In this document: positions 1 through 64,000 of the stretch, one piece after another
Position numbering within the stretch: the first letter of the stretch is position 1
Layout of the letters: each line of letters opens with the position of its first letter
NCBI RefSeq assembly: GCF_009914755.1
Contig: NC_060930.1
Direction: 5' to 3' (one strand)
Origin: the human T2T-CHM13v2.0 reference genome, Homo sapiens
DNA: 64,000 nucleotides
Translations under genes and position numbers: made by a program
Notes under the pieces: model-generated
Database searches by the model: none
Seen by the model: the letters and a program-made list of their open reading frames with translations, nothing else
Told to the model about the DNA's origin: nothing

Positions 1-139
1 GTGCCACCACACCCAGCTAATTTTTGTATTTTTGTAGAGACGGGGTTTCAGGCTGGTCTCGAACTCCTGACCTCAGGTGATCCACCTGTCTCGGCCTCCC
101 AAAGTGCTGGGATGCAGGGGTGAGCCACCACACCTGGCC
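1..139 (-). mobile_element. Alu, cut by the window start
   Basis: Alu left arm, reverse complement. Confidence 0.9.
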
Positions 140-658
140 TAAGACAATTGATTTCGGTAATGATTGTCAGAAGTGTAGGAAAAGATGGGCGTCCTGTTGC
201 TTTAAGAACTTTAACATATTAATACTAATTCTATTTCTTAATTTCTTGTTCATAGATGTGTTTTTGCTTAAAGTCTTTAAGGGAAAACCAAACAAATATT
301 CCTAATTGTCTTCAAGCAAAGATGTATTTCTCTTTCTACTCATCATTTCTATTTTTAACAGAATTCCTGTTCCAAGTTTCTTTTTCTGGGAAGAGCTGCC
401 ACCTCCTGCCCCTTCCTAGGCCCAGCTGGCCCATCTCCTCACTATGAGAAAGCTCACAGCTCTCCCCCTTTCAGGAGGAGGTAGCAAAACAATAGAGGGG
501 ACTGAACAGGCGCATGTATCATCTGTCACAGCTTAACAAGAAGGCCATTCCTGACATTTTTTACCAATGGTTTATGTACTGCAAGTATTATAGTTGGTAA
601 ATGAGGCTGAAACCACCCGATATTTTATTCTTTTACTCAGGCATCTCAGAGCCGTTAA

Positions 659-1171
<513 letters not shown>

Positions 1172-1475
1172 TAGACTGTATGGACCCAGGGAAAACTCTA
1201 TCTCCATAGTAAGAGCTTTTGTATCCAGCCTAATGCAGTGGCCGGAGACCACCATTCCCCAGATCCTGTTTCTTTGGCTGTAACTTCCTCCTCCCTAGGT
1301 GTTCACAGAGAAAGAAGAGAAAAGAGATTCACTTAAGATTGGACTTCTGATACTTTTATCTATAGGCTACAGCAGGACATTTTATTATACCCTGTTCAGT
1401 GGCTTATTTGGAAGAAAGATAAAGGGCTTCTTTCATTTGCAGTGTGTTCTTCTGTACTCTCACAGTACTTTGTAA

Positions 1476-1878
<403 letters not shown>

Positions 1879-2654
1879 TTAACCAATATCTTATCAGTCA
1901 CAATGTTCTGTAAGGGCACTCTTTGTGCAAAGGACAATGGCTGGAAAATCAAACCCATGTTTTTTCTTAGAGCTTGGGCCCTAGCAAGAACAAAATGAGC
2001 CAGCCTGAGCACATGGAAATCTACGATCTGGATTAACTAGGCCAAAAGTAGGCCTGTCTCCTGTCACCACAAACCCCCAGAGATGCCTTTCAACCTTTCA
2101 TCTTGGCTTGAAGAAGTCCAGTCCAGGGGGTACCAAACCTCAGAACAGCCCTGCCCAGGCCTCTGCAGATGGGGCCTGCTAGAGCTGGCCCTGGCTTGGT
2201 TTTACCTCACCAGCCACCTAGGAAGGAAAATCAGAGGAGAGAAGCCAATGGGTCCTTCTCTGCAGAGGGAGCAGCCCAGCTGTCTCCATGCTACAGCCAA
2301 AAGGAAGAGGAGACAGATGGGTCCCCATGTACTCATTGACTTTAACTCACTCATGCCACAGTGGATGAGAAAGCATCCTTCCTGGGAGCTGGTGAAACAG
2401 CAGCTTCCTCCTTAAGGTGGGAAGTGACGAAGAGAGAGGAGCCCCAGACTTCCTTCCACTGAAAGCCCACATGGCTGATCAGTCACTTCAACCATGCTGT
2501 CACCCTGGACTCCATGCTTTCTATTATTCTCCACATCCCATTAAATACCTCTCCTCTCCACCTGACTCAGGGTTAGGAGTTGGTCTGCACATACCTGTCT
2601 GCTGCATGCATCACCTAACCAGCCTCCCCAGCAGCTTTATAGCTTCTCTCCTAT

Positions 2655-2978
<324 letters not shown>

Positions 2979-3757
2979 TGATGATGGAACCATCTTTAAT
3001 CTCACCACACGCTTCAGTGGTTACCACCAGCTATGTAGCGTGGAAGATTCTGCATGACCTGTCCCGGCCCCCATTTAGCCTCATCTAGCAGTGCAGCCCC
3101 ACCCTCAAGGGTCTGTGTGTTTAGGCGCACGCCCTGCTCTGTCCAGCTGGTCTCAACCCTGACATCTGGCTGGCCTGAAATCTAGCCCTTTTCAACTCCT
3201 TTTAGTGTCCTTTTTGTTACCCTGTGCCTTTGTTTACCCATTTCTGGCCTCCTAGATGTTGTCTTCTTCCTCCTTTCGCTGTGTTGAAACTCCATCCTTC
3301 AAGATTCAGCTCCACCCTCACCTTCCCTGTGAAGCCTCTCCCCTCCCTGGAACGGACCACTTCCGCCTTTCCTGCCCTCTCTTGTGAACTGAATCTCTAT
3401 CAGTCTTGCTGCCAAAACACTATTCTATTTATTTGTTTACACTTGGCTCTTCAACTATACCGGGAGCTTGCTGGGGGAAGGGATCATGTTTTATGCATTT
3501 TTTTTTAATTCTTATCCTGTAAAACAGCACTTGGCACACATTATTACATCCTCAAAATAAAAAGATGGGAGGAAGGCTTGTATAAATGAATGTTAATGTG
3601 CTTTTAAACTGTAAATTACTATACACATGTAAGTTATTCTAGTTTCAGAGGCATCCCAACGTAATACATGAAATTTGAAAGGCAAATTTTTGGGTAAACA
3701 GACTACTTTCTAGAAAGGGTAGAGGGATTGGAGAAATGAAAAAAGATTATTTCTCAG

Positions 3758-4055
3758 GGCCAGGTGCAGTGGCTTACATCTGTAATCCCAGCATTTTGGG
3801 AGGCCAAGGCAAGTGGATCACCTGAGGTCAGGAGTTTGAGACCAGCCTAGCCAACATGGTGAAACCCCGTCTCTGCTAAAAATACAAAAATTACCCAGGC
3901 ATGATGGCACGTGCCTGCAATCTCAGCTACTCGAGGGGGCTGAGTCAGGAGAATCGCTTGAACTTGGGAGGTGGAGGTCGTAGTGAGCCGAGATTGTGCC
4001 ACTGCACTCCAGCTTGGGTGACAGAGTGAGACTCTGTCTCAAAGAAAAAAAAAAA
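3758..4055 (+). mobile_element. Alu (S-type)
   Basis: ggccagg start, A tail. Confidence 0.92.
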
Positions 4056-7000
4056 TTTAATGTGATATCAGAAGAAGAAGGGAAGTGCAGGAGCTATTAA
4101 CTAACCTATTTCCGGGCATCTCATAGAAATAAGGTAAGCTCTGAAGGGCGCTGAATTTGCCTTCAGTCTCAGTTCTTCTTTCTATAGCATGTCCCTGCTG
4201 GATGGTTATGTAGATCAGAGCTTCTCAAACTATCCATGGTGAGGGGCAAGTGTGTGTGTTTTCTTTCCATCTATCACACACCGATTCTTTTGTAAAATAC
4301 AATTTAAAAAAGAATACTAGAAAAGTTAGAAGAAGAATAAGATGTACAAAGTACAAGCACAAATTTATTATTAGATTGATATTAAATCATTCTGTAAACT
4401 AGTTTCTGCATGCTTACTTGATGTCTGTACTTATCTCCTTGTAGATCAGCAGCAAACAGTTTGCAAATTGGCTCCTGCCCACTTCCCATACTTTGAATAG
4501 GACCAAGTCAGATCTACTTGGATATCTACTTGGATATTTTCAATAACACATATTACAAGGAATGAAAAAGTTAATTAGAGGAGGCTGCTCGTGTGCAAAT
4601 CTTATAATGGTAGAGATCTTAAGGACATAAACTGATTAGAAAGTAAATAGGAGAAATTTTAAATCACAGAACATCATTCAAATGGTGAAAAGCCCTTTTT
4701 TGTGTGTACTCTCTGCTCCTTCCCTCACCAAACTAGGGTAAATTCTTTGATCCTCTTGGAGAATAATTGTTTTCAGTGCAAAAGTTTTAAATTGATCCTT
4801 CATAGTTGTTAACAGCAGGGTAACCATAGGTGCTGACATCAAGCCAATAAAATTAATAAGCATGACAGGCTCTAATAAATTTCGTTGGTGTCCTTACACT
4901 GTCATTTCGGGCGCAGAATGAACTGTTATTATCACTGAGCTTCAAACCACTCATTTGGCTACAGATGATTACAGCTGTGAATGCAGGGCATGCTGCCTTA
5001 GTTTTCAGGAGCTAGTCTAGGGTTAAAGTATTAGATTTAAAAGATGTACTTATGATCAGTGGGGGGGAACAAGTTATGACCATACAACTTTGATCTGTTT
5101 TCTAGAGTGGTCTACAAAAATGTGGACTCCTCACGATCTGTTTTCTCAATAATTTCTGAAAACAAGCAACTTTTAAAATTTAGTTTCTCTGCCATGGACT
5201 CTGAGGTTTTTGAAACTCTTTGAGCTGGCGATGGGCCATCAGTTGTTGGATGCTGGCCATGGTTCTTTGTCTGTAACCCCAGATGAAATTCTTTAAGCCC
5301 CTTAACTCAACCTTTCTCTCACATGAAGAATTTAGTATCAGGTTTCTGCAAATGAGCAAGCTTCGCTCTTGAAGTGAGAGAAAGGATTGTTCATTCTCTC
5401 TTTAAGCCCCACTGCAGAGCCTCTGAATTCAGCCAGGTGAATGTGGCTTGCACCCTCCACCCCTGCCCCGCCCCTCATCCTGCCATGCTGTGTGTGGCTC
5501 ATGCCCATCCACATCCTTCTGTTTTACCTTCTTAATTTTGTGTACAATATGCCCTCCAAAATGTCCAGCAAAGTCTTAAGCTGCTATTAAATACAGACAT
5601 TCACTGCACATTGAGTATTAGTCCATCCTTTTGGACCATGTGTAATTTAACAGAAATATCAATGAATATATTTCTTTATTTTGAGGGAGTGTAGGTTTTA
5701 TGTGTTGTTCAAAATGTACCATTCTTTCAATTCTGGCCTCCATTTGTTTTTCTTTTTTGGGCCTTTTTTGGGCCTGTCTGTCCTATGCAGGTACTCAAGC
5801 TCTTATGATTGTTCCATTTATAACAGTAAGGAGAATAGGCCAAGCTATTTGGGGATTTTAATGCCAACTACTTTTAAATCTTTTGAATCTAGTTTCTTAC
5901 CGAGGTGACTACTTTCTTAAGAAGAAAAGTTGTTACCACAAAGCTTGTTTTGAAAAAAGGTTTATGTACATTGGTTTATGCATGACAATGATTTTAGTAT
6001 GAAAGCACTAGAACGAAACCTAATTTGATGCAAACTGTGAAATGTGCCACTTGAGAAAGTTAATGATGAAAGCCTTGCCTATTTTGCATTGGAGGAACCT
6101 AAAGAACATGAGAGAATGAAGGTGGATTAATAAAAGGCGTAAGAAACAATTATCTAATGGATCTTACATTTCAGCTTCTCCTTTCTCTAGCTGCATCTAA
6201 ACACGACAGTGTTTGCTGTTGGACATTGGAATGCGGCTGCGGTGCTGGGATTTTCATGGTCTGCTTGGCTTTTCACAGGGTTACTTCCTCTAAATGCTGC
6301 AGATCGCCATGTTACGTTTGGGAGGGAGCCACACTTCATTGTTCAGCCTAGGGCAAGGACTGTATTTACTTTTTATTTTACGTTATTTCAGCTGTTTTCA
6401 CTTTTTTCTGTATTGTTTTCCTGCCTCCTACAGAATCCTTTTTCAAGTCTTGCTAGGGAAAGGGGAACACTCAGTTATGAACTCTTTAGCACACAAGGGG
6501 CAGAAAGCAGCTTTCCTCTTTCTCAACAGTTCAAATAACTTCTAAGCTATGTCAGTTTAACCCACTATGGGTCTCAATCCACAGCAGATCTGTTTGGGAG
6601 CTGTTTCTATGTTAAAACATACAAAATCAATTGAGAGTTTTCTGTGGCTAATTAACACAGCATAGTAAGTTATATGCTTATTTTTTTCACTTAAAAAAAT
6701 AAGTTGGTATTTGAAAAAGAATTTGGTTCTATAGTTTTAACAACAGATAGTTTTGTGACTTAAGGTTATGTTTAAAACAAATTCTGTCAGTTCAGAATTT
6801 TTATTTCTGGTTTTTCACTATATGAATTTTAGAGTATGTTTTAATCATACAAATCAGTCAAAGAAAAAGCAGACGATGTGGTTATACCAAAACTGACGTT
6901 ATTGGCACTATGGTCATTGTAGCCCCATCTGGGGAAGCTCTAATATATTTAGGGAGTAGACAGAATGTATACCACACTCTTTCTCTTTCCTAAAACTCTT

Positions 7001-7181
7001 CGTTCTATAAATAGGTGAGTATTAGGGCCAGTAATAAGAGAGCAACTGTGTACTCTCAGAGTTAATGAGCACACTAGTAAAATAATTACTTGAAACAGAT
7101 ATGAAAGATGCACTGGGCATAATTAAAGATGACTTGGAAAGGACAGGAGTGTTTAAGGCATCCTTCTCATTGATCTCACAG

Positions 7182-7282
7182 GATTACCTTGACTGCATCA
7201 GGGACCAAACAAAACTTCCCCTGGGGACCGAAGAAAGATCAGCCCTTTTTGGAAACATACAGGATATCTACCACTTCAATAG
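7182..7282 (+). CDS. PLEKHG1: PLEKHG1 coding exon, 101 nt, DH domain ([33 protein letters not shown]+ag); phase 0 to 2
   Basis: ctcacag acceptor ends 7181; AG|gtaagt donor at 7283; DH motif LFGNIQDIY. Confidence 0.95.
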
Positions 7283-7843
7283 GTAAGTTAATATTCAAAA
7301 GATTGTTCTCACATACGAGCATTATGAAAATTTCTCAAATGAATGCAGCCTAAGAAACTTTACCTGTAACCCCTGACTCAGCTTCATATATTTTTGTGGG
7401 CTGTTGTGCCAAGAAGCTTTCTGCTTGGAAGTATCCTTATTTCCTTATGAGTCTCACATGTATTCCATATTCTCTCTCTCTCCATCCTCCTGGCTCAGAG
7501 AAGAAACCTATTTGCCCTGGTGGGGCAATGACATCTTTTCTTCCACAATATGACATGAACATGACATCCAAGAATATGTACTTGCTTAGTCTCCAGGATC
7601 CCCAGCTACACTGAATTTTCTATAACTTTTCTTCTACCTGGGGAGTGGGCTGGACACAGTAAACACACAATACATACTTCAAGTCATAACATATTAATTC
7701 AATTGAATTGATAATTTTAAATAATCAGTTTAATTAAAAATGTAAGTATGTAGCAGACACTGGGCTAGAAAATTAAAATAGTAAACAAGACAGAGAGTGA
7801 ATGAATAAGTTATTATATTAATACTTCTTGAAAGTAAAGTTAG

Positions 7844-8170
7844 GGCCAGACATGGTGGCTCACACCTGTAATCCCAGCACTTTGGTAGGCCGAGGTGGAC
7901 AGATCACTTGAGGTTAGGAGTTCGAGACCAGCCTGGCCAATATGGTGAAACCCCATCTCTACTAAAAATACAAAAATTAGCCAGGTATGGTGGTGCACAC
8001 CTGTAACCCCAGCTACCCAGGAGGCTGAGACAGGAGAATTGCTCGAACCCAGGAGGTGGAAGTTGAGTGAGCCAAGACTGCACCACTGCAATCTGTCCAG
8101 CCAGGGTGACAGAGCAAGACTCCATCTCAAAAAAAAAAAAAAAAAAAGAAAGAAAAAAGAAAAAGAAAAA
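7844..8170 (+). mobile_element. Alu (S-type)
   Basis: full dimer, A tail. Confidence 0.92.
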
Positions 8171-9007
8171 CATAAGTTCGTAGACTGGTTAACAGCACAG
8201 AAGCTGCTGTTCAACATACATGAGTTTGCATCCCAGCAAAGCCCCCTGTATGTGTTGAGTGAATCTTTAAATGGAATGAAACTAACTAACCCCTGTATGT
8301 CAAGTCTTTACTCAAATCCTTCTTCTCGCTGAGGCTCCCTGAGTATCCACACATACCTTACCTCCTCCACTTTTCCTTTTTCTCATGGCACTCGTCAATT
8401 TTTAACATACTATATGATCGACTTTTATATTATGCCTGTTGTTCCTTTCCTCTCCACCCTGACTCACAAAACATTTGCTCCACAAGGACAGGAGTCTGTT
8501 TTGTTATTGTCTATATGTCTAAAATGGTGTCAGGCCCATAGGAGGCATCCAAACTTGTATTGAAGGAAAGAATGGAAATAATAGGAAAATCTCCCTCATA
8601 TGGTTACAGTGAAGCTCCCGTGAACTGATAAACCTAAAGTGCCGGCACAGAGGAAGTACCAAAATATAAGCCTACGATGCTCTTGATTTTGCGATAGTGA
8701 AATCCCATTATAAAATTCTGCAATGCCCTGTCATTTTGTGACTCAGCTATAAATGCAAACTCAGTCCTACCCATCTTGGCTTACTAAAATTGGTAAATGT
8801 GAGCTCCTTGAGGGCAGGATTCACATATCCTTTGCCATCCTTGAATCCCAACACCTAGCACAAGCCTGACCTCTGGGAGAAATGTTCCTTGACTTGAAAT
8901 AGCTTATCCTTTAATTCTGAAAGCCTAGGATGTAGGAAGTGTCAGTGTTACAACAGAACTTTTTTCATTTGACTCAGACTTTGAAAAACAGTTTGTGTAT
9001 TTTGCAT

Positions 9008-9164
9008 CAGTATTTCTCAACCTGGGCTACCCACTGGAATCACCTGGGAAGCTGGATCCTACCTTCAGAAATTCTGACTCGTTGGTCGAGGTGGGGCCAG
9101 AACATCAGAATTTTTCAAAGGTCTTCAGGTGTTTGGAATGTGCAGCCATGGTTGAGATACACAG
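9008..9164. mobile_element. MER5-family hAT MITE
   Basis: cagtatttctcaacctggg ... gaatcacctggga ... ggttgagatacacag followed by tctaga. Confidence 0.7.
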
Positions 9165-9652
9165 TCTAGATAAAATGAAAGAAAAAGAAAATAGAGAAAG
9201 GGCATAGAAACTGAATTAGAGAATCCAGAGTCTACATGTTCATTAGTAATGTGCTGGTGTGAAAGCCAGCCCTCATTGTGCAATCGCTGATGATAAAATC
9301 CTGTGAGCCCCTGCACAGTTTCTCCTTCCAGAGTCCACTAATGGTCCTGTAACCCAGAAAGAGGCAAGAGGGCTAGATCCTGGGAGGCCCCTGGCCTAGG
9401 TCTTCTGTGGTTTGGCTGTGAGTTGATGGTAGGGCATATTTATAGAGTGCTTGCTCCATGCCAGAGGCCGTAGAGCTTTAGATACATTTTCATTTCATAT
9501 GCATTATCTCAGCCTCTCTGACTCCAAACCCCAGGCATTCAGCCACGTGCCCTCCTGCCAGAGTGGAGCCCTGCTTCTCTGGTTCATGAAGTTGTGGCTT
9601 ACTCCAGGAGGGGCTCTTAATCGCTAGAGTTTAAATCTTTACGTGTCTCCTA

Positions 9653-10070
<418 letters not shown>

Positions 10071-10083
10071 TCACATCTCTGTT

Positions 10084-10190
10084 CTTTTCTTTTTTCTTTT
10101 TTCTTTTGAGGCAGAGTTTCACTGTGTCGCCCAGGCTGGAGTGCAGTGGCGCAGTCTCGGCTCATTGCAACCTCCGCCTCCCGGGTTCAA
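10084..10190 (-). mobile_element. Truncated Alu (3-prime end of right arm only)
   Basis: poly-T plus about 85 bp, ending at cccgggttcaa. Confidence 0.88.
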
Positions 10191-10613
10191 CAAATCAATA
10201 GGTGTATCGATTTCAAAGATACACCTATCTGGCAAATCTGTGGTTGGGGCTTGAAATAATAACTTTCAGCTCCTATTAGTTCAGGTCCAAGTTTTTCAAA
10301 ATAATGTATTGTGGCCAACTAGGCAAGACTTAAATCTAAAATTAAAGAGGGCATAAAGAAATGGTATTATGCTGGCCTGAAAAATTCAACTGACTAGGTT
10401 TCTTTTTTCAGTAAAGATTTCCAAAATACAGAAAACCACAGAAAGACATTCTGTCAAAGAGTCAGGCGTGGCTCATGGGAGTTTGTCATATTACTCCTTT
10501 CTTTGTGTCTTATTTGCTTTAACATTTGTTTGAAGCATAAAGATATTATAAACAATATTGAATCCAGTTATATACCCTTCCCCAGTCACATTCTGCTCTG
10601 TGGAGAATGGCAC

Positions 10614-10820
10614 CCTGATGTGTTGGTAAACCAGTTCTCCAGCATGGGGAAAGGGGAGGGAGGATCTGGAATTTATAATGTTTTTTGATTTCTGTGGTAT
10701 AAACACTCCCATCACAGCAGATTTCAAGTTACTAACACAACATCACTGAACATGGAATTAAGAAGAGATGTGCAGAATTGGCTCAGGGAAGCCAGTGTAA
10801 CCTGGCTTAGTACACAACTG
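10614..10820 (-). mobile_element. MER63-like hAT-Blackjack element
   Basis: gtgttggtaaaccagttctcc ... aacactcccatc ... gatttcaagttactaac ... tacacaactg. Confidence 0.6.
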
Positions 10821-10918
10821 TGCTGGAACTGCCATCCAAAACTTGTTGTTTCTTTCCCAAGCATGGTTTTGTTGCCATTACTATATATACAAGTATTTAT
10901 TTAAAATGTGTAACATGC

Positions 10919-11170
10919 TGTGGGAGGCCCAGGTGGGAGGACTGCTTGAGCCAAGGAGTTTGAGACCAGCCTGGGCAACGTGGCGAAATCCCATCTCTAC
11001 AAAAAATCAAAAAATTAGCAGGACATGATGGCACATGCCTGTGGTCCTACTGCACAAGAGACTGAGACAGGAGGATCGCTTGAGCCCAGGAGTTTGAGAC
11101 TGCAGTGAGCTATGATGGCACCACTGCTCTCCAGCCTGGGCAACAGAGTGAGACCCTGTCTCAAAAAATA
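10919..11170 (+). mobile_element. AluJ-type, 5-prime truncated
   Basis: gcttgagcccaggagtttgag J-type features. Confidence 0.85.
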
Positions 11171-11795
11171 AGTCATATGCTTTCACCTATTTCAAACATG
11201 GCATACATGGTGTCAGCTTACAGGTTATTTTCACTCAACATTGTTTTTGGGATTTATAGCTCTAGTTCATTTAACTGCTGTGTATATTATCCATTGGTGA
11301 TGATCTATCTCTGTATTTTGCCAATTGCGTTAAGATTGAGCATCTTTTCTTATTGGCCATTTTGATTTCCTCTGCAGTTTTCTGGCTCATATCCATTGCC
11401 CATTCTATTAGGATATTTCTTTTTCTTATTGTTGTATAGGAGTTCTTGATGAATTCTGGCCAGTGATCTTTGCAGATTATGTGAGATGTAAATATCTCCT
11501 ACCGTGAGACATGCCTTTTAACTTTAATTATGGTTTATTTGAAAATAAATTGTATAACGTGTAAGTTTGACTAAGTATACTTTTTATAGTGCGTAGGTTT
11601 TGTGTTGTGTTTTTTTAAAAAGTCCTTTCAATCTCAGGTCATAAATATACTCTATTTTTTTCTAAAAGTCTTAAAATTTTGTCTTTCACATTTGTCCTTA
11701 ATGTGCCTAACATTGATGGAGGCATGGTGTATAGTAAGGAGATCTAAACTCTTATTTTCATATGGCTAGCCACTGATTTGAAAAGTACTTCTCTC

Positions 11796-12104
<309 letters not shown>

Positions 12105-13075
12105 TTACACGGATGTGTGGGTCTGTGTTCTCTTTCACTGGCCCACCCATTCTTGTCCCATACCACACTCCTCTGATGATCAAGCCCACATACATTGCTC
12201 TTCTTCAACACTGGCTTAGATTTTCTTGACTCTGCCCTGTCAAGGAATTTTTTTTTTAATTTGTCATTTCTTTGAACTACTCTATTGGGATTTTTATTGA
12301 AATTGCATTAAATTTTATAGATTAATTTCAACAGAATTGACATCTTTACATTACTGTCATCCCATCCATAAACATGTCTTCAAGCAAGCTTTTAAAATTT
12401 CCTTTAATATTTTCTAATTTCTCCATCAGATTCATACATGTAACTTTTATGTTTTTTTAAATACATGTAACTTTTAAAACTTTATTCCTAGATACTTACA
12501 GCTTTTGATGTTATTTGGACTAGAACATTTTCTCTATTGTTTAAATTGGATATTATCCTCATCTAGCAATGCTTTTGATTTTTATATGTCAATACTGTAA
12601 CAAACTTTCTCAACTTTCCTGTTCTAAGAGTGGTTCATAGATCTCTTGGATTTCTGTGTAGACAATGATGTCTGAAAATGAGGAAGCTTTTTTGTCATCT
12701 TTTACAGTTCTTCTACCCTTTATTATCTTTTTCATGTCTTATTGCTTTGGGTAAGTCTTCCTATACAATATTGTTTAGACATTGGCGTCCTTATCTTCTT
12801 TTTGGCATTAGCAGGAATGTTTTACCCTTAAGTGTGATGTTTGCTATGGATTTAGACAAACACTTTTTTCCTCTTTTGCTAAAATTTTATTGTGAATATT
12901 GAGTTTTATTCATTGCTTAGTATGCCTTTAATAAAGTTAGCATATGATTTTACTCTTTCTATTCATAATGTGGTAAATATTAATAGGGGACCTGATTTGA
13001 ATCATATGTAACATTACTAGAATAAACCCTACCCAGTCACAATGTTTTGTCTATTTAGGCACTGATTAGTTTGAA

Positions 13076-13372
13076 TTTTTTTTTTTTTTTTTTTTTTTTT
13101 TTGAGACACAGTCTCACTCTGTCATTCAGGCTGGAGGGCAATGGCACGATCTTGGGTCACTGCAGCCTCCATCTCCCGGGTTAAGCGATTCTCCTGCCTC
13201 AGCCTCCCAAGTAGCTGGGACTACAGGCACAGGCCACCACGCCCAGCTGATTTTTGTGTTTTTGTAGAGACGGGGTTTCACTGTGTTGGCCAGGCTGGTC
13301 ACGAACTCCTTAATCCACCCACCTCAGCCTCCCAAAGTGCTGGGATTACAGGGGGGAGCCACTGTGCCATCC
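13076..13372 (-). mobile_element. Alu
   Basis: poly-T plus dimer. Confidence 0.9.
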
Positions 13373-14892
13373 CAATTTATTTATATTTTTAAAAGAATTT
13401 TTAAAAATTCTTTTTTAAAATTAAAAAAAATTTTTTTTCAGACATGTTCATAAATGACAATAGTATATAATTTCTTTCCTTGTCCTGTCTTTGTTCAGTA
13501 TTGGTATATGACTAGATTTAAATTGCTGTTTCACAAAATCTTCCATCATGAAATGTTTTGGAATACAATTGAAATTTTATTTTTGTGTTCTTTTTGATAC
13601 CCAAATATCTCTTTCTCTTACAATCCCTATGATAACCTAGAAATTTAAGTCTCTGATTTGGTGTCTGGAATAAACAACCACAAGGTCAGGAAACTGGGTT
13701 AGTCAAAAGAAACCACTTTCCTCATTTGAACCAGCCCCCTAAAATCCAACAGCGTGTTTTACTGCAAACCAAAAAAGAAATGCCAAGTTTTAAAAAGAAA
13801 GTACCCCTCTCTTGGAATACAGAAACGTTACCTAAACAGTAATTTGAGCCTTTCTTTAAGAATGAAGAGTGAGGAAATAAAGATCATTCCTCCATATTGA
13901 ATGTCTGATTTTAGACATTCAATTGTTTCTTAGGAGATTAAAATCATCTAAGCTCTCTCCTTCCCTCAGAAGATCAGAGTAAAACTTTCCTTTTTCCTTC
14001 AACTCTTTTCTTTATTCAGTATACCTATGTTGAGTCATTACTCTGTATGAAACCCTGGACTAGTCTAATAGTGTAAGGATGAATGACACCATTGTACAAC
14101 AGAGGCAATAAGCCACATAATCAAGGAAGGAACAGAATGCTTTGTGAATGCTGAGGAATGTGCAATTAATTTTGTCTGAGGGGGACTTTACAGAGCAACT
14201 AACACATGTCTGAAGACAAAAGAAATTCTTTGGGCCACGCTTTTTCTTCTCCTTGCAATGTAATTTAAGTAGTGAAATCATGGGATTCGTACAACAGCAA
14301 GGCAAAGGAAGGTGGAATCGTTTTCTTTTTTAGTGCATTTTCATACCACCAAAATGTCTGACTTCTGCACAATGGTAGAGATATTTTTACCCACGCTTTT
14401 TTCAACTGGACTTTTCCAGGCCAGTGCCTGGAAAGTATGAGTGAAATTATTGGAGTAATTTCTCTTCCATGCATATGTGTCTCTGTGGATGCAGTGGGTT
14501 AAAATGCCAGCTGATTAGGCAACGGGAAAGGGAAGTGCTGCTCAGACCGGAAGGGGAGGGGCCGCATCCTCGAATCTCTCTCAGTGTAAAGCAATAGAAG
14601 GTTCAAGGTCATAATACAATTCCTGCCTCAAAGTTCGCATCAGGGGTCAGAAAAGCTTCACATGGGATATGTTCTGTAAAAGAGAACAGTGTTTCCTCTC
14701 ATTTCCCACCCAACTAAGGGACCTGAGCTCAAGTAGGAAATTTTATAATTGTTTTAACCGTCCTACTCAAAAAGAAGAAAATATTTAAAATACTCAAGGA
14801 AACGAGAAAAGATCCAAATCCTGAAGGCAAGATGACTCTAATTTAGCTTAGAATACAAAACACAATCTGTGAGTTATTTCTTACTCCTAGTG

Positions 14893-16406
14893 TACATGTG
14901 CGGTTGCACATCAGCCACACTGATGCAATCCTGGTGCACATGTGCAGTTGCACATTACTCACACTGATGCAATCCTGGTGCACATGTGCGGTTGCACATT
15001 ACTCACACTGATGCAATCCTGGCGTACATGTGCAGTTGCACATCAGCCACACTGATGCAATCCTGGTGCACATGTGTGGTTGCACATTACTCACACTGAT
15101 GCAATCCTGGTGCACATGTGCAGTTGCACATTACTCACACTGATGCAGTCCTGGTGCACATGTGCGGTTGCACATTACACTGATGCAATCCTGGTGCACG
15201 TGTGGTTGCACATTACTCACACTGATGCAATCCTGGCGTACATGTGCGGTTGCACATCAGCCACACTGATGCAATCCTGGTGCACATGTGCAGTTGCACA
15301 TTACTCACACTGATGCAATCCTGGTGCACATGTGCGGTTGCACATTACTCACACTGTTGCAATCCTGGCGTACATGTGCGGTTGCACATCAGCCACACTG
15401 ATGCAATCCTGGTGCACATGTGTGGTTGCACATTACTCACACTGATGCAATCCTGGTGCACATGTGCGGTTTCACATCAGCCACACTGATGCAATCCTGG
15501 TGCACATGTGCGGCTGCACATCAGCCACACTGAGGCAATCCTGGTGCACATGTGCAGTTGCACATTACTCACACTGATGCAGTCCTGGTGCACATGTGCA
15601 GTTGCACATTACACTGATGCAATCCTGGTGCACATGTGCGGTTGCACATCAGTCACACTGATGCAATCCTGGTGCACATGTGCAGTTGCACATTACTCAC
15701 ACTGATGCAATCCTGGCGTACATGTGCGGTTGCACATCAGCCACACTGATGCAATCCTGGTGCACATGTGTGGTTGCACATTACTCAACACTAATGCAAT
15801 CCTGGTGCACATGTGCGGTTGCACATCAGCCACACTGATGCAATCCTGGTGCACATGTGCAGTTGCACATTACTCACACTGATGCAGTCCTGGTGCACAT
15901 GTGCGGTTGCACATTACACTGATGCAATCCTGGTGCACATGTGTGGTTGCACATTACTCACACTGATGCAATCCTGGTGCACATGTGCGGTTGCACATCA
16001 GCCACACTGATGCAATCCTGGTGCACATGTGCAGTTGCACATTACTCACACTGATGCAATCCTGGTGCACATGTGCGGTTGCACATTACTCACACTGATG
16101 CAATCCTGGTGTACATGTGCGGTTGCACATCAGCCACACTGATGCAATCCTGGTGCACATGTGTGGTTGCACATTACTCACACTGATGCAATCCTGGTGC
16201 ACATGTGCAGTTGCACATTACTCACACTGATGCAGTCCTGGTGCACATGTGCGGTTGCACATTACACTGATGCAATCCTGGTGCACGTGTGGTTGCACAC
16301 TACTCACACTGATGCAATCCTGGTGCACATGTGCGGTTGCACATCAGCCACACTGATGCAATCCTGGTGCACATGTGCTGTTGCACGTTAGTTACACTGA
16401 TTCAAT
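14893..16406. repeat. Minisatellite/VNTR, 44-bp unit, 34 full units plus one degenerate unit
   Basis: Unit cacatgtg(cg/ca/tg)gttgcacat(cagc/tact)cacactgatgcaatcctggtg read unit by unit; 40-, 42- and 45-bp variants occur. Confidence 0.98.
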
Positions 16407-16680
16407 GAGAAATCCGTAGTCTCCACCCCCGAGGCTGTAACTGTAGAATCATCCCGTGTCTGGTATTTAGGAGTGTCTTCAGTGGCTGATGCACTGCATT
16501 CCAGGCCCCGACTGTGCTCCCATTGTACTTTGCGTGTTTGCATATCTTTTATAGCGAGATGTCTTCCTCTATCCCACCACACTCTCTGTTGCCCACCAAA
16601 TTCCAGCCACTGTGGCTTCCTTTGTATACCTCACAGGAGAACCCACCAAGCTCATTCTATCCTGGTTTGCAATTCCATTC

Positions 16681-16970
16681 TTTTTTTTGAGACGGAGTCT
16701 CACTCTGTTGTCCAGGCTGGAGTACAGTAATGCAATCTAGGCTCAGTGTATCCTCCGCCTCCCAGGTTTAAGCAATCCTCCCTCCTCAACCTCCCAAGTA
16801 GCTGGAATTACAGGCGCTCACCATCACGCCTGGCTAATTTTTGTATTTTTAGTAGAGAGGGGGCTTCACCATGTTGGCCAGGTTGGTCTCAAACTCCTGG
16901 CCTCAGGTGATCCGCCCGCCTCAGCCTCCCAAAGTGTTGGTATTATAGGCATGAGCCACTGTACCCAGCC
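16681..16970 (-). mobile_element. Alu (S-type)
   Basis: full dimer. Confidence 0.9.
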
Positions 16971-17691
16971 TGCAATCACATTCTTAAATGACTTTCTCTT
17001 CCAAGACTTCCTGCACTCAAATATCACCTCCTCAGAGAACCTTCCCTGACTGTCCCAACCTTCTTTCACCCTCGCCCAGCCTCAGTTGCTCTCTATCGTA
17101 CTACCCTCTATTTCCTTCATATCACATAATACAATGTGATATTATGTTGTTTATTCACACTTATTAGTACTTTTCACCCCTGGTCAGATCATAAACACAT
17201 GGGACAGGGCCTTTGTCCACCTTCTTTACCCCTGTAACCTTCTTGCCTGACATCCAGTCTTTTAGCAATTGCTTATTGAATAGCAAGCAGACAAAGTGGA
17301 TAGGAACAGCTTCATGGGGATGATAGCCCCAGTGACAAGAGGATGAGAGAAATGCCATTACTTTCTCTTTACTAGTACCATTTTTATTGTGTTTATCCTG
17401 TTCTAGAAAAAGGTTGTAAAGGAAAGCTGACCAGGTAACTCAAACAAGACTTGTCTAGTAGGCAGTACCATGTTGAAGATATGACAGTGTGGAGTCTGGC
17501 CCTCAGCTTTGAGTGGAACAGCAAACAAATCTTTCAATAGATGTGTTTCTAAGAGAGTGCAGGACTGGGATTCAGAAGGCCTGAATCTAACCATGACTGT
17601 GGCCATGCATTATTGGCAGTGTGACCTAAGGTAAGCTACATCCTTTAATAAGCCATGGTTTCCTCACCTTAAAATTAGGGATCGGAACTGA

Positions 17692-18188
<497 letters not shown>

Positions 18189-18227
18189 TGCCAAGAAGTG
18201 TTTCTGTTGTGCTATGAGAAATAACAA

Positions 18228-18519
18228 GGCCGGGCGTGGTGGCTCACGCCCGTATTCCCAGCACTTTGGGAGGCCGAGGCTGGCAGATCATGAGATCAGG
18301 AGATCAAGACCATCCTGGCTAACACAGTGAAACCCTGTCTCTACTAAAAATACAAAAAATTAGTCAGGCATGGTGACACGTGCCTGTAGTCCCAGCTACT
18401 CAGGAGGCTGAGGGAGAATTGCTTGAACCCAGAAGGTGGAGGTTGCAGTGAGCCGAGATCACACTACTGCACACCAGCCTGGGTGACAGAGCGAGACTCC
18501 GTCTCAAAAAAAAAAGAAA
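18228..18519 (+). mobile_element. Alu (Sc/Y-like)
   Basis: agatcaagaccatcctggctaacac; TSD agaaataaca. Confidence 0.92.
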
Positions 18520-18580
18520 GAAATAACATGATGGAGTCCGCTCACAGTTCTTCTCTGCTCAGAGAGAGGGCCTATACTGA

Positions 18581-18956
<376 letters not shown>

Positions 18957-19155
18957 CTCTGGCTTTCATTTCCTCAGACCTTTTCTCTTACCTCATCTGG
19001 TATTCAGGTCAGAATGATGTGATTTCGACTCTCCTTAAACTCTTCCTTTTTTCCGTGAGAATACTGGACAGTGGCTCTCACAGGTGTAGCATTTACCCCG
19101 AGATAACTTTACCATGACATATCTCACTTTTATTATTATTTTCACATCACTCTAG

Positions 19156-19717
<562 letters not shown>

Positions 19718-19731
19718 AAGAACAGTTTTTA

Positions 19732-20107
<376 letters not shown>

Positions 20108-20212
20108 TTATGTAAAATTAAAAGAGCGCTGGCAGAGAGCTGAACTTTTTTTTTAAACGGGAAAAGAGTTAATTTAATCACTCCCATCTTTCTATAAAAG
20201 AAAATGATATAA

Positions 20213-20620
<408 letters not shown>

Positions 20621-20623
20621 TTA

Positions 20624-21013
<390 letters not shown>

Positions 21014-21049
21014 TTACCACTTGCTGAGTTTCAGTGTAATATGAAGGAT

Positions 21050-21331
21050 GTTAGTGGGCTATGAAAGATATCCATACTTATTGGAAATGCCATTAAAATA
21101 CTCCCTCCTTTTCCAGTGACATATCTGTGTGCGACTGGATTTTTTTCCTATATACTTCAACCAAAACAACAGATTGCAACAGATAGAATGCAGAAGCAGA
21201 TAGGACAATCCAGCTATGTTCTATTAAGTTAGAGATTACAAATTTGCAAAAAGGGGAAATAATGCTACTCTTCTCACTAAATTTTTTAAGAGTATAAACA
21301 GGTCCTGATGCCAAAAGTTTCAGAACCACTG
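21050..21331 (+). mobile_element. Charlie1-family hAT remnant
   Basis: caacagatagaatgcagaagcagata ... atccagctatgttctattaag ... agaaccactg. Confidence 0.6.
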
Positions 21332-21895
21332 CCTTGGAATGAGGAACACCACACAATAAACTCCATCCCTGCGAAGAGTTCATGATTGACGTTGTGGCTC
21401 ATTTTCAAATATGAAAGGACAAATGAAGATACTCAGAATTTGAGAAGAGCATCTAACATGAATGACAGAAGCTAAAATCATCAAAAAGGGAGCTCAGCAG
21501 AAAACAAAGAACAGGAAAGAAAAGTACAAAATCATTATGATCATCATCATGGCGAGTTTGGAAATAAGGGAAGATTTTGCACGCATGAAATAAGAACAAA
21601 AGCATAAGCAAGAAACATCCAAAACACATGTTTAAAAAAAAACTTTGAAATTGAAAATCTGATGGTTGAAACAAAACAAAAAAATCAATAAAAGAAATGG
21701 GGAAAAAAAACTAAAAAAAAAAAAAAAAAGGGAAATAAAGGGGAGGTCTCCCCCCACAAAAAATGGAGGAATGAAAACAGGAAGATAGAGAGTAGAAGAG
21801 GAAGAGTAAGGAAAATTAGCGTATTAGACCAGGAGATCCAATATGTGAGTAATAGGAACTTTAAAACTGCAAGGGAGGAAATATCAAAGACATAA

Positions 21896-22213
<318 letters not shown>

Positions 22214-22216
22214 GGA

Positions 22217-22711
22217 GCAGAGATTCTCAAGTGTTTTGGTCCAGGATCTCTTACATGCTTAAAAATTACTAAGGACTGAAAAAGCTTTTTTGTTTATGTT
22301 TTATTATGTTTTGTTTGCCACATTAGAAATGAAAACCGAGAACCTGTTAAGATGTCTATTTATTTAATACTAAAAAAGAACAAGCCCACATATTTCTAGA
22401 AAAATAATTTTACTACTTTTTCTACTAAATTTTTTTGTTTGTTTTGGAGCTGTTTTACATTTTTACAGATCTTGTTACTGCCTGACTTACTAGAAGACAG
22501 CTGAATTCTCATATCTGCTTCAACTTTCCATCTGTTGTGATATCACACGTCATGTAGCCTCTGGAAAAGTTCACTGTACTCTCATGAGAGAATGAAAGTT
22601 TAAGAATTTCATAATGTCTCAGTATTTTTATGAGGTCCAACCTTGTGGACCTCCTGAAGGGGTCTTGTCTCAGGAACCCCAGAGGTCGTTAGACCACACT
22701 TGGAGAACTGC
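22217..22711 (-). mobile_element. Charlie1-family hAT element, inverted relative to the 21-kb copy
   Basis: agaagacagctgaattctcatatctgcttc ... catgtagcctctggaaaa ... gaccacacttggagaactgc. Confidence 0.65.
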
Positions 22712-23477
22712 TATCCAGATCATTTCCCAAATTTGTACATTTGCTCAGTGCATGAAAAAGACCCACCCAAAGCCTACTATCACAAAATTTTGTAATTATG
22801 TCAACTAAGAGAAAACTTTAAAAGCTTTCAGAATGGGCTGGGGGTCATCAGAATGATACTGGAATCTCAATAGCAGCATTGGAATCTATAAATCACAGGT
22901 AGACAAATAGCTCCCTGAGTACTCAGAGAAAATTACTTCCAACCAAGACTTTTATATCTACTGACATCATTAGCCAAGTGCGAAGGGAGAACATTTTTGA
23001 AACAGGAAGAGTCTCAGAAAGCATACCTTCTGTTACTCTTACTCAGAAACTATTGCTCGATTTTGTAATCTCCCAAAGGAAGGAATACATTGGAAATAGC
23101 AATACAGAAGACCAGCAAAGGCTATCATTAGGATGGTGTTGAAGAAACAACCAGCAGGCCTGGACAGCAGCCTGTCCAGGTTGGAGCAGAGGTCACCAAG
23201 AAAGAAATGCAAAGCATAGAATATCTGATATTTGAACACAGTGAGACAAGATTGATACTTCTGGCATACAATTTGCTAATAAATTAATGGTCTTTATCTT
23301 GAAAAAAGAAAAAAAAAGAGAAACAATTTTAACTCCAGGGAAAACATGATTCTCTAAGAAAGGAAATGAAATCATAGTATACTCTGAGGCTAACAGGGCA
23401 TAATACTTACATAGTCTTAAAGATGTAAATTCTGACATTTAATCGAATCAAATTACATAACAGAACTAGTTAAGAAG

Positions 23478-23600
23478 GCTGGCCACGGTTGCTCACACTA
23501 CCCAGCGCTTCAGAAAGATCACTTGAGCCCAGGAAGACCTGCCTGGTTGACAGAGTGAGACCCTGTCTCTAAAATTAAAAAAAAAAAAAAGAGAGAGAGA
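23478..23600 (+). mobile_element. Degenerate Alu monomer (FLAM-like)
   Basis: single arm with A tail. Confidence 0.65.
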
Positions 23601-24241
23601 GACATCTTAGAACTAGTTGAGAAGACAGAAGGGTAAGTTTGAGGAAACTGAGAGTAAATAATACCTAAAGTTGAAAAATAATGAAAACACATTATCAGCA
23701 TGGTTAGAAGCATGGACCTTCTTAGAGCAGAAATAGCCTAAAGAATCAAAAATGCTTCTGGGCAGTGCCCATCGAGAATGAGAATCTGAAAACCAGAAAC
23801 TGCTTGTTTTTATCATAATTCCTGTAGAACTACTTCACTTTTTATTAAATATATAGCATATGACTCATTAAAATAAATACTTAGCATAGTAAGGTGTATA
23901 TTAGTATAACTCATGTGGAGTGCAATTTAGAAATGTGTTAACATTTACACTGAGAATGTTCTTTGACCCATCAATTCCATATGTAGAATTTTATCCAACA
24001 GTGTGAGATTCATTGAATCAATTATGGTACAGTCACACAATGAAGTATTATGCTGTTACTTAAAATAATGATACTCCTAGTAAAAAAATAACATGAATTT
24101 ACATTTGAGGAAAGATATTTCCCTTCCCAGCATATCTCTCCTTTAAAGCACTATCTCTATTATAATTTTGTATTCATTAGTGTGATTTTTCATTGAATGC
24201 TTGACTCTTCCAATGGATTGGAAGCTCCATAAGACCAGAGC

Positions 24242-24548
24242 CATGGAGTCCCCAACCCCCAGGTCACAGACAATACCAGTCTGTGACCTGTTAGGAACTG
24301 GTCTGCAGAGCAGGAGGTGAGAGCAAGTGAAGCTGAGCTCCACCTCCTGTCAGATCAGTGGCAGCATTAGATTCTCATAGGAGCACACACCCTATTGTGA
24401 ACTGTGCATGCGTGGGATCTAGGTTATGAGAATCTAATGGTAAGTGTAATGCACTTGAGTCATCCCAAAACCATCCCCACAATCCAGTCTGTGGAAAAGT
24501 TGTCTTCCACGAAACTGATCCCTGGTGCCAAAAAGGTTGGGGACCTCC
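24242..24548 (+). mobile_element. MER1B-like hAT-Charlie MITE
   Basis: gtccccaacccc ... gcattagattctcataggagc ... ccctggtgccaaaaaggttgggga. Confidence 0.8.
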
Positions 24549-24932
24549 GAGAGCCCATGTCTTACTTTGCTCACTGATGTGTTCCTAGTACAGGTACACT
24601 GTACCTGGTACCTAGGCAGCTATTTGATGTCTGAATGAGCATGGGTGAGCATTCAAGTAGATGATGACAAACGTCTGCAAAACTTAAAGATAGGCAGGGC
24701 TTAGCTCTGGTGGGAGAGTTATGGGTTCAACCTGGGTTTAATCCCCTGCTCCACCATGACCTTGGGCAAGTCCCTTACCTAAGCCTTGGATACAATGACA
24801 GCAGATCCTCAGTTATCCAATTATATGATTCCTTGTAAATGCCATGGAAATGTTTAAACTTTTAAATTATACAAAATGTACTCACCCAGAAGACTACAAT
24901 CTAATACTTCCTGGCTGTTATTTTTTTATTAG

Positions 24933-25002
24933 TGAACTTCTGCAAGATTTGGAAAACTGTGAAAATGATCCTGTGGCCATAGCAGAGTGTTTTGTGTCCA
25001 AG
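24933..25002 (+). CDS. PLEKHG1: PLEKHG1 coding exon, 70 nt ([24 protein letters not shown]); phase 2 to 0
   Basis: ttttattag acceptor; AAG|gtaagc donor; completes the split Ser codon ag|t. Confidence 0.95.
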
Positions 25003-25244
25003 GTAAGCAGGGTTCATCCTTCTGGGCCAACTGAGACAGATACAGAGTACAGAATTTTTCATTTTAAAGTTAAAATGACTGGTTTGTTTCATATCAGATA
25101 GAGTTAGCCACTAATCTTTCTCTGGTTTCTTTGTTTGAGTAGCAAAAATGTATTGTTCCTGGAGCCAGGGAGATGCTAATCTAGTAGTTGTTCTAGAACT
25201 TGTACAGTAACTGAATAATGTTACTCTTTGCTGGGAAAAACTTA

Positions 25245-25596
<352 letters not shown>

Positions 25597-27394
25597 AGAT
25601 GAATGTTAGAAAAATATAAAATACCACTGAACTGGTTTAGTTTAGTGAAAGTTTAGTTTTAGTGAAAGTCCAAGAGAATCTAAATATTTTACGTATAATA
25701 TATGTGGCACTAGCCTAGTCTCTATAATTATCTTTCTTTTGAGGGATAGAGAGAAGCAGAATTAATCTCCTACATTTTAAAAATGTACTCTTCCACTGTT
25801 TTCTTAAGCTGCATCAGTGGTTTCGAAAAATACAAGGAAAGGATTTGACTTTCAAAGCTTAAATGACAGTGAGCTCGTGCTCCGAAGTGGAATAGGTGAT
25901 GGAATTCTGAAACCTACCCTTTCCTACAATGTGGCCTTTCCTACATTGCTTTCTCAGCATGCTGCCTAGTATATAGAGATTTCTGTCTTGTTTAAATTCT
26001 CTTAAACATTCAACCGCTTTTGTTTGGAAAGCCTTTAGCAGAAATTGTTTTGCAGCAAACTTTCATGTGGTTTCTGCATTTGTAGTTTGAAATGCACGAA
26101 GGTTTAATAAAAGTTCATGATGGCGCTTTGAGACCCACTGGGAATTAGCACACGCGGAGTCCGGTGTGAACTGGGAGATGTCGCTCCAGTCTGACCTGGC
26201 TCTGGACTGTTCCACAGGGTCATTTCTGATGGTGGCAGATGCATCCTGATGGCTTCCAAACACAACACCCTGGGTTTTATTGGAGCAAAGTTCCTTAAAG
26301 GCACAATCCATGGGCTTATATGTAAAGGCACAATCCATGGGCTCTCCTGACTTTGTGTGTGTGTGTTCACATGTAAAGTGTGCACACACGTTTACCTGTG
26401 TGTAAGCTTACACATACAATCCTTTTCACAAGTTGCCTGTGTCAAAATTGAGCAGGGATTTGAAAAAAAGAAGAAAAATGAAAGAAGGCAAAATGGCTAA
26501 AAAGATATGCTGGGTATATCAAAGGAGATATGTTAGAATAACCACAGCACATAAACAACGTAGAAGCTTTCGGAAACGTTTGGGCTTTTACTGGTAACTG
26601 TAATCACAAGTTGATTAAAGATGTTCCAGCGTATGCTTAGCTCTCGCTTAATTATTCACATAAAAGTTTGTTTATGTGCCACGTTGCCAACTCCCAAATC
26701 TTCCTTTTCATTGTAATATTGCCAAGTTTAATTAGAAGACTGACTTGAGCTCTCTGCACTTTCGCATGGAAACAGGGAATCCTGAGGGAGTGCTGGGCTC
26801 AGGCACTGCCTGCCTTTCACTCAGCAGCCTGACATTTAGAAGATGTTACGTCTTCTGAAACACAACCAGCTGTTCAACTCTAGGGAGGAATGGAAAATTG
26901 CTTTAATTGGGAGGCCGTTAATGAAAGAGGTGAAGCTGACAGTTGACTTCTGCTTTTATCTGAACCACTGGGGCCTGCACAGAGATTCATCTTTGACCTT
27001 GCTTACTGTCGTGGTATGTGTAGGTTACAGAAGTCCTTATCGACAGATGGAGAACATGGTTGCTTTTTACCTGATGCTCATGGAAGAATGAACCCACAGT
27101 TCTCCTGAAGGACAGAAATTAAAGTTTCGTGCTGGGCAGGCCAAACCTTCTCCCAGTAAACATTTGTCTGTTTTAGGTCTCTGGAAACACCTAGAATGGC
27201 TCACTTTGCTGCCTTTACCTCCACCTTCACATCCACCTCTCATCTTGACTGGCAGCAAGGCTGACCCAGGGCAACGTTTAGGAGGGAGACAAAGTCTGTC
27301 TTTAGAGCCTCAACCTCCCCTTAGCTGCCTACTCTCCCTCGTTGTGTGGCTCTCTCTCTGTTGGTGCCTTCTTCCTTTTAGAGCCCAGGGAGTG

Positions 27395-27452
27395 AGTGTG
27401 TGTGCACACACACACGCATACACACACACACATGCACACACACAAGCATGCA
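27395..27452. repeat. Imperfect (TG)n/(CA)n microsatellite
   Basis: gtgtgtgtgcacacacacacgcatacacacacacacatgcacac. Confidence 0.85.
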
Positions 27453-28565
27453 CATGTACCACCCACTTACTGAAATTATCCTCAAGGAAGTGTGGATATT
27501 GGATAGTCATATGATTAGAGTGAATTTAAGTCAAAGTTACCCGTATGCTGTTTACATATTAAGTCTTTCTTGTAGTGTCCAGTGAAAACTTCTCAGGAAT
27601 CAGAGAGGGAGAGGAGGACCCTGGGGCAGAAGAAACCCTAAAATCATACATATTGCTTTACTGTGGCTACCTATTCAATAAATATTTGAGAGACTTAGGT
27701 GCTTGATTGGTCAGCACTGATTATATCATATTTTGGCTCTTTCATAATTAAATGTCTCATTTCTATGTCATCTCTAATTACAATTTGAAAGATTTGAAGA
27801 ACTAGAAGGAAATATCTTTTCTTATGATTTATATATATTTGTATAACACATTCCCTTAAATCCTTCTAAGCCGATTTGGGGTGGCATATTTAATAACTAA
27901 TGGTATCTAACTAGGAGCTGTTGACTTTTATGTGAAACCATCATTTGTAAGGTCCACAGAGCTTCACAAACCTAAGGGCAAACTTGCATTTAATTCCAGT
28001 TAAAGATATATAACTGATTTAAATCAAAGCCCTCCAATTTAAAATAGGAATAGAGCCATGATATCACAAAATGCACAGAAATTCAATCGTGCAGAAGTCA
28101 TGAGGTCTTATGATAGCTGGCTAGGAGTAGGTCACTATATTATGCAATGTCAACCTAATTTCATTGAAACCATTGTTTTCTAATTTGTATTTCAAATGAT
28201 CCTACAGGTCCAAAATTGTAAGGAAAGTCAACTTGATATTGTTCTATTCCAGGTTGAGTATAGCAAGAGGCAGGAAAGAAAAAGCAAGAAACTCAAAAAG
28301 TATGAGCCAATCAGAGAAAAGTCCCCATTTGGTACATTAACTTGCTCACAGACCTTGGGCAAGTCACTCTGGCATTTTCATCCATGGAGCCAGGGCTGGC
28401 TTCAAGAACCAATAAGTGAACTCAAGTGCACAAAGGGGCCCAGGTGGAGTCTATAGCAGTCGAGGTGTTTGCCTGGTCTCCTGGGGATGGTCATTGCCAT
28501 GTGAAACTGCAGGCCCAGGGCTGGTGGGTCTTATACTTCTTCAGGAGAAGCTAGAAATTGAAATA

Positions 28566-28907
<342 letters not shown>

Positions 28908-29283
28908 TGACAACTAATTTAGACTTTTTTAAATACCATGCTTGAAAATTTGGTACAATGCTTGAAATGTTGGCAAGGCCATGGGGAAACAGACACTCAT
29001 AACTGTAGGAAAAGAAAATGGCACAGCCCCTATGGAGAGGAATTGGGCTGTGTGTCTAGCATCTGAATTCACCCTTTCACCCACCAGTCCTACATCGAGA
29101 GATCTATTCCAAGGATACACTTAACAGAAATTCATGTAAGCATAATACTGTTCTTTGCAGTAATGTTTGTTACTGCAAAAGACTAGAAACAGCCAAATGT
29201 CCCTAAACAAGAAGCTGTTTGAATCAACTGTAGTATATCCACGTAATGAAGTACTGTGAAGCAGTAACAGTAAAGAATATCTC

Positions 29284-29586
<303 letters not shown>

Positions 29587-29633
29587 ATATATACTCCTCT
29601 GGGGAGGGAGTGGATAAAAGTGTGTGTACAGCA

Positions 29634-29803
29634 CTGTGGTTCCCAAAGTGTGGTCTTGGACCTGCAGCATCAGCGTCACTTGGGAACTCGTTAGAAATGC
29701 AGATTCCTAGGCCCTACTCTAAGACCTACTACATCAGTAACCCAGCAATCTATGTTTTAACAGTCCCTCCAGGTAATTCTGATACTCAAGTTTGAGGATC
29801 ACT
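29634..29803. mobile_element. MER5A hAT MITE
   Basis: gttcccaaagtgtggtc ... gcagcatcagcgtcacttgggaactcgttagaaatgcagatt ... agtttgaggatcactg. Confidence 0.8.
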
Positions 29804-29923
29804 GGTATAACATGATTTGTTTATCTAGGAGAGGAAAACCTGTAAGATTAAAAATTGATTACCAATGGAGGAATGGAGGGAACAGACTAGAAGGGAAAAG
29901 AATAGAGGTTCGGCTTCTTTGGA

Positions 29924-30237
29924 GGCTGGGAGCGGTGGCTCACACCTGTAATCTCAGCACTTTGGGAGGCCAAGGTGGGTGGATCATTTGAGGCCTGGAG
30001 CTTGAGACCAGCCTGGCAAATATGGCAAAACCCCATCTCTACTAAAAAATAAAAATAAAAAAATTAGCTGGGCTGTAGTGGAACATGCCTGTAATCCCAG
30101 CTACTCAGGAAGCTGAGGCAGGAGAATTGTTTGAACCCGGGAAGCAGAGGTTGCAGTGAGCCAAGATGGTGCCACTGTATTCCAGCCTGGGTGGCAGAGC
30201 AAGACTCTGTCTCAAAAAAGAAAAAAAAAAAAAAAAG
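29924..30237 (+). mobile_element. Alu
   Basis: full dimer; TSD ggcttctttg. Confidence 0.92.
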
Positions 30238-30704
30238 AGGCTTCTTTGAATATGAATTTCTTTGTAGAATTGACTTTGAAGCCATGTAAATATTTTACAT
30301 AATTATAGAACAAAACTAAGGTTCCAAAAAGCAGTCTCCACAAACTGAAAGCAAAATTAAACTGTATCCGGTTGGTGGCATAACCATGCAGTAGGAATTT
30401 CAGTTGATTTGAAAATATGCTTTAGATGAAACACAGCAAATACATCTCTAACTGTTTAATAATGATACTATTTATGGTGGTGTTGCTATTGTTATTCTGA
30501 AATTATTGAGTGTGTTGCAAGATAAAGCAAAGAAGTATTTATGTTAGCATCATTGAGAAATGGAATTGGTAGGAGAAAGAAAACACAGACAAAAGAATGA
30601 GTGTAGCTAATCAAAAGTGCTGTAGTCCTGTATCTGAATTATTAATGTAAGTGTTAGTATGAACTAAAGTTGTATTTTATCCTTTAAAAAAAACACCACT
30701 TCCT

Positions 30705-31255
<551 letters not shown>

Positions 31256-31665
31256 CTAACTCTGTCCACTGAAAAGTCCCAGAAATGATGATTGCCCTAC
31301 AGCAAGAGTATCCCTGATACCCAGATTGTGGTCTCCAAACACTGTTTCCTGCCAGAAGGAATAGGGGCTCCATGAAGAATGAGTGTGGGGCACAAAATAT
31401 ACAAGATAGTCTGGGACATCTTGTCACACCAGGAAACAAGCTACAAAAGACCATAGGCCAGGTCATGAATGCTCAAGAAGGGGCTCCTACTAGCCAAAAA
31501 TGGGATAATTTGAACATCAGTGAAGATAATTAACTGAAAACAATGGAAACTCATTAAATAGGCTCATATTAATGAATTTGCAGTGATATTAAAACACCAA
31601 ATTGATCACCTTTGCATGACGCTGGAGAACCAATACATTATTTTGAAAATTAAAGGCAAGAATTG

Positions 31666-31952
31666 GCTGGGTGTGGTAGCTTATCCATGTAATCTCCTAC
31701 ACTTTGGGAGGCTGAGGCAGGGGGATCACTTGAGCCCAGAAGTTTGAGACCAGACTGGGCAATATAGCAAGACCCTGTCTCCATAAAAAGTTTTAAACTT
31801 AGCCAGAGGTGGTGGCACGCCTGTGGTCCCAGCTACTCTGGAGGTTGAGGTGAGAGGATCACTTGAGCCTGGGAGGTTGAGGCTGAAATGAACTGTGACC
31901 ACCACTGTACTCCAGAATGGGTGACAGAGCAAGACCCTGTCTTGAAATAAAA
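31666..31952 (+). mobile_element. AluJ-type
   Basis: J-type features; TSD aaagg(c/a)aagaatt. Confidence 0.88.
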
Positions 31953-32333
31953 AGGAAAGAATTAAACATTTATTCTGCCTTTCCCATACAAATCATAAAC
32001 TGCAGAGTAACCAAGAGTTCATAGAAGGAGGTTCTTTTTTTGGAAAGATTCTAGCTAATAAATAAAGAAGGAATAAAGTATTAGAAATACCACCATTTTC
32101 CAACTCCTAATAAATTAATAGATCTAGCCAATAAGTACCAATGGTTGTTAGCATCACAGAAGAGAGACAACCAGACTTTATGTCCATTGGACTTCCCAAT
32201 TCCATTAGACTTCCATTGTACTTCCATTAGAGGAAGCACAAAACAGCTGCTAGTGTATTGTGCCAAATTACGGAACCTAAATCTGAGCAAGTCTCTACTA
32301 AACCAGTACGAGTATAATGGACAGGGCATATTA

Positions 32334-32645
<312 letters not shown>

Positions 32646-32869
32646 CTAGAGATGTCATTGGTAATAGTGGAACTGGGGCTGTGCCGCACAGTGTGGTTTC
32701 TTCAACTCACTTGCAAAAGGAAGAAAAATAGGGGAGAACTTAAAGATGAAAAGAGACTACTAAAGAGATATCAACCATTTGCTCTGTGTGATTGTTATTT
32801 GCAAATCAAACAGGCAAAAGATTTTAAAAAGAAAAAAAGGAAATATGAATAGTGACTGGTGAAACTTCA

Positions 32870-33225
<356 letters not shown>

Positions 33226-33650
33226 TTATTTTAGAGATACATGTTAAAATATTTACAAGGAAAATGATGTCTAGAATTTAATTCAGAATGATGGGGAAGC
33301 AGGGGAATGGGGGGTGGGGCAGAGACGAGGAGTTAATGATTATTGAGGTTGGACGATGGAAACTTGGGGATTTATTATACCATCCTCTCTACTTTTATAT
33401 ATGCTTGAAACTTTCCATTTTAAAAAAAAGTTTAACCTAATTCCAGTTGAGGTTAACAGGAAGGATTCTAAGTAGAGATTTTAGAATTTAAAAAAATTAA
33501 AGCTACCTGAAAAATAGGCACTTAGAGTCACATGTGAATCTTAGACCACATTAAGTGGTCTAAAAAGTAAAAGTAAAAGTTAAAAAAAAATTGGAGAATG
33601 TGAAACCCCACCAAAATAATCTGTGGCTCTTTTTCAAAATATAATTTCAA

Positions 33651-33953
33651 GGCCAGGCATAGTGGCTCATGCCTGTAATCCCAGCACTTTGAGAGGCTGA
33701 GGCAGGCGGATAACTTGAGACCAGGAATTGGAGACAAGCCTGGCCAACATAGCAAAACCCCATCTTTACTAAAAATACAAAAAACTAGCTGGGCGCGGTG
33801 ACGCATGCCTGTAATCCCAGCTACTCAGCAGGCTGAAGCACAAGAATTGCTTGAACCGGGGAGGCAGAGGCAGAGGCTACAGTGAGCAGAGATTGTGCCA
33901 CTGCACTCCAGCCTAGGCGACAGAGCGAGATTCCATCTCAAAAAAAAAAAAAA
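33651..33953 (+). mobile_element. Alu
   Basis: full dimer. Confidence 0.92.
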
Positions 33954-34005
33954 GTAATTTTATTTTAGATTTTGCAAAAGCTAGTAATTTATTGGCCTTG
34001 AATTA

Positions 34006-34481
<476 letters not shown>

Positions 34482-35518
34482 TCACTTTCACATTGTTTCA
34501 AGTCAGCTGGTGCAGTACACATGGTTGTTAGGCATTCTGTGCCTGGCCTTGTGCTGAATACTATGGGAAGAATGCAAAACGTGCTGAGAACAGATTACAG
34601 GGGCACCCAGATATGGATCCGTCTGGGCTTTGGGGCTCCCTGCAGAGCCAGTGTGGGGAAAAATTGTAAAAGTCTATGGAGAAACCAAAAAGATGACTAG
34701 GTATCTCCAAAAGGAAACTAAGCAAGCTATTGCATCAGGCCGCAAGTCTTGCCTGCTCACCCTTTTCTGTGTGTGTCATGTTTTTAAGAATTTAGGAAAC
34801 ACTGCTAATGAGTTTCTATAATCTAGATGGGGAGAGAACAGATTCTATTTTTTTCCAAATAAGTTTTATGAACTATATAAGTTTAATGGAGTTCAGAGGA
34901 AGGACAGATCATCATAAGCCTAGATGAGAAGAGGGGCATCGTCATCTCGCCTGGGTTGTTGGTTCAGTTTTCCTTGCATTGGAAATCAATGGCACAAGGG
35001 CAGTGTAGGAAGCATCCTTGGACAATGTATTAACCATTTCAGTAAGGGAGTTGGGCCTAAGATGATGGGCTACAACGGTAGGAATTTCTTTTTTTCTCCA
35101 GAAGACATTTATTGGGCACTTACTAATTCCTAAGCCCTGTGCTAAATGCTGTAAATACAAAATACTGAATTTAACTTTTCAAAGCAATCCAGAGACATTG
35201 AGGGATTTTTTTTAAGCAGAGCACCTATCCCAGTGCCTGGCCCCTCCTAAGTTCTTCATAAGTGCTAGTTCACCATCACCCCTGCCCCTTCCCCATTTCA
35301 TAGATGAAGTAACTGAGGCTCTGATAGGTAAGGTGATTCTCTGAGGGGTGCATAGCTGATGAATGGCCCAGCTTGGATTTGAACCAAGGTTTCTTCTCTG
35401 ACTTTTAAGACCTCGTGCTGCTATGAGTATGTCCTTTGAAAAGTTTCTGAAACTTTGTGATTCTCCCCCTGCCTTTTTATTTTCCTTTTTTTCCACATGA
35501 TTAGCAGACTTTGAGTTA

Positions 35519-35523
<5 letters not shown>

Positions 35524-35553
<30 letters not shown>

Positions 35554-35687
35554 GAGACAGAGTCTCACTCCGCCACCCAGGCTGGAGTGCAGTGGCGCGA
35601 TCTCAGCTCACTGCAACCTCTACCTTCTGGTTCAAGTGATTCTCCTACCTCAACCTCCTGAGTAGCTGTAATTACACCGTACCCCAC
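35524..35687 (-). mobile_element. Alu right arm (5-prime truncated)
   Basis: TSD cagactttgagttat on both sides. Confidence 0.88.
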
Positions 35688-35934
35688 CAGACTTTGAGTT
35701 ATCTTAAGGACCAGCCAGGAAGAAGAGAGCTAGGGAGACTTTACACACTCTGTAGCCAGTCTTGGTAGACAGGTCCCTGACGATAAAGTGGATGGTGGGA
35801 TCCACCTAGAAGAGAAGGCAGCACGCTGAGCCCTGAGTGTTACTTCTGGAAGGAAAAACAAATAGGTCCCCTGTTCCCCACTGTCAGGAGTAACCCCAGA
35901 AAGCCAGTGTGGATTAAAAGACCCGGGATGTTGC

Positions 35935-36436
<502 letters not shown>

Positions 36437-37270
36437 TCAACTTACTCTGGCAAATACTTTTCCTTGGAGGACCCCTGCTTTCCCCAGTTTCCCCTAAAAA
36501 AAACAAAACAAAATAAATAAATAGACCCACATGCATATTAGAACATTTATTACACATCCTTATCTGTAGACCCACCCATAGTTAATTTACATGGTTTCAC
36601 TTAAGCAATTTTCTCTCTTAAAGTATTTGTTTCCATCTTAATGCTGAAAACATCAGGCGATTGCAGGATGCCCCAGCTAAATCCCATGGTTCTAAACCAA
36701 AAGCCAGCTTGCCTCACACCCTAATTCAGAGAAATCACAGAATCAGCCCTCATCTTCTCCACAAAACTTCTTCCTTAGGGAAGGAAAAAAAACATTCAGA
36801 TTCTGAAGAATCATCAAAGTTCCAGATCCAATTATGAGAATCTAAAATGATACAGGAGCTTGTTTGGGGAATTATGTTTCTATAAATCTCATTATAAACA
36901 TATCATTTAAAGAAATAATTCTTAAACTTCCAAAATTGCAAATTCAGAAGATTTTGTGATTTATTAAGAAGAGTACAAAATAAAAACAGCTTCTTTATAT
37001 GGCAGGCTGCTTCAGAGCCAGGGGAGAGGCAAATCATTTGTGCAAGGACATTTTTAAGAGCTGGTCATTCATGGAGCACCGTCCCAAGCCTGGTGTATAT
37101 TGGCAGGAAATAGCAAACAATACCCTTGCCTTCAAGCAGTTTCTGTTCTTTTGAAGGTCAGATGCAACTAAATGCAATGGTGGAAGAGCATGTTCTGGAA
37201 GATCAAATAAATATAAATTAACACAGGACAAACTCAGTAATGTGTAGTAAAAGCTGAAGGTTAAGGATAA

Positions 37271-37578
<308 letters not shown>

Positions 37579-39257
37579 GAGAAAGTTGTCTTTAAAAAAA
37601 AAAAAAATTGAGTCTGACTTTGAAGAAAAGTGTTAGCAGAGAGGTACTCAAAAGTTGTTCTCAGTGAAGAAGACATGTCCATTTCTTGCCCAATTGTGTG
37701 GTTTTCATATTCATAGATAAATATTTTATCTTGTCCACTTGTATCCCATCACTTTACTCTCTGAGACCCAAAGTTCCCTTCTCCCACTTAACAAGCCAAA
37801 AATGCCAGGTATTTCAGCCCATCTGACAAATTTTCCTTCCCCCTTTGGATCCTGTCTGGTGATATTAAATGTCACAGGCACATCTTGACAGTGTCCACTA
37901 TCTTCATACCAGTCACACCTCAGTGATTTTGCTGTGAAGAGCCACAAGCTCCCACACTCTGTTCCCCAGGGAGGGACGCAAACCCAGCCAGGTCCTTGTC
38001 CTCAGATGCCTGCCTGTACCCAAGACTTCCGGGAACCTGGAGCTCAGCATGCTCCTAATTTGTTGCAGGTTCTTACCCTTGAGCAAGAGCCCAAGCCTTT
38101 AGGTGGCCAAAGGGCTACAGAGCAGCCGATTCTGACTCTAAAGAACCTTAGAAATGTTCCTAGGTTACATGATGGAGAGTTTTGAAATCTTGACTCAAGG
38201 GGAAAATAAATCAGTGTGAATAGATATTTCTCAAAGTAGATTGGCACAAAAGGGATTCTAATGGTTTAATTACGAAACTTCCATTTAACTTCCTTCCTCA
38301 CAGCCTTATTTTGTTGTTTGGCTCTGTCTGATTTTCTCAATTAATCCTGAAAATGTCACTGACTTAGGGAGAAAAGGGCTGAAATTATTTCCACCTGCTT
38401 CCTTCTACATTTTGCGAACGAAAGATTTTTAATTTACACGCGTGTGACTGCACAAGCCGTTAGCTGGCTTTGTGATACGAGCATTGTTTCAACCATTGCC
38501 TTAAGATGTTTTGGTCTGTGCTCATCACCTCGGGGGGATCTGGGTTGCGGAAAGAATTCTAACCCACTTTTGGAACACCCTCATCTGAGGCGCACTCCGT
38601 AGGAGCAAGACTATCTGGCTTTCCCAGAAGCTGTATCACTTATAAGGTTAACAATTTGGAGGTAGAAAGGGAGACCTCTTCAAAGATTCTCACAGGGAAG
38701 TTACCCAGGGGAAGAGGTCTCTAAGCAAGCCTACCACATAGGGTCACAGTTTGTGCATCATATAAAAGGGGCCAGCAGAGGGGGTGATTAAATGCTCTGA
38801 CGGGGGGCTGGATCTTCCAGCAGGAAGGAACTCCTTTTTCTTAGTACAAAAAGTGCCTAGTCTTTATAATCTAACGCGTGGAAATGGAATACCGACGTGC
38901 TGTGTGAGCACTGCACAGAGATACCCAGATTGGGCGCAGCTAGGGGCTAAAATCCCTCTCCAATAACTTTTGCCAAGCCATGGGCCCTGGCACAAGGCCG
39001 CGTCTCCTAGAAGGAAGGAACTTGTTACTTAGAAGCCATGAGCCCAGGGTGCCACTGCCAGTGGGTCCGGTGCCTTTTTCTAATTCACCCTCCCAGAGGG
39101 AACCCTTTCTCCAATTTGCCTAAAGGCATGCTGATCTGACCACAGCTCTGGAGCTACCCTACCCATTTTAGGGCATTTACACTTGCAATAGCATTTAAAA
39201 TTTGAATACCCACATAAAGCATTACAATTTAGATAAAAACATGGACTCTTCCTGCAG

Positions 39258-39408
39258 GTCCGTGGCTGTGCTAACAGAGTGTATGAGGAACAAGATACTG
39301 GCCAAATTCTTCAGGGAACGTCAGGAAACTCTGAAACACTCGCTGCCTCTGGGGTCCTATCTCTTGAAACCAGTTCAGCGGATTCTCAAGTATCATCTCC
39401 TTCTGCAT
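39258..39408 (+). CDS. PLEKHG1: PLEKHG1 coding exon, 151 nt ([13 protein letters not shown]...[20 protein letters not shown]); phase 2 to 0
   Basis: cttcctgcag acceptor; CAT|gtaagt donor; DH conserved region 3 motif [15 protein letters not shown]. Confidence 0.96.
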
Positions 39409-39948
39409 GTAAGTTTCTGCCTGGCATGAGCACTTTCCAGGGGATGGGAGTTTTGTGTGTATATATTAAGTTTGGTGGAAAATACCAGAAAATGCTGTGG
39501 ACATATGGAAACATTTCCCACACTCATATTTCACAACTGACTAATCTGCTTTGAGGATTTGGAGATATTTATATTCTAGGCCCGTAGCCCCATTGACAAC
39601 AGCCAAGAGAAGAGATTAATCTTAGCTCTGATTCTGATGGGGCTTAGGAGTGCCTCGCCCTGTGCACTGACAGTTTCAGGCAGGGAGCTATCATGCGAAT
39701 GAAAAACAGATTTTGTAATGTTTCCATCAGCCCCGATTCAGTAGGCAATTGGAAGGGAAAGCTATTTGTCATAGATTGGCTTTTGTATGGAGAGCAAAGA
39801 GAAGGGGCTGAAAAGGGAGAAGACAGATGAGCAGAGTGATAAGTGATCTCCAAGCTGGGCTTAGCGTCACTTCAGTTATCTCCTCTTATATTATTTTCCA
39901 CTACTTTTGCAAAATGCAAGAAGGCTTTAGAAACAACGATAATCATAG

Positions 39949-40277
<329 letters not shown>

Positions 40278-41167
40278 TCAAATTCTTATTTCTTACCCTC
40301 CAAAAAACTGATGCGAATGGAAAAAAAAAGTATTACCGCAAGTAATTTTCATTCTGTAAGTAGGGCTTGCTTACTTTTGTAGCAGGAGAAAGACAGTACA
40401 GCAGAGTGGTTAGAAACAGGGCTCTGGGAAAGACTGCCTGGGTCTAAATCTTATACGTTGCCCACATTCACTGTGGCTCACAAGCACTTGATAAAAGTAA
40501 GCTATTGTTTTTTATTATTTTTATGATACATTAAAATCCCCTTTTTAAAGGAATTTTAATTCAGAGTTCCTCTCCACGTCAACAGGCCTGCAGTTTATAG
40601 GTATCTCTTTTTAAGTGATTCCAGGTTTCTAATTTGGATAATTATTCCAGATTTGTTTGGTTCATATACATTTAAAATTTTGAAAACTTTGTCCATCTTT
40701 ACTAGCAATTTCTTAGCTTTGTCTGTTTGCCTGGGTAGCTCATCTTTGGAGAATCTTATGTTCTATGAAGTCACATCAGGGATATTATTTTAATTTTTAA
40801 ATTGATCCGTATGACCTCTTAGATTTAGTGGGATTTATTTGCTAAATCAGTGTCCAAATAACTCTTAAATAATATTTGTCTCAGGACACATCTCTGCTGA
40901 ATTCTGTTAATATAATGTCTAAGACTGGTGTGTCCCAAAAATCTCTAATATGGTCTTCTAGACAGTAAGATGGCCTTCAGTCAAAAGGAAAGTTTAAGAT
41001 CTCGGTTAAGCATATGAAACAAGTCAAGATCCTTACAAAAAGTTAATTAACAGGAAAAACAGCCTTTATCCTACATTTTAAGGGCTGGCAATGAAGAAAA
41101 AAAACAGTGGTTGGATTAATCCAAAACTAACTTCTGGTTGCTTTTGAAGTGTTTTCTGCTTTTATAA

Positions 41168-41497
<330 letters not shown>

Positions 41498-42687
41498 CAT
41501 TCACATCATTTCAAAGTTATGTAGCTATCCATGAAAATCCCCACAGAAATATCCTCTGTACCTCCCAGTCTGTTTACTGATGAGCACAGTTGTCTCTCAG
41601 GCTAAAAGAAGAAATCATTATGTTTTTAAATTTGCCATCTAGGATCTTGTTAACAGCTAGTCCAAGCACGGAAAGAAAATGTAAATTCTTTTACAGTTTC
41701 TAGCTAGATGAAAAACTTGAGTACTCAGTAAAAGTAAACAAAGATTTACATTGTTACTACAAAATAATGGAACTAATCTTCAAGTTGCACCATAACATTT
41801 AACCTCCACCCGTTAGCTGATTATGTATGATAAATGTCACAAGAACCATCTAATTGATTACAATGTTTTCTTACTGTTTTAGGCACTAATATAGGATTAC
41901 TGTTATTGTTGTCTTTAAAAAGGCAATAGTTTCAATTTAATAAGCACTTATTCACCACCCAGCTCTCTGCTGGGCACTGAGAAGATAAAGAATCAAAGGA
42001 ACTATATACAATATTCTCTATCCTTAGACTCTTGAGGATCTAGGAACAAGTGTCTTATGTGCTCAAAAGAACTAGAACAAAGATCCTGTCCCTCTCTCAC
42101 GTTCCTGGGAGTGTGGGCCTCCAGTGGTAAGATGATTGCTAATCTAACATACTTCTGACCATCAGAGAATTGAGTACTGAAACCATGAGATCCTTCTCAA
42201 CACTCTCAAGGATTGTCTTTAGTCAACTTCATTTGGCCTTTAAAACCTTGACTACAGGAAAATGTGCTAAAATGTCTACTTGCTATGGAGATAATTTTGT
42301 AAAGATAGTTTTCGCTATATTTTTGAGTCTGTTAAATATTAAGGTCCTGTATGAAACATTTTGCTTCCTAAATAAATAAGGGAAAAAAATAAGTATGCAT
42401 TTTATCTTGTGAGAGTGAGAACTATATTTCTGAGAACTGTATAACATTGGCCACCAGGAAGCTCAGAACTCCAGAGCTATAAGAGCAATTTCCACGTCTG
42501 TTATAATAACTATAATATCGCTATGAAACTCAATGGGCTACATGTATGTTGTATTTTATCCTGTTTATCCTGGAATCCTATTCCACTTTTATCTTTCCTA
42601 TCCTTGTTTTTTTTTTTCCCCTTGTCTTACCATTTTGTTGCAGGTATCTCTGGCCTCAAAATCTTAAAGAATGATGCTGGTGTGTAA

Positions 42688-42693
<6 letters not shown>

Positions 42694-42743
<50 letters not shown>

Positions 42744-43026
42744 TTTCGAGGCAGAGTCTCACTCTGTCAGCCAGGCTGGAGTGCAGTGGCCTGATCTCAG
42801 CTCATTGCAACCTCTGTCCCCCAGGTTCAAGTGATTCCCTGCCTCAGCCTCCTAAGTAACTGGGACTATAGGCATGTGCCACCACGCCCAGCTAATTTTT
42901 GTATTTTTAGGAGAGACAGGGTTTCACCATGTTGGCCAGACTGGTCTCGAACTCTGGACCTCAGGTGATCCACCCACCTGGCCTCCCAAAGTGCTGGGAT
43001 TACAGGCATGAGCCACCGCACCCAGC
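42694..43026 (-). mobile_element. Alu with a (TA)n microsatellite in its tail (about 42694-42726)
   Basis: TSD gtgtgtaaata. Confidence 0.92.
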
Positions 43027-43152
43027 TGATAGTGTGTAAATAAATAAGCAAAAATAAAATATAAGGAACTAATCATAGCGGTGCCATTTGTTTCACTGTC
43101 TATATGAAAATAAAATGAAAAAAAAAAAAAACCTCGTTCTTTTTTGTTTAAG

Positions 43153-43284
43153 GAAATAGAAAACCACCTTGATAAGGACACAGAAGGCTATGATGTGGTG
43201 CTTGATGCTATAGACACAATGCAGCGAGTCGCCTGGCATATCAATGACATGAAGCGGAAACACGAGCACGCGGTCCGGTTACAG
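43153..43284 (+). CDS. PLEKHG1: PLEKHG1 coding exon, 132 nt ([14 protein letters not shown]...[16 protein letters not shown]), end of DH domain; phase 0-0
   Basis: tttgtttaag (AAG) acceptor; CAG|gtgagc donor. Confidence 0.95.
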
Positions 43285-43400
43285 GTGAGCCCGCGAGGTG
43301 TCAGTGCCCGGCAGGGTTGCAGGTGTAGTGACTTACTGTTTTCCCAATAAAATATTAAGGCTGCTCAAGTACTGCACTACACTCATCATCTTCAGTGTAG

Positions 43401-43784
<384 letters not shown>

Positions 43785-44017
43785 TAACTTTTAAGCTAAT
43801 TGTTTGCTTATAGCCCCTTTGATGGTCTAAGTTACAATTTTGAGCCTCCCACTTCTATTAATTGCAAATTTAGTAATTCTTATTGAAAGCAACTTTCCCT
43901 AAACTATGTAAAGACTTTTTAAGCCTTTATTCCTCTGCCACCAGTTCCTGCAAAATCATGAGGTGGTGCGTGGGTGGTCTTAGGCAGGGGACGCAGAGTA
44001 AGGGGAGCCAAGGCTGA

Positions 44018-44368
<351 letters not shown>

Positions 44369-44822
44369 AGTTTCCTCATTTTTAAAATAAGACAGAGAAG
44401 TTTGCTAAAGGCCTATCCAGCACAAACATTTTGAGCCCTGAATCTTAAGGAACTTTTGACAGCTGTTGGGCCAGTGATCATGCCCTGGGCACCTCAATAG
44501 ATGCACTATTAAAAACAAAACAAGAGGCTGCATGGGCCCAGAGGCCAGTTCCAGGCTCCTGGCTGTCCCTAGAGTGAGATGGAAAAGCCCAAAGTGACTC
44601 CACACTATACAGAGTGGCCTTGCCTAACTCGGGAAAAAAGATACCTTATTTGGCTCATAAGTCAGAATAAACTCTGTAGGTTTCAGGTATAGGCAGCCAG
44701 AGTGTGGTGTGATGCCACTGACTATCAAAAATCAGAGGAAGATGACATTCTAATCTTCCAGGCTGCTTTTTTTTTTTTTTTTTTTTTTTTTGCAACAGCA
44801 ACAAAAGTTTAATACTTTATCA

Positions 44823-45861
<1,039 letters not shown>

Positions 45862-46165
45862 TATTCAGAAATGTCTGAATGGCTGGTTTTTCATACTGTG
45901 TGAAGCTGCTTGATATTCTGAAGTCATTACTAAATCAGACTCTGGCTCAAACTAATACTCCATTTCTGTTCATTTCTGTTTTCAACCAGTAAAGTTTTTT
46001 GTTGTCTTGTGGGTTCCTTAATTAAACGGTGCTTGTGAATATTTTCATTTTTCAAATAATAAAATCAGCTTCCTTCAAAACACTGATATTCATATACAAT
46101 AAATCCCACATAAATGTCAAAGTCATGTTAGTTTATTTATCAATTTCCATTAAAAGCACTAAAAC

Positions 46166-46771
<606 letters not shown>

Positions 46772-47009
46772 AAAAGCACTAAAACATAAGTTAGGGGCAA
46801 AGAAAGGTTCATTTCCTTTCCCTGAGTAAGTAAATTTAAACTCAAGAAATTTCTGAGAAAATGATGTGGGTGATTTTATATAGGCTTTAGTTTTGAATTA
46901 CTTATGTGTGGTATGAACTTCAGTATCCGGAAGAAAGTCTTCAAGTCAACAGCTCTGAAGGAGTTTTTTTTTTTCCCAGAGAGGAGGGGTGAGAAAAATC
47001 AAGGGAAGG

Positions 47010-47315
47010 GGCCGGGTGCGGTGGCTCACTTCTATAATCCCAGCACTTTCAGAGGTACAGGTGGGCAGATCACTTGAGGTCAGGAGTTGAAGACTAGCCT
47101 GGCCAACATGGCAAAACCCCATCTCTACTAAAAATGCAAAAAAATTTAGCCAGGCATGGTGATGGGCACCTGTAATCCCACCTACTCAGGAGGCTGAGGC
47201 AGGAGGATCGCTTGAACCGGGAGGTGGAGGTTGCAGTGAGCCCTGATCGCGCCACTTCCCTCCAGCCTGGGTGACAGAGCGAGACTCTGTCTCAAGAAAA
47301 CAAAACAAAACAAAG
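47010..47315 (+). mobile_element. Alu
   Basis: TSD aaaatcaagggaa. Confidence 0.92.
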
Positions 47316-47646
47316 AAAATCAAGGGAAAGAGGCCATACTGGTGGCCCCTGGACCTGGCTTTGGAACGATGTAAGGGCTGCTGTGAGCCACAGCATGGCA
47401 TGATTAAGGAATGGAAATAAGTAATTAGCAGCTTGTCAGCTAACAGCCTGATTCATTGCTGTTAACCCTTAAGTGGCACCACTTGTAAATGCAGATTTAT
47501 GTCATAGACCATCAGATACCACGTAGATAGTTAGACCCCCTCAGGGACGATTTGGCACCATTCTTGAGGCTCAACAGATGGGCCACCAAGCCCTTGGTGC
47601 CTGGCTTCTGCCTCCTGTAAATGCCATGGCCCATTCCCTTTCTCAG

Positions 47647-47829
47647 GAGATACAGAGTTTGCTCACTAACTGGAAGGGGCCAGACCTGACCAGCTACGGG
47701 GAACTGGTGCTTGAGGGAACCTTCCGCATCCAGCGAGCCAAGAATGAGCGGACGCTCTTCCTCTTCGACAAGCTGCTGCTCATCACGAAGAAGAGAGATG
47801 ACACGTTTACATACAAAGCTCACATCCTG
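47647..47829 (+). CDS. PLEKHG1: PLEKHG1 coding exon, 183 nt ([26 protein letters not shown]...YKAHIL), PH domain; phase 0-0
   Basis: cccttttctcag acceptor; CTG|gtaggt donor; PH motif [15 protein letters not shown]. Confidence 0.96.
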
Positions 47830-47922
47830 GTAGGTCTGCACGCTGGCCATGGGCAGGGACTCAGATCCCCAGTTCTGTTCCCTCCTGAGTGTGCCTCACC
47901 CTCTCTGCTCTCTCTGCTCTAG

Positions 47923-48018
47923 TGTGGCAACCTCATGCTTGTGGAGGTGATTCCAAAAGAGCCGCTCAGCTTCAGCGTCTTCCACTACAAGAATCCCAAG
48001 CTGCAGCACACAGTCCAG
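47923..48018 (+). CDS. PLEKHG1: PLEKHG1 coding exon, 96 nt ([32 protein letters not shown]), PH domain; phase 0-0
   Basis: ctctgctctag acceptor; weak CAG|gtagca donor. Confidence 0.93.
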
Positions 48019-48189
48019 GTAGCAGCCGGGCCCTGGCCTCTCCGCAAGGCCCCTTTGTGTAATGATGAGTGCTGTGTACCATGTGGCTTTTTGAGAGCGT
48101 TCTGGCCACATGGTCATTTCCCATCTCATCAGAGGGTCCTGTGGGTGGTGGAATCAAGTTGTCTGACTGTCTACATCTCGTCTTGGCAG

Positions 48190-48276
48190 GCCAAATCCCA
48201 GCAAGACAAACGCCTCTGGGTTCTGCACCTAAAGAGACTGATTCTGGAGAACCATGCAGCCAAGATTCCAGCTAAG
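48190..48276 (+). CDS. PLEKHG1: PLEKHG1 coding exon, 87 nt ([29 protein letters not shown]), PH C-terminal helix; phase 0-0
   Basis: tcttggcag acceptor; AAG|gtagga donor; invariant PH Trp. Confidence 0.94.
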
Positions 48277-48319
48277 GTAGGACACTGAATAATGCACAGT
48301 GAAATGGGAGAGAGATACA

Positions 48320-48447
48320 AGAATCATTTGAACCTGGGAGGTGGAGGTTACTGTGAGCCGAGATCACATCATTGAACTCCAGACTGGGCGACAGAGTGAG
48401 ACTGTCTCAAAATAAAAACAAAGAGACTGGGTCAAAAAAAAAAAAAA
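48320..48447 (+). mobile_element. Alu right-arm fragment
   Basis: agaatcatttgaacctgggagg to the A tail. Confidence 0.85.
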
Positions 48448-48548
48448 GAGTTTAGAATTAGAATCTGGGAGTGACAACGGTTAATCTGATCATTTAATTA
48501 CTAATGAAGCCCAGCAAGGCATCCTGATAGGATAAATGTTCAACTTCA

Positions 48549-49005
<457 letters not shown>

Positions 49006-49013
<8 letters not shown>

Positions 49014-49108
49014 GAAAGAAAGAAAGAAGGAAGGAAGGAGGGAAAGAAAGAAAGAAAAAGAAAGAAAGAAAGAAAGAAAGGAAGAAAGGAAGGAAAGAAA
49101 GAAAGAAA
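49006..49108 (+). repeat. (GAAA)n/(GGAA)n polypurine microsatellite grown from an Alu tail
   Basis: about 100 nt of only A/G. Confidence 0.95.
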
Positions 49109-49178
49109 ATTGAGAGATAGAATATATAGGAACTACATCTCAGCTAAACCAGCCATTAACATCAAAAAGACTCACATG

Positions 49179-49543
<365 letters not shown>

Positions 49544-49815
49544 TCAAGTTATGAGAATTATTCAAAGGTGCATGAAGCACCTATGGGTGTAAAGCTGTGC
49601 TGGGTCCCATGAGGGTGCTCGGGAGACAAGATACAGATTCGGCCAAGAAGGAATCTGTAGATGGGGAGCCAGCTGCCAAGCCATGAACCGTTTGCCAACC
49701 ATGAAGACATAACAGAGTATAACCCAGGTGTTGTGGAAGAATAAAGTGTTCAATTGCGTTGAGTGGAGAGAGGAAGGAAAACATCTTTTACCTCAGTCTT
49801 AAAGGATAGGGAATG

Positions 49816-50114
49816 TTTTTTTTTTTTTTAAAGACAGGATCTTACTCTGTCGCCCAGGCTGGAGCACAGTGGTGCAAACATGGCTCACTGCAGCCTTGAC
49901 CTCCTGGGCTCAAGACATCCCACCACCTCAGCCTCCCAGAATAGCTGGGACCACAGGCTTGTGCCACCACACCAAGCTAATTTTTGTATTTTTGGTAAAG
50001 GTGTAGTCTCATCATCTTGCCCAGGCTGGTTTCAAACTCCTGGGTTCAAGTGATCTGCCTGCCTCAGCCTTTCCAAAGTGTTGGGATGACAGGCATGAGC
50101 CACTGTGCCCAGTC
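49816..50114 (-). mobile_element. AluJ-type
   Basis: gcagccttgacctcctgggctcaag. Confidence 0.9.
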
Positions 50115-51566
50115 TTAGGAATATTTTTATTAAGTGGGAAAAAAGGAATTAAGGAAACCAGACCTAGAGACCTGCATTAAAAAAAAAAAAAAAGAGAGAA
50201 TGTATGCGCTGTGTTCAGGGCGCACAGACGGTGCCAGGATGGGAGGGCTGAGTTCTCAGGGACTGAGGCAGGGGCTGGGGCAGGGACGGGAAGGGCAGGA
50301 GCCCCTGGAGGGCTGTGAGCATGTGCTCTGAGGAATCTGGACGCGTTCACACTGGGAAATTACTGCAGGCTTTGGAGGAAGGGGAGATGGCGCAGTCAGT
50401 CCTGTGTTCTGAGAGTGTAACTTTGGGGACAAGGTGACAAATAAGTGGCAGGAGTGAGGTTGGAGGCTGGAGAAGATAGTAACCCACCACCATGGCCTAG
50501 AAAGGAGCTGAGCAGTGCTGCCGTGGAGCCACAGCGACAGAGGGAACAAATGCAGAAAGTGCCACTGAGGCAGGAGGCAGGATTTTGCCCACTAAAAGTC
50601 AAGGCTGAGTCAGGGGTTGAAGGAGAGCATGGTACTGTGAGTTCTGAGACAGGCAGGGAGAGGAACCTGTGAGATGGGAGTGAGAGAGAGGAGCCCTCTG
50701 CTCTCACTGGCACCCGTGCTGCTGGGCAGGGTCAGCCACAGGTGGAAATTCAGGTCTTGGAAGCTAAGGATCAGGAGACTCTTGCTAGAGGCAGTAATTG
50801 AAGCCCTAAGGTTTAATAAGATGGCCCACAAAAATGTGCAAAGGAAAGATGAACCCTTGGGAATCCCAACATCTAAGTGATCAGCAAGCGGGTGGGGGGA
50901 TTTGGAGAACAGCCAAAGAAAGATTGAAAGAGTAGCAGAGGAGGCAGGGAGGATGTCTGAGGAGAAGGCACTGCGCTAACAAGGAAAAAGCACATCTCAG
51001 AGATGGGGGAGACACAGTCTCAAAGGCTGCCGAGGTCAAGGAGATTTAAACAGAAAAGCAGATTTTATATTTGGCAACTAAGAGAAAAGGGAGAGATCAC
51101 AGTGGGTTGCAGAAAAAGGGGGATTAAGAAGGAACGGAATGGGTATAGACTTTTTTATATGTAAAGTTCACAAAAGGAAGAAAAAATGATAGTTTGGAGA
51201 GAAAGGCAAGAGCAAAGCAAGACTTCTCGTCTGGCTCGAATGCCGAGTCCATGAGCAGATGGCAGGGAAGGAGGAGGAAGGTGGGAGAGGAGACAGTGGC
51301 TCACTTCTTGTTGGAACGGGGCCTGGGGAGGTGGGAAGGAAGAGGATGGGACACACAGGAATAGGGGCTCATCTTGGAAAGGGCTGGAAGCATCTCTCTG
51401 AACCAAGGGAGAAAAAGATGAAAGACAGAGGAACTTTGAGGTGGACTTGGGGGAAGACAAAGGGTTCGATTTCACTCGTGCAGATAATAAAGTCATCTGC
51501 TGAGTGAGTGAAGCAGAGAGCAGGGGTGTCTGAGGGAAAGTGGAAAGGATCAGAAGAACACTTGCT

Positions 51567-51861
<295 letters not shown>

Positions 51862-53247
51862 ACAAAATGGACCAGTCACTAGAGATGACTAGAATAGCCT
51901 GTGAAAGACATCAAAGACCCAACTGAGGCTGGCCCCCATGAATCAGTGTGATGACGTCATTTCAAAATCTGCTCAGCAGCTTGGAAACTACTGGTGAAAA
52001 CCGTGGTGTGTGTGGGTTCCTCCAGGTTGGGAACCGGCAGAGCTGGTAGGGGAAGGTTCCCAGGGCGGGGGTGGGGAGGGTGCCAGTGAGCACGCAGTTG
52101 CAGTAATTGGGCATGACATTAGGCTGAGTGAAGAGGAAAACCAGCTGGCGACAGAGGCGTGGGGTGAGGGACTGCAGTATTGTCATAAAGCCCGGTTCAG
52201 CAGGACTTAATGTGAGAGAGAAGGAAATACCCTAATCTGTAATTGAAGAAGGGACTTTTGGAGTCCTGCCTTAGAGGTGGGACGGTTTTGAGTGTGATCA
52301 GGTTCTGGAGGTGGCTCTGATTCTGTGCTGCTGCTCTGGAGTGGAGGAAAAGGTCATTAGAAAGTGGTCAAGGAACTAGGGTGGTGGGTGGATTATTCAC
52401 ATGGATGGTGAAACAGTCCAAGTTGGGGCTGGGAGGAGTGAGGTGGAGCAGACAATGGGATGATGATCATGAAAATTGAACTGGGTGGAAAATAAGGGCT
52501 GAGATTTCTGAGAAAGGGGACAGTCTGTTTTGTTCTCTGTATATTTTGACAAGCATTTGAAGCTTGTTCTCAGGACTGCCAGCAATGATTTGGTCCTCAG
52601 GAAATGAATGTGCATAGGTGTGGACTTGGACCTAAGCATGAGTTTTCATTTCGTCAGGGTGTTATGAGATGAAAGGGAGCTCATGCAGAGAGGGGACTGC
52701 ATTTTCTTTATGATTAGTCATTTTGTTGCTGGCCTGGTGCCTTAGAATGCCCTTCTGAGCAATGGCAGAGTATCTTTGATGGGCCCCACCCATTGTTTAC
52801 CTGTCTGCTGGGAAAATCAAAATTGCTAACAAGATTCTGAAAGGCAGTTACAAAATGAGACCCCCTTACATACCTGTCTTTCTCCCACGCTAGGCGTGTG
52901 TGCCTCAGGAAGTTCCCTTTAAGTATTCAAATGGTTAATATAGTCAATATAACATCGTACTTTCTCCCCAAGTTGTCGATCCTTTCTATCTAAAAACATC
53001 TTTTCAGTTACAACTTATTGAGCATACACACTGTGCTGAGTACTTTATATTCTTATTTCACCCTCACCAAAATATGTTATGAGGTAGTTCTTATTCTTCC
53101 CATTCTAGAAAAAATAAAAACAGAGGCTGAGAGACATTAAATAAACTGCCCAAGTTTATATAACTAGTACATGACCAAGCCTGGATTGGTCTATCTGGCT
53201 CCAAAGAGCATCCTAACCACATTATTCCCACTGGCAATAAAAACACC

Positions 53248-53564
53248 TTTTTTTGTTTTGTTTTGTTTTGAAACAGCGTCTCACTCTGTCACCCAGGCTG
53301 GAGTGCAGTGGTGCAATCTCCATACAAGAAAAAGCACACTGCCACCTCCACCTTCTGGGTTCAAGTATTCTTGTGCCTCAGCCACCCGAGTAGCTGGGAC
53401 TACAGGCGCACACCACCACACCTGGCTAATTTTTGTATTTTTAGTAGAGATGAGGTTTCACCATGTTGGCCAGGCTGGTCTCGAACTCCCGGCCTCAAGT
53501 GATCCACCTGCCTCAGCCTCTCCCAAAGTGCTAGGATTACAGGCACAAGCCACCACACCCAGCC
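53248..53564 (-). mobile_element. Alu with a private non-Alu segment catacaagaaaaagca (53321-53336)
   Basis: full dimer. Confidence 0.92.
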
Positions 53565-54422
53565 TCAAACACGCTTGTCTAATATACTTTATTCACTATA
53601 ATGTAATCATAATTTTCTATTTAAGCAGGATTATCATTAAAGTGAACTTTCCACATCTTTCCTCGAGATTATTTCTTATTTTCCTAAAGTTTTCAAAATG
53701 TATTTCTATTATTTCTGTGAAATGAATGCATAGTGGGAAATTTTAAACATCAAGAAATGTATCACCAGTCTAATAATGTCAACACAGCTGTGGGAAACTC
53801 ATTAGTTACAGCCTCCCAGCTGCCTTCCGTTCTTTTAATTCAATGATGGTCCTTGGCTGACACCTAGTGGAAATCCTGGAAACAGTACTTTAAAAATTAA
53901 ATGTCCAGACAAAAAAAAATTCTTGAAGTCAGCTTTACAGATACCAGGGAACTTCTTGGAAATAGCCATATTGCCCATTAGTATATGTGGTAAATAAATT
54001 TAACTCTTCTCCAAATTAATTGAAAATAAAGGTGAAGGTATTTTGCATTTTATATATTAGTATGTTTCTGTAATTGCACTTCCCAGAGAGAGACTGAGCT
54101 AACATTTGTGTTTGCAAGTAATTTCAACTCATAATCTCAAACTCTGAATGTATGAGAGAGATAGCTATCAGGTTACAAAAATTGAAGCATTTGTTTTCTC
54201 TAAGGTGACTGTGTTGAGGCTCCCCCAAGCCCCACACTTTTTCACTAAACGTGATCGCCACTTAGCCGAAATATTTGTACTGGGATATCACAGATGGTAG
54301 CAAAATAGAGTAAAATTATTTTAAAAGTTATTTTTAGCATAGTGTTTTGTAGGTTAAATTATACTACCCTTAAAAAATGAAAATAACTTTAAAGAGGCAA
54401 GAAAGGCTACAATCCCCTAGGA

Positions 54423-54866
54423 CAGTGGTCTTCAACCTTTTGGGCACCAGGGATTGGTTTTGTGGAAGATAATTTTTCCACGGATGGAGGCAGGGGGAGG
54501 CTTTTGGGATGATGAAAGCACATTACGTTTATTGTGCACTTTATTTCTATTACTACATGGTAATATATAATGAAATCGTTCTACAGCTCACCATAATGTG
54601 GAATCAGTGGGAGCCCTGAGCTTGTTCTAGCCCTGAGCAACTAGACAGTCCCATCTGGGGGTGATGGGAGACAGCGACACCCCAAGTGTGTTGCTTATGT
54701 CCAGTCTGCTCTCATCTTATTTTGGTCACTGTCACTGCAGAAAACCCTGCTTCACAAAGATAGGATGTTGGAAATGGAAGCAGGCTTTTGTGCTTTTGTG
54801 GCAATCTCAGGATATTCGCCTGGACTTTAATCCAGAATGTAAGGAGGTTTGAAGTTGTCTCAAACA

Positions 54867-54907
<41 letters not shown>

Positions 54908-55678
54908 AGATGGAGTCTCATTCTGTTGCCTAGGCTGGAGTGCAGTGGTGCTGCAACCTCTGCCTTCCCAGGTTCAAGCAATTCTCCTGCCTCAGCCTCC
55001 TGAGTAGCTGGGATGTCAGGCACACACCACCACGCACAGCTAATTTTTGTATTTTTAGTAGAGACGGTTTCACCATGTTGGTCAGGCTGGTCTTGAACTC
55101 CTGACCTCGTGATCTGCCCGCCTCAGCCTCTCAAAGTGCTGAGATCATAGGCGTGAGATACCACGCCCGGCCTCAAACATACTTTTAAGGCCACCAGATG
55201 CAGCTGTACAATTGAAGTACATCAACTCACTTGCCACGATAAAGCCTGCCACCAGATGCAGCTTAATTGCTCCTTGACACTCACTGACAGGGTTTTGATA
55301 TGAATCTGCAAGCAATTGATTTATTATGGTCTCTGTGCAGTCAAACCTCTCTGCTAACGTTAATCTGCTCCTCAGTGCTAGCATCACTGCCTCAGCTCCA
55401 CTTCAGATCATCAGGCATTAGATTCTCACAAGGAGTGCTGCAACCTAGATCCCTCGCATGCATAATTCACAGTAGGGTTCACACTCCTATGAGTATCTAA
55501 TGCTGCCACTGATCTGATAGGAGGCAGAGCTCAGGCTGTAATGCGAGCCATGAGGAGCCACTGTAAATCCAGACGAAGCTTCTCTCGCTTGCCCACCACT
55601 CACCTCCTGCTGTGCGGCCCAGTTCCTAACAGGCTACGAACTAGTACTAGTCTGTGGCTCGGGGGTTGGGGACCCCTG
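54423..55678 (-). mobile_element. hAT Charlie3/MER1-type element, internally deleted, with a C-terminal transposase remnant; interrupted by an Alu
   Basis: Perfect 8-bp TSD CCCTAGGA (54415-54422, 55679-55686); MER1-like termini; minus-strand LLPFPTSYLCEAGFS hAT dimerisation motif. Confidence 0.88.
54870..55172 (-). mobile_element. Alu nested in Charlie3
   Basis: TSD ctcaaacatact. Confidence 0.92.
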
Positions 55679-56068
55679 CCCTAGGAGAGTGGGTGGAACT
55701 CACCAGTTGAGCTGATCATTGAATCCTAATGACCATTCTGAAAGAGAGGCTCCCTGATCCCACTGTCCAGTTGAGCTCGGAGAGCACCCACCTAGTGAAG
55801 TGCCTGAGCTGGGATCACAGACATTGTCCTTCAGGGCCGTCTCACTCTGGGAGATTCTGGGGCACACAGAAGAGATGGGAGGTGCAGGGAGTTGGGGAAA
55901 CAGAGAGACTTAGCTCATGATAATCACAGCATTCTGCAGGAGGAAAGACAACAATGAGAGGAAACTTCCAGCAGCCATTTTGCAATTAACTCAAAATAGT
56001 TACAAGGCCATAGTGTCATGGTGAGGGCTGGTGATAAAGATACCAGGCTCCGTGCCTTGAGCTTTTGA

Positions 56069-56410
<342 letters not shown>

Positions 56411-56731
56411 GAGAATCTGCATTTTTAATAAGCTGGCCAATGAGTGCTGATGATCAGCCAGGCTTCGGAACCAGCCTCCCTCCCTCCTCTTTCACAGGAT
56501 TGGGGGTGCAGTCTTAGCTCCGGTGCCTTGATGGTGTAGCAGCTATTACCCACTTGAGGGCGCTCATCTGCTTGAATTCCCTGCACTGTGTGTAAATGCT
56601 TAACATAAATAGCGAGTTTTTAAACGTTTTTAAAAATCTATTTATTCAGGTGGGATAAGATCTGTGTTGAGATTTGGAGTTTAAAGAAAAAAAAAGCAAT
56701 TGGAATTACAGCTCTACTTTCTCTCTTTCAG

Positions 56732-56765
56732 GCCAAGCAAGCAATCCTTGAAATGGATGCCATTC
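56732..56765 (+). CDS. PLEKHG1: PLEKHG1 coding exon, 34 nt (AKQAILEMDAI+c); phase 0 to 1
   Basis: ctttctctctttcag acceptor; TTC|gtaagt donor; not in the ORF track. Confidence 0.9.
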
Positions 56766-57782
56766 GTAAGTTTTATTTCCTTAAAACAATTTGAAATTTC
56801 ATTGTCTGTTTGTATCTATCACATTTTCTATCTTAAAGTTCATGAAAATGTCGATTGTTAGAAAATAGTATCTCTCTATTCACTGTTTTCACAAATTGGG
56901 TAGACAGTATAATCCCTTCTAAGCACATTGACTTGTTTCTACATTGGTTCTCCCAGGTTTATCTGAGTCCCTTGATGGCTGGCCACTGTTGGGGTTTCTG
57001 CATCAACTAACAATGTCAGTTATGTCTCCAGGGTCAACTCTACCCCTACCCCTGCCCCAACCTCTACCACCACCAAAAACCAGAGCTTAACAATGCATTT
57101 CTCACTTCATCCCTAACAAAATGTTGATTATCTGCAAGAATCGCAATCACTTCGTAGTATTGGTTTTCCTGATGCAGCAGAAACTTCTAAAATCACAACC
57201 ACCCCACATATGTGCATATATTTCTAGGCTTACAAAAGCAGGAGAGAATAAATGTTACAGGTCCTTCCTATTAAATAAGACCTTATTCAACAGCAGTTAT
57301 CACATCTTTGTTATTTTTCAGATTAAATAGAATAAAAAGAGAAAACAGTGGCTTTAAATGCAGTCAGGTCTGCTGGAAACTTGTACTGAAAACACTTCTA
57401 CTTTACTTAACCCTTTCATAAGACCTTACTTCGAGGAATCAAGTGCAAACGTTGATTCCCTTCCCTCCAGCCTGGCACTTGTTAACTCCCCAGGGGGAAA
57501 AGCAGCATCAGCAAAGTGGAAACAGGTGCATTCCCACCATCGCTGCAGCTGAGGCTCCCATCTCGCATCCAACAGACCCGAGAAATGATGCCCAGAGCTC
57601 CCCAGCGGAGTGCTAGGCTGTATTCTCTAGACATCAACATTTTACCTGCAGAAATTGCCTTCGGATTTTTTTTTTTTTTTTTTGGCCGGGTGTGGTGGCT
57701 CACGCCTGTCATCCCAGCTAATAGACTCCTAGAAGTCCCAATGTAAACAAAAAGCCCTGAGATACATATACAGCAGCAATTA

Positions 57783-58140
<358 letters not shown>

Positions 58141-58227
58141 ATCCATATAAATCTACACTAGCCATAACCATTTTCTGAGAAGCCCCTGACACCACAGTCC
58201 CACTGATGCACGTGGTTATCTTTACAG

Positions 58228-58323
58228 ATCATCCAGGCTTCTGTTACAGTCCTGAGGGAGGGACGAAAGCACTGTTCGGCTCTAAAGAAGGTTCTGCTCC
58301 ATATCGGCTGAGAAGAAAATCTG
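58228..58323 (+). CDS. PLEKHG1: PLEKHG1 coding exon, 96 nt ([32 protein letters not shown]+g); phase 1-1
   Basis: atctttacag acceptor; CTG|gtaagt donor; phase consistent with neighbours. Confidence 0.9.
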
Positions 58324-58498
58324 GTAAGTAAGATGTTGTCATAAAAATTTAATTCTAATGGGGGACTGGCAATGAAAGTCCCTTTGAGTCTGACAAAAGG
58401 GAATGTTCTGTCTGGTTTCTCAGCTCACTGCCGGTCTGAATACATTTGCGGCTGCCTTAAGATGGGACTCATGAGCTTTTGATCTAAAACTCTTTTCT

Positions 58499-58777
<279 letters not shown>

Positions 58778-59103
58778 CTACTTAATGTTTCCCAGTGACT
58801 ATCAAGCATGCCAGTCAACTAATTTTGCTTTGTACATCTTACCATTGACATGCAGATACTTAAGCTGTATTTGCTGTTGCTAATGAAAAATCACGTCCTA
58901 TGAGTGACACACACAAAAGATTATCCAAAGCTAAAATTTTAATTCATATTTGCTGCACCAGACTCCATGAACTATTGTCTTAGTTCAGACAGGTTTGGGG
59001 TTTTATTTGAAGCAGTCTTTATTCATTACCCACTTTATGCTTTGCTAAGGACTAGGAATGCAAGGATAAATAATCCACGTGACTCCTGCTTGCAAGGAGC
59101 TCA

Positions 59104-59438
<335 letters not shown>

Positions 59439-59743
59439 TCATCAGCTTATAGGTGTTAGTGAAGCTGAGGAAGCTGCTCTGCTACTGACAGGACTGAAAA
59501 AGTCAGATTTTGCTTTTCTGTTGGGTGACTCCTGATAACACAGCATAACATTTATTCTACCATTTTAGCAGAGTGAATGTCTTGCTCCTGTGTATCTCTG
59601 AGCAATGGGGATTTTGTTAAATTTGATACAAAAGTTATAGAGCTCTGTTAATCTGTCAATAGGCTCATAATCCTCTTATAAAGAATAAAGAAAAAGGTTT
59701 GATTTGGTTTTGCCAATGATGCTGGCTTTGTTTTGTCTCCCAG

Positions 59744-59782
59744 AACCTTCCTCACGGTCACATAAAGTTTTGAAGACCAGTG
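59744..59782 (+). CDS. PLEKHG1: PLEKHG1 coding exon, 39 nt (E/PSSRSHKVLKTS+g); phase 1-1
   Basis: ttttgtctcccag acceptor; GTG|gtaagt donor. Confidence 0.88.
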
Positions 59783-59949
59783 GTAAGTCGTAAAATATAT
59801 TTTCCTGTTTCATTCTTGTTGATATTCACTAAATCAAACCACACAAAAATAAATAAATACCAGATAAATTACATATTGACAGATTTGATTTGATTACAAA
59901 AAGATTAACTTCTGTAAATAAAAGTGTCCCATTATAAAATATATAGTCA

Positions 59950-60262
<313 letters not shown>

Positions 60263-60269
60263 AATATAC

Positions 60270-61220
<951 letters not shown>

Positions 61221-61245
61221 AATCCTTATTTTAAAAGTGAAACAG

Positions 61246-61603
<358 letters not shown>

Positions 61604-62200
61604 TCAGCTGTTAACTGTTGTTTCCTCGGAGGATGGGATCTGTGGAGAGGGAAGGACTTCATATGCTTCCGTAATCATCTTTAAAGGGGAGACACCCATA
61701 ATTAGGCTAGCTCTAAGGGTGTCTTCTCTAAGGATGTGGCTATGTAAATCTCTCCCCACAATTCCACTGGCAACACCCCTTCTTTGCAAGAAGGCTGCAT
61801 CTTTCAGTTAAAACCAATAAAATGTCAAAAAATCAGCAGAAACAATATCATCTTTACATAATTGTCATGGCATGGGGCATGTGCAATTTCTTTTTCAGGA
61901 AACAACACATTTTTGTTCGGAAGCTTTTGAAATATCTTGAACATGAATTAGTTAATGGCTGTCAGGGATTAAGGAAGACAACTAGTGCTCAGATGCATGT
62001 AAGGTTGTTTGATGTAGTGTGGGGGTATGCAGCTGGGAGAGCTGACAGGGATTTTCTGAAAATTAGATCTATAGGGCCCAGAAGTCACTTGGGCTTCAAT
62101 TACTAGTAATAAGTTTCTAAGTTCTATAAAATATTAGTGCTTACTTATATAGGAGGTACATTTTCATTCTCAAACTTGAAAAAAAACTTTTATTTTTCAG

Positions 62201-62223
62201 AAACAGCACAAGACATCCAAAAG
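62201..62223 (+). CDS. PLEKHG1: PLEKHG1 coding microexon, 23 nt (E/TAQDIQK); phase 1 to 0
   Basis: ttttatttttcag acceptor; AAG|gtaagc donor. Confidence 0.87.
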
Positions 62224-63069
62224 GTAAGCTCTATCTCATTTCTTACTTGGAAATGTTCACTTCAGGCACCTTTCATAGGTGTCCCTTCCCCATCTCTGTC
62301 ATCTCCAGCCCGTATTCCAAGTGTCAACAGTTATTTTACATTTTGGAAATATGGTATTTTACATTTTGAATTATTTACATTTGATTTAAGCAAAGACTCA
62401 TCCTTATCAACTTCTTCCCTTTCCCCAGCCCACATCTGAGAACCATGGTGATTATTTATTCATCCTCTGCCCCATATCACACCTCAGAGGCTGTAACCTT
62501 ACCTTAGGGTGTAATACCTGCCCGGTGCTCACGTGAGCCACCTCACATTGTCCTTTGCCACCACCAGTGTAAGACCAATGCCCCTGCCTCCTGGATATAA
62601 CTCCCTCCTCCAAGCGCGAGCCTTCATTCACAAGGGCGAGGGGCCCCCTTCTAAGAATATGGTTCTGCTGCTGACGTAAGAGGTGATGACGTATGATCGA
62701 ATGAGACTTTGTCATATCAAGTTTTGATTTTTCTTCCCCTGAGAAAAGCTTAGGAGAGGGAGAATAAGAATGGTATACTGTATTGGAAGATATTATATCC
62801 AACTGTATTGCCTATGAAGAATAGGTATTTTCTCCTGACCTGAGTGGTTTGTCCAGTGTGGCTACTGATCAGTTGGCTTAATTAACAATTCTTAGAGAAC
62901 TGATCATGGCTCCTTGTTTAATGTTCTGTATCTAGAAGAATATGGCTGTGAAACCTCTCCCTATAATCTCATTTCCACCATGGCTTAGCACAGAACCAAA
63001 GCGACCTTGTTGATAAACGTTGTATCTTTCCATTAAAACCAAGAAAATGTCTAAAAATCAACGTAGTCT

Positions 63070-63377
63070 TTTTTTTTTTTTCTTTTGAGACTGGATCTCG
63101 CTCTGTTGCCCAGGCTGGAGTGCAGTGGTGCAATCTCAGTTCACTGCAACCTCTGACTCCCGGGTTCAAGCAATTCTCCTGCCTCAGCCTCCCAAGTAGC
63201 CTAGTAGCTTGGACTACAGGCACCCGCCACTAGGCCCAGCTGATTTTTGTATTTTTAGTAGAGACGGGGGTTTCACCAAGTTGGCAACGCCAGTCTGGAA
63301 CTCCAGACCACAGGTGACCCACCCGTCTCAGCCTCCCAAAGTGCTGGGATTACAGGCATGAACCACCACACCCGGCT
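63070..63377 (-). mobile_element. Alu
   Basis: full dimer. Confidence 0.9.
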
Positions 63378-63842
63378 GAACATAATCTTACCTTTAAGTG
63401 ATTGTCATGGCTGAGGTGTGCGCATTTTTTTTTCAGGTAGTACATGCTTTTGTTTGGAAACGTGTGAAACTTATTAATTGGTTCATTGTCCTGAAATATG
63501 GCATAAGGTTTTGGTTTCATAAGTGGGGTCACTGCAGAGGGCTCCCTGCTCTTCAAAGCAGCCACAGTAGCATTGTGGAGCCATGCCCTCTCAGTGCTAA
63601 AAGAAGGAATCTCCCCATCAAAGAGTTCTAGAGATTCAGTCTCAGGAGCTGCTTGAAAACTTTCTACAGCAGTGCTCAAGCCAGGTCCATATGGGCATAA
63701 CCAAACCTTATGAAATAAAAAGGCAAGAAAGAAAACATCCATGCTTTTTTTGTGATAAAATTCCATCTCCTAATAGTAATGTGCTGAAGGTATATTAAAT
63801 TCAAGGAGAGCAGATTTACTGATGATTAAAGAGTTTGTAACA

Positions 63843-64000
63843 GCCAGGTGTGGTGGCACACACCTGTAATCCTAGCACTTTGGGAGGCCAAGGTTGGCAG
63901 ATCACTTTGAGCTCAGGAATTCAAGATCAGCCTTGGCAACATGGCAAAACCCCCTCTCTACAAAAAAAAAGTACAAAAATGAGCTGGGTGTGGTGGCTTG
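63843..64000 (+). mobile_element. Alu, cut by the window end
   Basis: left arm and linker. Confidence 0.88.

What the first reader, a model, noticed from the sequence alone, without database searches (positions are those of the whole stretch)
14893..16406. Intronic 44-bp VNTR is a homotypic array of 27 perfect C/EBP-ATF (ATF4) elements: candidate copy-number-tunable stress-response enhancer
Seen: 27 of 34 full units contain exactly TGATGCAAT, all in one orientation. The exceptions are units 6, 16, 23 and 31 (TGATGCAGT), 11 (TGTTGCAAT), 15 (TGAGGCAAT) and 21 (TAATGCAAT). The 44-bp period is about four helical turns. Most units also carry the E-box-containing palindrome GCACATGTGC, and two 42-bp units carry CACGTG. 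Established: TGATGCAAT/ATTGCATCA is the composite CARE/AARE bound by ATF4-C/EBP heterodimers in the amino-acid and integrated stress responses (e.g. DDIT3/CHOP, SLC38A2). The human TRIB3 promoter has a 33-bp VNTR whose CARE copy number scales expression. Inference: this array has far more sites and could act as a polymorphic ISR enhancer or an ATF4 sink. The target could be PLEKHG1 or, from my recall of the locus, the next gene downstream, MTHFD1L, a mitochondrial one-carbon enzyme in a pathway induced by ATF4. SNP arrays and short reads would miss the length variation.
Basis: partly seen in the sequence, partly recalled or inferred. Interest (0 to 1): 0.85.

Follow-up and report, generated by a model that had tools for sequence, protein, structure and literature searches.

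The report
Intronic minisatellite carrying 27 ATF4-type motifs
A 1.5-kb tandem repeat inside a PLEKHG1 intron really does hold 27 perfect copies of a stress-response DNA motif, but the sequence evidence suggests they are a by-product of copying one 44-base unit, and whether they do anything in cells is untested.

Summary
Window 14885-16406 is a 44-bp tandem array of 35 copies. The motif fits the published C/EBP-ATF consensus NTGATGNAAN. This is the only place in T2T-CHM13 where the search found three perfect 9-mers 20-50 bp apart.

The number 27 is not 27 pieces of evidence, because one unit was amplified.
- Five of eight arbitrary 9-mer patterns of the same composition also form such arrays somewhere in the genome.
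- Arrays of the relaxed motif are about as common as arrays of its reversed control, 75 against 63 matches.
- Within the array the motif is not better kept than the rest: 5 of 9 motif columns vary against 13 of 35 others.
- A motif-breaking variant was spread four times by block duplication.
- CpG decay is typical of methylated bulk DNA.
- No RefSeq functional element lies within 23 kb.

Most likely this is a neutral minisatellite with incidental binding potential for ATF4/C-EBP. Enhancer function is possible and untested. The sink idea is quantitatively weak.

The parts
14885..16406 (+). 44-bp minisatellite, 35 units, 1,522 bp. It lies in the PLEKHG1 intron between the exons at 7182-7282 and 24933-25002. 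27 units end in the perfect C/EBP-ATF word TGATGCAAT, which spans each unit junction.
   Evidence: TRF; motif counts; unit list. It was the only locus found in T2T-CHM13 with a 220-base query.
14885..14928 (+). First (edge) unit. It diverges at two positions (TCCTAG, GTGTAC) but carries the perfect motif.
14929..15230 (+). Seven-unit block, unit types BCDEFGH. It includes the TGATGCAG unit, then a 40-bp unit, then a 42-bp CACGTG unit.
   Evidence: Unit typing. Its first 220 bases match 16016-16235 at 99% identity.
16016..16317 (+). Second copy of the seven-unit block, unit types BCQEFGR. This shows that the array grew or was homogenised by multi-unit duplication.
16362..16406 (+). Last (edge) unit. 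It is the most degenerate and its motif is broken (TGATTCAAT).

Best explanation
This is an ordinary minisatellite found at a single locus. One ~44-bp stretch of unique intronic DNA was amplified head to tail by slippage or unequal exchange, and multi-unit block duplications later remodelled the array. The founding unit happened to contain the 9-mer TGATGCAAT, so amplification produced 27 perfect, same-orientation C/EBP-ATF words automatically.

The array therefore has real in-vitro binding potential for ATF4-C/EBP and C/EBP dimers. That is an inference from the published consensus. It may be bound opportunistically where chromatin allows.

Nothing in the sequence indicates that the motif has been maintained by selection or that the array is a dedicated stress enhancer.

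Shown here: the anatomy, the uniqueness in this search, the block duplication, the lack of motif constraint, the CpG decay, and the chance expectation.

Inferred: the amplification mechanism, neutrality, and binding potential.
For: 1. Array anatomy and exact motif counts.
2. Only this locus matched a 220-base query in the whole reference.
3. Unit-type string ABCDEFGHIBJIEKLFMNBIOPFGEPBCQEFGRPS contains a duplicated seven-unit block, 99% identical over 220 bases.
4. The motif-breaking unit (TGATGCAG) is followed by a 40-bp unit in all 4 of its 4 occurrences. That fits one mutation spread by duplication and not removed.
5. The motif is not specially preserved. Eleven of the 44 consensus 9-mer offsets have more than 27 exact copies. 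5 of 9 motif columns vary against 13 of 35 other columns, Fisher p = 0.45.
6. CpG observed/expected is 0.25 at 50% G+C. The main CpG site reads CG 17, CA 10, TG 5, CT 1, the deamination pattern of germline-methylated DNA.
7. Chance. Eight patterns of this base composition were tested as triple 9-mer arrays with 20-50-bp spacers: four words and their built-in reversals. Five of the eight have at least one array in the genome, with match counts 14, 10, 2, 0, 0, 0, 4 and 42. The relaxed motif gives 75 matches against 63 for its reversed control.
8. No RefSeq functional element lies between window 5000 and 27000. The nearest are an hESC enhancer about 23 kb upstream and two 'active regions' about 35 kb downstream.
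9. No Rfam family matches. There is no unusual single-strand fold, z = -1.6. The longest stop-free run is 87 codons.
Against: - The match to the ATF4 motif is perfect, and the density of 27 sites in 1.5 kb was not seen elsewhere. All 14 genome matches for three perfect 9-mers 20-50 bp apart lie in this array.
- The ATF4 census reports 88,368 merged peaks, mostly intronic or intergenic, and about 71% contain the motif (PMC10637723, section 6 read whole). A good share of strong motifs may therefore be bound in some cell type, and occupancy here is quite possible.
- Reads from inside a repeat are often discarded. Missing annotation is therefore weak negative evidence.
- The constraint test has little power. 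There are few independent mutations, and concerted evolution blurs them.
- A neighbouring gene (MTHFD1L) is reported as dependent on ATF4.
- The TRIB3 VNTR shows that amplifying a CARE can matter.
Confidence: 0.68

Rival explanations
1. The array is a working ATF4-C/EBP-dependent enhancer of the integrated stress response. Its output scales with unit number, and it acts on MTHFD1L (88 kb away) or PLEKHG1 (promoters 55-176 kb upstream).
For: - 27 perfect consensus sites.
- The only cluster of this kind found in the reference.
- The TRIB3 precedent, where 1 to 5 copies gave an approximately 5-fold rise in reporter activity (PMC7425993 passages).
- MTHFD1L falls when ATF4 is targeted (PMC10758965 passage).
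- Most ATF4 peaks are intronic or intergenic.
Against: - No constraint on the motif within the array.
- The broken motif was propagated four times.
- Methylation-type CpG decay.
- No annotated enhancer within 23 kb.
- The existence of such an array is expected by chance.
- ATF4 ChIP-seq signal is described at the MTHFD1L promoter itself (PMC10350079 passages).
- No paper links PLEKHG1 to ATF4 binding or to a VNTR in the main texts searched.
- Unlike TRIB3, the array is not at a promoter.
Confidence: 0.12
2. The array is a decoy or sink that titrates ATF4 or its C/EBP partners away from other targets.
For: High local density of optimal sites.
Against: - 27 sites per haplotype compare with about 33,000 perfect 9-mers expected per genome from base composition.
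- The rest of the window holds 12 consensus-level sites in 62,478 bp, which extrapolates to several hundred thousand per genome.
- The census found 88,368 ATF4 peaks.
- The array would add on the order of 0.1% of strong sites.
Confidence: 0.03
3. The array is used through its other words, not the CARE. Candidates are the palindrome GCACATGTGC, which contains E-box-type CANNTG words (22 units), and the best-kept word GTTGCACAT (31 units). It would bind bHLH, C/EBP-like or other factors, or act as a structural or chromatin element.
For: GTTGCACAT and the words spanning CACTGATGCA are kept in 31 units, more than the CARE. CATGTG is about 30-60 times denser in the array than outside it.
Against: - Any word in an amplified unit is enriched in the same way.
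- The palindrome overlaps the decaying CpG and varies most.
- The assignment of these words to factors is from my recall and was not tested with a motif library.
- No fold stands out.
Confidence: 0.05

Closest known systems
TRIB3 promoter 33-bp VNTR (PMC7425993)
   Same: It is a tandem repeat in which each unit carries a C/EBP-ATF element in one orientation. My relaxed pattern search finds both loci. TRIB3 shows five motif copies 33 bp apart at chr20:424239-424378, just inside the gene start at 424107.
   Different: TRIB3: 1-5 copies, at the promoter. The unit is conserved as a single copy across mammals. Reporter and expression effects are shown.

Here: 35 units, deep in an intron, 55-176 kb from PLEKHG1 starts and 88 kb from MTHFD1L. 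The motif shows no constraint. Conservation, polymorphism and activity are untested.
Large intronic VNTRs with proposed regulatory roles, e.g. the CACNA1C intron 3 repeat (PMC12452837; bioRxiv 10.1101/2025.09.15.676436; listings and abstract starts only)
   Same: A kilobase-scale array of tens-of-bp units inside an intron of a large gene. It is hard to genotype with short reads and is proposed to modulate expression.
   Different: The CACNA1C repeat has population long-read structure, disease-linked sequence variants, and add/remove experiments according to the abstracts. Nothing of the kind exists for this array in the papers I could search.
Ordinary neutral minisatellites
   Same: Unit of 10-100 bp, divergent edge units, internal higher-order blocks, and CpG decay.
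   Different: None structurally. The only distinguishing point is that the unit happens to spell an optimal ATF4-C/EBP word.
Single CARE/AARE elements of stress genes
   Same: The same core word class, NTGATGNAAN.
   Different: Those are single or paired sites near promoters or in first introns of induced genes. This is a 27-fold array far from any promoter.

Membership tests
Minisatellite / VNTR | Head-to-tail copies of a 10-100-bp unit forming an array of hundreds of bases to kilobases | tested here: met
   Period 44, 35.0 copies, 1,522 bp
Minisatellite / VNTR | Copy number varies between individuals | not testable with these tools
   Only one haplotype (T2T-CHM13) is readable. Block duplications at 99% identity suggest recent turnover, which is an inference. 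No paper mentions this repeat.
[quoted passage not shown] | Sequence fits the consensus NTGATGNAAN | tested here: met
   27 of 35 units fit. The eight others break a core position. The consensus is from PMC10637723.
[quoted passage not shown] | Occupied by ATF4 with a C/EBP partner in cells | not testable with these tools
   No ChIP data are on hand. The main text does not mention PLEKHG1 or MTHFD1L.
[quoted passage not shown] | Confers induction by amino-acid or ER stress on a linked gene | not testable with these tools
   Needs reporter or deletion experiments.
Regulatory VNTR of the TRIB3 type | The motif-bearing unit is under constraint (conserved motif) | tested here: not met
   Only within-array variation was tested. 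5 of 9 motif columns vary against 13 of 35 others, p = 0.45. Eleven of 44 consensus 9-mers are better kept than the CARE. The broken motif was spread 4 times. Cross-species conservation is not testable here.
Regulatory VNTR of the TRIB3 type | Lies in or next to a promoter or annotated enhancer of the regulated gene | tested here: not met
   No RefSeq functional element in window 5000-27000. The nearest are about 23 kb and 35 kb away. Transcript starts are 55-176 kb (PLEKHG1) and 88 kb (MTHFD1L) away. The annotation is incomplete for repeats.
Regulatory VNTR of the TRIB3 type | Copy number correlates with expression | not testable with these tools
   No genotype or expression data are available.
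Interspersed repeat / transposable-element-derived array | Related copies elsewhere in the genome | tested here: not met
   All 10 matches of a 220-base query lie within this array. Closed regions and very common words are not shown by that tool.

The most novel reading that the evidence does not exclude
[quoted passage not shown] It is bound under stress, acts as a length-dependent enhancer on MTHFD1L or PLEKHG1, and varies in length between people. It would then be a hidden, SNP-invisible modifier of the stress response or of mitochondrial one-carbon metabolism.
Probability: 0.1. Interest if true: 0.75.

Novelty: new member of a known kind. Interest (0 to 1): 0.33.

Why it matters
If the array were bound and active, it would extend the TRIB3 principle from a 1-5-copy promoter repeat to a 35-copy intronic one. 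In that principle, the copy number of a stress element sets expression. It would also point to a variant class that SNP arrays and short reads miss, near a one-carbon-metabolism gene.

If the array is neutral, as the sequence evidence favours, it is a cautionary case. A perfect motif repeated 27 times in a tandem array counts as one observation, not 27. Arrays of arbitrary 9-mers are common enough that one carrying any given well-known motif is expected.

The locus is cheap to test. The array is unique in the genome, so array-specific k-mers can be counted directly in existing ChIP-seq reads.

Tried and rejected
- Interspersed repeat. A whole-genome search with 220 bases of the array found no copies elsewhere, so this is rejected.
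- Structured RNA. No Rfam match at gathering threshold in 14000-17500.
- Unusual DNA hairpin or cruciform. Three units folded as DNA give z = -1.6, and 10 of 200 shuffles fold as well. This is unremarkable, although the 12-base palindrome in the CAG-type units can pair between units.
- Coding. The longest stop-free run across the array is 87 codons and the period is not a multiple of three. Rejected.
- Literature.
  - PLEKHG1 with VNTR (6 papers, none about this repeat).
  - PLEKHG1 with 'tandem repeat' (7 papers, none relevant by title and abstract start).
  - PLEKHG1 with ATF4 (6 papers, none relevant by title and abstract start).
  - MTHFD1L with VNTR (1 paper, unrelated).
  - A 17-base string of the unit (0 papers).
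- The first MAFFT alignment of units misplaced the two 42-bp units. I replaced it with pairwise alignment to the consensus.
- Dating the array from the divergence of its two unit subtypes (TTACTC against TCAGCC). I abandoned this because there are three differences in 44 bases and concerted evolution removes any clock.
- Comparison with other primates or mammals. No tool here reaches those genomes.
- The TF names attached to the E-box-like and C/EBP-like words, and the HOMER form of the ATF4 motif, come from my recall and not from a motif-library scan.

Full report
**What is there**

Window 14885-16406 (T2T-CHM13 chr6:151,976,885-151,978,406) is one tandem array with period 44, 35.0 copies, 88% matches and 2% indels. 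I cut it at the CCTGG anchor, which gives 35 units. Anchor spacings are 44 bp (26 times), 40 (4), 42 (2) and 45 (1).

The array lies in the PLEKHG1 intron between the exons at 7182-7282 and 24933-25002, on the sense strand. It is not among the soft-masked repeats of the assembly.

TGATGCAAT occurs 27 times in the array, always on the + strand. It is absent from the + strand of the rest of the window and occurs twice on the - strand elsewhere. The exceptions are TGATGCAGT in units 6, 16, 23 and 31, TGTTGCAAT in 11, TGAGGCAAT in 15 and TAATGCAAT in 21, numbered from 1. The final degenerate unit has TGATTCAAT.

GCACATGTGC occurs 22 times. CACGTG occurs only in the two 42-bp units, which lack an AT relative to the consensus. 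The period is 4.19 helical turns at 10.5 bp per turn, so the sites are not in helical phase (my arithmetic).

The ATF4 census paper defines the C/EBP-ATF motif as NTGATGNAAN and finds it in about 71% of ATF4 ChIP-seq peaks (PMC10637723, passages, section 6 read whole). The 27 words fit this consensus, and each of the eight variant words breaks a core position.

The TRIB3 precedent is as described (PMC7425993, abstract and passages):
- It is a 33-bp promoter VNTR with TT(G/A)CATCA in each unit and 1-5 copies.
- Reporter activity rises approximately 5-fold from 1 to 5 copies under arsenite or ATF4 overexpression.
- Copy number correlates positively with TRIB3 mRNA.

**More than chance?**

One amplified unit yields as many motif copies as there are units, so the count of 27 is a single observation. 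I searched the whole reference for three copies of a 9-mer separated by 20-50 bases.
- The perfect CARE gives 14 matches, all inside this array. Its reversed control gives 10.
- Three rearranged 9-mers of the same composition give 2, 0 and 4 matches. Their reversed controls give 0, 0 and 42.
- So 5 of the 8 arbitrary patterns have at least one such array.

With the relaxed word TGATGYAA and 15-45-bp spacers there are 75 matches at roughly two dozen loci, against 63 for the reversed control. That search recovers the TRIB3 VNTR at chr20:424239-424378, with five motif copies in this reference. TRIB3 starts at 424107, so the method works as a positive control.

One array with this motif is therefore expected by chance, and CARE-bearing arrays are not enriched as a class. 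Two caveats apply. The tool hides closed regions and very common words, and its counts are lower bounds.

**How the array evolved**

There are 19 distinct unit types, and the order is ABCDEFGHIBJIEKLFMNBIOPFGEPBCQEFGRPS.
- A seven-unit block at 14929-15230 recurs at 16016-16317. Its first 220 bases match at 99%.
- The unit ending in TGATGCAG is followed by a 40-bp unit in all four of its occurrences. This fits one motif-breaking mutation that was copied four times by block duplication and not purged.
- The first and last units are the most divergent, as is usual at minisatellite edges.

**Is the motif protected?**

No. Among the 44 consensus 9-mers, eleven have more than 27 exact copies, for example GTTGCACAT with 31. 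After aligning each unit to the consensus, 5 of the 9 motif columns carry a substitution in some unit, against 13 of the 35 other columns (Fisher p = 0.45).

The test is weak because there are few independent events and concerted evolution acts on the array. It still gives no hint of constraint.

CpG observed/expected is 0.25 at 50% G+C. The main CpG reads CG in 17 units, CA in 10, TG in 5 and CT in 1. That is the deamination pattern of DNA methylated in the germ line. It is not the pattern of a protected regulatory island, which is my inference.

**Context**

RefSeq lists no enhancer, silencer or other functional element between window 5000 and 27000. The nearest are an hESC enhancer at -8393 to -7892 and two 'active regions' at 51903-52392. 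This is weak negative evidence, since repeat-derived reads are often dropped.

The PLEKHG1 transcript starts lie 55, 93 and 176 kb upstream, and the MTHFD1L start lies 87.9 kb downstream.

MTHFD1L is reported to fall when ATF4 is targeted (PMC10758965, passage). ATF4 ChIP-seq signal is described at the MTHFD1L promoter (PMC10350079, passages and figure legends). Its ATF4 dependence therefore already has a promoter-proximal explanation.

**The sink idea**

Outside the array the window has 12 TGATGNAA sites in 62,478 bases. Base composition predicts about 33,000 perfect 9-mers per genome. The census counts 88,368 ATF4 peaks. Twenty-seven sites cannot titrate much.

**Other readings checked**

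- No Rfam family matches.
- There is no unusual single-strand fold.
- There is no long open frame.
- There are no related copies elsewhere in the genome.

**Literature**

No paper in the searched library connects PLEKHG1 with a VNTR or tandem repeat at this place, or with ATF4 binding. None connects MTHFD1L with a VNTR, and none prints the unit's sequence. The ATF4 census main text mentions none of PLEKHG1, MTHFD1L or tandem repeats.

Supplementary tables, both ATF4 peak lists and VNTR-eQTL catalogues, were closed and may contain the locus. Intronic VNTRs with regulatory claims exist, for example CACNA1C intron 3 (listings and abstract starts only).

**Verdict**

The motif assignment is sound, and the array is the densest perfect-CARE cluster the search found.

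The sequence-level tests that could have favoured function all come out neutral. These are constraint, excess over chance, protection from CpG decay, and annotation. I therefore rate a neutral minisatellite with incidental ATF4/C-EBP binding potential at about 0.68. A working, length-tunable stress enhancer rates about 0.1-0.12.

Opportunistic occupancy in some cell type is quite possible, given how many strong motifs are bound in the census. I cannot put a measured number on it.

The hypothesis is cheap to test with existing ChIP-seq reads by k-mer counting and with long-read assemblies.

Noticed in passing
G000 chr20:424239-424378 (outside the window): The TRIB3 promoter VNTR appears in this reference with five CARE copies 33 bp apart (three overlapping triple matches). 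The TRIB3 paper states that GRCh38 has three copies and that alleles range from 1 to 5.
   Followed up: partly
G000 chr20:65145773-65146668; chr15:32405813-32406030; chr12:130620798-130622172; chr5:17904859-17905003; chr16:54882346-54882500; chr3:130529036-130529363 (outside the window): Other tandem arrays have units that carry the relaxed C/EBP-ATF word TGATGYAA. The chr5 array has it on both strands in a 24-bp unit. None was examined further.
   Followed up: no
window 14885-16406: The array is not among the assembly's soft-masked repeats of 100 bases or more, although neighbouring interspersed repeats are. Pipelines that rely on soft-masking to flag repeats would treat it as unique sequence.
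   Followed up: no
window 14929-16317, units with GTGCACATGTGCAG: In the units where the CpG has decayed to CA, the sequence TGCACATGTGCA becomes a perfect 12-base palindrome. The CG-state units have a 10-base palindrome. The change follows from CpG decay, and its consequence, if any, is unknown.
   Followed up: partly
window 66173-67168 relative coordinates (beyond the window end, inside PLEKHG1): A processed pseudogene, PDCL3P5, is annotated between the array and MTHFD1L, within the PLEKHG1 gene span. It does not change MTHFD1L being the next protein-coding gene.
   Followed up: no
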